Source: Macrostomum lignano (taxonomy: Eukaryota). Taken from it: DNA of 64,000 nt. How positions within the stretch are numbered: position 1 is the first letter of the stretch; each line of letters opens with the position of its first letter. The DNA is taken from positions 62,001 through 126,000 of the forward strand of contig NIVC01001346.1 of NCBI GenBank assembly GCA_002269645.1. Direction: 5' to 3'. Made by a program: the position numbers and the translations under genes. The notes below the pieces were generated by a model. The model made no database searches, was not told the origin of the DNA, and was given only the letters and a program-made list of their open reading frames with translations. Shown in pieces: positions 1 through 64,000 of this stretch.

Positions 1-600
1 ATCCGATTCTATCCATCCTATCCGATTCTATCCCATCCTATCCGATTTAATCCTATCCTATCCGATTCTATCCTATCATATCCGATTCTATCCATCCTAT
101 CCGATTCTATCCCATCCTATCCGATTTAATCCTATCCTATCCGATTCTATCCCATCCTATCCGATTTAATCCTATCCTATCCGATTTAATCCTATCCTAT
201 CCGATTCTATCCATCCTATCCGATTCTATCCCATCCTATCCGATTTAATCCTATCCTATCCGATTCTATCCTATCCTATCCGATTCTATCCCATCCTATC
301 CGATTCTATCCCATCCTATCCGATTTAATCCTATCCTATCCGATTCTATCCCATCCTATCCGATTCTATCCCATCCTATCCGATTCTATCCATCCTATCC
401 GATTCTATCCCATCCTATCCGATTCTATCCCATCCTATCCGATTCTATCCCATCCTATCCGATTCTATCCCATCCTATCCGATTCTATCCCATCCTATCC
501 GATTCTATCCCATCCTATCCGATTCTATCCCATCCTATCCGATTCTATCCCATCCTATCCGATTCTATCCCATCCTATCCCATCTCATCCAATCCCATCC
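1..600. repeat. Pentamer-derived 19-20 bp satellite (ATCCGATTCTATCCCATCCT)n
   Basis: Tandem units read directly; array runs off the left edge. Confidence 0.95.
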
Positions 601-769
601 ATCTTATCTTATTCACTACTATCCCACACCATTTTATCTTCTTAAACTCCATCAATTCTATTCCATTTCATCTGATCCAATACAGCTCCCTCTTATCTTA
701 CTCCGTCATACCTAAGCGCAAAAAAGTACAAATACAAGCGTAAAATTGGGTCACATCTCAATATTCCAG

Positions 770-1323
770 CAACGGCAGCGAATGCCACCAGCATGAGCAG
801 CAACAGCACCCCCGAGGCAGCGATCTGCCCGCCAACAGTTCCAACTTGCCCGACTGGCACGGTAAGCGTTATCGTTGAACATGGCGCTGCCGCCGTCGAC
901 TACATTGACGACTGCACGGCGGCGCAGCGCCAGACTGTCGTCTGCGAGCCGCTGCTGGCTCCGCTGACACCGACTCCGCCGCCGCCGTCGACTCCGACGC
1001 CGCCCGTAGCTCCGCCCTGCCCATCGGAGCCTCCGACGAGATGTCAGCCAGGCGAGCTGGCGTTGCCGCTGGTGTCGGCCCGCTGGCCCCGGTGGTGCCC
1101 CCCTCGGCTGGCCTGCCTGGCAGTCCGCGCGCCGCCCTGGCTGCCCGTCTGTCCTGGAGCGGCGAACCTCTGCCGCGGTGTCGTTGGCGGCGGCGGCCTG
1201 CGGACGGAACTGAGCGTCACAGAGTTTGGCATCCTCTGCGTTCAGTTGGTCTGCCAGCCAAGCTGGGAGGCAGCGGTTGACTCTTTGTACTTTTGGGGCC
1301 GGAGTGACGATGAAGTTAACTAG
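770..1323 (+). CDS. Probable terminal exon of a Cys/Pro-rich, possibly secreted protein; upstream exons lie outside the window
   Basis: Acceptor atattccag|CA at 769/770 opens the frame of ORF 793..1323 (TAANATSMSSNST...CPPTVPTCPTG...); GC-rich island ending at TAG, then AT-rich sequence. Confidence 0.6.
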
Positions 1324-1637
1324 CCTAAGAAATATTGAAATATACTGTGTAATACCAAAATGCAGAAATATACTTCTAGGAATTAGCAATGGTGCCAAAT
1401 CTTCACTTAATATACAATTCCATGTATATTTCTGATTTATTAAAAACATTTTGCCTTTTATTTTTGCAGTTTCATAAATTGTTGCCACTGCTAGGCTAAT
1501 TTGTATTAAGACTATGCACACGTGGACATAACACTGCTTCGAACAAATGCAGCTAACTAAAACGCTGAATTCCAATTTACTTTTTAATCTATAATTACTA
1601 GATACCGACAAACTCAAGTATTATCTGTGAATTCTTC

Positions 1638-2068
1638 CATCCCATCCCATTCCATCTCATCCCATCCCATCCCATCCCATCCCATCCCATCCCATCCCAT
1701 CCTATTCCATTCCACTCCCTCCCATCCCATCCCATCCCATCCAATCCCATCCCATCCCATCCCATCCAATCCCATCCCATCCCATCCCATCCCATCCCAT
1801 CCCATCCCATCCCATCCCATCCCATCCCATCCCATCCCATCCCATCCCATCCCATCCCATCCCATCAAATCCCATCCCATCCAATCTCATCCCATCCCAT
1901 CCCATCCTATCTCATCCCATCCCATCCCATCCTATTCCATTCCATTCCATTCCATTCCCTCCCATCCCATCCCATCCCATCCCATCTCATCCCATCCCAT
2001 CCCATCCCATACCATCCCATCCCATCCCATCCCATCCCATCCTATTCCATCCCATCCCATCCCATCCC
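1638..2068. repeat. (CCATC)n pentamer microsatellite
   Basis: Direct inspection. Confidence 0.95.
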
Positions 2069-2619
2069 ACGCTCTGACCTAAGCAAGTTTTGAATCGCCC
2101 TTCGTTGCACATGTACGAGCGTAAATAAGACAATGACAGAAAAATCCATGCAGGCTTTTTGCTTTAAGCATGGCGCCGCACTTGGTAAGCCCGGTGCGAC
2201 AGCTCACATATGGAGCTGTGCTGCTGTATACTAGTAATAATAACATTTACAAAACAGCAATACTTTGATAGCAGAGCAGCATGCGGTAATTAACAGAGCA
2301 ATTAAACGGAGCAATTAGTTTTCAAGCGAGCAGCCAGCATCAAAGTGGATATGACCAACAATTAGAAAATGTTCACTAATTGGCCCATTTTTGCGCAACG
2401 AAGCGCAGACTATGATATTTCTTTGATATTGAAATTAAAAAGTGCAAACACGTACTTCAATAGCCATGCTTAACATGGCATAGCGGTATTGATACACTGC
2501 ATCACTCAGCTTGCACATAAAGGGCTCATCTCATGACAGTAAAACACAATCAATATGCATAATATCTTCATTAAAAACTATTTCAAACCATAGAAGCATT
2601 TCCATCTGTATTCTAATTC

Positions 2620-3465
2620 TCATCCTCACATCTTTCTCCCAATCCTAAAATTCTATATCTGAACCATAATCCTCATTCCCATCATCATCCTGATCCTCAC
2701 TCCCATCCTCATCCTGATCCTCATTCCCATCATCATCCTGATCCTCACTCCCATCCTCATCCTGATCCTCATTCCCATCATCATCCTGATCCTCATTCCC
2801 ATCATCATCCTGATCCTCACTCCCATCCTCATCCTGATCCTCATTCCCATCATCATCCTGATCCTCATTCCCATCCTCATCCTGATCCTCACTTCCATCC
2901 TCATCCTGATCCTCATTCCCATCATCATCCTGATCCTCATTCCCAACATCATCCTGATCCTTATTCCCATCATCATCCTGATCCTCATTCCCATCATCAT
3001 CCTGATCCTTATTCCCATCATCATCCTGATCCTCATTCCCATCATCATCCTGATCCTCATTCCCATCATCATCCTGATCCTCATTCCCATCATCATCCTG
3101 ATCCTTATTCCCATCATCATCCTGATCCTCATTCCCATCATCATCCTGATCCTCATTCCCATCATCATCCTGATCCTTATTCCCATCATCATCCTGATCC
3201 TCATTCCCATCATCATCCTGATCCTCATTCCCATCCTCATCCTGATCCTCATTCCCATCATCATCCTGATCATCATCCCCATCATCATCCTGATCCTTAT
3301 TCCCATCATCATCCTGATCCTCATTCCCATCATCATCATGATCCTCATTTCCATCCTCATCCTGATCTTCACTCCCATCCTCATCCTGATCCTCATTTCC
3401 ATCCTCATCCTGATCCTCATTCCCATCATCATCCTGATCCTCATCCCCATCATTCTGATCATCAT
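2620..3465. repeat. 24-bp minisatellite (CATCATCCTGATCCTCATTCCCAT)n just downstream of the syndecan stop codon
   Basis: 24-bp period; source of the spurious NEDQDDDG ORF. Confidence 0.95.
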
Positions 3466-3566
3466 TCTCATAATTCAAAAGCAGAATCATGTAGCAAATA
3501 TTTAACTACATGTAAGTGAGTTTCCTGATATCGGTAAAACTGCCGAATCCCTTCAAGCACGCAGTT

Positions 3567-3838
3567 TTAAGCGTAGAATTCCCTAGTGGGCGCTTTCTGA
3601 TACTCGCTACTGGCCGGCGCTTTCTTCCCCGGGTCCAGCGAGTAGGAGCCCTCGTCCGCTTTGCGCTTCCGATAGATGCAAAACGCTATCAGAGCTACTA
3701 TAAGTAGGACACCCGCGGTGCCACCGGCAACGATGCCAATTAGGGCCGTCGGCTGCACGAGGGCCGACTCTGAGCTGGCCGGAGCGGCCGAGTTCGTTGT
3801 GCTGTCCGACATGTCCTCTGTGGAAGTGGTTGGGGGAT
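3567..3838 (-). CDS. sdc: Syndecan-like gene exon 5: Ser/Thr stalk, TM helix and syndecan cytoplasmic tail
   Basis: Acceptor ctcctgcag|AT (phase 1). Encodes DPPTTSTEDMSDSTT...LIGIVAGGTAGVLLIVALIAFCIYRKRKADEGSYSL...YQKAPTREFYA*: GxxxG, C1-like RKRKADEGSY and C2 EFYA are syndecan hallmarks. Confidence 0.95.
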
Positions 3839-3949
3839 CTGCAGGAGTGAAGCTCGCAATTTAATACCTTTTTGCAATATACCGACGCTTATCCAGCTCT
3901 GTTTAATTACTGACTCTGGGATAATCTCCTAACAAATCCCACCATTCCT

Positions 3950-4750
3950 ATCTATTCTATCCCATACATTCCTATCTCATCTAATCCCGTCACACACTAT
4001 CATATCCAATACCATACCATCCCATCCTTATCCTATTCAATCCTATTCTATTCCATCCCATCCTATCCCATTCCATCCCATCCCAGCCTATCCCATCCCA
4101 TCCCATCCCATCCCATATCATACCATCCCATCCTATTCCATTCCATTCCCTCCCATCCTATTCCATCCCATCCCATCCCATCCCATCCCATCCTATCTCA
4201 TCCCATCCCATCCCATCCCATCCCATCCCATCCTATCTCATCCCATCCCATCCCATCCCATCCCATCCCATCCCATCCTATTCCATCCCATCCCATCCTA
4301 TCCCATTCCATCCCATCCCAGCCTATCCCATCCCATCCCATCCCATCCCATCCCATATCATACCATCCCATCCTATTCCATTCCATTCCCTCCCATCCTA
4401 TTCCATCCCATCCCATCCCATCCATCCCATCCTATCTCATCCCATCCCATCCCATCCCATCCCATCCCATCCTATTCCATCCCATCCTATCCTATCCCAT
4501 CCCATCCCATCCCATCCTATCCCATCCCATCCTATCCCATCCCATCCCAGCCTATCCCATACCATCCCAGCCTATCCCATCCCATCTCATTTTATCCCAT
4601 CTCAGCCTATCCTATCCTATCCTATCTTATTCCATACTACCCAATCCCACCCCATATCATCTCACCCCATGCCATCTCACCCCATCCCATCCCATCCATA
4701 CTATTCTATCCTATCCCAACCCACCCCATCTCATTCTATTCCGTCCTAAC
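3950..4750. repeat. (CCATC/CTATC)n pentamer microsatellite in syndecan intron 4
   Basis: Direct inspection. Confidence 0.95.
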
Positions 4751-6186
4751 CGATCCCATTTCATCTTCAATTGATAATTTTAATCTATTTAGCACAGGCG
4801 AATCTCACATTCTTACCTCTGTGTCCAGTTGTTGGCTTCTAAAATGGAAAAAGTGGTAAAGAAAATATTAGAAGAATAATCATTCTTGCTAAAGAGGCTT
4901 GTCTTCATGTGCGAGCAACTACGGACGAATAGTTGCACTCAGATCGTGAAGATGAAAGAAGGATCGAGAAGAACGAGAAAGATCTGCCGTAGAGTTGCAG
5001 GGGTAGGGGTTGAGAGGAAGTCGAGAGGGGGGGCAGAGAGGGAGCATGGTAAGGGAAGACGGGGCCGGAGATGTAGATTAAGTGCCGCATAGCTACTGCA
5101 TTGGAATTATCAAAAAGCTACCTAGATTAAGCGCTAGATTAACAGTTGAGATCGAGACATGTGGAAATGGTACTCGCTTTGAGACGCTCTCAAGGGAATT
5201 TGAGCAGCACAAAAGTCAGAGCAAACTGCATGAAGGAAACTCACCAAAAAAAGGGCTTCTTAGACAGCTATGTTTTTACGAGGAAATAAGCAGGTTAAAA
5301 AGCTACAATAAAGTGGATTGATAGGGAATCTATCATTCAGAGCTTGCAGCGGTCCATGAAGGCTTTCATTTTGAGTTTTTTGTAGTCGACTGCTGGCACA
5401 CTCTCTGGTGGTCTGCGTTCAGACACGCGGCAACGGGGGGGGGTCTCAGGCGGCGCTTCCCTAGCTCAGCTGCTCCACCAGCGTCCCGGACCGCCTGCTC
5501 CCCTTTGCTCTGCTCTCTTAAGAGCCCCACCGCCCCATCCCCCTCCCCTCCTCTTCTTTCGGCGTCCCCCCGCCCTCCCCCACCTTGGTTGCCGTCGCCC
5601 AGCCACGGTCCGCCACTTTGCAAACCCGTCGCCTTGCGCGGATTTGGTAGCTGCTTCCCCTGCTGCGCCAAGATGGGAGACTGGGAGGATGAGGGCGCGA
5701 ACGAACACTTGGAGGCAGAGGAAGACTGGATGCTTGTGGGGGGTGGGAGGCGGCTGTGGAGAGCAGGGAAGAGAGGGGGGAAAGAGAGAGGGATAGAGAA
5801 GTGGGAAAAGCGGGCATCAGGCGCTAAACTCGGATCGAGGGGATTGGGATCGGGTGGGGTGGGATTAGCCTGCCTTGGTTTGCCTGCCTGTCTGTCTGCC
5901 GGTCTGTCTGACTTGAAACTTGTTTTTTGGCGGGGCGGCGGCGCGAGAAAGGAAAAGTGATGATGCTCCTTGCCAACATCGCCCCTAGCTCATTCCAGCC
6001 TCATATAACTTTCTCCGTCAGGATTCGCTGTCTCCCTCTCTGCCCCCGTCGCCCAAGAAGTGCAGACAGTGTCCAGCTGAGGCCGCTTCATCTGCCCACC
6101 TTGCCTCTCCGAGGGCGGGGCGGAATGAGACCGAAGGGACAGACGCCAAGGGGGTCGCTTTACAAACTAGAAACTTCACCACCTTG

Positions 6187-6490
6187 AAGCTACACAAACT
6201 AAATAATTTTAGGTTTTTTGTGGATGATAGTTTTCACAAACTAAAGAAGCTTCACAAACTAAATAATTTTAGGTTTTTTGTGGATGATAGTTTTCACAAA
6301 CTAAAAAAGCTTCACAAACTAAAGAAATTTACTTTACAAACTGAATAACCTTCAAAAACTAAATAGTCTTCTCAACTAAATAACCGTAACAAACTAAAGA
6401 AGCTTCACAAACTAAAGAAGCTTCACAAACTAAATAAGCTTCACAAACTAAAGAAGCTTCACAAACTAAAGAAGCTTCACAAAGTAAAGA
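6187..6490. repeat. About 18-bp repeat (GAAGCTTCACAAACTAAA) including a duplicated block of about 63 bp
   Basis: Direct inspection. Confidence 0.85.
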
Positions 6491-7320
6491 AACTGGCTGG
6501 CAGTCCGATGAGGGGAATGGCGAGGTTATAAGAGGATAGCAATATATTCTATGTGTTTTTATTAATAGTCAGATCAAGGACTCCCAAAATAAGTAGCTGG
6601 ATTTTGGAACGAAAAAATAAGCTCTGAATAGAACGGAATTGCATGCTTGTGTTTAAGGTTAGTTTTAAGACTATTTTTTATGAAAAAAAATGAACTAAAA
6701 CCAAAGTGGTGAATTGGCTCTCTCAATGGATTAAATAAGAAGCTTTCTGCTAATTTTTCCGAACTCTGCAATTATCATGTACGAGTACCTAATACCCTCT
6801 CCTCTATCTCTATTCTCTCCCTTTTCCTCTCTCATCTAGCCTTTAAGGTTGAAAGCTTGCGGACATCTACTATAGAAAGAGGTTAAACTCGATCGGCCTT
6901 CTTGTGTCCCAGTCAAAGTGTTACTTTTCGAGGTTCACGAATCAATACGCGGCCGAAATCCTCCTAATTTTCCTTCGTTAATGTTCCGGTTAGCAAGAGC
7001 CTCGGGGGAGGTGGGGTGGGGGATTTCACGCGACACAAACTACAGAATCCAGCGGCTCTGCCTTCCCAATGTTCCGCCCACCGCAAGGCAGCCGCATGGA
7101 ACAAGGAACAAGAACAAACCCAAATGCTGAAAAAGAATAAAAGCATGAGATTTAGGGCTAGCCAGGGCCTGGATTCCATCTGGACAATAAACTTGGCTGT
7201 CCTGTCTGCGAGTTGCATTTTGTGGTTAAGAAAGGTTTTGGGCTTTTACGAAGGCACTTTTCGACTGATGTGTTTGGAGACCTGGGGATAGGCAAAAGGC
7301 TTAAAAATGAATATTTCCCA

Positions 7321-7950
7321 AGGCACTCGGGGCTGCAAGGAGTGACTAATTCTCAGGCACTCGGGGCTGCAAGGAGTGACTAATTCTCAGGCACTCGGGG
7401 CTGAATGGAGTGACTAATTCTCAGGCACTCGGGGCTGAATGGAGTGACTAATTCTCAGGCACTCGGGGCTGAATGGAGTGACTAATTCTCAGGCACTCGG
7501 GGCTGAATGGAGTGACTAATTCTCAGGCACTCGGGGCTGAATGGAGTGACTAATTCTCAGTCACTCGGGGCAGGGAGTGACTAATTCTCAGTCACTCGGG
7601 GCAGGGAGTGACTAATTCTCAGGCACTCATGGCTGAATGGAGTGACTAATTCTCAGTTACTCAAGGCTGAATGGAGTGACTAATTCTCAGTCACTCGGAG
7701 CTGAATCGAGTGACTAATTCTTAGGCACTCGGAGCTTAATGGAGTGACTAATTCTCAGGCACTCGGATTTGAATGGAGTGACTAATTCTCAGTAACTCGG
7801 GGCTGAATGGAGTGTCTAATTCTCAGGCACTCGGGGCTGCAAGGAGTGACTAATTCTCAGTCACTCGGGGCTGAATGGAGTGACTAATTCTCAGGCACTC
7901 GGGGCTGAATGGAGTGACTAATTCTCAGTCACTCGGGGCAGGGAGTGACT
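7321..7950. repeat. 34-bp minisatellite (GGCACTCGGGGCTGAATGGAGTGACTAATTCTCA)n
   Basis: Direct inspection. Confidence 0.95.
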
Positions 7951-8504
7951 ACTTTCCTGGAGAGCCAGTTCTGAGCTTCCTCCTTCAGCGGTATATTTCC
8001 AAGGGATTTCATTGCCACGCACTATTTGCTTTCCGCTTCATTCGGGCGACAGCCAAAAATGGAGGTGGTGGGGAATTCTTATTCCCCAATTCCCAATCGC
8101 CGCTCCGCATGGCCGAATCGCGGGAGGAGACAAGATTGAAAACGGATTCCATGGGCAGACGGAGGCCAGCGGGGTTGGGTGGGTCCCACTCCAGGCTTTG
8201 GCAGAATCCCCCCCACCCCCTTCCCCCGGAATTGCCGCTTGGGGCCGAGAAATAAGAGGGTTTGAAATCCTTTCGAGCTGAAAGCAATTTGCCCGGGCCC
8301 CGAGGCCGACTGATTGTGTTGTGAAGCGGCCAGTCCGCCTTGGAAGGACTCCGCCTTGCACCGATTTTCCTTCTCATGTGCCTCCCCTCGGGATAAGACT
8401 ATGCAGCCCCATTCTGCTTGCCTGTCTGACCTGTCTGCCTGCATTCATAATCATAGTGCTCTTTAATTCTTGTTCTTCGCTTCCAGTTTTCTCTGCATCC
8501 TCTC

Positions 8505-9305
8505 ACTGAGTCCACCTCTCCCTGAGTCCACCTTCCCTGAGTCTACCTCTCCCTAAGTCCACCTCTCCCTGAGTCCACCGCTCCCTGAGTCCACCTCTCC
8601 CTGAGTCCACCTCTCCCTGAGTCTACCTCTCCCTGAGTCTATCCTCCCTAAGTCCACCTCTCCCTGAGTCCACCTCTCCCTGAGTCCACCTCTCCCTGAG
8701 TCCACCTCTCCCTGAGTCCACCTCTCCCTGAGTCCACCTCTCCCTGAGTCCACCTCTCCCTGAGTCCACCTCTCCCTGAGTCCACCTCTCCCTGAGTCCA
8801 CCGCTCCCTGAGTCCACCGCTCCCTGAGTCCACCTCTCCCTGAGTCCACCGCTCCCTGAGTCCGCCTCTCCCTGAGTCCACCTTTCCCTGAGTCCACCTC
8901 TCCCTGAGTCTACCTCTCCCTGAGTCCACCTCTCCCCGAGTCCACCTCTCCCTGAGTCCACCTCTCCCTGAGTCCACCTCTCCCTGAGTCTACCTCTCCC
9001 TGAGTCCACCTCTCCCTGAGTCCACCTCTCCCTGAGTCCACCTCTCCCTGAGTCCACCTCTCCCCGAGTCCACCTCTCCCTGAGTCCACCTCTCCCTGAG
9101 TCCACCTCTCCCTGAGTCCACCTCTCCCTGAGTCCACCTCTCCCTGAGTCCACCTCTCCCTGAGTCCACCTCTCCCCGAGTCCACCGCTCCCTGAGTCCA
9201 CCTCTCCCTGAGTCCACCTCTCCCTGAGACCACCGCTCCCTGAGTCCACCGCTCCCCGAGTCCACCTCTCCCTGAGTCCGCCTCTCCCTGAGTCCACCTC
9301 TCTGA
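8505..9305. repeat. 16-bp minisatellite (CCTGAGTCCACCTCTC)n
   Basis: Direct inspection. Confidence 0.95.
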
Positions 9306-10194
9306 GACCCAGGTTTGTAAAGAATTAATATTAGACTATACGGAACCTTAACTAAAACTGAGCACGCGGTTGCATGACCTGCCGTATACTGACATGCAGC
9401 CGCAACTAATAAGAAAGAAGTTAATATTATAAAGGCAATAAAAAGCAGGGTACAGAGCACAGCAAAGAAAGAGAAGAGGCCACTTCAGTAGGCTGGAGAG
9501 GGAGGCCATTTGAGTAAATAGATATTGATTGATGGAGCGAGGGCCTCAGCTGCTACCCTCTAAGCCCCCCCCCCGCGTCCAAGTTCGATCCCACCTCCCC
9601 TCCCAACTTCCTTGACAGCTGCTTCTCTGTGCAACCGGGGAGAGTAGCCCCCGGGTGTCCTCAGCAGCCCCGGGGATCTGGGATCTGTCTTAACGGTATT
9701 CGCTACGGGTCAACCAGGCTTTCCTTGCGCAGCTGCCCCCCTCCCCGAAAATTGATTGACAGTAGAACGCAGAATTTTTACACTACAATTCTCTAGAAAA
9801 AATATATCCTAAGTATGCTACTTACTCCCAAAATAAGTAGTGTCAATCGAACACATATTTAGTTATTTTTTGTTTGCAGAGGCCTTTTTGGCAACCGCCA
9901 GCGAGGAAGGCAAGCCGACAGTAAGCCTATTCTGCGCAACCCTAAGCATAAAAACAGTCTAGTCGGATACGTACACAGGCACACGCTCACACAGGGTGTA
10001 CAGTGGCCTATGTGCACTCTCTGATCCATGGGATCCCAAATCGGACTTTGGCCCTGCTTACCTTGTCATTCGTTTCCCCTGTCGGCGATATTCGATTCGA
10101 ATGATGGTCGGACTTGTCTGGAGAGATCAAACAGTTTTAAAAGGCTCATTTTTCAAAAGTTCAATTGGATAATAAAAGAAGCTTTCTCACTCAC

Positions 10195-10385
10195 CGGAAG
10201 CTGCCCCGCCGCTGATTAGCCAGAACCGGCGCGAGCCGATCACAAATGGCTTGTTGGCGAACGACCCGCCGCTCATGCCGTCCTCCAGAATCCGGCGGAG
10301 TCCCGATCTGGTCGGGTTGGCGTCGTCGGATGGCGGGTGGCCCCGAGAGGTCAGGTTCACGGTCACGGTCAAGGCCTGCCTCGTG
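10195..10385 (-). CDS. sdc: Syndecan-like gene exon 4: second half of the SEA domain
   Basis: Branch-like tactaat, acceptor ccgagcag|C (phase 2), donor TCCG|gtgagt (phase 1, matches exon 5). Encodes TRQALTVTVNLTSRG...LRRILEDGMSGGSFANKPFVIGSRRFWLISGGAAS. Confidence 0.8.
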
Positions 10386-10479
10386 CTGCTCGGGTTTGAT
10401 TAGTAAAAGAACTCCAATTAATGTCTTTGTGGTAGAGGAGGAAATGGAAAAACCTACTAAAGATTATGTTGACCTGCTA

Positions 10480-10830
10480 CCATACCTGAGGTCCTAATGA
10501 CCTACTACCCTCCCTGAGGTCCTATTAACCTGATACCCTCCCTGAGGTCCTATTAACCTGATACCCTCCCTGAGGTCCTGTTGACCTGATACCCTCCCTG
10601 AGGTTCTATTGACTTGATACCCTCCCTGAGGTCCTGTTAACCTGATACCCTCCCTGAGGTCCTGTTGACCTGATACCTTCCCTGAGGTCCTGTTAACCTG
10701 ATACCTTCCCAGAGGTCCTATTAACCTGATACCCTCCCTGAGGTCCTGTTGACCTGATACCCTCCCTGAGGTTATATTGACTTGATACCCTCCCTGAGGT
10801 CCTGTTGACCTGCTACCCTCTCTGAGGTCC
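10480..10830. repeat. 28-bp minisatellite (CCCTCCCTGAGGTCCTGTTAACCTGATA)n
   Basis: Direct inspection. Confidence 0.95.
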
Positions 10831-11504
10831 TGAGTGATCGCCACCACTTCTGAAATCCTTAATGGAAGCCACCTTTCATGAGATGCTGATGGTTTAAACT
10901 ACCTAACCATACTACTGTCAGTTAATTTAAAAGTAACTCATAAGAACATGCATTGACAAAGGACCAGTTTGACAAAGCCTAAAAAATACATCAAAGCAAA
11001 AACAAACAAAACAGATCCAACGGGCATAGCAAAAAGCGCTGCGCATTAACTTAAAACGACAGTTTTGCCTTATACTGAAATAATTTACTATATTATCTGT
11101 ACTTAATAACATTAACGTTAGGAACTGGACTGCTTCGACGTCAAAGTATTGCGTCGCTAAGCCCTCAATAGAGCCCACACTCTCAGCTAGTTAACACTTA
11201 CGCTCGCAATATAGTGCTCATTTGAATAGCATTGAGTGACCCGTTGATCGCTAACCAGCATTAGATCTGTCTGTGCCATTGTTATTCAGGCCCAAGTTCA
11301 GCTCGTTCACCATCTATTTAGCTAACATGATCTGCTACAGGCCAGATCTGCGAGTAATTGATACAACTGCTCTGGATGTATGTGCAACTTTGTCAACATT
11401 TCCAGCCAATTTTGACTTTCGCATGACTACATGCTCCCATGTTTCAAGGCCGATTGCTGCGAACAGAACGGCTGATGCAGTTCCGCTGTACCGGTTTTTC
11501 CGCT

Positions 11505-12380
11505 CCATCCATCCATCCATCCATCCATCCATCCATCCATCCATCCATCCATCCATCCATCCATCCATCCATCCATCCATCCATCCATCCATCAATCCAT
11601 CCATCCACCCATCCATCCACCCATCCATCCACCCATCCATCCATCCACCCATCCATCCATCCATCCATCCATCCATACATCCATCCATCCATCCATCCAT
11701 CCATCCACCCAACCATCCATCCATCCATCCATCCATACATCCATACATCCATTCATCCATCCATCCACCCATCCATCCATCCACCCAACCATCCATCCAT
11801 CCATCCATCCATACATCCATCCATCCATACATCCACCCATCCACCCATCCATCCATCCATCCATCCACCCATCCATCCATACATCCATACATCCATTCAT
11901 CCATCCATCCACCCATCCATCCATCCACCCAACCATCCATCCATCCATCCATCCATACATCCATACATCCATTCATCCATCCATCCACCCATCCATCCAT
12001 CCACCCAACCATCCATCCATCCATCCATCCATACATCCATCCATCCATCCATCCACCCATCCATCCATCCATCCACCCATCCACCCAACCATCCATCCGT
12101 CCATCCACCCAACCATCCATCCGTCCATCCATCCATCCATCCATCCATCCATCCACCCATCCACCCAACCATCCATCCGTCCATCCATCCATCCATCCAC
12201 CCATCCACCCAACCATCCATCCGTCCATCCACCCAACCATCCATCCGTCCATCCATCCATCCATCCATCCATCCATCCACCCATCCACCCAACCATCCAT
12301 CCGTCCATCCATCCATCCATCCACCCATCCACCCAACCATCCATCCGTCCATCCATCCATCCATCCGTCCATCCATACAT
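11505..12380. repeat. (CCAT)n tetramer microsatellite
   Basis: Direct inspection. Confidence 0.97.
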
Positions 12381-12929
12381 ACGTCATATATCTTTATATT
12401 CCTGGATGTATTCAAGTCAGTAGAAATCCCACTAAGCTGCATTTAGCAGAGTTTATCAAAGCATTTCAATGGCAAAAGCAATTATTTTTCAAGCAACTTA
12501 ATAGTTTAAGAAAAGTGAATGCCAGACGCAGCGACGCAGACAAATCGCTTTTAAACAGTCGTCTCTGTGAGAAGTTTTGCATTGGCATTCCAGAATCTGT
12601 TCTGCATCACAGCAGCATTTTCATGACACGGGACAGACACTGGGACAGACAGAAGCATTGACTTAGGGGCCTCCGTTTTAATGTCTATTAGAAGTATAAA
12701 TAATGTCGTGTCAAGTATTGAGATCAGCCTGCAGAATACGATTCGCTTCTTGCTTCTGCTTGTGCGTAAAAAACCAATTATTAATATTAATCTGACGGTG
12801 AGCCGTCCAATACCAAGTGCAGAGATTGTGCTACAGAATTATTGAACTTTTTGAGTCTGTCAAACCTTTTTCTAGGGAGTTGCTTGGATTCAGAGTGAGT
12901 GTAAAATAACTCGTGTTGATTCTTCCATA

Positions 12930-13930
12930 TGCAGGGTGGGTGTTTAATGATATCCATGCTGACTGCCCCAGAGTCACCAGAGTCAGGGTGGGTGTTTAAT
13001 GATATCCATGCTGACTGCCCCAGAGTCACCAGAGTCAGGGTGGGTGTTTAATGATATCCATGCTGACTGCCCCAGAGTCACCAGAGTCAGGGTGGGTGTT
13101 TAATGATATCCATGCTGACTGCCCCAGAGTCACCAGAGTCAGGGTGGGTGTTTTATGATATCCATGCTGACTGCCCCAGAGTCACCAGAGTCAGGGTGGG
13201 TGTTTAATGATATCCATGCTGACTGCCCCAGAGTCACCAGAGTCAGGGTGGGTGTTTTATGATATCCATGCTGACTGCCCCAGAGTCAGGGTGGGTGTTT
13301 AATGATATCCATGCTGACTGCCCCAGAGTCACCAGAGTCAGGGTGGGTGTTTAATGATATCCATGCTGACTGCCCCAGAGTCACCAGAGTCAGGGTGGGT
13401 GTTTAATGATATCCATGCTGACTGCCCCAGAATCAGGGTGGGTGTTTAATGATATCCATGCTGACTGCCCCAGAGTCACCAGAGTCAGGGTGGGTGTTTA
13501 ATGATATCCATGCTGACTGCCCTAGAGTCAGGGTGGGTGTTTTATGATATCCATGCTGACTGCCCCAGAGTCACCAGAGTCAGGGTGGGTGTTTAATGAT
13601 ATCCATGCTGACTGCCCCAGATTCACCACCAGAGTCAGGGTGGGTGTTTAATGATATCCATGCTGACTGCCCCAGAATCAGGGTGGGTGTTTAATGATAT
13701 CCATGCTGACTGCCCTAGAGTCAGGGTGGGTGTTTTATGATATCCATGCTGACTGCCCCAGAGTCACCAGAGTCAGGGTGGGTGTTTAATGATATCCATG
13801 CTGACTGCCACAGAGTCAGGGTGGGTGTTTAATGATATCCATGCTGACTGCCCCAGAGTCACCAGAGTCAGGGTGGGTGTTTAATGATATCCATGCTGAC
13901 TGCCCCAGATTCACAACCAGAGTCAGGGTG
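12930..13930. repeat. 52-bp minisatellite with 43-bp deletion variants
   Basis: gactgccc recurs at 12961 and 13013; some units lack the internal 9-bp cagagtcac segment. Confidence 0.95.
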
Positions 13931-14476
13931 GGGGTTCAATATTTGGAGTTAGTAATATTTTTTTGTTTACTAGAAATCGACTTCGCTAAAACAATTTTCT
14001 CATTTCTTCATTTACTTCTATTTTTACTATCGGATAAAGTGCCATAAGCAAGTGGGAGGCTGGAAGGAAGCCGCATTGAGCATAAATTGATTCGTTGATT
14101 CCTGATCGTTCAGCACTCCCATACGGATGCCTCAAATTCAGCAGTCAAGTTTCCTCTTCCGAGAATGCCCTTCTTATCTGTTCCCTTATAATACGATGAA
14201 TATCATCCAATCTATTTGTCACAAGCCATCGTGAAATATGACTATTGATTATTAATCCTCATGCGCCACTTGTTCCGCGTGCGGATCTACAAATCAAATC
14301 GAAAGTTGAGATTGATTTGAGCTACTTTGGACTAAGAAGGCAGATGCAGTAAAACACACGTGGCGATAGAACACTATATGAGTTACTATTCTTTCTTGAC
14401 AGAATGTGAGGCTGGAGGCAGAATGCCTGATGAAAGCTAGCGAGTGAATTTCATTCAGAAAATTGGTAATTTCAAC

Positions 14477-14706
14477 GGGTTGCTTTCACAAACGCAAAAT
14501 TTTACAACCGCTAAACCACCTTCTTTCATAACCGCGAAACTTCATAACCGCGAAACTTTACAACCGCTAAAAAACTGGCGTAAATGAAAGGAAGTGCAAA
14601 AATTTAAGCGGTTGTGAAGTTTCGCGTTTGTGAAGTTTCGCGGTTGTGAAGTTTCGCGGTTATGAAGTTTCGCGTTTGTGAAGTTTCGCGTTTATGAAAC
14701 CCACCC
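14477..14706. mobile_element. 230-bp MITE (Merlin-like) with GGG-starting TIRs, inverted 16-bp subterminal repeats and an 8-bp TSD
   Basis: Left end gggttgctttcacaaacgc versus reverse complement of right end gggtgggtttcataaacgc; ATTTCAAC directly repeated at 14469-14476 and 14707-14714. Confidence 0.75.
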
Positions 14707-14747
14707 ATTTCAACCAGGGGCCGGGAAATTTCAAACAGTGAAAATGG

Positions 14748-15012
14748 AGATCTCAAACAGAGTTGCGGAGAATCTCAAACAGAGTTGCGGAGAATGTCAA
14801 ACAGAGTTGCGGAGAATCTCAAACAGAGTTGCGGAGAATCTCAAACAGAGTTGCGGAGAATCTCAAACAGATTTGCGGAGAATCTCAAACAGATTTGCGG
14901 AGAATCTCAAACAGAGTTGCGGAGAATCTCAAACAGAGTTGCGGAGAATCTCAAACAGAGTTGCGGAGAATCTCAAACAGAGTTGCGGAGAATCTCAAAC
15001 AGAGTTGCGGAG
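14748..15012. repeat. 22-bp minisatellite (CTCAAACAGAGTTGCGGAGAAT)n
   Basis: Direct inspection. Confidence 0.95.
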
Positions 15013-15603
15013 AGTGTCACAGGGTGTCAGACAGACACATATAATGTCAGACAAGACTCACAGGGTGTCAGACAGACACATAGAATGTCAGACAAGACTC
15101 ACAGGGTGTCAGACAGACACATAGAATGTCAGACAAGACTCACAGGGTGTCAGACAGACACATAGAATGTCAGACAAGACTCACAGGGTGTCAGACAGAC
15201 ACATAGAATGTCAGACAAGACTCACAGGGTGTCAGACAGACACATAGAATGTCAGACAAGACTCACAGGGTGTCAGACAGACACATAGAATGTCAGACAA
15301 AGACTCACAGGGTGTCAGACTGACACAGAATGTCACACAAGATTCACAGGGTGTCAGACAGACAAATAGAATGTCAGACAAGATTCACAGGGTGTCAGAC
15401 AGACACATAGAATGTCAGACAAGACTCACAGGGTGTCAGACTGACACAGAATGTCACACAAGATTCACAGGGTGTCAGACAGACAAATAGAATGTCAGAC
15501 AAGACTCACAGGGTGTCAGACAGACACATAGAATGTCAGACAAGACCCACAGGGTGTCAGACAGACACAGAATGTCAGACAAGACTCGCAGGGTGTCAGA
15601 CAA
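15013..15603. repeat. 41-bp minisatellite (CACAGGGTGTCAGACAGACACATAGAATGTCAGACAAGACT)n
   Basis: atagaatg recurs at 15121 and 15162. Confidence 0.95.
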
Positions 15604-15650
15604 GGCAAGTACAAGGTATCTGACAAGTGACCCCAATTGACCCCGCCAAC

Positions 15651-16026
15651 CTGAAGCTGACAACCCTGGCTCGCTGTTCTCCCTGAAACGGTTTGTACAG
15701 TCTGTCCAACCAGTTCTCAATTTTTCTAGCGTGCTGTCGAAACACGCGGCTGCGCGGATTGTTGAGCTCATATCCGAGATAAGAGTTCGACACCCAGTAC
15801 AGACTGATGGAGAGGCCCAGAATCAGCCGGCGGCAGCTGGGTAACGGTGGCTCCGCCGGGGCTCGGGTGGCCGGGTTCAGGCGGCCCGTCAGCTGGTCAG
15901 CGCAGAAGCAGACGCCGCCGCCGCACTGCAGCCTGGCGTACAGGCTGGAGTTGAACTGGTCGCAGGCGAGCGAGTAGCGAGACGGATCTCGGCGACCGTT
16001 GGCTGCTCGGTATTCGAAGCACGGGT
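15651..16026 (-). CDS. sdc: Syndecan-like gene exon 3: thyroglobulin type-1 domain plus first half of the SEA domain
   Basis: Acceptor ccatcag|AC (phase 1), donor TTCAG|gttggc (phase 2). Encodes PCFEYR...LACDQFNSSLYARLQCGGGVCFCADQLTG...PLPSC (6 Cys, QC and CxC-D motifs), then LNNPRSRVFRQHARKIENWLDRLY...RVVSF, typical of SEA. The TY part is not in the ORF track. Confidence 0.88.
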
Positions 16027-16089
16027 CTGATGGTTGTGGGGATTTAGTCAGCCAAGTTAGCGAAGGGTTAGAGGAGCTCAGATCATACC

Positions 16090-16565
16090 ATGAAGCTTAG
16101 GTTTAGATAATCCTACCTGAAGTTTAGATAATCCCGCCTGAAGCTTAGATAATCCCACCTGGATTTTAGATAATCCCACCTGAAGTTTAGATAATCCCAC
16201 CTGAAGCTTAGATAATCCCACCTGGATTTTAGATAATCCCACCTGAAGTTTAGATAATCCCACCTGAAGTTTAGATAATCCCATCTGAAGCTTAGATAAT
16301 CCCACCTGAAGTTTAGATAATCCCTCCTGAAGTTTAGATAATCCCATCTGAAGCTTAGATAATCCCACCTGAAGTTTAGATAATCCCTCCTGAAGTTTAG
16401 ATAATCCCATCTGAAGTTTAGATAATCCCTCCTGAAGTTTAGATAATCCCATCTGAAGCTTAGATAATCCCACCTGAAGTTTAGATGATCCCACCTGAAG
16501 CTTAGATAATCTCACCTGTAGCTTAAATAATTCCACCGGAAGTTTAGATAATCCCACCCGAAGTT
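16090..16565. repeat. 21-bp minisatellite (GAAGTTTAGATAATCCCACCT)n
   Basis: Direct inspection. Confidence 0.95.
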
Positions 16566-17287
16566 TCTATAATTACACGTTTAGAAAATCCCCATGATAC
16601 AAAAGTACTTTTAAGAAATTCTTAGAAATTCATCGCTCACTACGACGATAAGAGAAGGTCTCTGTAACCGTGCCTGTTAGTGCCAGAATTCAACAAGGGG
16701 CCTAACAGGCACTGAAGGTGGCAGCCTCAATTCACCGGACGCTTGTTGCTAACTAAATACCGTTATTTACCTGCCTGTGTATGAGCTGGAGTGCCAGAAG
16801 TGTCTACCTGTCTACTCGTGTCTCAGCCCTCTTTTTTCAAACAGAATCGACCCGCCGTGTGGGAAGCCTTTGCGGGATATCGTGGCACAGACTCTCAGAG
16901 ACTCAGCAGGCGGTCTAAAGTTAGTCAATCGTCTTCTGGCCAATCTTATAAACTTCTTTCGTCCGTCTTTCTTTCTTGTGACTAAAAAATTAGAGGCAGA
17001 TACGAAGCTGTGTTCTCAGCAGAAGAAGACAGACTGACGTATCTGCTTACGGAAGTTCTTTTACCTTTTTATACTGTTGGAGTGAGTCGGCTGCTTTCTG
17101 AGAAAAGGAAGCGTTCTAATAGCAGTCCCTGGTTCACAAGTAGTCAGACCTGCATGAACTAAGTTGGCTTTTCTTCCCACTTTTCATCTATTGGCTAACG
17201 GGGTGTCAGCTTATCCATCAGCTGGAAGTGGGTCCATTTGAACTTTTCGAGGCGGTGACTCTGTTCTTATGGCTGTTGGATTAAGCC

Positions 17288-18305
17288 TTAGATCTGGGAG
17301 GCTGGCCCAGCAACTGAGGATCTGGGAGGCTGGCACAGCAACTGACACTCTGGGAGGCTGGCCCAGCAGCTGAGGATCTGGGAGGCTGGCCCAGCAGCTG
17401 AGGATCTGGGAGGCTGGCCCAGCAACTGAGGATCTGGGAGGCTGGCCCAGCAACAGAGGATCTGGGAGGCTGGCCCAGAAGCTGACACTCTGGGAGGCTG
17501 GCCCAGCAGCTGAGGATCTGGGAGGCTGGCCCAGCAACTGAGGATCTGGGAGGCTGGCCAAGCAACTGACACTCTGGGAGGCTGGCACAGCAACTGAGCA
17601 TCTGGGAGGCTGGCCCAGCAACTGAGGATCTGGGAGGTTGGCCCAGCAACTGACACTCTGGGAGGCTGGCCCAGCAACTGAGGATCTGGGAGGTTGGCCC
17701 AGCAACTGAGGATCTGAGAGGCTGGCCCAGCAACTGACACTCTGGGAGGCTGGCCCAGCAGCTGAGGATCTGGGAGGCTGGCCCAGCAACTGAGGATCTG
17801 GGAGGCTGGCCCAGCAACTGAGGATCTGGGAGGCTGGCACAGCAACTGACACTCTGGGAGGCTGGCCCAGCAACTGAGGATCTGGGAGGCTGGCCCAGCA
17901 ACTGAGGATCTGGGAGGCTGGCACAGCAACTGACACTCTGGGAGGCTGGCCCAGCAACTGAGGATCTGGGAGGTTGGCCCAGCAACTGACACTCTGGGAG
18001 GCTGGCCCAGCAACTGAGGATCTGGGAGGTTGGCCCAGCAACTGAGGATCTGAGAGGCTGGCCCAGCAACTGACACTCTGGGAGGCTGGCCCAGCAACTG
18101 AGGATCTGGGAGGCTGGCCCAGCAACTGAGCATCTGAGAGGCTGGCCCAGCAACTGAGCATCTGAGAGGCTGGTACAGCAACTGAGGATCTGGGAGGCTG
18201 GCACAGCAACTAAGGATCTGGGAGGCTAGCACAGCAACTGAGCAGCTGGGAGGCTGGCCCAGAAATTCGGGATCTGAGAGGTTGGCAGTGGCCCAGCAAC
18301 TAAGG
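17288..18305. repeat. 28-bp minisatellite (CTGGGAGGCTGGCCCAGCAACTGAGGAT)n
   Basis: ctgggagg recurs at 17350 and 17378. Confidence 0.95.
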
Positions 18306-18979
18306 ATCATAAGGAAGGTGGAACCCAAGTGGAATTTAATAATAAAACTGCCACATAGAATGTGGTTCAGCACTCCGCCTCTTCTAAAAGCAGCACCGAT
18401 GCAACAATCAGAAAAAAATGACCAGTTCAACCAGGCATATCCACTTAACTCTTGGCATACATTGAGCCTGAGCTCTAATTGATGCAGCAGCACCAACCCG
18501 CACCTGAGCTTAATGAGCGATATGAAAATAGCTATGAGAAAAAAACATTTTTTTATGCCAGTTGAAGCCTAAAATGGAGCCAGCGACAGGAGCTGCAGGC
18601 CAACACCTCCCAAATCAGCCGGGGGGGGGGGGTCAACTCAGCTGCCAGCTTCATCACCTTCCACAGGATCTACCCAAAACAGCTTTTTTCTTGGCCACGC
18701 TGGATATCTCTTTTAGTAGCAATAATTCTGTTTGTCAGGCTCGATCGATAGCACTGCGATGAATTCGATGGCTGTGAATCCAGGCCTCAACCACGAGATC
18801 ATTCCATCCCGGATGTCAGGGAAATTTGCGGCAAGAACAAAGAGAGATGAAATCGAAAGTGTGAATTTTTTGTTTCTCTGTCATTCTTTTCACTACGAAT
18901 TGAGGAGACCTGAAGCTTCCGGCGTTATGCTGAGGAGCTTCATCGGATCGATGAGCAGTGTGAGGCTGACTGCCGCCTA

Positions 18980-19370
<391 letters not shown>

Positions 19371-19396
19371 TTAGTGCCTGTCCCAGAAGAGCTCAC

Positions 19397-19601
19397 AAGT
19401 GCTGCCGTCAGAGTTCCAGTCCGCGGTTGCCGAACGGTCGGTCAGGACGGGCAGGTTCAGCTGTCTCACGCTGGAGTTTTGCTGATTCGGGTCGCCAGAC
19501 TTCTCCGTTGGGCTTCTCTGGCCAGACGCTGCGGAGTCTCCGCTGCCCCAGCCGCTGCCTTCGTCGTCGCCCATCGAGCCAGCGCCGGAGCCGCTGCCGG
19601 T
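19397..19601 (-). CDS. sdc: Syndecan-like gene exon 2: glycosaminoglycan attachment region
   Basis: Acceptor catccag|ACC (phase 0), donor ACTT|gtgagc (phase 1). Encodes TGSGSGAGSMGDDEGSGWGSGDS...: Ser-Gly dipeptides flanked by acidic residues and a Trp. Confidence 0.85.
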
Positions 19602-20123
19602 CTGGATGTCGGTTTTTCATTAGAGCCTTTGGGATAAATTTCTTTCTTTTTAAACTGCTACAACGGTACAGCAACTTTTTGCATTTCTCTTAATAATCTT
19701 GTGTCGATATCAAGGTAAATTTAGTTTTCAAAGCATTTCTTTTACTGCTTTTATCCCAAAAAATCAATGATAAAATTAATTGTTAAATGTCACATTCATT
19801 TTTCTACTAGTACAAACCGCCGTGAGAAACATTTCAGTGAGAAACATTAGTGTCCATTAATACTTAGTAAATAATTACGCAATCAAGTATAGCCATTAAA
19901 GTATTTATGAATCATATAAAATTTACTAGTGAAATTTTTTGTTTTATAAGATTCTTACTTTTATTTGAATTCTAGAAATAATAGGCGCAAAAATAAATTT
20001 ATAGACTTTTGAGTTTAAAAATATAATAATAGTATAATGTATACGACATAAATTAAAATTATCGGAAAACTGTTACTATTTTTTGGCATTTTTCAAATTT
20101 GGTTGTAATATCAAATAACTTAC

Positions 20124-20216
20124 CAATCGTCTATTGTAGAGCGCAGCGGACATTGGCTGACAAATCAGTGCACACGAATATAAAAATACTTGAAATAAAA
20201 CACGCAAGCGGGTCAT
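20124..20216 (-). CDS. sdc: Syndecan-like gene exon 1: signal peptide
   Basis: MTRLRVLFQVFLYSCALICQPMSAALYNRRL followed by a consensus donor TTG|gtaagt (phase 0, matches exon 2). Five exons total 1137 nt = 378 aa plus stop. Confidence 0.85.
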
Positions 20217-20423
20217 GGAGAATGTTTTTCTGCCGCAGCGTATGTTACAGCTATTCATAGAATATTAATCAAAGATTGTGTGGCTCAATGAACACTGTTA
20301 TTGCAATCGCCAGATAAGCTTTAAATCGGCAAACAGTTTCATGCCTCAGATTTTAAATCAGTGCCTATTTCTTTTCACGCTACCGTTTAAACAAAATACA
20401 AAGTAAAACAAAAAATGACGACA

Positions 20424-20437
20424 GTTTCTATGGTAAC
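20424..20437. promoter_or_regulatory. RFX X-box GTTTCTATGGTAAC in the divergent syndecan/Flattop promoter
   Basis: Fits the 14-bp RFX consensus GTNNCYATRGNAAC, about 165 bp upstream of a ciliary gene ATG. Confidence 0.7.
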
Positions 20438-20601
20438 CAGTTAAATGCAGTTAATTGACTTTTCTTTAAAGGAAAAAAAATCATCTTAGCTTTAAAATGT
20501 AAAGTCAGTCTGCTCTTTAGTTCGCCGTGCGTTTGCTTTGCAAATGAGTACAGTGCAGTACGTGAACGTTTTGTATTAAGAAGCAGAGTGCTGCAACGAG
20601 A

Positions 20602-20628
20602 ATGGCAGCCAACTATTCAGCTAATCAG
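20602..20628 (+). CDS. CFAP126: Flattop/CFAP126 exon 1 (MAANYSANQ)
   Basis: Near-identical to the Flattop N-terminus MATNYSANQ as recalled; donor CAG|gtaaac. Confidence 0.9.
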
Positions 20629-20714
20629 GTAAACCTAAATACCTACTTAAATCTTCTATTTCTATTTTCTATTTAACTTTTGATTATGAAGACTTTAATC
20701 TCGAAAAATTTTAG

Positions 20715-20771
20715 TACGAGCACGCCTATCAGCCAAGGTACAGGCCTATACTGACAAAGCCTCCACCAAAG
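20715..20771 (+). CDS. CFAP126: Flattop/CFAP126 exon 2 (YEHAYQPRYRPILTKPPPK)
   Basis: Acceptor ttttag|TAC after an 86-nt intron; donor AAG|gtagtt; continues as YExA(F/Y) like Flattop. Confidence 0.85.
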
Positions 20772-20858
20772 GTAGTTAACAATGCGCCTGTTTTACAGAT
20801 TTCACGGATTTCGATAATTTACGTTATAATCAAACCCGGAATATTTTTCCATCCAAAG

Positions 20859-21071
20859 ATGCCAGCTGCCAGGTCCGGCGGCAGTAGGCCTATAGCGGAT
20901 TCGCGAGGCCACCTCCTGTCCGGGACGCCCAGATCGAAAAGGTCGCCTTGGGGTGACTTCAGCGGCGGCGCTTGGGCAAAAAAGGCGCCTGGGACGGATA
21001 GATGCTTCAAAACTGGGGAGGCCGACCAACGACTGCTGGCCACGGTGAACAGGTCCGGCCGGCGGAACTAA
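20859..21071 (+). CDS. CFAP126: Flattop/CFAP126 exon 3
   Basis: Acceptor ccaaag|ATG after an 87-nt intron. IADSRGHLLSGTPRSKRSPWGDF matches the Flattop core IANDRGHLLPSVPRSKANPWGSF as recalled. 98 aa if terminal. Confidence 0.9.
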   Translation: MPAARSGGSRPIADSRGHLLSGTPRSKRSPWGDFSGGAWAKKAPGTDRCFKTGEADQRLLATVNRSGRRN

Positions 21072-21482
21072 TTCCGGAAAACTGTGTATTAGCGTGAACA
21101 AACTGTTTTGATTACGAGCTCGTAAAATGAAATGAACAGACGTGAAATGACTACGATATATTGACCGTATATATGTGTATTGTAATAAGAAACAGCATGC
21201 AATGAACCGATTGGCATGACAAGAAATATTGCATGCAAGGAATATGTGTACCTTTTTCTATTTTATACAGTCTGAGCATATTAATGATGAGTACATAAGC
21301 ACTAAAAAAGTTATCAAATCGATGATGACAATTAAAAGAAACAATGTCGAGTGTGTCCCCAATCCATATGTATGATTTATATGACGATGTGCTGTCAAAC
21401 TTATTTTCAAACATTAGCTTATCATTAGTTAGGATTGAGCTTATTTGATTTAGAATTCGTTCATAACTTATTTAGCTGCTCA

Positions 21483-22020
21483 ATCTCTGACTCTAGATAT
21501 CCTATCTCTGACTCTAGATATCCTATCTCTGACTCTAGATATCCTATCTCTGACTCTAGATATCCTATCTCTGACTCTAGATATCCTATCTCTGGCTCTA
21601 GATATCCTATCTCTGACTCTAGATATCTTATCTCTGTGCCTAGATGTCCAATTTCTGGCTCTAGATATCCAATCTCTGTCTCTAGATAGCCAATCTCTGT
21701 CGCTAGATGCCCAATCTCTGTCGCTAGACACACGATCTCTGTCACTAGATTTCGAATCTCTGTCACTAGACATCCAATCCAATATCACTAGAAATCCAAT
21801 CTCTGTCCCTAGATACTCTGTCTCTGTCTCTATATTCCCAATCTCTGTCATTATATATCCAATCTGTTTCTAGATATCCAATATCTGTCTCTAGATGCCT
21901 AATCTCTGTCTCTAGATACCCAATCTCTGTCTCTAGACAGCCGATCTCTGTCACTAGATACACAATCTCTGTCACTAGATACACAATCTCTGTCTCTAGA
22001 TACCCAATCTCTGTCTCTAG
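21483..22020. repeat. 21-bp minisatellite (TCTCTGACTCTAGATATCCTA)n, degenerating rightwards
   Basis: Direct inspection. Confidence 0.9.
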
Positions 22021-22081
22021 GCGCACAATCACACGACAACCCAATAAACCCCACTATTGACGCCAGTCAGTCCGATTTCAG

Positions 22082-22408
22082 AAGACTTTTCAAGCAACGG
22101 CGGTCGCGGCCGCCGCCTCCGCCATCTCCATCGTCGGTCGCCGCCGTCAGTTGTTCGCGCAGGCGCTGATCCTTTCGTTGTCGCTGTCTTCTTCGACACT
22201 GTCGTCATCGGCGTCGGCCAAGAAGTCGTCGTCAGCTTCGTCGTGAGCATCAGCGGCGTTACCGCAGCGGGCGTCTTCTCCGCCTTTGGCGGCAGAAGCA
22301 ACAGACGGCAAGCCGAGACAAGCGTCAGCCACATCAGCGTGGCCACCGAAAACTTGGTGCACAATCGGCAGCGAAACCGTGGACGCCTGAAGTGCATGCC
22401 GCCGACAT
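22082..22408. other. Coding-like GC-rich island; strand and frame unresolved
   Basis: Plus frame open throughout, with acceptor atttcag|22082 and donor ACAT|gtgagg; two minus frames (acidic; Thr-rich with hydrophobic N-terminus) are also long. Confidence 0.45.
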
Positions 22409-22589
22409 GTGAGGTTCTGCGCACTCAGAACTTGGTCTTGTGTGGCATTCCCGCGTTTTTATGGCTAGAATTGTGTGCGCTCATCCGGCAACAGTCAGCT
22501 GCTGATTGGAACACGGGTTAAACTTTTCCGGAGTCTGCGGCTTCAAGTCCATCCATTTTATAGCTGGCTTTTTCCTACGCACTTTTGAT

Positions 22590-23105
22590 TAATACAATGA
22601 CCAGAATACAATGACCAGAATACTATGGACAGAATACTATGACCAGAATACTATGACCAGAATACAATGACCATCATACAATGACCAGAATACAATGACC
22701 AGAATACAATGACCAGCTTACAATTACTAGAATATAATTACCAGAGTTCAATGACCAGAGTACAATGACCAGCATACAATGACCAGCATACAATGACCAG
22801 AATACTATGATCAGAATACAATTACCAGAGTTTAATGGCCAGAGTACAATGACCACAATAACCAGAGTACAATGAACATAGTAAAATACATTACAATGAA
22901 CAGAGTACCATGACCAGAATACAATGACCACAATACAATGACCAGAGAACAATGAACAGAATACACGTACAATGACCAGAATACACGTACAATGACCAGA
23001 ATACAATTATCAGAACTCATTGACCAGAATACAAAGACCAGAATGTAGTGACCAGAATATAGTGACCAGAATGTAATGACCATAATATAATGACCAGATG
23101 ACCAG
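22590..23105. repeat. 14-bp minisatellite (ATGACCAGAATACA)n
   Basis: Direct inspection. Confidence 0.9.
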
Positions 23106-23185
23106 TTATTGTTCAGATTAGACTAGAATTTTCAAATGACCCCAAATGTTAGGAAAATTGCTCATAATTCTGCATCATGCCTCAG

Positions 23186-23261
23186 CCCAGTGGAACCTGA
23201 GCGCCCCATTGTCACAACAGTGCATGTCTCTAGAATAGACGGTTTTTCCTCGCCTCAATGG
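23186..23261 (+). CDS. Putative internal exon (PVEPERPIVTTVHVSRIDGFSSPQW)
   Basis: Tandem acceptors (exon start 23186 or 23191) and a strong donor TGG|gtaagc, phase 0. Confidence 0.4.
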
Positions 23262-23554
23262 GTAAGCCAACACGGCTTAAGTGAAGTGTTATCATCGATA
23301 ATTGATTAGTTTATATCTATAGGGTGCATTAAAGTGTAAGGAGTAAGGCGCACAAAAGCTTCAACAGTAACTAGCGGCTTGAGAGTCCCTCGATAATTGA
23401 CTGCCTTATAAATATTTTAGCACTAGTAGCGAACTTTTAACCTTATATGGAAGTTAGCATGCCTCAACTAAGATAAACAATTGCAGTATGGAAGTTTAAT
23501 TATTTCCCTGATTATTTCTAATGATAGCTAGAAACTTTCAATAGTCAGCGATAA

Positions 23555-26235
23555 TCTTCCAGTGGATAGCTAGATAAACTCTCAGGGGATAGCTTGATAA
23601 ACTCTCAGGGGATAGCTAGATAAACTCTCAGGGGATAGCTAGATAAACTCTCAGGGGATAGCTAGATAAACTATCAGGGGATAGCTAGATAAACTATCAG
23701 GGGATAGCTTGATAAACTCTCAGGGGATAGCTAGATAAGCTCTCAGGGGATAGCTTGATAAACTCTCAGGGGATAGCTAGATAAACTCTCAGGGGATAGC
23801 TAGATAAACTCTCAGGGGATAGCTAGATAAGCTCGCTGTGGATAGCTAGATAAACTCTCTGTGGATAGCTAGATAAACTCTCAGGGGATAGCTAGATAAA
23901 CTCTCAAGGGATAGCTAGATAAACTCTCAGGGGATAGCTAGATAAACTCTCAGGGGATAGCTAGATAAACTCTCAGGGGATAGCTAGATAAGCTCGCTGT
24001 GGATAGCTAGATAAACTCTCTGTGGATAGCTAGATAAACTCTCAGGGGATAGCTAGATAAACTCTCAAGGGATAGCTAGATAAACTCTCAGGGATAGCTA
24101 GATAAACTCTCAGGGGATAGCTAGATAAGCTCTCTGTGGATAGATAGACAAACTCTCTGTGGATAGCTAGATAAACTCTCAGGGGATAGCTTGATAAACT
24201 CTCAGGGGATAGCTAGATAAACTCTCTGTGGATAGCTACACAAACTTCCAATGGATAGCTACACAAACTTCCATTGGATAGCTACACAAAATTCCAATGG
24301 ATAGCTACACAAACTTCCATTGGATAGCTTCACAAACTTCCATTGGATAGCTACACAAACTTCCAATGGATAGCTAGATAAACTTTCAATGGATAGCTAC
24401 ACAAACTTCCAATTCATAGCTACAAAAAGTTCCATTGGATAGCTACACAAACTTCCATTGGATAGCTACACAAACTTCCAATGGATAGCTACATAAACTT
24501 CCAATGGATAGCTAGATAAACTTCCAATGGATAGCTAGATAAACTTTCAATGGATAGCTACACAAACTTCCAATGGATAGCTAGATAAACTTCCAATGGA
24601 TAGCTACACAAACTTCCAATGGATAGCTACATAAACTTCCAATGGATAGCTACACAAACTTCCAATTCATAGCTACAAAAAGTTCCATTGGATAGCTACA
24701 CAAACTTCCATTGGATAGCTACACAAACTTCCAATGGATAGCTACATAAACTTCCAATGGATAGCTTGATAAACTCTCAGGGGATAGCTAGATAAACTCT
24801 CAGGGGATAGCTAGATAAACTCTCAGGGGATAGCTAGATAAGCTCGCTGTGGATAGCTAGATAAACTCTCTGTGGATAGCTAGATAAACTCTCAGGGGAT
24901 AGCTAGATAAACTCTCAAGGGATAGCTAGATAAACTCTCAGGGGATAGCTAGATAAACTCTCAGGGGATAGCTAGATAAACTCTCAGGGGATAGCTAGAT
25001 AAGCTCGCTGTGGATAGCTAGATAAACTCTCTGTGGATAGCTAGATAAACTCTCAGGGGATAGCTAGATAAACTCTCAAGGGATAGCTAGATAAACTCTC
25101 AGGGGATAGCTAGATAAACTCTCAGGGGATAGCTAGATAAGCTCTCTGTGGATAGATAGACAAACTCTCTGTGGATAGCTAGATAAACTCTCAGGGGATA
25201 GCTTGATAAACTCTCAGGGGATAGCTAGATAAACTCTCTGTGGATAGCTACACAAACTTCCAATGGATAGCTACACAAACTTCCATTGGATAGCTACACA
25301 AAATTCCAATGGATAGCTACACAAACTTCCATTGGATAGCTTCACAAACTTCCATTGGATAGCTACACAAACTTCCAATGGATAGCTAGATAAACTTTCA
25401 ATGGATAGCTACACAAACTTCCAATTCATAGCTACAAAAAGTTCCATTGGATAGCTACACAAACTTCCATTGGATAGCTACACAAACTTCCAATGGATAG
25501 CTACATAAACTTCCAATGGATAGCTAGATAAACTTCCAATGGATAGCTAGATAAACTTTCAATGGATAGCTACACAAACTTCCAATGGATAGCTAGATAA
25601 ACTTCCAATGGATAGCTACACAAACTTCCAATGGATAGCTACATAAACTTCCAATGGATAGCTACACAAACTTCCAATTCATAGCTACAAAAAGTTCCAT
25701 TGGATAGCTACACAAACTTCCATTGGATAGCTACACAAACTTCCAATGGATAGCTACATAAACTTCCAATGGATAGCTAGATAAACTTCCAATGGATAGC
25801 TAGATAAACTTTCAATGGATAGCTACACAAACTTCCAATGGATAGCTAGATAAACTTCCAATGGATAGCTAGATAAACTTTCAATGGATAGCTACACAAA
25901 CTTCCAATGGATAGCTACACAAACTTCCAATGGATAGCTACACAAACTTCCAATGGATAGCTACACAAACTTCCAATGGATAGCTACACAAACTTCCAAT
26001 GGATAGCTACACAAACTTCCAATGGATAGCTACACAAACTTCCAATGGATAGCTAGATAAACTTCCAATGGATAGCTAGATAAACTTTCAATGGATAGCT
26101 ACACAAACTTCCAATGGATAGCTAGATAAACTTCCAATGGATAGCTAGATAAACTTTCAATGGATAGCTACACAAATTTCCAACGGATAGCTACACAAAC
26201 TTCCAATGGATAGCTACATAAACTTCCAACGGATA
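23555..26235. repeat. 23-bp satellite with two subfamilies and a 1012-bp higher-order duplication
   Basis: Units GGATAGCTAGATAAACTCTCAGG and GGATAGCTACACAAACTTCCAAT; variant aattcatagc recurs at 24411 and 25423. Confidence 0.95.
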
Positions 26236-26372
26236 GGAATCCAAATTTTCAACTCAACTTTGGACACACTAAACATTAAAATTAACTAAAAGCCTGTCTG
26301 TATCCCTAAACTTTGAATTTACGCTCTTAAAAAATTGAAGTTTCAATGGAATTTAATCTTTTGTTCTTACAG

Positions 26373-26435
26373 ATTAAAACTATGGAGGACATGGAGCACC
26401 CAGCTAACTCTCGCCATAACTATATTAATGACTGA
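26373..26435 (+). CDS. Putative terminal exon (IKTMEDMEHPANSRHNYIND*)
   Basis: Strong acceptor tttaatcttttgttcttacag|ATT; phase 0 matches the 23261 donor. Confidence 0.35.
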   Translation: MKTMEDMEHPANSRHNYIND

Positions 26436-26762
26436 CATGTTCGCAGGCTCACGCTCATCATCAAATAGTAATAGCCACTAACTTGAAGCAATGAGAAAGA
26501 AGCGAGATTTTTGAGACGAGCAACTCAAAAAACTACACGGCTAAGAGAGCTCATTTCTTCATCTAAAAAATAGTCTGCTTCTCAACATAGCCGCTAGCTT
26601 AATGCGGTAGACAGAGAGAAAGTTAAGATTTGTGCACACAATGGAGAGGGAGCGGGGGAGAAGTTTAACAGACGTCAAACAACATGTCTGTTGGTTTAGA
26701 AAAGCCGGCTTGATAGAATCAGGAAAAGCAGCAGCACACAGACGCGCACACGCATACGAGCC

Positions 26763-26795
26763 TATATAGAAATGCTCAGGCAGACAGGTGCAGTG
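26763..26795 (+). promoter_or_regulatory. Candidate TATA box plus initiator for the 26821 gene
   Basis: TATATAGA at 26763 and an Inr-like GCAGT about 29 bp downstream, about 30 nt before the ATG. Confidence 0.35.
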
Positions 26796-26820
26796 AGAAC
26801 AAGCCGGTGAGGCGAGCAGA

Positions 26821-27539
26821 ATGGATTACCAGATTCCTCAGCACTACTATGCAGCACAGCTACAGCAGCAGCAGCAGCCGCAGGTGGTCCTAGTCCAGGC
26901 TCCAGACGGCGCCGCATCAGTCAGCGGCCCTGCGGCCAGCTCGCTGGACAAGTACCATTTCTACAACGATCCCGTGATCAGCCGGTGGCGCCAGAGAGCC
27001 AGCGGGTCGGCAGCTTCATCGCCCGCCGGGACGCCGAGGAAGCAGCAACAGCAGCAGCAGCGGCAGCAGCCTCAGCAGCAGCCCCGGCAGCAGCCGGTGT
27101 CGATTCTCAAACAGCCTGGCGGCCCGAAGTCTGTCCGGTTCAGCCTGGACGAAGGACAGCCGATTGAAGCCGGGCCGAGCCAGCTGGCGCCGCGGCTCAA
27201 TCGGCGACAGACTCGAGACGCTATCAGCGCGGAGGAGGTGGCCGCGGCCGCGGTCGCCTATCAGCGAGGCCAGGCGCAGCAATCCACCTTCGTGATTGAC
27301 GACGACCCGGCTTCTTCTGTAGAGCCACCTGTTCAGCGTCAGCCGCCAACTTCGCCTCCGGAAATCATTGTCCAGGACGAGAATGAGGCCGTGTTCTACA
27401 AGGAGTTCGGCGGCGTCGGCGGAGGCCGCGATCTCCGACCAGCGCCAACTCCAAGACGGCCGCGCCAGAGCGCACCCAAGGAGCGGGGCCGGTTCGAGGC
27501 GGTGGCCGACGATTCGGATGAAGATCGGGAAGCTGATAG
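26821..27539 (+). CDS. Gln/Pro-rich disordered protein with SILK and RVxF motifs, exon 1
   Basis: ORF 26821..27543, GC-rich; contains VSILKQPGGPKSVRFSLDE; donor GATAG|gtgatt (phase 2) just before the in-frame stop. Confidence 0.8.
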
Positions 27540-27628
27540 GTGATTATTGAGCACCACTGTGCTGATTTTTAGCTTGTGAAATTTTTAGCACCTGAGCAAA
27601 GAATAATTGGACAATTTTCTCTTCTCAG

Positions 27629-27713
27629 GTACCACAGTGGCAGCCCGCGCAAGAGCAACGGGCGCGAGGAGGCTTCAAAGACTGGCAGTTCGAGGGCTTG
27701 CACGATACTGTGA
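27629..27713 (+). CDS. Exon 2 of the same gene, ending in CaaX (RYHSGSPRKSNGREEASKTGSSRACTIL*)
   Basis: Acceptor ttttctcttctcag|G after an 89-nt intron, phase 2; gives a 267-aa protein ending CTIL. Confidence 0.75.
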
Positions 27714-27719
27714 CTGGCC

Positions 27720-28350
27720 CTGACACAAGCTGTCACAAGCTGACACAAGCTGATGCAAGCTGACACAATCTGACACAAGCTGACACAAACTGAAACAAGC
27801 TGACACAAGCTGACTTAAGCTGATACAAGCTGACATAATCTGACACAATCTGACACAAGCTGACACAAACTGACACAAACTGACACAAGTTAAACAAACT
27901 AATACACAATCTCACAAAAGTTATACAATCTGGCACAAATGACACTAAAAACATAAGCTGACAAAATCTGACAATCGGAACAAAAAATGACACAAATGAT
28001 GCATCTGATACTAGATGACAAAATTCACAAGCTGAAACAAGCTGACTTAAGCTGATACAAACTGACACAATTAAACTGACACAATTTGACAAAATCTGAC
28101 AAAATCTGACACAATCTGATACAAACTGACACAATCTGATACTAACTGACACAAACTGAAACAAGCTGACACAATCTTGACACAGGCTGACACAATTGTC
28201 CCAATTACTGACACAAAGGGCACAATATGACACAAATTTCACGATTCCCCCTGTCATAACTGACACAACTCATGACACAATCTAACACAAAATACACTTA
28301 AATTTGACTTAAGCTGACACAAATGATACAAATGAGACAAGCCTATACAA
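27720..28350. repeat. 10-bp repeat (CTGACACAAG/A)n starting a few bases after the CaaX gene stop
   Basis: Direct inspection. Confidence 0.9.
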
Positions 28351-28682
28351 ATCATATAACCAGCAATATTCTGTAACAAAAAATCTATCATTTTACAGTA
28401 GATTACCTGACCAGTAGAAGCACATGATATTTTTTATTTACCTCTTGCTTCCATAATGTACAGATTTTATTATCCGTTTGCCGTCTAAAATATAAGTTCA
28501 AATACGGCTAACTTTTGAACGCGTATCTTTGCTTGTCTACTTGTCAGTAGCGATGCCAGCTTTTTACTGCTAAATGCTTCTGGAAATACAATATTTATTT
28601 GCGTACTTTACACTTTTCACTTTCAATGAAACATTAGTCTAAGAGTATAATTTATCTGGCTATTCAACTTTTTATCTGGCTA

Positions 28683-29155
<473 letters not shown>

Positions 29156-29498
29156 TCACAGCATCTTTCTATCTCTCCATACCCCTATCTCAGGCAGCTC
29201 TTCTTTACTTATGGCAGCTCAGAGTGGGGTGAAATCGAGTTTACAATGGACAGCAGAGCAAAACGCAGAGTAGGGCTCCGAAATGTGCAAGTACTGTTTT
29301 CTGTCACCCAGCTGCATTGAGCTGTACTGGCAGTGGACTGTCTGTTCTTACCCTCTTTATATACACAAAAACCCAGCACTTAGCTGTGCTCATAATGTCA
29401 TGCACCTTTTGCTATTAATATAAGTAGCGTTTTCTATGAAGATTTCAAAAGTAGGCCCGAGATGCGCTGCCTGTGTCTGCTTTTGTGAAGCATCATAG

Positions 29499-29684
29499 GC
29501 GGCCCAGCATGGACTTCTACAAGCCGGAATTTTCCAGCGCAGAGTTGGCGGCCAGCCTGACTCGCCATCTGCTGCTTGGCGACAGTCCGGCAAGTTCGAG
29601 CGATTGCTATGCCGTTGCTATGGTGTCCGCGGCGCTACCTGTGGCTGAGTTTGAGGCTGCTGAGTATCCTGCAGCCGCTGAGTG
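29499..29684 (+). CDS. Putative exon (MDFYKPEFSSAELAASLTRHLLLG...AAAEW), possibly a 5' exon of the FAM217-like gene
   Basis: catag| acceptor, ATG at 29509 in good context, donor GAGTG|gtgagg; only one plus frame spans it. Confidence 0.3.
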
Positions 29685-29721
29685 GTGAGGGTTCTTGGTG
29701 ATTTGTTCCTGAAGCTATGGG

Positions 29722-30325
29722 CTGGGATTTAGTAGCTATGAGCTGGCATTTAGTAGCTGTGAGCTGGGATTTAGTAGCTATGGGCTGGCATTTAGTAGCT
29801 ATGAGCTGGCATTTAGTAGCTATGAGCTGGAATTTAGTAGCTATGAGCTGGCATTTTTAGCTATGAGCTGGCATTTAGTAGTAATGAGCTGGCATTTAGT
29901 AGCTATGAGCTGGCTTTGAGTAGCTATGAGCTGGCTTTGAGTAGCTATGAGCTGGCTTTGAGTAGCTATGAGCTGGCATTTAGTAGCTATGAGCTGGCAT
30001 TTAGTAGTAATGAGCTGGCTTTGAGTAGCTATGAGCTGGCTTTGAGTAGCTATGAGCTGGCTTTGAGTAGCTATGAGCTGGCTTTGAGTAGCTATGAGCT
30101 GGCTTTGAGTAGCTATGAGCTAGCTTTGAGTAGCTATGAGCTGGCATTTAGTAGTTATGAGCTGGCATTTAGTAGCTATGAGCTGGCTTTGAGTAGCTAT
30201 GAGCTGGCTTTGAGTAGCTATGAGCTGGCATTTAGTAGCTATGAGCTGGCATTTAGTAGCTATGAGCTGGCTTTGAGTAGCTATGAGCTGGCTTTGAGTA
30301 GCTATGAGCTGGAATTTAATAGCTA
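29722..30325. repeat. 21-bp minisatellite (TTTAGTAGCTATGAGCTGGCA)n
   Basis: Direct inspection. Confidence 0.95.
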
Positions 30326-30909
30326 TTACTCCCATGAGCTGGGATTTACTAGCTCTTTACTATTTGCTATTTGCTGCATACTACTGATTGAGTAGTTAAA
30401 TAGTTTTAATACGTTTTAATTACTCCAGATCAAAAGTTTTCTAAAAATATTTATTTAATACGCCTAAAAGTTCAAGTAACAATCGATCAAATCAAAACGT
30501 CAAAAGAGGGCCTATGCTGTAATAACTTTTCAAAACTTTAGAGCAGTATACTCAAAAGTTGCATTAAGCAAAGTACCAATCAATACGTTCCTCAGTTTGA
30601 ATCGATTGTTGACTCCAAACTCGGCAAACTCTTAGAAGCCTCAGTTGCAGATGCATTTAAATACATATTTAAATATTTTGCAGCTTTGGGTTGGCAGGAG
30701 GCAATTCTGTTGAAGTGGCCAAAAGTGAAGTGTAAAACTGAAGCAATAGCTACCTAGCTACTATAGAGATAGTCTGGGTCTGTGCCCAGCCATGGACTTC
30801 TAGACATAGCACCTGTGGACTGGAAACTTGAATAAAACAACCTCCCCATTTGGAGGCCAATAGACAGCTCATATTGTATTTTGAATTTTTTGCCTGGGAT
30901 GCAACACTA

Positions 30910-31152
30910 TTTACACAAGCGTTACATCCAATTTACACTAAGCATTACATCATATTTACACTAAGCATTACATCCAATTTACACTAAGCATTACATCCAA
31001 TTTACACTAAGCATTACATCCTATTTACACTAAGCATTACATACAATTTACACTAAGCATTACATCCAATTTACACTAAGCATTACATCCTATTTACGCT
31101 AAGCATTACATCCAATTTACACTAAGCATTACATCCAATTTACGCTAAGCAT
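30910..31152. repeat. 23-bp minisatellite (ATTTACACTAAGCATTACATCCA)n
   Basis: Direct inspection. Confidence 0.95.
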
Positions 31153-32322
31153 CTTAAGAAACTCCTAAATAACGTTAAAACGGTAAAACAAATCGGAACA
31201 ATCAAAGACCTATTTCGAAGTCTATTCAAATTTAAGGAAGACTAAGGACCCAAAACTAAAACCTTCAAGGTGCTTGTTTTGATCCCTTTTTACCGTTTTC
31301 AAGTAATTTGATTTCGCTAAGGCGCTACCAAAGTTGAGGCCGTGCCTTATTCCGGCTTCCAGTCCACCGGGTGCTATTTCTAGAAGTCCCTGTGACCCAG
31401 CCCCGCGATCAGTCCTGCCCGGGTCGATGAGCGCTTCAGTGTCGAGAGCGAAAGAAGGGCAGACAGCACGAGAAGGGCTTTGAGAGGCCATGCGGGAGTG
31501 CGCTTCCCTCCTCTCTGAACTTCCGCCACACTGCTTCACAATGCAAGCAGTTTGGGATTTCTGACTGCGCCACTGGAGACAGAGGCTGGGGATCTTTTTG
31601 GAGACGAGACAGAAGTTGAGAGACCTTGGATGGCATGGAAGAGCAGGGGGCAGCTTCTTAGGCCAAGCCCAAGCTCCATAGCAACGCCTTGACGATGGCG
31701 GATTGCGCTACATGCCAAGAATCTGATCCACCAAAAGAAAGCACTAAACTAGTAAAAAGGGTAAACATTTTTACTGTAGCGAATTGAATTCTAAGTTCAA
31801 GTTTAAGTTGTAATTTTTCAAGTGGGTAAACGGCAAGAGTAACTATACGTTTATTTTGAGAAATTAATGCATCGTCATCTAATTAGTACTTTAACTAATA
31901 AGAACCCTTGAATTTTAATAACCACACAATGACCGGCGCCCAAAGCTTCTGTTGAAACTTTGTTTGCCTCCTCCTCATCATTACTGTGTCATCAAAGCCT
32001 GAGCGGGTCGGGTGCATCCCAAGGCACCTGGCGGTAATTATGCTAAAATAGGCGGCATTAAAAACTGAGTGAGAGTCGCATCGGCGCTTTAGGAAATGAG
32101 GGCCTCTGACATAGCGGCCTGAGCCTCAGTCTGCATACGCAGAGTAGAATAGAGGAGGAATTCTATAGCTGCCCACCTCCCATGGGAAAGGTAAATGACG
32201 CCAGTTCACAATGGGAGCCAATGGCAGTCCAAAACCCGCCGGGCTCTGTGTGCTAATAAGCAAACCAAGCCACACTGGGAGCCGTTGGGAGGCGCAAGAA
32301 GGGCTTAGCTCGAGATCTCGGG

Positions 32323-32948
32323 ATGCTGGGCTCCATCTTCTGTCGCATCCCCGTGCCCGCCCCGGCGGCGCCAGCGGAAACCGCGTCGTCGAAAACGACG
32401 ACAATTTCGACGGCTCGGCCGCCTCCTCCGCCGAAAATGAGGCAGCGCCGCCGCCGCCCGGAGGCCTCGGTGGCGGCCGCCAGAGTGGAGGAGCTGCTGC
32501 TGTACAGACTGAGCCGCTGCCTTCAATGCAGGTCCTCCGTGCTGCAGGAGCGCGACCTGCTGGCCGAAGCGGCACCTGACGATGAGGACGACGACCGGGC
32601 CGACGAAGCGGAGACCGAGGCCACGCCGCGCCGACTGCAGCGCCGGCCACCGAGGCCGCCGTCGTCATCGTCTGTCAGCCGGCCAGTCGGCCTGTACGGC
32701 TCAGCGAGGGTGCCGGACGTCCGGTTGAGCGGCGACCCGGTAACAGCCTATCGGGAGTCGTTGCGCATCAGCCTGCGCGCCTTCCGGCGCCGCCAATGGC
32801 GTCCTCTGGACGTTGAAGCGCTCGAGGCGGCGCGCGATCCCGAAGACATCAACAGGCGCAGCTGCCGGCTCGGCAGGGGCGGCGGCGACGGTGGCTACTC
32901 GCGGCCGGTGTCAGCTGCCGGTTCAGCCGCGAGATTCCCGGCGCCATC
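32323..32948 (+). CDS. FAM217-like gene, first resolved coding exon (5' boundary uncertain)
   Basis: ORF 32323..32952 ends at a strong donor CCATC|gtgagt (phase 2). Confidence 0.65.
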
Positions 32949-33157
32949 GTGAGTGTCGCCCGGCGGTTAACGCCTTTGACTCCCGAGCCAGAGTAGCCGG
33001 AGTTCGAGTTCGCGCCCATGAGGGCCACTCCTGAAGAAAGCCAGGGCCACTGTACACCCTGCATGAGGATGCAGGCATAGTGGGGCAAATTTATGTCAAT
33101 AATATAGTACATTACAATCTTATAATTTTTATCTTGCGCCAAAAAAAGTCGTCGCAG

Positions 33158-33692
33158 ACCCAAGTCGGTTCCGGCCGAGGCGCTCAAAAGTCGAGCAGCG
33201 TCGAAGGCGGCCGCGGAGGAGGCGGCGGCAGCAGCGGCAAAAGATCCGGAAGATCCTCCACCACCAAGGCCGCTGCGCTTGGAAGACTGCGCGCCCGCCT
33301 TCACGCCGCGGTTCTACGACTGGCAGAGCGGCGGCAATGACGACGGGGACAACGCGACGGCGACGACGGCCAACGGCGTCAGCAGCAGCGACGGCGATGA
33401 CAGCGACGCCGCGGACGACAATGACGTCGACAATGAGGAGAAATCGTCGCCAAAACGCACCACCGCCGCTGCCGCCGCCGCTACCGCCGCCGCTGCCGAT
33501 TCCGGTGCCGATGCCCACCGGCAGCGACGTCGCCGATTTCGGGCGCCGGATTTGAACCTGCCGCCGGAGCGGGAGCCGCAGTTCCTGCTGGCCAGCAGCT
33601 GCTTGGAGCCGGATAAATTTGAATTCTCCGCGAAACTGGTTCTGGATTTGCCGAGATTCGAGTTCGGGACAGCGTTGCCCGATCCGTTTTCG
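33158..33692 (+). CDS. FAM217-like gene exon (...LEDCAPAFTPRFYDW...PDLNLPPE...ALPDPFS)
   Basis: Acceptor gtcgcag|A (phase 2), donor TCG|gtgagc (phase 0); in frame with ORF 33279..33707. Confidence 0.8.
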
Positions 33693-33719
33693 GTGAGCCG
33701 TGTCTGAAGGTCACAACCC

Positions 33720-35100
33720 CCATTCCACATCCCTCATCCCCCACCACCACCCTGTCCCTCATAATCCAGCATCTCAAATTTAACACTCTTAAATCCAACA
33801 TCCCACATTCCTCTCATACAGCTTCCCACATCCGATATCCGGCATCCCGAATCACGCATCTCACATCCCTGAGTGAGCATTTGATATTTAACATCCTAAA
33901 TCCCCCATCCCTCATAACTCATCCACCATTCTTCATCCCTCATCATCCATCCTTCATCCCCCATCGTTTAATCCCCCATCCCCCATCCCCCATCCTTCAT
34001 CTCCCATCCTTCATCCCTATCCTTCATCCCCAATCCTTCATCTTCCATCCTTCATCCCCCATCCTTCATCTCCCATCCTTCATCCCCCATCCTTCATCCC
34101 CCACCCTTCATCTCTCATCCTTCATCCCCAATCCTTCATCTTCCATCCTTCATCCCCCATCCTTCATCCCCAATCCTTCACCTTCCATCCTTCATCCCCA
34201 TCCTTTATCCCCCATCCTTCATCTTCCATCCTTCATCCTCATCCTTCATCCCCATCCTTCATCTTCCATCTTTCATCCCCATCCTTCATCCCCATCCTTC
34301 ATCTTTCATCTTTCATCCCCATCCTTCATCCCCAATCCTTCATCCCCCATCCTTCATCCCCATCCATCATCCCCCATCCTTCATCCCCAATCCATCATCT
34401 TCCATCCTTCATCCCCCATCCTTCATCTTCCATCTTTCATCCCTATCCTTCATCCCCCATCCTTCATCCCCAATCCTTCACCTTCCATCCTTCATCCCCG
34501 TCCTTCATCCCCATCCTTCATCCCCAATCCTTCATCTTCCATCCTTTATCCCCCATCCTTCATCCCCCATCCTTCATCCCCCATCCTTCATCCCCAATCC
34601 TCATCCCCCATCCTTCATCCCCATCCTTCATCCCCATCCTTCATCCCCATCCTTCATCTTCCATCCTTTATCCCCCATCCTTCATCTCCCATCCTTCATC
34701 CCCAATCCTTCATCTCCCATCCTTCATCCCCATCCTTCATCCCCAATCCTTCGCCTTCCGTCCTTCATCCCCCATCCTTCATCCCCCATCCTTCATCCCC
34801 AATCCTTCATCCCCATCCTTCATCCCCCATCCTTCATCCCCATCCTTCATCCCCCATCCTTCATCCCCAATCCTTCATCCCCCATCCTTCATCCCCATCC
34901 TTCATCCCCATCCTTCATCCCCCATCCTTCATCCCCAATCCTTCATCCCCAATCCTTCACCTTCCATCCTTCATCTCTCACCCCCCTTTCCTCATCCTCA
35001 TCCCCCTTCCCATATCCCCCATCTCATCCCCCAACCCACTTCCCACATTCTCCATCTCATATTGAATATATCGCACATTATATCCCCATCCCACATCCCC
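33720..35100. repeat. Degenerate (CATCCC/CATCCTT)n low-complexity array filling an intron
   Basis: Direct inspection. Confidence 0.9.
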
Positions 35101-35134
35101 AAATCTCTATTCTCCCCTCGAAAACAATTCCCAG

Positions 35135-35419
35135 AACGCTTCGTTTCGCTCGCTGGCCGAGTGCGAAAACGGCTGGCGCAGCGTCTTCCCCGAGGCCCTG
35201 GCCGAGTCCGAGCCGGGACTGGCCGGCCTCATGGACCGCCTGATCGCCATGGAGCGGCTGCAGCTGCACACCGTCCGGATGGAGGCGGCCCGCTTTGGCG
35301 CAGCTGGCAGTGCGGCATTGGCGACTAGGCGAGCAACGTCGGCGTCAGTCGCGGGTTCGAGTCCCGCTACAGGCGGCGGCCGATTAAGAAGTCAAAACTG
35401 CTGCCGGGGCTGCCTTCAG
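35135..35419 (+). CDS. FAM217-like gene exon (NASFRSLA...GLAGLMDRLIAMERLQLHTVRME...NCCRGCLQ)
   Basis: Acceptor ttcccag|AAC, donor CAG|gttggc, both phase 0, 285 nt; resembles the FAM217 core IDRLxxLEWLQxxTVxxE as recalled. Confidence 0.8.
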
Positions 35420-35989
35420 GTTGGCGAAATTGGAAGTTTTTCAAGTGGAAGATTTTTTATTATGATGGGGCTGCCTCCTAAGGCGGGCTGCCCTCCCGGT
35501 GTGGTGGGGTTGCCATCCTCGAGTATGATGGGGTTGCCATCCTCGAGTTTGATGGGGTTGCCATCCCGGTAGGAATGAAAGCAGGAAGCCAACTGAAAGC
35601 AGTGTTTGTCAGAAAAATGATCTACAAAAAGCAAACAGAGCAGAAAATCGAATTTCAGTTTTCAGTTTAGTTAGCCAGCGAGCTCATAAAAACTGAAGGA
35701 ATACTCACTGGCTTCTCACGCAGTTGACTCACACAGTTGACACAATCAGCTCTGCAGGTGTCTGTTTGCCTCAAGTCAACACAACGCTGGAAGCGGTGCG
35801 AGTCAGTTTTCCGATGAACATGGCAGGGGATAGCGAGGATCAACTGGACGAGCTACGCTCAAGGACCTCTGTTAGGGAAGCTTTTAAAAGATAAAAGTCA
35901 ACTTTAGAAACAATCATATATGAAATTTCCCATTTTCTGACACAGGGGTCGATGTGCACTTTAAATGATATGAACAAGTTTCAGTCAGT

Positions 35990-36580
<591 letters not shown>

Positions 36581-36810
36581 AAGGTTTCCCATGGCTTATG
36601 AATAGAAAAGGCCACCATTCTTCTTGCCTAGAAGTGCTTACCTCTAAACAATGGGGGTGCCGCTACGTAATAAATCGAGGTATCTAAAACCTTAAGCACA
36701 CCGGCTAGAATGAATTGATAAATCGACCAATTCAAATTAGTTTATTTGCCAATTCAAAAGTTTCCTAGCCTAACCATATTACAATGCAATAATTAATATT
36801 GTGCTCAAAG

Positions 36811-37398
36811 GTGGGCTGCTCTGGCGACTGTCCGCTGAAGCGAGCGCCCAACAAGATCTGCCTGCACTGTCGGCAGCCAATGTGCCTTGACGGGGCTTGC
36901 CTTCGCCGGACGTACAACGATCGGGCTCGGGAGGCTCCAGACTCTCAGCTGCATCAGCCGCAGCAACAGCAGCCGCAGCGCAAGAATTCTCAAGTGTTGC
37001 TACCGTCGAAGTTTTGCAAACCCTGCGAAGTGACCAGCCGGCCCCCGGTGGTGTCGCGCCAGCGTCAGCAAGGCGGAAATGTCGGCGTCGGCTTATTGTC
37101 CAGACCGCGCTCGCAACTGCCTACTTATTCTAGTAGTGCGCAAAGTAAACGGCCGAAATCTGTTGAAATTCGTCAACAGCGCCAGCAGCGACAGAGGCAG
37201 CCGGCCGGGAGGCAGCCGACTTCGGTGAACTTTTCAGAGCAGCTGCGAGACGCTTCGGTTATCGATGTCACCAGGGAGCAGAACCGGTTCAAAGCTTACA
37301 CCGGCGTCGGCCGGAACACGCTGATTCCTGGAAAGACCCGAGTGTCAATGAGGCGACACTCGCTAACTGCCAACAGGAGGGTCTGGTCGGCTGTTTGA
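36811..37398 (+). CDS. FAM217-like gene terminal exon (VGCSGDCP...CLHCRQPMCLDGAC...)
   Basis: Acceptor ctcaaag|GTG (phase 0). Four exons total 2034 nt = 677 aa plus stop. Confidence 0.8.
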   Translation: MGCSGDCPLKRAPNKICLHCRQPMCLDGACLRRTYNDRAREAPDSQLHQPQQQQPQRKNSQVLLPSKFCKPCEVTSRPPVVSRQRQQGGNVGVGLLSRPRSQLPTYSSSAQSKRPKSVEIRQQRQQRQRQPAGRQPTSVNFSEQLRDASVIDVTREQNRFKAYTGVGRNTLIPGKTRVSMRRHSLTANRRVWSAV

Positions 37399-37484
37399 CT
37401 GCGTTACTGACACAGACAATCTGTTTTGCCTGTAGATATTTCTGCTTCAAAGTTTGGGATTTCACCTGGAAAGGCGTGGTTGCA

Positions 37485-37625
37485 GGAGTGAGGCGGGTGA
37501 TGGAGTGAGCCGGGTGATGGAATGAGGTGGGTGATGGAGTGAGGCGGGTGATGAGTGAGGTGGGTGATGGAGTGAGGTAGGTGATGGAGTGAGGCGGGTG
37601 ATGGAATGGAGTGAGGTGGGTGATA
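37485..37625. repeat. Short array of about 17 bp (GAGTGAGGCGGGTGATG)n
   Basis: Direct inspection. Confidence 0.8.
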
Positions 37626-38259
37626 CGTGTAGGAATGGCGGCATTGTGGCGGTGAGGGTGGAATGGTTGACTGGTTCAGGATTTCACTTCTTTTGAAGTA
37701 TTCAGAAGATATACGGTAAAAGATCAAAAGTTCAATGCACTGCCAGTAAATGGGAAAAAAAGTTTTAAAATGAAGACATTTACGATCTGAAAATAGAGAA
37801 GCAAAATCTGTATTGAAAAGCGGACTGCGACTTACTTTTCATTTAAATCCGTCATGCGACTATTGAAATTATTCTTTGAAAGATTAACAAAAGAAAGTCG
37901 CGATGATAGATTATTTTCACGTAAAAATAAAATAACCCCGCTTCTCTTTGCTTTCAAGGTCCATTGCAAACTTTCCTGCTGCTTCAAGGCAAGCCTTTGT
38001 TATTATTTGCGCCGAAATCCCACTGTGACTCTAACTTTCATATACTCGTTTTTATTTGATTAACCAATAATTTATTAGTAATGCCGCCAAATGCAGCCAG
38101 TTGATACAGTTCTTTTTATTGAAATTCTTTTTTAATTCAGACTCTAAATTTATAATAAGCAGATACGATTAGACTAATTAAAGACTAAACTAATTACGAT
38201 ATCTGCTGTTCAGGGCCAGGCATCCGTTGGTGTGACAAGTGTGGATCGATTTCTGTGGG

Positions 38260-38456
38260 GTGAGGTGGTGGGGAGTGAGGTGGTGGAGAGTGCGGTGGTG
38301 GGGAGTGGGGTGGTGGGGCTAGGGTGGTGGGGCTAGGGTGGTTTGGAGTGGGGTGGTGGGGAGTGGGGTAGTGGGGGAATGGCCGGTGGTGGGGAGTGAG
38401 GTGGTGGAGAGTGGGGTGGTGGAGAGTGGGGTGGTGGGGAGTGAGGTGGTGGAGAG
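38260..38456. repeat. G-rich array of about 16 bp (GGGGAGTGGGGTGGTG)n
   Basis: Direct inspection. Confidence 0.8.
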
Positions 38457-38984
38457 TTAAGGGTCTGTTATAATCTATTTATGCAGTAGAGCAGTTAAGT
38501 TTTCACAAGATAATTTTAAATCTCAGAAAGATTTAGCTTAAGCGCGTATATTTACGATTAAGAGTGTGCACTCACTTTCAGTAATTACGAGTAACAGTAC
38601 TCACGGCGCATAGGAGGCGTGCAAGAATGCAGACAGACTTTAACAAAAAGTAATAGGGATAACAGTGCTGCTTAATAGAACAGGTTCGCAAGAAGCTTAT
38701 TGAATTGCAAACAGAATTAATGTCTAAAAAGTAGCCGAGTTTTGAAAAAAATGATTCTGACAGCGGAACCAAAGCGCACAGGGGCAAGCAGCGTGTTGGG
38801 AAGTTTTGAACTGGACACGTTCAACTTCTATTAAGTTCAGTTTGAGTCAGCAGCAAAGGTGTCCTCGGGTCGGCGTGGAGGCTGCCACGCAAAGCTGGGC
38901 GCCAAGAGTCGAAAACTTTCACAGTCAAATTTAAACAAAGTAATATTTTCTCGGTAAAATTTAAATTTCGCGTATAATTTGTAA

Positions 38985-39705
38985 TGTGGACAAGACTGAT
39001 TGGAGAGTGGACAAGACTGATTGGAGAGTGGACAAGACTGATTGGAGAGTGGACAAGACTGAATGGAGAGTGGACAAGACTAATTGGAGAGTGGACAAGA
39101 CTGAATGGAGAGTGGACAAGACTAATTGGAGAGTGGACAAGACTGATTGGAGAGCGGACAAGACTAATTGGAGAGTGGACAAGACTGAATGGAGAGTGGA
39201 CAAGACTAATTGGAGAGTGGACAAGACTGATTGGAGAGCGGACAAGACTGATTGGAGAGTGGACAAGACTGAATGGAGAGTGGACAAGACTGATTGGAGA
39301 GCGGACAAGACTGAATGGAGAGCGGACAAGACTGATTGGAGAGCGGACAAGACTGATTGGAGAGCGGACAAGACTGATTGGAGAGCGGACAAGACTGATT
39401 GGAGAGCGGACAAGACTGAATGGAGAGTGGACAAGACTGAATGGAGAGTGGACAAGACTGAATGGAGAGTGGACAAGACTGATTGGAGAGCGGACAAGAC
39501 TGAATGGAGAGCGACAAGACTGATTGGAGAGCGGACAAGACTGATTGGAGAGCGGACAAGACTGAATGGAGAGTGGACAAGACTGATTGGAGAGCGGACA
39601 AGACTGAATGGAGAGCGACAAGACTGATTGGAGAGCGGACAAGACTGATTGGAGAGCGGACAAGACTGAATGGAGAGCGGACAAGACTGAATGGAGAGTG
39701 GACAA
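38985..39705. repeat. 21-bp minisatellite (GGACAAGACTGATTGGAGAGT)n
   Basis: Direct inspection. Confidence 0.95.
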
Positions 39706-40349
39706 GTGAGAATAGCAGAAAGTGACACAATGAAACAAAGCAAAATTGATTTAAAAGCTTGCCATTCTCAGTCGCTAAGCAGCATTGGACAATATTATGA
39801 GTACACTATTTAGACCTCGAAGGCGCGTACATTATCAGCAGGAAACTCGAATCTTATGGCGGTCTGACGCAAGATCTGGGCTTGAGGAAAAATCATCATT
39901 ATCAAGGAATATTATTCAAAGGAGAAAAACGTGGGCTGGGCAACCCTAGCCGTGGCGAGTACAAAATATCCAATGTCCGACTAGCAAGCTGGCAATTTGC
40001 ATGGTTACACACGCTTTATTAGAGTGCCCATAGCATAGAGTAATTGCTGCGGATTAAGACAGGTGCAAGCGGATGTGCATGGATCGGAGGGTCAGGCGCT
40101 GCTCTGCGCAAATATAATGGCATGGCCAACCCCAACACGAAATGATGGACAGAAGATTAATGATCGACTGCATGATTAACTGACTGCTAGCTCTTTCTAG
40201 AGTCGCTAGTAACTAGTCATTCGGAAATTAAAATATCTCCAGAAGCAGCAGAAATAGAAACGGAAAGAGAGGACAATGTGTGAATAGCGAGTGGACAAGA
40301 ACAGACGTAGATTTCGGAAAAGATAGGTCAGACAAGGAAGCCAATACAT

Positions 40350-40535
40350 GACAGACCAGACAGGACAGACAACACAGATCAGACAGGACAGACAACACAG
40401 ATCAGACAGGACAGACAACACAGATCAGACAGGACAGACAACACAGATCAGACAGGACAGACAACACAGATCAGACAGGACAGACAACACAGATCAGACA
40501 GGACAGACAACACAGATCAGACAGGACAGACACCA
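40350..40535. repeat. 23-bp minisatellite (CAGACAGGACAGACAACACAGAT)n abutting the RGK stop
   Basis: Direct inspection. Confidence 0.9.
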
Positions 40536-40540
40536 CCAGC

Positions 40541-40815
40541 CTAGCTGTGGTCGCCCTCCTCGCAGGACTTGGATGTAAAGTGCTTTTTAATAAAGTTGCC
40601 AATCATTGTTCTCGGCGACCGGAGCCGCATCGACGCTCGCAGACCGCGACCGTCTTTCTCCTTGCTGATGAGCTTGCTCCGTTCCTTCTCCATCTTGCGC
40701 TGCTGGGTCTTGATCTGGCCGAGAATGCTTACCAGCAGTTCGTCGACGTTGTGATTTAACGCGGTGGAAATCTCGATAAACTTGGCATTGTACACCCCGG
40801 CCAGGTTCTTGGCAT
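40541..40815 (-). CDS. Rgk: RGK-family GTPase exon 4 (G5 region and C-terminal tail)
   Basis: Acceptor cacccgcag|AT (phase 1). DAKNLAGVYNAKFIEISTALNHNVDELLVSILGQIK...FTSKSCEEGDHS*; NHNVDELL and SKSC are RGK hallmarks. Confidence 0.9.
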
Positions 40816-40844
40816 CTGCGGGTGAGCCAAAGGCGGGACTGATA

Positions 40845-41500
40845 ATGGGAATGAGGATCCGGGTGATGATGGGAACGAGGACCCGGGTGATGATGGGAAT
40901 GAGGACCCGGGTAATGATGGGAATGAGGACCCGGGTGATGATGAGATTGAGGACACGGGTGATGATGAGATTGAGGACACGGGTGATGATGGGAACGAGG
41001 ACCCGGGTGATGATGAGATTGAGGACCCGGGTGATGATGGGAATGAGGACCCGGGTGATGATGGGAATGAGGACCCGGGTGATGATGAGATTGAGGACCC
41101 GGGTGATGATGGGAATGAGGATCCGGGAGATGATGGGAACGAGGACCCGGGTGATGATGGGAACGAGGACCCGGGTGATGATGGGAATGAGGACCCGGGT
41201 GATGATGAGATTGAGGACCCGGGTGATGATGGGAATGATGACCCAGGTGATGATGAGAATGATGACCCGGGTGTTGATGGGAGTGATGACCCGGGTGTTG
41301 ATGGGAATGAGGATCCGGGTGATGATGAGATTGGGGACTCGGGTGATGATGAGATTGGGGACTCGGGTGATGATGAGATTGGGGACTCGGGTGATGATGA
41401 GATTGGGGACTCGGGTGATGATGAGATTGGGGACTCGGGTGATGATGAGATTGGGGACTCGGGTGATGATGAGATTGGGGACTCGGGTGATGATGAGATT
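40845..41500. repeat. 24-bp minisatellite (GATGATGGGAATGAGGACCCGGGT)n
   Basis: Direct inspection. Confidence 0.95.
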
Positions 41501-42214
41501 AAGAACCGTGGAAAAAGCTTGCTTAATTCACTATCATGCCGATACTCCAGACTCGACAAGAATGACAAATTGTCAGTTGGCTGCGTGCTCGTGAAAAGTT
41601 CGTTAAGAACTCATGGCTCATTAAGTCACCCGTTCCGGACGAAATGGACTGACACAGAGGCACGCGGTAATGAAATCTGGTCAGTTGCATGTCCTTCACT
41701 CTCTATTATAGCTACGAAGTAAACAGATACATATGGGAAGCTTGGAGAGCACATTAGTACACACAGGTTAATAGGAGGGGCGAACCAGCGGCCCCTGTAT
41801 GGCCGCGAGAGAGCGATTACGAGCGGGAGAATTCAGAGAGATAGGGAAAAGGGAAGTGGCGGAATTGGAGAGCCAGACAGCCAGCCAGGTAAAGAGCGCG
41901 AGCACTTCAGGCGCCACGTGTTTTCACTCGGCTTCGCTCTGGCGCTCCTCGTCCCCCCCTCCCGACCCTTAAACTTGTTTCCCTCCCAGTCTCCGCTCTT
42001 CTCCATCTATCTATTCAGTCCGGTTTAACCCGGCGAAATATGCAGCCGCCCCAGCCTCATCAAAGAGGGGGGGACGGGGCTGCGGAGTTTGGCCGCACGG
42101 AAAATGCCAATTCAAGGTCAGCTGGGAATGGAAAGGAACGGGGGCGAGCTGGAGAGGCTGTGAACTTTTCACCGCAGCAGCTCCCGCCTATGCCTGTCTG
42201 TCTGCCCGGCTATC

Positions 42215-42870
<656 letters not shown>

Positions 42871-43554
42871 TATCTAAGCAGGCACACAATAAAGCCAGCA
42901 GATGGCAGTCAGCAAAAGAACGCCTGCACTCAGAGCAAGTACCCCATTGAAACCCAATAGCCAGACTGCAATCGCCGTTTTTCATCTCCCTTGCACTTCT
43001 TGGATTGCCAGTGTTACTCCAGCGTGAGCAACAGCAGCAGTCGAAGGACGCCCAGTCAGAACTGTGATTGGGTTGCCCACAGAGTCGAGTTTTTGACTGT
43101 CTGCCCCGCGCTCGGAATCGCTAACTAAACCCAGATGAAGCCCCTCTGACTGACTGACAAACTTCATTGCGACCCCCCCCCCGATGGTGTCAGCTCAGCG
43201 TCTGTTCCCCTGGAAAAATCAGATGAGCTTGCGGAGCACGAAGCGATGGGCCAAGCGGCTTGGGGCAAACACGGCTGCTGGGTTTCCCACAGCCTGTCCG
43301 TTTGCATCGGCTGGGGAAGCGGAAGCAGAAAAAATTAAATTGATGGGTGAGGAAGGCCGGTTCGCGGGTTAGATTTCCGAGGGGTTGGCGGTTCTTTATA
43401 GAATAAATTATTCTGTTAGAAAAGCAGCTGTCGAAGTTAATTTCTGGGTAGCTTCATCTTACGACAATTAATTCGGATCCCTGATAAATTCTCAAAAAGT
43501 TATTGATCGAATTGGGAGAAAAGTTCATCAGAATTGCTCAAGATTGCGAAAGAC

Positions 43555-44790
43555 TCAGTGGGAATTGCTCAGATAGACTCGGGACTCATGGGGAATTGGT
43601 CAGATAGACTCGGGACTCATGGGGAATTGGTCAGATAGACTCGGGACTCATGGGGAATTGGTCAGATAGACTCGGGACTCATGGGGAATTGGTCAGATAG
43701 ACTCGGGACTCATGGGGAATTGGTCAGATAGACTCGGGACTCATGGGGAATTGGTCAGATAGACTCGGGACTCATGGGGAATTGGTCAGATAGACTCGGG
43801 ACTCATGGGGAATTGGTCAGATAGACTCGGGACTCATGGGGAATTGGTCAGATAGACTCGGGACTCAGGGGGAATTGGTCAGATAGACTCAGGACTCATG
43901 GGGAATTGGTCAGATAGACTGGGGGACTCAGGGGGAATTGGTCAGATAGACTGGGAGACTCAGGGGGAATTGGTCAGATAGACTGGGGGACTCAGGGGGA
44001 ATTGGGCAGATAGACTGGGGGACTCATGGGGAATTGGGCAGATAGACTGGGGGACTCAGGGGGAATTGGTCAGATAGACTGGGGGACTCAGGGGGAATTG
44101 GTCAGATAGACTGGGGGACTCAGGGGGAATTGGTCAGATAGACTGGGGGACTCAGGGGGAATTGGTCAGATAGACTGGGAGACTCAGGGGGAATTGGTCA
44201 GATAGACTGGGGGACTCAGGGGGAATTGGTCAGATAGACTGGGGGACTCAGGGGGAATTGGTCAGATAGACTGGGGGACTCATGGGGAATTGGGCAGATA
44301 GACTGGGGGACTCAGGGGGAATTGGTCAGATAGACTGGGGGACTCAGGGGGAATTGGTCAGATAGACTGGGGGACTCAGGGGGAATTGGTCAGATAGACT
44401 GGGGGACTCAGGGGGAATTGGTCAGATAGACTGGGAGACTCGGGGGGATTGCTCAGATAGACTGGGGGACTCAGGGGGGATTGCTCAGATAGACTGGGGG
44501 ACTCGGGGGGATTGCTCAGATAGACTGGGGGACTAAGGGGGGATTGCTCAGATAGACTGGGGGACTAAGTGGGGATTGCTCAGATAGACTGGGGGACTAA
44601 GTGGGGATTGCTCAGATAGACTGAGGGACTAAGGGGGGATTGCTCAGATAGACTGGGGGACTAAGGGAGGATTGCTCAGATAGACTGGGGGACTAAGGGG
44701 GGATTGCTCAGATAGACTGGGGCACTCATGGGGAATTGGTCAGATAGACTGGGGGACTCAGGGGGGATTGCTCAGATAGACTGTGGACTC
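43555..44790. repeat. 31-bp minisatellite (GGGGAATTGGTCAGATAGACTCGGGACTCAT)n with a left-to-right variant gradient
   Basis: Direct inspection. Confidence 0.95.
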
Positions 44791-44837
44791 AGGGGGAATT
44801 GCCCAGAAAGCACAGATATCAATGCGCATTTAATTAC

Positions 44838-45018
44838 CATCTCTGGTGACCTCGCGGCTGCGCACCAAGTCGGACTTGTTGGCCACAATGATGAGTGCGG
44901 CCGATTTTCTGGCTTCGCTCACCAGCTCGTTGAGGATCTGCTTGGCAAAATTGAACGAACGCCGGCTGTCTACAGCGAAGACAATCATGTAGGCGTCGAC
45001 ATCCATCACTATGACGCT
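44838..45018 (-). CDS. Rgk: RGK-family GTPase exon 3 (G4 NKxD region)
   Basis: Acceptor cctccgcag|AGC (phase 0), donor GATG|gtaatt (phase 1). SVIVMDVDAYMIVFAVDSRRSF...IIVANKSDLVRSREVTRD. Confidence 0.92.
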
Positions 45019-45134
45019 CTGCGGAGGTGGGGGATGATTGCAACAATCTGCTTCTGAGAGAGTGTACAGTGTTTCTTGTGAAAATAACCTTGTTAACCTT
45101 GAACAACATCCAGAGTGACCTAGCATGAAGTGAA

Positions 45135-45398
45135 TCTTCAGATTTACTTGATGGAAAACTTCAGATTTACCCGAATCGAATCTTCAGATTTACCTGAATC
45201 GAATCTTCAGATTTACCTGAATCGAATCTTCAGATTTACCTGAAGCGAATCTTCAGATTTACCCGAATCGAATCTTCAGATTTACCCGAATCGAATCTTC
45301 AGATTTACCTGAAGCGAATCTTCAGATTTACTTAAAGCGAATGTTCAGATTTACTTGAAGCGAATCTTCAGATTTACCTGAAGCGAATCTTCAGATTT
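45135..45398. repeat. 23-bp minisatellite (AATCTTCAGATTTACCTGAATCG)n
   Basis: Direct inspection. Confidence 0.92.
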
Positions 45399-46009
45399 AA
45401 TTAGAGAGCACCTTTTAGCAGAGCAGAATAAAAGTGAGCCGAAGAGACAAGGTGTGAGCTATTACAGTTATTAAAAAATCCAAACTAGCGAAGCTCTTTA
45501 GAGAAACTTTCGCTCCATTGCCCCCATCGAATCGAATCGAAAGAGATTTTTCCATCAACTCACTCTTCAGACTGAAGCCCGAGCTTGAAGTCTCGGGGGG
45601 GGGGGGCAAGCTCAAAGCTGAGCAGTGGCGCAAAGGCGGTGGGGGTTCGGGGGATCTCAAATCAGTAACTAATTACCGTTGAGTCGCATCTGCTCGCTCG
45701 ACTCAAGAGGAGAGAAAAAGAGGCTTATCTAAATATCTTCTGACTGCAGAATCCTGTCTTCTTGTCTCTGCGTGCGCGCCTGCGCCTGCTTCTGTTCTTT
45801 TCTTTCCTCTGACTCTTCTGACTAAAAGAGACTTTAGTCTCTCTATAATTCTTTTGCATCAGAGTGGGGCCTCTTCAGAAATGCAATTTGCGCCAGGAAC
45901 TTTCTTTATTGGTAACGAAGGCAAAACAGGGAAATAGGGAGCCTGAAGCAAGCCGAAGTTCTGTCCGAGCGATTGAAGCTTTGTGGTCAGTTAAATAACT
46001 TTGCTATGG

Positions 46010-46335
46010 CTGTCCGTCTGCCTGTCTGTCTTTGAGTCCTGCCTTTCTGTCTTTGAGTCCTGCCTTTCTGTCTTTGAGTCTGCCTGTCTGTCTTGAGTCT
46101 GCAAGTCTGTCTGTCTTTGAGTCTGCCTGTCTGTCTTTGAGTCTGCCTGCCTGTCTGCTTTGAGTCTGCCTGTCTGCTTTGAGTCTGCCTGTCTGTCTTT
46201 GAGTCCTGCCTGTCTGCTTTGAGTCTGCCTGTCTGTCTTTGAGTCCTGCCTGTCTGCTTTGAGTCTGCCTGTCTGCTTTGAGTCTGCCTGTCTGTCTTTG
46301 AGTCCTGCCTGTCTGCTTTGAGTCTGCCTGTCTCA
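46010..46335. repeat. Array of about 20 bp (CTGCCTGTCTGTCTTTGAGT)n
   Basis: Direct inspection. Confidence 0.9.
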
Positions 46336-46774
46336 GTGCCTACCCAAGCTTTGCACAGAGGGAGAGCTGAAAATAAAAGTGCAGAATGTTCCTACGGTAC
46401 CAGAAAAGGTTAGCAAAGTAATTGATAGAGTTTGTCGGTGAAGTTATAAAGAGGATTAATTTTGGTTCAAAATTTCTCGCTCCAACTGACTAATTTTAAC
46501 TTTAAATTATTAATTGTTTTTATAGCCTGTACAACTGAAACTGAAAGAGTTCTGTGACAGTCGAGTTGCACAGACAAGAAGACAAAGGAAACATTGAGAG
46601 GCAAACAGCTAGTAGAAACCCCTGCATCTTAGTACAGAGAGCAACTCTGTCGAACCTTGTTTAACTGAAATGATTGAGCACCGTTAAAAGTATGCGATAT
46701 GAGGCTCGGATATTATTTCATTTTCAGACAATCATTTTAAATAAAGCGAACTACATGTAATCGTATTGGCGAAC

Positions 46775-46881
46775 CTTGGGATCGTCGGCCCGCTCTGTGT
46801 CCAGAAAGGTCATGTGGTACTCTTCACTGTCCAACAGCACCGTCACGAATTTCTCCTGCGACTCGTCCAGCTGGTCGTCAT
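46775..46881 (-). CDS. Rgk: RGK-family GTPase exon 2 (switch/G3 region); not in the ORF track
   Basis: Acceptor caatcaag|AT (phase 1), donor AAG|gttcgc (phase 0). DDDQLDESQEKFVTVLLDSEEYHMTFLDTERADDPK. Confidence 0.85.
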
Positions 46882-46959
46882 CTTGATTGGCAGGTGGGTG
46901 GGTTAGGTAGATGATAGACGGATAAATGAGTGGCTTGTTTAGCTGTTTGCATGTTAATC

Positions 46960-47365
<406 letters not shown>

Positions 47366-48079
47366 ATCCGCAAATTGCAGCCGAACTCAGTACGCAGGTA
47401 GATGCAACCTAGCTTTCAACTTTCAAGCCCAATTCCGAGTACTCAATACTTGAAATTTGACTAACTTTAGGAGCTTCAAAGGTGCTCGCGATTCCAATCG
47501 ATCAACCCTATCGGAGCAAAGGCCATCGGGAAGGGACAGTATTCCCAATGACAGCCCTATTTTAATCTGTTGCTGAGTAGTTAATCTCATGAGGTTAATC
47601 TCTCGAGCTGTTGAGAGGCAGGCACAGGTTGAGAACTACCCATCCTTTGACCGGGTAGCCTTCAAAGTCAAAATCTTCTTGCAATCTTTGCCGCAAACGC
47701 GGATTCACGTTCGTTGCGTTGTAGCTTTCTAACTAATTTGTCCGCAACCCAAGCACATTGTACCTTATTGGGCTTTATGATGGGGATGATAAGAGAGGCT
47801 GGATAGGTGCGATGCAGCCCCAACCAGCTTCCAGACAGACAGACGAGCGGAGATCTGCATGGTTAGAAGTGGAATGTGCATGAAATCTCCCAGTAGGTTT
47901 TGTCCGTTATCCCCTTCCTACCTCCCTTAGGCGTTCAAGAAGAACTTAAACTAGAATATGGAATGCCAAGTCTTCCCCGAAGATCATCATTTTCAGACAT
48001 TTTCTGAAGTAAGTTTATAGGCATCAGTTTTTTTCTGTGCTAAAATTAAAATGAGAAGAATCAGTCTCCAAAGGAAGGT

Positions 48080-48690
48080 CTCGGGGGTCAAGTCTCGGTG
48101 GGGGGGGGCAATTCTCGGGGGGGAGTCTCGGTGGGGGGGCAAGTCTCGGTGAGGGGGGCAAGTCTCGGTGGGGGGCAATTCTCGGGGGGGAGTCTCGGTG
48201 GGGGGCAATTCTCGGGGGGGGGAGTCTCGGTGGGGGCAATTCTCGGGGGGGAGTCTCGGTGGGGGGCAATTCTCGGGGGGGAGTCTCGGTGGGGGGGCAA
48301 GTCTCGGGGGGGGAGTCTCGGTGGGGGGCAATTCTCGGGGGGGAGTCTCGGTGGGGGGCAATTCTCGGGGGGGGGAGTCTCGGTGGGGGGGCAATTCTCG
48401 GGGGGGAGTCTCGGTGGGGGGGCAAGTCTCGGTGAGGCGGGCAAGTCTCGGTGGGGGGCAATTCTCGGGGGGGGAGTCTCGGTGGGGGGGGCAAGTCTCG
48501 GTGAGGGGGGCAAGTCTCGGTGTGGGGGGCAATTCTCGGGGGGGGGGGAGTCTCGGTGGGGGGGGCAAGTCTCGGTGAGGGGGGCAAGTCTCGGTGGGGG
48601 GGCAAATCTCGGTCAGGGGGGCAAGTCTGTGTGGGGGGAGTCTTGGTGGGGGGGGGCAAATCTCGGTGGGGGCAAGTCTCGGGTGGCAAG
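48080..48690. repeat. G-tract-rich minisatellite of about 30 bp (GGGGGGCAATTCTCGGGGGGGAGTCTCGGT)n
   Basis: Direct inspection; G-run lengths vary between units. Confidence 0.92.
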
Positions 48691-49414
48691 TTTCAAAAGC
48701 CAGGTTTTTAATGATACCTGGCTTATAAGCATTGGTTGAATCCAGCAGTTGCCTAAACTGGCCTAGTTGATGAAGAGTTGCTAACTCCAGATTCCCATCG
48801 AAGTTCTCCTTGGCCTGAGGCCCGGCGGTTATTTGTTAAATTATTAATGCCCTCAGCCGGGGGGGGGGGGCAGCTCTCCGGAGGTCCACCAATGCAGGAT
48901 AATTCTTTCAACCCGACGATGCAGCGTTATCCTCTTCACTTTGGCGTGGGATTTTGTCAGGCGCCCTGCTGCTGCTGCTGCTGCTGCTGGTGCCCTGTGG
49001 GAAACTTTTTCTCTAGATCTCGACCTGCAGAAGTCGAAGCCATTCAGTGTCTCCTCCGCAAGCGAGCTGCTTCTAGGCAACCCCCCCCCCCGATTTTTCT
49101 CTTCCACTCGGATGGCCAGGCAAGAGGGAGACAGGGAGGAAGGGAAGAGAGCTGGGGAGCAGGTCTCAGCTATTTGGTGTGTTGCGTATTTAGCAAGTTC
49201 CATTCCACGAATCTTCAATTTTGCCTCCGCTTCTCCTCTCCACTTTCAGCACTCCAGCTTAGCAGCTAGTGGTGGCTTCTAAATCCCTAGCTGTGCTTAG
49301 TAGCTCAATCTGCTAGCGAGTTGTCAATCTGTGCGATTGTACTTTAGTTGAGAAACAAAAATTGACTGACTTGCCGTCTTATTGTACTGTTGTTAGTAAG
49401 CAGAAAAACAGGCT

Positions 49415-50718
49415 TTGGTGTGGGGACACGTCACTGTGTGGGGACATTTACGGTGTGGGGACAGTAGGCCTCGGTGTGGGGACAGTAGGCCTCGGTGTGG
49501 GGACATATCACGGTGTGGGGACAGTAGGTTTCAGTGTGGGGACAGTAGGCATCGGTGTGGGGACAGTAGGCCTCGGTGTGGGGACATGTCACGGTGTGGG
49601 GACAGTAGGCCTTAGTGTGGGGACAGTAGGCATCGGTGTGGGGACAGTAGGCCTTAGTGTGGGGACACGTCACTGTGTGGGGACATATCACGGTGTGGGG
49701 ACAGTAGGCCTCGGTGTGGGGACAGTAGGCCTCGGTGTGGGGACAGTAGGCCTCGGTGTGGGGACATATCACGGTGTGGGGACAGTAGGTTTCAGTGTGG
49801 GGACAGTAGGCATCGGTGTGGGGACAGTAGGCCTCGGTGTGGGGACATGTCACGGTGTGGGGACAGTAGGCCTTAGTGTGGGGACAGTAGGCATCGGTGT
49901 GGGGACAGTAGGCCTTAGTGTGCGGACAGTAGGCATCGGTGTGAGGACATGTCTCGGTGTGGGGACATGTCTCGGTGTGGGGACAGTAGGCCTTGGTGTG
50001 GGGACATGTCTCGGTGTGGGGACAGTAGGCCTTGGTGTGGGGACATGTCTCGGTGTGGGGACATGTCTCGGTGTGGGGACATGTCTCGGTGTGGGGACAT
50101 GTCTCGGTGTGGGGACATGTCTCGGTGTGGGGACAGTAGGCCTTGGTGTGGGGACATGTCTCGGTGTGGGGACATGTCTCGGTGTGGGGACATGTCTCGG
50201 TGTGGGGACATGTCTCGGTGTGGGGACATGTCTCGGTGTGGGGACATGTCTCGGTGTGGGGACATGTCTCGGTGTGGGGACATGTCTCGGTGTGGGGACA
50301 TGTCTCGGTGTGGGGACATGTCTCGGTGTGGGGACATGTCTCGGTGTGGGGACATGTCTCGGTGTGGGGACAGTAGGCCTTGGTGTGGGGACATGTCTCG
50401 GTGTGGGGACATGTCTCGGTGTGGGGACATGTCTCGGTGTGGGGACATGTCTCGGTGTGGGGACATGTCTCGGTGTGGGGACATGTCTCGGTGTGGGGAC
50501 ATGTCTCGGTGTGGGGACATGTCTCGGTGTGGGGACATGTCTCGGTGTGGGGACATGTCTCGGTGTGGGGACATGTCTCGGTGTGGGGACATGTCTCGGT
50601 GTGGGGACATGTCTCGGTGTGGGGACATGTCTCGGTGTGGGGACATGTCTCGGTGTGGGGACATGTCTCGGTGTGGGGACATGTCTCGGTGTGGGGACAT
50701 GTCTCGGTGTGGGGACAG
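49415..50718. repeat. Mixed 21-bp and 18-bp minisatellite (GGTGTGGGGACAGTAGGCCTC / GGTGTGGGGACATGTCTC)
   Basis: Direct inspection; the 21-mer dominates on the left and the 18-mer on the right. Confidence 0.95.
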
Positions 50719-50858
50719 GTTGCAGTTAGTCTAAAAGGTGCTTTATTACTCAAAAAATGCATTAAGCACTTTTACGCAACTGCTCGAGGGTTTCTGCTTT
50801 CACGCATTAGCAGTGGCTATATTGGCACGCCAGCATACAGGATTCGCGCACTGCTCAC

Positions 50859-51912
50859 CAGTCGAATCCAGCACTTTGTTCTCCGAGGACATGAACTGTT
50901 CGCACATTGTTGTTTTGCCAACTCGCGGTGCGCCCATCACCTGCACTCTGTAGGACTGGCACGGACTGCAGGACGGCAGGGTGTACAGGATGGGCACCGC
51001 GCTCACCGGCGGAGCGGCCGCGCCGCCCTCAGCCGCGCAGCCGCAGTTGCCGACGCTGCCGGCTCCGCCAGAGGCCGCCGAGCTGCTGCGCCGCCTGTCC
51101 TGCTGCTGGAGCTGCTGGTGCAGTCGAGAGTCGGAGCCCCCTGACCCGATGGCTACCGCTGGCACCTCCATGAAGGCCGTCTGCGGCTGCTGCTGAGGCT
51201 GCTGAGCCGGCCGGAGTTCCAGCTCGCTGCCTCCGGCGGAGCTGTTATTCAAGCTGCAGTTGCTGCGAGCTTTGCGCACCTCGTCGCCCTGGTTCACCAG
51301 GCCGTGCTTCGTCCGTTTGAAGCTGCGCACCCTGACCAGCTGCTCCCGCGGCTCCGGCAGCTCCAGAGTTTCACCTTCGCGCGGGCCGCCCATCCGCTCC
51401 TTGACGCTGCCATGCAGCCGCCGGCCGGACATGCTGTTGGCTCGGGGCCTGTCAGATTCCTCGGCTGGTGCCTCTGCGGTTGAAGCCGCCGCCGCTGCTG
51501 CCGCAGCTGATGAAGTGGCGAATGCGTTGGCCGCTACCGAAGCTGTGGACTCGGGAAACGCCGAACGCCTCCTGTTGTGCCTGCAGGAAGCCGAGCGGTT
51601 GTGCCTGCAGAGTTGCTGCTGAGGCTGCTGTAGCTGTAGCTGCTGCTTCCTGTCTGCCGCCGTCGGGGCCGCTTCAGCCGATGCCGCCGATGCCGTGGCC
51701 TGCTGCAAGTCCTGGACCCACTCGCCCACTCGCTCTTCCGCGGCCGGTCTTAATCCTCCGGTAGCGGCGGCGGCAGCGGCGGGGCGATTGGCCAGGCGCC
51801 AATACAAATCAAACTCGTCGTCGCCGTGACCTCGGCCGGCCAACAGCAGCTGGCCGCGGCTCTCGGCGTGTACAGTAGCCCGCCTGGCCCCGCTGCGCCG
51901 GGGAGAGGCCAT
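50859..51912 (-). CDS. Rgk: RGK-family GTPase exon 1 (long N-terminal extension and G1 P-loop)
   Basis: ATG at 51912; contains VRVRSFKRTKHGLVNQGD (invertebrate RGK N-terminal motif as recalled) and YRVQVMGAPRVGKTT; donor ACTG|gtgagc (phase 1). Four exons total 1617 nt = 538 aa plus stop. Confidence 0.9.
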
Positions 51913-52589
51913 GCAGAGGAGGGGACGGGAGACGACAGGGGGAAGGAGGAGGGTAGCAGCGGGGGCAGAGCGGAGAATGGGAAGGAATCCAACAGGATAG
52001 GGGGGGGGGGTGCGTAGAACCGTCTAGCAGGACCGGTTTTGGGTGGGACGCCGACTGCGACACACCTTATAGCCTGGCTGTTGCTGCAATGGGGAAACAG
52101 AGAGAGGAGTTGGACTTGGACCGGTTCTCTTCGGCTTCACTGAAAGCAGCAGTGGACTTTCTTCTTCGTGTACCCCCTCTCTCTCTCTCCCTCTTTGATT
52201 GCAATAGCTGACAGTTGTTGGGTCGCCTGTTTTATGAAAAATGGCCGCTCCACTTGCCTGCTTTTGCATGCCTTGCTTTGGCGAGAAAAAAGCAGCTTAG
52301 CTAGCGGTGCTTTTTTGTCTACCTGGCTCCTTTTTTGCTTGAGCAAAAATTCTCTCCTTGAGGCAGATGTGTTCTACAATTTTCTTTTTTGCTTTGCAAG
52401 CTGAAGGGAGCCCCCGTGACCCGACATGAAAAAAATCGATATTTGCAGAAAATCACGCAAAAATTTCTCGACTTTCTTAAATCTCAATTGATCTCCATAT
52501 ATTTTTACTATAGATCTCGTGTCCATTATCTGTGTGTCTCACATCTATTCTCTATCTATCCTGTATCAACTGTTGATCTATATCCTATC

Positions 52590-52935
52590 TAATCTGTATC
52601 CATCTTGTGTCTATTCTATATCCATCTCGTGTCTATTCTGTATCCATCTCGTGTCTATTCTGTATCCATCTCGTGTCTATTCTGTATCCATCTCGTGTCT
52701 ATTCTGTATCCATCTCGTGTCTATTCTGTATCCATCTCGTGTCTATTCTGTATCCATCTCGTGTCTATTCTGAATCCATCTCGTGTCTATTCTGTATCCA
52801 TCTCATGTCTATTCTGTATCCATCTCGTGTCTATTCTGTATCTATCTCGTGTCTAATCTGTATCTATCTCGTGTCTATTCTGTATCCATCTCGTGTCTAA
52901 TCTGTATCTATCTCGTGTCTAATCTGTATCCATCT
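52590..52935. repeat. 22-bp minisatellite (ATCCATCTCGTGTCTATTCTGT)n
   Basis: Direct inspection. Confidence 0.95.
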
Positions 52936-53419
52936 CCATTTTATTTCAGTAAGCCATAATTACTCGTCGCCCGCGAAGCTCCCAAGCGGAACAGAGCCGC
53001 ACCAACCCGCGATCCATAATTTGCGCCTTCCCCTTCCTCGGGAGGGAAATTTGGTGGCAAAATCCTCCCCCACCCCGACACCCTCCGTGAGAACCTCGAA
53101 TTGCTCGTTGTCAGGGAAACCAGGGGGAGCGGGTAGAGATGCGGAAATGACTCTCATCGATCAATAGCGGAACCGCAAGCTCCCCTGGACCTCGCACCTT
53201 CCATTTTTGACAGAGTTCAGAATACAGAAAATTGCTCTATCACAGCTCAGCGCTGCTCGCCAGCCCGGCTCATTTGCATGCGGCAGGATTTTCGCTCTGG
53301 TGCATCATTATTAACTGGGCGCTGGATTTAACTCAACCATTTCAGAATTCAGCACTGCATGCACTGATCTATATATGCAATTTTTACTGCTTCTACGGCT
53401 CTGTTGCCCCTTTTCTCTT

Positions 53420-54290
53420 CTACTACTCCCGAGCGCTATCTCTTCTATTCCCCACCCCTGTCTCTTCTACTCCCCACCGCTATCTCTTCTATTCCCTACC
53501 GCTATCCCTTCTACTCCCCACCCACCCCCATCTCTTCTACTCCCCACCCACCCCATCTCTTCTACTGCCCACCGCTATCTCTTCTACTCCCCACCCCTAT
53601 CTCTTCTACTCCCCACCGCTATCCCTTCTACTCCCCACCGCTAACTCTTCTACTCCCCACCGCTATCCCTTCTACTCCCCACCCCTATCTCTTCTACTCC
53701 TCACCCCTATCTCTTCTACTCCCCACCGCTATCCCTTCTACTCCCCACCCCTATCTCTTCTACTCCCCACCGCTATCTCTTCTACTCCCTCCCTTCCACT
53801 ACTATCTCTTCTACTCCCCACCGCTATCTCTTCTACTCCCTCCCTTCCACTACTATCTCTTCTACTCCCCACCGCTATCTCTTCTACTCCCTCCCTTCCA
53901 CTACTATCTCTTCTACTCCCCACCGCTATCTCTTCTACTCCCCACCCACCCCATCTCTTCTACTCCCCACCGCTATCTCTTCTACTCCCTCCCTTCCACT
54001 ACTATCTCTTCTACTCCCCACCCACCCCAATCTCTTCTACTCCCCACCGCTATCTCTTATACTCCCCACCGCTATCTCTTCTACTCCCCACCCACCCCAA
54101 TCTCTTCTACTCCCCACCGCTATCTCTTATACTCCCCACCGCTATCTCTTCTACTCCCCACCCACCCCAATCTCTTCTACTCCCCACCCCTATCTCTTCT
54201 ACTCCCCATTGCTATCTCTTCTACTCCCCACTGCTATCTCTTCTACTCCTCACTCCTATCTATTCTACTTCCACCGCTATCTCTTCGTTA
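53420..54290. repeat. Minisatellite of about 22 bp (CTATCTCTTCTACTCCCCACCG)n
   Basis: Direct inspection. Confidence 0.92.
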
Positions 54291-55634
54291 TCTCTCTCTC
54301 CATATCTCTACTACAAATACTCTGCATGCAATCCTTGAAAGAAAGCATATTTTCAAAGCAATTAATACAAAAAAAGAGAAGTGACCCGCATGCGCCAATT
54401 CCGTCCCGAAGCCCAGTCAATAATCCCTGACTGACCAATTTCGAATTCTTAACCTCCATTCACTAGCGAAAACTGAGAATCTGACGAATTTACAATTCAG
54501 CCCGCGCTCTGAGCTGCTGAATTTTGCCGAATGTCTGTCTTCCCTTTCTCCATCTCTGCCCCACAGAATCCTCCTTCATCCCTCGATCCGCATCTCAAAA
54601 GACGATTCAGCGAAGCTACCGAGAAACGAAGAATGTTGTTTGCATGGCAGTTCCCGCCTCATCATTTGCCCCAGCATCACTATTGCCGTCCCGTGTCTGA
54701 TGTGGGGTGAGGCTGGGGGAGGGAGGCGGGGCTAGGCTAGGATTATTCCTATGAAATCCGACTGCTGGGAAAATGCGACCGGATTAAGCGGAGTTGTCGC
54801 GCCGCGATCGTGTGGGAGATTGCGGTGGGGGGGCGGCCCTGGATCGGATTCAAAATCCACCCCTTTCCCAATCACAGCGCAAAAGGAGAGATTTTTTGGG
54901 GGCAACAAACGGAACAGCAGCTGAGGATTTAATGCCCTCTATCGCTTCTTTGCAAAACCGCATTTCTTGCTTTCTATTACTTCCAAGCTTGTAAAATCGG
55001 TCGTAAATTTAAGCATACAGAGTGCATTGTTATCCTCTGATCTTCTGTAGCCTTGCATTGCCTCGCATCCTTCTACCCGACTACAAATCGGGATGTATAG
55101 GAGAGAGAAAGAAACAGGAGAAAAGATGCAAGGGGGAGTTCAGAAGCCGCACGGCTGTTAAGGTCCAGCTATACTTCCCAAAATGGGATTCCTTCCACAT
55201 CATCCTGCAGACGCGGTCTGGCAGAAGGACAAAGAAGGGCAAGAATGATGGGGGCATATCCGCATCGGTAGTCGACGGGATATGGGAGAAAATATTGCAA
55301 TACGTCTGTATAGCTATCGTTATCTGTGTAGCAAATTAGTAGTATTTTAGACCCTTGAAACTATCGTTAAAACTTGCTAAAATAGTGATTTTATACAGCC
55401 TTATAAAGAAGCGCTTTACTGTTTACACTACTATGTAAGTAGACTGCTGCAAAATCGTTAGCTCGAAATGAAAAAATTAACAATAGTTTAACATTTTTTC
55501 AAATATTTTTTGAAAGCTTTAATATCAACTCATATAAAGTTACTGCAATCTTTTATATATGATTTTTTTGTCTTTGTGCCCATTTGTGCCGGCCGATGTA
55601 TGAAAAGTTAACAAGAAAATAGTTGGAAAGTCTG

Positions 55635-56515
55635 AGATCGGATAGACATCAGATAGAGATCGGACAAAGATCGGATAGGGATCGGATAGAGATCGGATAG
55701 AGATCGGATAGAGATCGGATAGAGATCCGATAGAGATCCGATAGAGATCGGATAGAGATCGGATAGAGATCAGATAGAGATCCGATAGAGATCAGATAGA
55801 AATCGGACAAAGATCGGATAGGGATCGGATAGAGATCGGATAGAGATCGGATAGAGATCGGATAGAGATCGGATAGAGATCGGATAGAGATTAGATAGAG
55901 ATCGGATAGAGATCGGATAGAGATCGGATAGAGATCGGATAGACATCAGATAGAGATCGGACAAAGATCGGATAGGGATCGGATAGAGATCGGATAGAGA
56001 TCGGATAGAGATCGGATAGAGATCCGATAGAGATCGGATAGAGATCGGATAGAGATTAGATAGAGATCGGATAGAGATTAGATAGAGATCGGATAGAGAT
56101 CAGATAGAGATCGGATAGACATCAGATAGAGATCGGACAAAGATCGGATAGGGATCGGATAGAGATCGGATAGAGATCGGATAGAGATCGGATAGAGATC
56201 CGATAGAGATCCGATAGAGATCGGATAGAGATCGGATAGAGATTAGATAGAGATCGGATAGAGATTAGATAGAGATCGGATAGAGATCCGATAGAGATCA
56301 GATAGAAATCGGACAAAGATCGGATAGGGATCGGATAGAGATCGGATAGAGATCGGATAGAGATCGGATAGAGATCGGATAGAGATCGGATAGAGATTAG
56401 ATAGAGATCGGATAGAGATCGGATAGAGATCGGATAGAGATCGGATAGAGATCGGACACAGATGGGATAGAGTTCGGATAGAGATCGGATAGAGATCGGA
56501 CACAGATGGGATAGA
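55635..56515. repeat. 11-bp minisatellite (AGAGATCGGAT)n
   Basis: Direct inspection. Confidence 0.95.
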
Positions 56516-57249
56516 TGACGAAGTGATCTATGATGATTAGAAAATGGGGATTTAAAAGAGCCGGTCGCCAAAGCCGCCATAAAATACAATATCCGGCGGC
56601 ACGCCTCGATCCCCTGATCCCCATCTCCATTATTCGGCAGCTTCCCAGCCCGTCAGCCTCCAGCTTAGCGAGGGGATTAAATTATAGTTTTTCTATTTCT
56701 CTATCAGTTTCTGGGATTTCGGGACTGGCATGGGGGGATTTATTTGAGCCCTCGCAGAGGGAGGGAGGGACAGAAAACTTTTTGGGCTCATTCGAAGCAG
56801 CTCGAGGATTTTATTCCTCAGAATGAGGTCCCGCAGCACAGTATACTGACCCTGGTATACTAGTATAGGATAGTGGCCCAGCGAAATTCTGCCTCTGAAC
56901 TGTGCGGGTAGTGCTGAGTTTTCCGATAGATTGGGCCGCCCTGTAGCCTCATCAATATTTCAGGTAGCTGTGAGGATCTCGCCGAAGCGAAATACCACAC
57001 TTGTGCTGGGCCTGCAGATTCAAGATGCCGGCCAGGACTCTGAGGAGTCTGGGGTGGTTAGCAGAGCAAAACAATATATTACAGTATTCCTAATTCGGCT
57101 GGCTAATCTGGTATTGACTGCGTGACCTAGTTTTTTTCTTTTATTTGAGTAGATTTCTGCTTGAGATGGCAGACTGTCGCGCCAGATTGGTTTGAATATT
57201 TTTGCTGCAGTTAAAACTGGCAGTGCCTCCCGGCAGTTTCTTAAGCCTG

Positions 57250-60200
57250 CAGATTCTTTCTGTAGATTCTCTTAGCTATCAGATTCTTTCTGTAGATTCT
57301 CCCAGCTAGCAGATTCTTTCTGTAGATTCTCCCAGCTAGCAGATTCTTTCTGTAGATTCTCTTAGCTAGCAGATTCTTTCTGTAGATTCTCCCAGCTATA
57401 GCAGATTCTTTCTGTAGATTCTCCCAGCTATAGCAGATTCTTTCTGTAGATTCACTCAGCTAGCAGATTCTTTCTGTAGATTCTCCCAGCTATAGCAGAT
57501 TCTTTCTGTAGATTCTCCCAGCCTGCAGATTCTTTCTGTAGATTCTCCCAGCTAGCAGATTCTTTCTGTAGATTCTCCCAGCTATAGCAGATTCTTTCTG
57601 TAGATTCTCCCAGCTACAGCAGATTCTTTCTGTAGATTCTCCCAGCTATAGCAGATTCTTTCTGTAGATTCTCCCAGCCTGCAGATTCTTTCTGTAGATT
57701 CTCTTAGCTATCAGATTCTTTCTGTAGATTCTCTTAGCTAGCAGATTCTTTCTGTAGATTCTCTTAGCTAGCAGATTCTTTCTGTAGATTCTCTTAGCTA
57801 GCAGATTCTTTCTGTAGATTCACTTAGCTATCAGATTCTTTCTGTAGATTCTCTTAGCTATCAGATTCTTTCTGTAGATTCACTTAGCTAGCAGATTCTG
57901 TCTGTAGATTCTCTTAGCTAGCAGATTCTTTCTGAAGATCCTCCCAGCCAGCAGATTCTTTCTGTAGATTCTCCCAGCTATAGCAGATTCTTTCTGTAGA
58001 TTCTCTTAGCTAGCAGATTCTTTCTGAAGATCCTCCCAGCCAGCAGATTCTTTCTGTAGATTCTCCCAGCTATAGCAGATTCTTTCTGTAGATTCTCCCA
58101 GCTATAGCAGATTCTTTCTGTAGATTCTCCCAGCTATAGCAGATTCTTTCTGTAGATTCTCCCAGCCTGCAGATTCTTTCTGTAGATTCTCCCAGCTATA
58201 GAAGATTCTTTCTGTAGATTCTCCCAGCTATAGCAGAGTCTTTCTGTAGATTCTCTTAGCTAGCAGATTCTTTCTGTACATTCTCTTAGCTATCAGATTC
58301 TTTCTGTAGATTCTCTTAGCTATCAGATTCTTTCTGTAGATTCTCTTAGCTATAGCAGATTCTTTCTGTAGATTCTCTTAGCTAGCAGATTCTTTCTGTA
58401 GATTCTCTTAGCTAGCAGATTCTTTCTGTAGATTCTCCCAGCTATAGCAGATTCTTTCTGTAGATTCTCTTAGCTATAGCAGATTCTTTCTGTAGATTCT
58501 CTTAGCTATCAGATTCTTTCTGTAGATTCTCCCAGCTACAGCAGATTCTTTCTGTAGATTCTCCCAGCTATAGCAGATTCTTTCTGTAGATTCTCCCAGC
58601 TATAGCAGATTCTTTCTGTAGATTCTCATAGCTAGCAGATTCTTTCTGTAGATTCACTTAGCTAGCAGATTCTTTCTGTAGATTCTCCCAGCTATAGCAG
58701 ATTCTTTCTGTAGATTCTCCCAGCTATAGCAGATTCTTTCTGTAGATTCTCCCAGCTATAGCAGATTCTTTCTGTAGATTCTCCCAGCTATAGCAGATTC
58801 TTTCTGTAGATTCTCCCAGCTACAGCAGATTCTTTCTGTAGATTCTCCCAGCTACAGCAGATTCTTTCTGTAGATTCACTTAGCTAGCAGATTCTTTCTG
58901 AAGATCCTCCCAGCCAGCAGATTCTTTCTGTAGATTCTCCCAGCTATAGCAGATTCTTTCTGTAGATTCTCCCAGCTATAGCAGATTCTTTCTGTAGATT
59001 CTCCCAGCTATAGCAGATTCTTTCTGTAGATTCTCCCAGCCTGCAGATTCTTTCTGTAGATTCTCCCAGCTATAGAAGATTCTTTCTGTAGATTCTCCCA
59101 GCTATAGCAGAGTCTTTCTGTAGATTCTCTTAGCTAGCAGATTCTTTCTGTACATTCTCTTAGCTATCAGATTCTTTCTGTAGATTCTCTTAGCTATCAG
59201 ATTCTTTCTGTAGATTCTCTTAGCTATAGCAGATTCTTTCTGTAGATTCTCTTAGCTAGCAGATTCTTTCTGTAGATTCTCTTAGCTAGCAGATTCTTTC
59301 TGTAGATTCTCCCAGCTATAGCAGATTCTTTCTGTAGATTCTCTTAGCTATTGCAGATTCTTTCTGTAGATTCTCTTAGCTATCAGATTCTTTCTGTAGA
59401 TTCTCCCAGCTACAGCAGATTCTTTCTGTAGATTCTCCCAGCTATAGCAGATTCTTTCTGTAGATTCTCCCAGCTATAGCAGATTCTTTCTGTAGATTCT
59501 CATAGCTAGCAGATTCTTTCTGTAGATTCACTTAGCTAGCAGATTCTTTCTGTAGATTCTCCCAGCTATAGCAGATTCTTTCTGTAGATTCTCCCAGCTA
59601 TAGCAGATTCTTTCTGTAGATTCTCCCAGCTATAGCAGATTCTTTCTGTAGATTCTCCCAGCTATAGCAGATTCTTTCTGTAGATTCTCCCAGCTACAGC
59701 AGATTCTTTCTGTAGATTCTACCAGCTACAGCAGATTCTTTCTGTAGATTCACTTAGCTATAGCAGATTCTTTCTGTAGATTCTCCCAGCTATAGCAGAT
59801 TCTTTCTGTAGATTCTCCCAGCTATAGCAGATTCTTTCTGTAGATTCTCCCAGCTATAGCAGATTCTTTCTGTAGATTCTCCCAGCTACAGCAGATTCTT
59901 TCTGTAGATTCTCTTAGCTATAGCAGATTCTTTCTGTAGATTCACTCAGCTATAGCAGATTCTTTCTGTAGATTCTCTTAGCTAGCAGATTCTTTCTGTA
60001 GATTCTCTTAGCTATCAGATTCTTTCTGTAGATTCTCTTAGCTATAGCAGATTCTTTCTGTAGATTCTCTTAGCTATAGCAGATTCTTTCTGTAGATTCT
60101 CCCAGCTACAGCAGATTCTTTCTGTAGATTCTCCCAGCCTGCAGATTCTTTCTGTAGATTCTCTTAGCTATAGCAGATTCTTTCTGTAGATTCTCTTAGC

Positions 60201-63200
60201 TATCAGATTCTTTCTGTAGATTCTCTTAGCTATAGCAGATTCTTTCTGTAGATTCTCTTAGCTATAGCAGATTCTTTCTGTAGATTCTCCCAGCTATAGC
60301 AGATTCTTTCTGTAGATTCTCTTAGCTATCAGATTCTTTCTGTAGATTATCCCAGCTATAGCAGATTCTTTCTGTAGATTCTCTTAGCTATCAGATTCTT
60401 TCTGTAGATTCTCTTAGCTATAGCAGATTCTTTCTGTAGATTCTCTTAGCTATAGCAGATTCTTTCTGTAGATTCTCCCAGCTATAGCAGATTCTTTCTG
60501 TAGATTCTCTTAGCTATCAGATTCTTTCTGTAGATTCTCCCAGCTATAGCAGATTCTTTCTGTAGATTCTCTTAGCTATCAGATTCTTTCTGTAGATTCT
60601 CCCAGCCTGCAGATTCTTTCTGTAGATTCTCTTAGCTATAGCAGATTCTTTCTGTAGATTCTCCCAGCTATAGCAGATTCTTTCTGTAGATTCACTTAGC
60701 TATAGCAGATTCTTTCTGTAGATTCTCCCAGCTATAGCAGATTCTTTCTGTAGATTCTCCCAGCTATAGCAGATTCTTTCTGTAGATTCTCCCAGCTATA
60801 GCAGATTCTTTCTGTAGATTCTCCCAGCTACAGCAGATTCTTTCTGTAGATTCTCTTAGCTATAGCAGATTCTTTCTGTAGATTCACTTAGCTATAGCAG
60901 ATTCTTTCTGTAGATTCTCATAGCTAGCAGATTCTTTCTGTAGATTCTCTTAGCTATCAGATTCTTTCTGTAGATTCTCTTAGCTATAGCAGATTCTTTC
61001 TGTAGATTCTCTTAGCTAGCAGATTCTTTCTGTAGATTCTCATAGCTAGCAGATTCTTTCTGTAGATTCACTTAGCTAGCAGATTCTTTCTGTAGATTCT
61101 CCTAGCTATAGCAGATTCTTTCTGTAGATTCTCCCAGCTATAGCAGATTCTTTCTGTAGATTCTCCCAGCTATAGCAGATTCTTTCTGTAGATTCTCCCA
61201 GCTATAGCAGATTCTTTCTGTAGATTCTCCCAGCTACAGCAGATTCTTTCTGTAGATTCTCCCAGCTACAGCAGATTCTTTCTGTAGATTCACTTAGCTA
61301 TAGCAGATTCTTTCTGTAGATTCTCCCAGCTACAGCAGATTCTTTCTGTAGATTCTCTTAGCTATAGCAGATTCTTTCTGTAGATTCACTCAGCTATAGC
61401 AGATTCTTTCTGTAGATTCTCTTAGCTAGCAGATTCTTTCTGTAGATTCTCTTAGCTATCAGATTCTCTTAGCTATAGCAGATTCTTTCTGTAGATTCTC
61501 TTAGCTATCAGATTCTTTCTGTAGATTCTCCCAGCCTGCAGATTCTTTCTGTAGATTCTCTTAGCTATAGCAGATTCTTTCTGTAGATTCTCTTAGCTAT
61601 CAGATTCTTTCTGTAGATTCTCCCAGCTATAGCAGATTCTTTCTGTAGATTCTCTTAGCTAGCAGATTCTTTCTGTAGATTCTCTTAGCTATCAGATTCT
61701 TTCTGTAGATTCTCTTAGCTATAGCAGATTCTTTCTGTAGATTCTCTTAGCTATCAGATTCTTTCTGTAGATTCTCCCAGCTATAGCAGATTCTTTCTGT
61801 AGATTCTCCCAGCTATAGCAGATTCTTTCTGTAGATTCTCCCAGCTATAGCAGATTCTTTCTGTAGATTCTCCCAGCTACAGCAGATTCTTTCTGTAGAT
61901 TCTCTTAGCTATAGCAGATTCTTTCTGTAGATTCACTCAGCTATAGCAGATTCTTTCTGTAGATTCTCTTAGCTATCAGATTCTTTCTGTAGATTCTCCC
62001 AGCCTACAGATTCTTTCTGTAGATTCTCTTAGCTATAGCAGATTCTTTCTGTAGATTCTCTTAGCTATCAGATTCTTTCTGTAGATTCTCCCAGCTATAG
62101 CAGATTCTTTCTGTAGATTCTCTTAGCTAGCAGATTCTTTCTGTAGATTCTCTTAGCTATCAGATTCTTTCTGTAGATTCTCTTAGCTATAGCAGATTCT
62201 TTCTGTAGATTCTCCCAGCCTGCAGATTCTTTCTGTAGATTCTCCCAGCTAGCAGATTCTTTCTGTAGATTCTCCCAGCTATAGCAGATTCTTTCTGTAG
62301 ATTCTCCCAGCTACAGCAGATTCTTTCTGTAGATTCTCCCAGCTATAGCAGATTCTTTCTGTAGATTCTCCCAGCCTGCAGATTCTTTCTGTAGATTCTC
62401 TTAGCTATCAGATTCTTTCTGTAGATTCTCTTAGCTAGCAGATTCTTTCTGTAGATTCTCTTAGCTAGCAGATTCTTTCTGTAGATTCTCTTAGCTAGCA
62501 GATTCTTTCTGTAGATTCTCTTAGCTATCAGATTCTTTCTGTAGATTCTCTTAGCTATCAGATTCTTTCTGTAGATTCACTTAGCTAGCAGATTCTGTCT
62601 GTAGATTCTCTTAGCTAGCAGATTCTTTCTGAAGATCCTCCCAGCCAGCAGATTCTTTCTGTAGATTCTCCCAGCTATAGCAGATTCTTTCTGTAGATTC
62701 TCTTAGCTAGCAGATTCTTTCTGAAGATCCTCCCAGCCAGCAGATTCTTTCTGTAGATTCTCCCAGCTATAGCAGATTCTTTCTGTAGATTCTCCCAGCT
62801 ATAGCAGATTCTTTCTGTAGATTCTCCCAGCTATAGCAGATTCTTTCTGTAGATTCTCCCAGCCTGCAGATTCTTTCTGTAGATTCTCCCAGCTATAGAA
62901 GATTCTTTCTGTAGATTCTCCCAGCTATAGCAGAGTCTTTCTGTAGATTCTCTTAGCTAGCAGATTCTTTCTGTACATTCTCTTAGCTATCAGATTCTTT
63001 CTGTAGATTCTCTTAGCTATCAGATTCTTTCTGTAGATTCTCTTAGCTATAGCAGATTCTTTCTGTAGATTCTCTTAGCTATCAGATTCTTTCTGTAGAT
63101 TCTCCCAGCTACAGCAGATTCTTTCTGTAGATTCTCCCAGCTATAGCAGATTCTTTCTGTAGATTCTCTTAGCTATAGCAGATTCTTTCTGTAGATTCTC

Positions 63201-64000
63201 TTAGCTATCAGATTCTTTCTGTAGATTCTCCCAGCTACAGCAGATTCTTTCTGTAGATTCTCCCAGCTATAGCAGATTCTTTCTGTAGATTCTCCCAGCT
63301 ATAGCAGATTCTTTCTGTAGATTCTCATAGCTAGCAGATTCTTTCTGTAGATTCACTTAGCTAGCAGATTCTTTCTGTAGATTCTCCCAGCTATAGCAGA
63401 TTCTTTCTGTAGATTCTCCCAGCTATAGCAGATTCTTTCTGTAGATTCTCCCAGCTATAGCAGATTCTTTCTGTAGATTCTCCCAGCTATAGCAGATTCT
63501 TTCTGTAGATTCTCCCAGCTACAGCAGATTCTTTCTGTAGATTCTCCCAGCTACAGCAGATTCTTTCTGTAGATTCACTTAGCTAGCAGATTCTTTCTGA
63601 AGATCCTCCCAGCCAGCAGATTCTTTCTGTAGATTCTCCCAGCTATAGCAGATTCTTTCTGTAGATTCTCCCAGCTATAGCAGATTCTTTCTGTAGATTC
63701 TCCCAGCTATAGCAGATTCTTTCTGTAGATTCTCCCAGCCTGCAGATTCTTTCTGTAGATTCTCCCAGCTATAGAAGATTCTTTCTGTAGATTCTCCCAG
63801 CTATAGCAGAGTCTTTCTGTAGATTCTCTTAGCTAGCAGATTCTTTCTGTACATTCTCTTAGCTATCAGATTCTTTCTGTAGATTCTCTTAGCTATCAGA
63901 TTCTTTCTGTAGATTCTCTTAGCTATAGCAGATTCTTTCTGTAGATTCTCTTAGCTAGCAGATTCTTTCTGTAGATTCTCTTAGCTAGCAGATTCTTTCT
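57250..64000. repeat. 30/32-bp satellite (GCAGATTCTTTCTGTAGATTCTCCCAGCTATA)n with higher-order periodicities, continuing past the window
   Basis: Rare variant agagtc at 58235, 59109, 62932 and 63808. Confidence 0.97.

Follow-up and report, generated by a model that had tools for sequence, protein, structure and literature searches.

Membrane targeting of PP1 has been described for PPP1R16A and PPP1R16B (MYPT3 and TIMAP), which combine an RVxF-type PP1c motif with a C-terminal CaaX box that brings the holoenzyme to membranes (PMC3560227). Both proteins carry five ankyrin repeats and are farnesylated. In the SHOC2-MRAS-PP1C complex, PP1 is targeted to the membrane via a prenylated partner (PMC6613145); there the lipid resides on a folded GTPase, and an LRR scaffold holds the phosphatase. 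Inhibitor-3 (PPP1R11) and Inhibitor-2 (PPP1R2), conversely, have no lipid anchor, and are small, disordered proteins in which a SILK motif is paired with an RVxF motif. The linker between the two is short and unstructured in Inhibitor-3, and in the Inhibitor-3:PP1 crystal residues 28-LTIK-31 occupy the SILK pocket and 40-KVEW-43 the RVxF pocket, while the linker remains mobile (PMC10066265). A canonical SILK motif also precedes RVxF within an unstructured segment in CSRNP1-3 and in the N-terminus of KNL1; the CSRNP linker is short, and an engineered peptide, PhosTAP, was built with a short linker derived from CSRNP3 (PMC11536154). Neither the CSRNPs, which are transcription factors of the nucleus rich in Cys and Ser, nor KNL1, a giant scaffold of the kinetochore, carries a CaaX box. 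Finally, Inhibitor-1 and DARPP-32 (PPP1R1) act as inhibitors through a PKA-site threonine, preceded by arginine, which lies 23 residues after the phenylalanine of KIQF; this vertebrate family is not known to have SILK or CaaX. A literature search returned no described small protein that combines SILK, RVxF and CaaX.

A candidate for this combination lies in a 64,000-nt stretch of Macrostomum lignano DNA, referred to below as the window (assembly GCA_002269645.1, contig NIVC01001346.1, positions 62,001 to 126,000 of the forward strand). In the coordinates of the window, the proposed gene comprises the following features:

26763–26768, + strand: candidate TATA box, TATATA, read from the sequence, 53 nt 5′ of the ATG
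26821–27539, + strand: coding exon 1, codons 1–239 plus 2 nt of codon 240
27540–27628, + strand: intron of 89 nt, phase 2, GT..AG, GTGATT...CTCTTCTCAG, GC 0.36
27629–27713, + strand: coding exon 2, which completes codon 240 and adds 27 codons, with TGA at 27711–27713

The predicted start codon (26821) is flanked by A at −3 and G at +4, and an in-frame TGA lies 18 nt to its 5′ side. An upstream ATG is present at 26772, and would be bypassed if transcription begins about 30 nt 3′ of the TATATA element. The open reading frame that begins at 26821 extends to 27543 and encodes 240 aa, and its closing TGA (27541–27543) is itself part of the GTGA of the intron donor (TAG/GTGATT at 27540, with the slash marking the boundary). 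The acceptor, TTTTCTCTTCTCAG/G, has its last base at 27628. Once the exons are joined, the exon 2 frame contributes RYHSGSPRKSNGREEASKTGSSRACTIL ahead of the stop, and the spliced product is 267 aa long with the C-terminus ...SSRACTIL. The initial annotation had proposed just such a phase-2 intron, with a 27539/27629 junction that bypasses the apparent stop, and the intron and its RACTIL tail are indeed present in the sequence.

The exon-intron-exon arrangement is supported by base composition and by codon periodicity. The GC content is 0.41 upstream, 0.65 in exon 1, 0.36 in the intron, 0.62 in exon 2 and 0.38 downstream, each change coinciding exactly with a predicted boundary, and the GC content by codon position follows the same pattern in exon 2 (0.75/0.44/0.67) as in exon 1 (0.75/0.49/0.72). 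The same 89-nt intron junction is also used by A0A1I8IWD8, an independent prediction and the only public gene model of this locus. Six AG acceptors could be used with the donor at 27540; three of them lead to the same CTIL tail and three to a tail of 2–3 residues, and of all six only the acceptor at 27628 has a long pyrimidine tract. The donor GTGAT differs from GT[GA]AG, the form of 65% of M. lignano donors (PMC8629364). On balance, the two-exon gene is probably real, and it is likely that the intron is spliced as proposed.

The encoded protein is probably intrinsically disordered. Disorder-promoting residues make up 70% of its 267 amino acids, and its hydropathy of 0.386 lies below the Uversky boundary of 0.416; a single-sequence AlphaFold2 model is free of secondary structure (pLDDT 51, pTM 0.13), which is weak evidence taken alone. 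A Pfam scan of the 267-aa protein returned no family at E <= 10, and the 176-aa C-terminal part gave sub-threshold chance matches only. The protein is thus devoid of ankyrin repeats, as had been claimed, and of any other Pfam domain. In particular, there was no match to IPP-2, PPI_Ypi1, CSRNP_N, DARPP-32 or PP1c_bdg in either the full protein or its C-terminal part.

When the 267-aa protein was used as a HMMER query against 1.84 billion representative proteins, one match was obtained (E = 1.3e-130, 94% identity). This was A0A1I8IWD8, a 901-aa M. lignano gene model that lacks a start Met. Word-index searches with the full protein, with its non-polyQ C-terminal 176 aa and with a FAM217-like part encoded downstream were empty; these searches also missed A0A1I8IWD8, although it is present in the collection searched. 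A scan of metagenome contigs gave no match, and a PDB sequence search found no PP1 regulator, just a chance beta-lactamase match (E = 1.6). In an exact look-up among 15 billion proteins, none of seven isoforms (spliced, unspliced and five with alternative acceptors) was on record, and a search for encoding contigs returned none for either the 240-aa ORF or A0A1I8IWD8. Within the window itself no second copy of the candidate was found, and Rfam and tRNA scans of its whole length were empty. Within the databases searched, the 267-aa protein is an orphan.

Comparison of the window with A0A1I8IWD8 nevertheless provides two copies of the sequence from one species. The 178 aa from PRQQPVSILK through CTIL are identical in both, and the neighbouring FAM217-like exons show 5 differences in about 270 residues. 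The upstream non-coding stretch is only 55–80% identical and contains frame hops. In the N-terminal half, A0A1I8IWD8 differs from the window by a frameshifted stretch and a 13-aa insertion. The identity of the 178 residues against diverged non-coding flanks hints at constraint, but this evidence is weak because A0A1I8IWD8 derives from the error-prone ML2 assembly, in which 31.9% of bases are error-free (PMC5730564).

Three short motifs bear on a possible role in PP1 regulation, the third of them speculatively:

27100–27111, + strand: SILK motif, S94 I95 L96 K97, matching [GS]IL[RK]; identical in A0A1I8IWD8
27127–27141, + strand: RVxF-type motif KSVRF, K103–F107, identical in A0A1I8IWD8 and followed by the acidic flank SLDE
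27202–27213, + strand: RRQT, a PKA-type consensus, aa 128–131, the protein's sole RRx[ST]

KSVRF conforms to the loose RVxF pattern, [RK]x0-1[VI]{P}[FW], as well as to the strict one, [HKR][ACHKMNQRSTV]V[CHKNQRST][FW], and an acidic C-terminal flank is typical of functional RVxF sites (PMC3792071). SILK lies N-terminal of it, with five residues, the flexible linker QPGGP, separating SILK from K103. Both motifs (aa 94–97 and 103–107) are canonical and stand in the order given in the initial annotation, whose reading of them as a bipartite PP1-docking grammar was correct; their context is disordered and flanked by Pro and Gly. From K97 to V105 there are 8 residues, compared with 10 from K31 to V41 in Inhibitor-3, the shortest crystallographic linker (PMC10066265). 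As the linker is 2 residues under that of Inhibitor-3, occupancy of both PP1 pockets at once is no more than a possibility.

Among 200,000 shuffled versions of the 267-aa protein, a single one carried SILK on the N-terminal side of a strict RVxF motif at a distance of at most 30 residues, as did 10 among 200,000 random sequences of the same length and of generic composition; when the gap was limited to 10 residues, the count was 3 in 200,000. For a protein of this length, the chance rate is 5e-6 to 5e-5. In a given species, a handful of genuine SILK + RVxF regulators are known. For a proteome of ~44,000 proteins, corresponding to the ~44,000 non-redundant genes of M. lignano (PMC5730564), 1–3 chance pairs are expected. 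Since this chance count is of the order of the number of genuine regulators known, the SILK-RVxF pair is a good lead, not proof.

These numbers give weight to the rival reading that survives best, namely that the orphan disordered protein is real and its SILK, RVxF and CaaX strings are coincidental, with no PP1-related function and perhaps a role elsewhere. The candidate came out of a scan of many DNA stretches, and RVxF-like strings are present in about 25% of proteins (PMC4794898). Furthermore, canonical SILK motifs without a role in PP1 binding are documented in LAP1B and Scribble (PMC3792071; PMC8569552). The accessory PP1 motifs ΦΦ, MyPhoNE, RARA and Fxx[RK]x[RK] were all absent from the 267-aa protein, and the linker is shorter than any validated length. 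A search for relatives in which motif conservation could be followed led only to the same-species model, where SILK and KSVRF are identical, so that conservation in orthologues lends a PP1 function no support. Against coincidence, however, three independent signals (SILK, RVxF and CaaX) occur in the right order in one small protein, in which the only cysteine falls exactly at position −4. The motifs are moreover set in an accessible, disordered and Pro/Gly-flanked segment, and no difference between the two copies falls in the 178 C-terminal residues to which these signals belong. On balance, a purely fortuitous origin of the motifs is a serious but minority possibility.

If the protein is real, and judging from its motifs, the chance that it binds PP1 is close to even. 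The candidate shares with MYPT3 and TIMAP an RVxF motif and a putative CaaX box. Yet it is not a MYPT3/TIMAP-type subunit, because it has no ankyrin repeat or other Pfam domain, and it further differs from these proteins in its CaaL box, its additional SILK motif and the lack of any sequence similarity. In its small size, its disorder and its possession of both SILK and RVxF it resembles Inhibitor-3 and Inhibitor-2, but it has no CCC motif and no inhibitory helix, and its putative CaaL box sets it apart from both, as they lack a lipid anchor. Its resemblance to the CSRNPs and KNL1 is likewise confined to the motifs. As in SHOC2-MRAS-PP1C, prenylation is proposed to bring PP1 to the membrane, although here one disordered chain would serve for both docking and anchoring. 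A final parallel is offered by T131 of RRQT, which lies 24 residues after F107, against 23 in Inhibitor-1 and DARPP-32; this is a lead only, the protein has no Pfam DARPP-32 match, and any significance of RRQT131 is speculative. Membership of the MYPT3/TIMAP, Inhibitor-2, Inhibitor-3, CSRNP, PPP1R15 and DARPP-32 families was accordingly rejected, as there is no profile match and the defining features are missing.

Whether the candidate could be anchored in a membrane depends on its true 3′ end, for which the relevant features are these:

27699–27710, + strand: CTIL, C264–L267, a CaaX box of GGTase-I (CaaL) type if C-terminal
27710–27715, + strand: alternative donor GTGACT (ACT/GTGACT), overlapping the stop codon, without G at −1 and +5
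27720–28195, no strand assigned: minisatellite CTGACACAAG x48, which begins 7 nt 3′ of the stop; either intronic or part of a 3′ UTR/intergenic stretch
29194–29269, + strand: bridging exon of A0A1I8IWD8, GC 0.47, codon positions 0.54/0.40/0.48, a weak coding signature

C264 is the sole cysteine of the 267-aa protein. With this residue at −4, an aliphatic residue at a2 and Leu or Phe allowed at X, CTIL fits the GGTase-I pattern, and a CaaL end is expected by chance at a frequency of 6e-5 to 1e-3. A C-terminal CaaL box directs geranylgeranylation, and at the level of sequence the motif had been read correctly as such a signal. The tail contains no polybasic stretch and no second cysteine, its last 30 residues holding 6 K/R against 3 D/E. 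A second membrane signal of this kind, be it polybasic or a palmitoylatable cysteine, serves stable plasma-membrane binding, and prenylation itself needs none. A terminal CTIL would likely be prenylated. CTIL is the C-terminus, however, only on the condition that the predicted splice occurs and that TGA 27711 is a real stop, and from the sequence this appears rather more probable than the converse.

The second rival reading takes the opposite view of the 3′ end. It holds that exons 1 and 2 belong, as internal or 5′ exons, to a longer gene resembling A0A1I8IWD8, in which CTIL is internal and unprenylated and the protein runs on into a FAM217-like region at 32.3–35.4 kb; PP1 docking could survive in such a protein, although it would not be a small prenylated subunit. 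A0A1I8IWD8 is colinear with 20888–35416 on the + strand, and from 26902 to 35416 the identity is 98–100% per exon. The model enters exon 1 through an AG that lies within it, near 26863, uses the 89-nt intron and then splices from 27710 to 29194, which skips TGA 27711 and makes CTIL internal. Its later exons lie at 29194–29269, 29455–29684, 32292–32949, about 33520–33692 and 35135–35416, and every junction is in frame in the window as well. A FAM217 domain (PF15344) is encoded by the downstream exons at 33.5–35.4 kb only, scoring 27.2 bits in A0A1I8IWD8 and 31.1 bits in the window version against a cut-off of 27; the exons downstream thus form a genuine FAM217-like gene. The product of 26821–27713 itself has no PF15344 match, and a tie between the candidate and FAM217 would exist only under the long gene model. 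Literature searches returned no connection of FAM217 with PP1.

The sequence around the stop can also be read in favour of a longer gene. TGA 27711 overlaps a GTGA, as any phase-2 donor that begins with GTGA would bring about. The accepted first intron shows just this arrangement, and its donor, GTGAT, is not of the majority form either. Furthermore, AATAAA is absent across 27714–29193, where one ATTAAA occurs at 28070.

Several features of A0A1I8IWD8 nonetheless speak against it as a model of one continuous gene. The donor ACT/GTGACT lacks G at both −1 and +5, the acceptor at 32292 is without a pyrimidine tract, and the coding signature of the bridging exon is weak; this exon contains an ATG at 29246 and could alternatively mark the start of the next gene, as its exon 1. 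In addition, the model is a fragment without a start Met, whose first 160 residues have no translatable counterpart in the window because of an in-frame stop and frame hops, and its source is the error-prone assembly noted above. Repeats make up over half of the M. lignano genome, 15% of which is simple and tandem repeats, and the genome also contains large duplicated blocks (PMC5730564). Many of its genes are spliced-leader (SL) trans-spliced and lie in polycistronic units with repeat-rich spacers (PMC5730564; PMC8629364), and the merging of adjacent trans-spliced genes is a recognised difficulty with this genome. The 1.48-kb spacer downstream of the candidate is itself about two-thirds minisatellite. 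A0A1I8IWD8 is probably a fusion of two or three genes. Because the public model looks chimeric, and because trans-spliced polycistronic units occur in M. lignano, the stand-alone 267-aa gene is moderately favoured over the fused model on the sequence at hand, and we consider it unlikely that the candidate exons belong to a longer gene.

There remains the reading that the open frame is fortuitous and without function, lying in a GC-rich island flanked by minisatellites and captured by an ab initio predictor. In shuffles of the GC-rich segment, an open frame of 240 codons was reached in 27 of 2000 (1.35%). The other five frames of exon 1 contain 4–11 stops each, and a gene on the minus strand was rejected, the ORFs there reaching at most 88 aa. 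An origin of the ORF from the surrounding minisatellites was also rejected, as the tandem arrays end outside the exons, which are non-repetitive apart from the CAG/polyQ run that gives exon 1 its Q-rich, low-complexity stretch. Elsewhere, the window is rich in minisatellites, and these produce long spurious ORFs in several frames. Although the frequency of such repeat-derived ORFs in the window, the lack of a homologue outside M. lignano, the absence of the exact product among 15 billion proteins and the frameshifted stretch and insertion in the N-terminal half of the second copy all leave room for an accidental frame, this reading is improbable in view of the strong codon periodicity that the two exons share on either side of an AT-rich intron whose splice signals are good, the non-repetitive sequence, which is not assembled from the neighbouring minisatellites, and the 178 C-terminal residues that are identical in the two copies despite their diverged non-coding flanks.

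The preferred reading is a stand-alone gene for a 267-aa disordered protein, best explained as a partner of PP1 that uses short linear motifs (SLiMs), and a mechanism can be proposed for it. KSVRF (aa 103–107) would dock in the RVxF groove of the PP1 catalytic subunit, and SILK (aa 94–97) would occupy the neighbouring SILK pocket and so aid KSVRF. Provided that translation does end at TGA 27711, CTIL would receive a geranylgeranyl group, and this would keep the bound phosphatase on membranes; the lipidated C-terminus might place the complex on endomembranes or at the plasma membrane. Lacking a substrate-binding domain, the protein would not specify substrates but would serve as a tether, a competitor or an inhibitor.

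The steps of this proposal are not equally secure. That the candidate is a PP1-interacting, disordered protein which relies on SLiMs and is restricted to Macrostomum is a tentative suggestion, somewhat short of an even chance, and the full chain of a prenylated PP1 regulator, anchor included, is doubtful. The undescribed membrane-anchoring PP1 regulator envisaged by the initial annotation accordingly stands in part: the motif grammar and the lack of any known domain agree with it, but CTIL is terminal in just one of the two gene models. The suggestion that intron retention acts as a localisation switch is pure conjecture. In its most elaborate form, the proposal would describe a minimal, domain-less regulator of macrostomid invention, with SILK-x5-KSVRF docking and a geranylgeranyl tether, and with two switches, one being phosphorylation of RRQT131 and the other a retained 89-nt intron that removes the anchor; this composite is improbable as a whole.

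Should PP1 regulation by this protein be confirmed, it would probably represent a variant among SLiM-based PP1 regulators and not a new principle, and the conceptual gain would be modest because PP1 partners number in the hundreds and prenylated ones are already known. Even so, it would imply that a lipidated disordered peptide alone may suffice to target PP1 to membranes, with neither the ankyrin repeats of TIMAP and MYPT3 nor the LRR scaffold of SHOC2-MRAS, and it would provide an example of a de novo or fast-evolving PP1 regulator in a regeneration model that is amenable to transgenesis.

The sole database relative of the candidate, a two-exon predicted protein carrying a KSVRF motif of the type that docks protein phosphatase 1 (PP1), is P0001 (UniRef100_A0A1I8IWD8), a 901-residue public M. 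lignano gene model derived from the error-prone ML2 assembly. Its span covers two further features:

20888-35416, forward strand: mapping of P0001
29246-29688, forward strand: possible separate small ORF, two exons, ~85 aa
32323-35416+, forward strand: FAM217-like gene, exons ~32323-32949, ~33520-33692 and 35135-35416+

P0001 lacks a start methionine. Its residues 1-160 align to the window at 55-80% identity, with frame hops and an in-frame stop, and its later exons at 98-100%. P0001 looks chimeric, and it is probably a fusion of two or three genes. Pfam lends no support to the name it carries in UniRef, 'ULP_PROTEASE domain-containing'. Within the region 26986-27095 (candidate residues 56-92), P0001 reads residues 56-73 in the +1 frame relative to the window, and carries 13 additional residues (LGSYVVTPTGELV) immediately N-terminal to PRQQPVSILK. 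The frame shift and the excess residues come either from an error in the ML2 assembly or from a genuine second copy whose N-terminal half is relaxed. Word-index homologue searches missed P0001 despite its presence in the protein collection searched, so an empty result of such a search carries little weight for a eukaryotic query such as the candidate.

The FAM217-like gene, translated from the window's own sequence, scores above the cut-off of 27 bits for Pfam PF15344 (31.1 bits, E = 2.8e-7). No function is known for the FAM217 family, and no connection between it and PP1 was found in the literature. The possible small ORF upstream, whose product would read MDSRAKRR | ARDALPVSAFVKHHRRPSMDFYKPEF...AAAEW, has no Pfam match. 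A strong donor, GTGAGG at 29685, shares bases with its TGA. This ORF may belong to the FAM217-like gene as its 5' end, or it may be a gene in its own right.

Two other ORFs lie further downstream:

36799-37398, forward strand: 199-aa ORF, Cys-rich at its N-terminus (MCSKVGCSGDCPLKRAPNKICLHCRQPMCLDGACL)
50800-51912, reverse strand: 370-aa ORF, Q/A/S-rich

The former has no significant Pfam match. The latter terminates in a P-loop, GAPRVGKTT, with Roc and AAA Pfam matches that are all sub-threshold; a small-GTPase-like gene probably has its first coding exon here.

The candidate gene has large minisatellite arrays on both sides, and many more occur across the window:

24000-26236: minisatellite, 23-mer x97
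27720-28195: minisatellite, CTGACACAAG x48, beginning 7 nt 3' of the candidate's stop codon
28680-29155: tandem array, (CTAT)119
29713-30326: minisatellite, 21-mer x29

Throughout the window, such arrays give rise in several frames to ORFs 150-460 aa long that are not genes.

Upstream of the candidate is a TATA-like element:

26763-26774 region: TATATA, 53 nt 5' of the candidate's ATG

An upstream ATG is also present at 26772; it would be absent from the mRNA if transcription begins ~30 nt past this element. Within the protein, the sole PKA-type site is RRQT (residues 128-131, window 27202-27213), spaced 24 residues C-terminal of the KSVRF phenylalanine. In Inhibitor-1 and DARPP-32, 23 residues separate KIQF from the regulatory threonine, a spacing close to that of the candidate.
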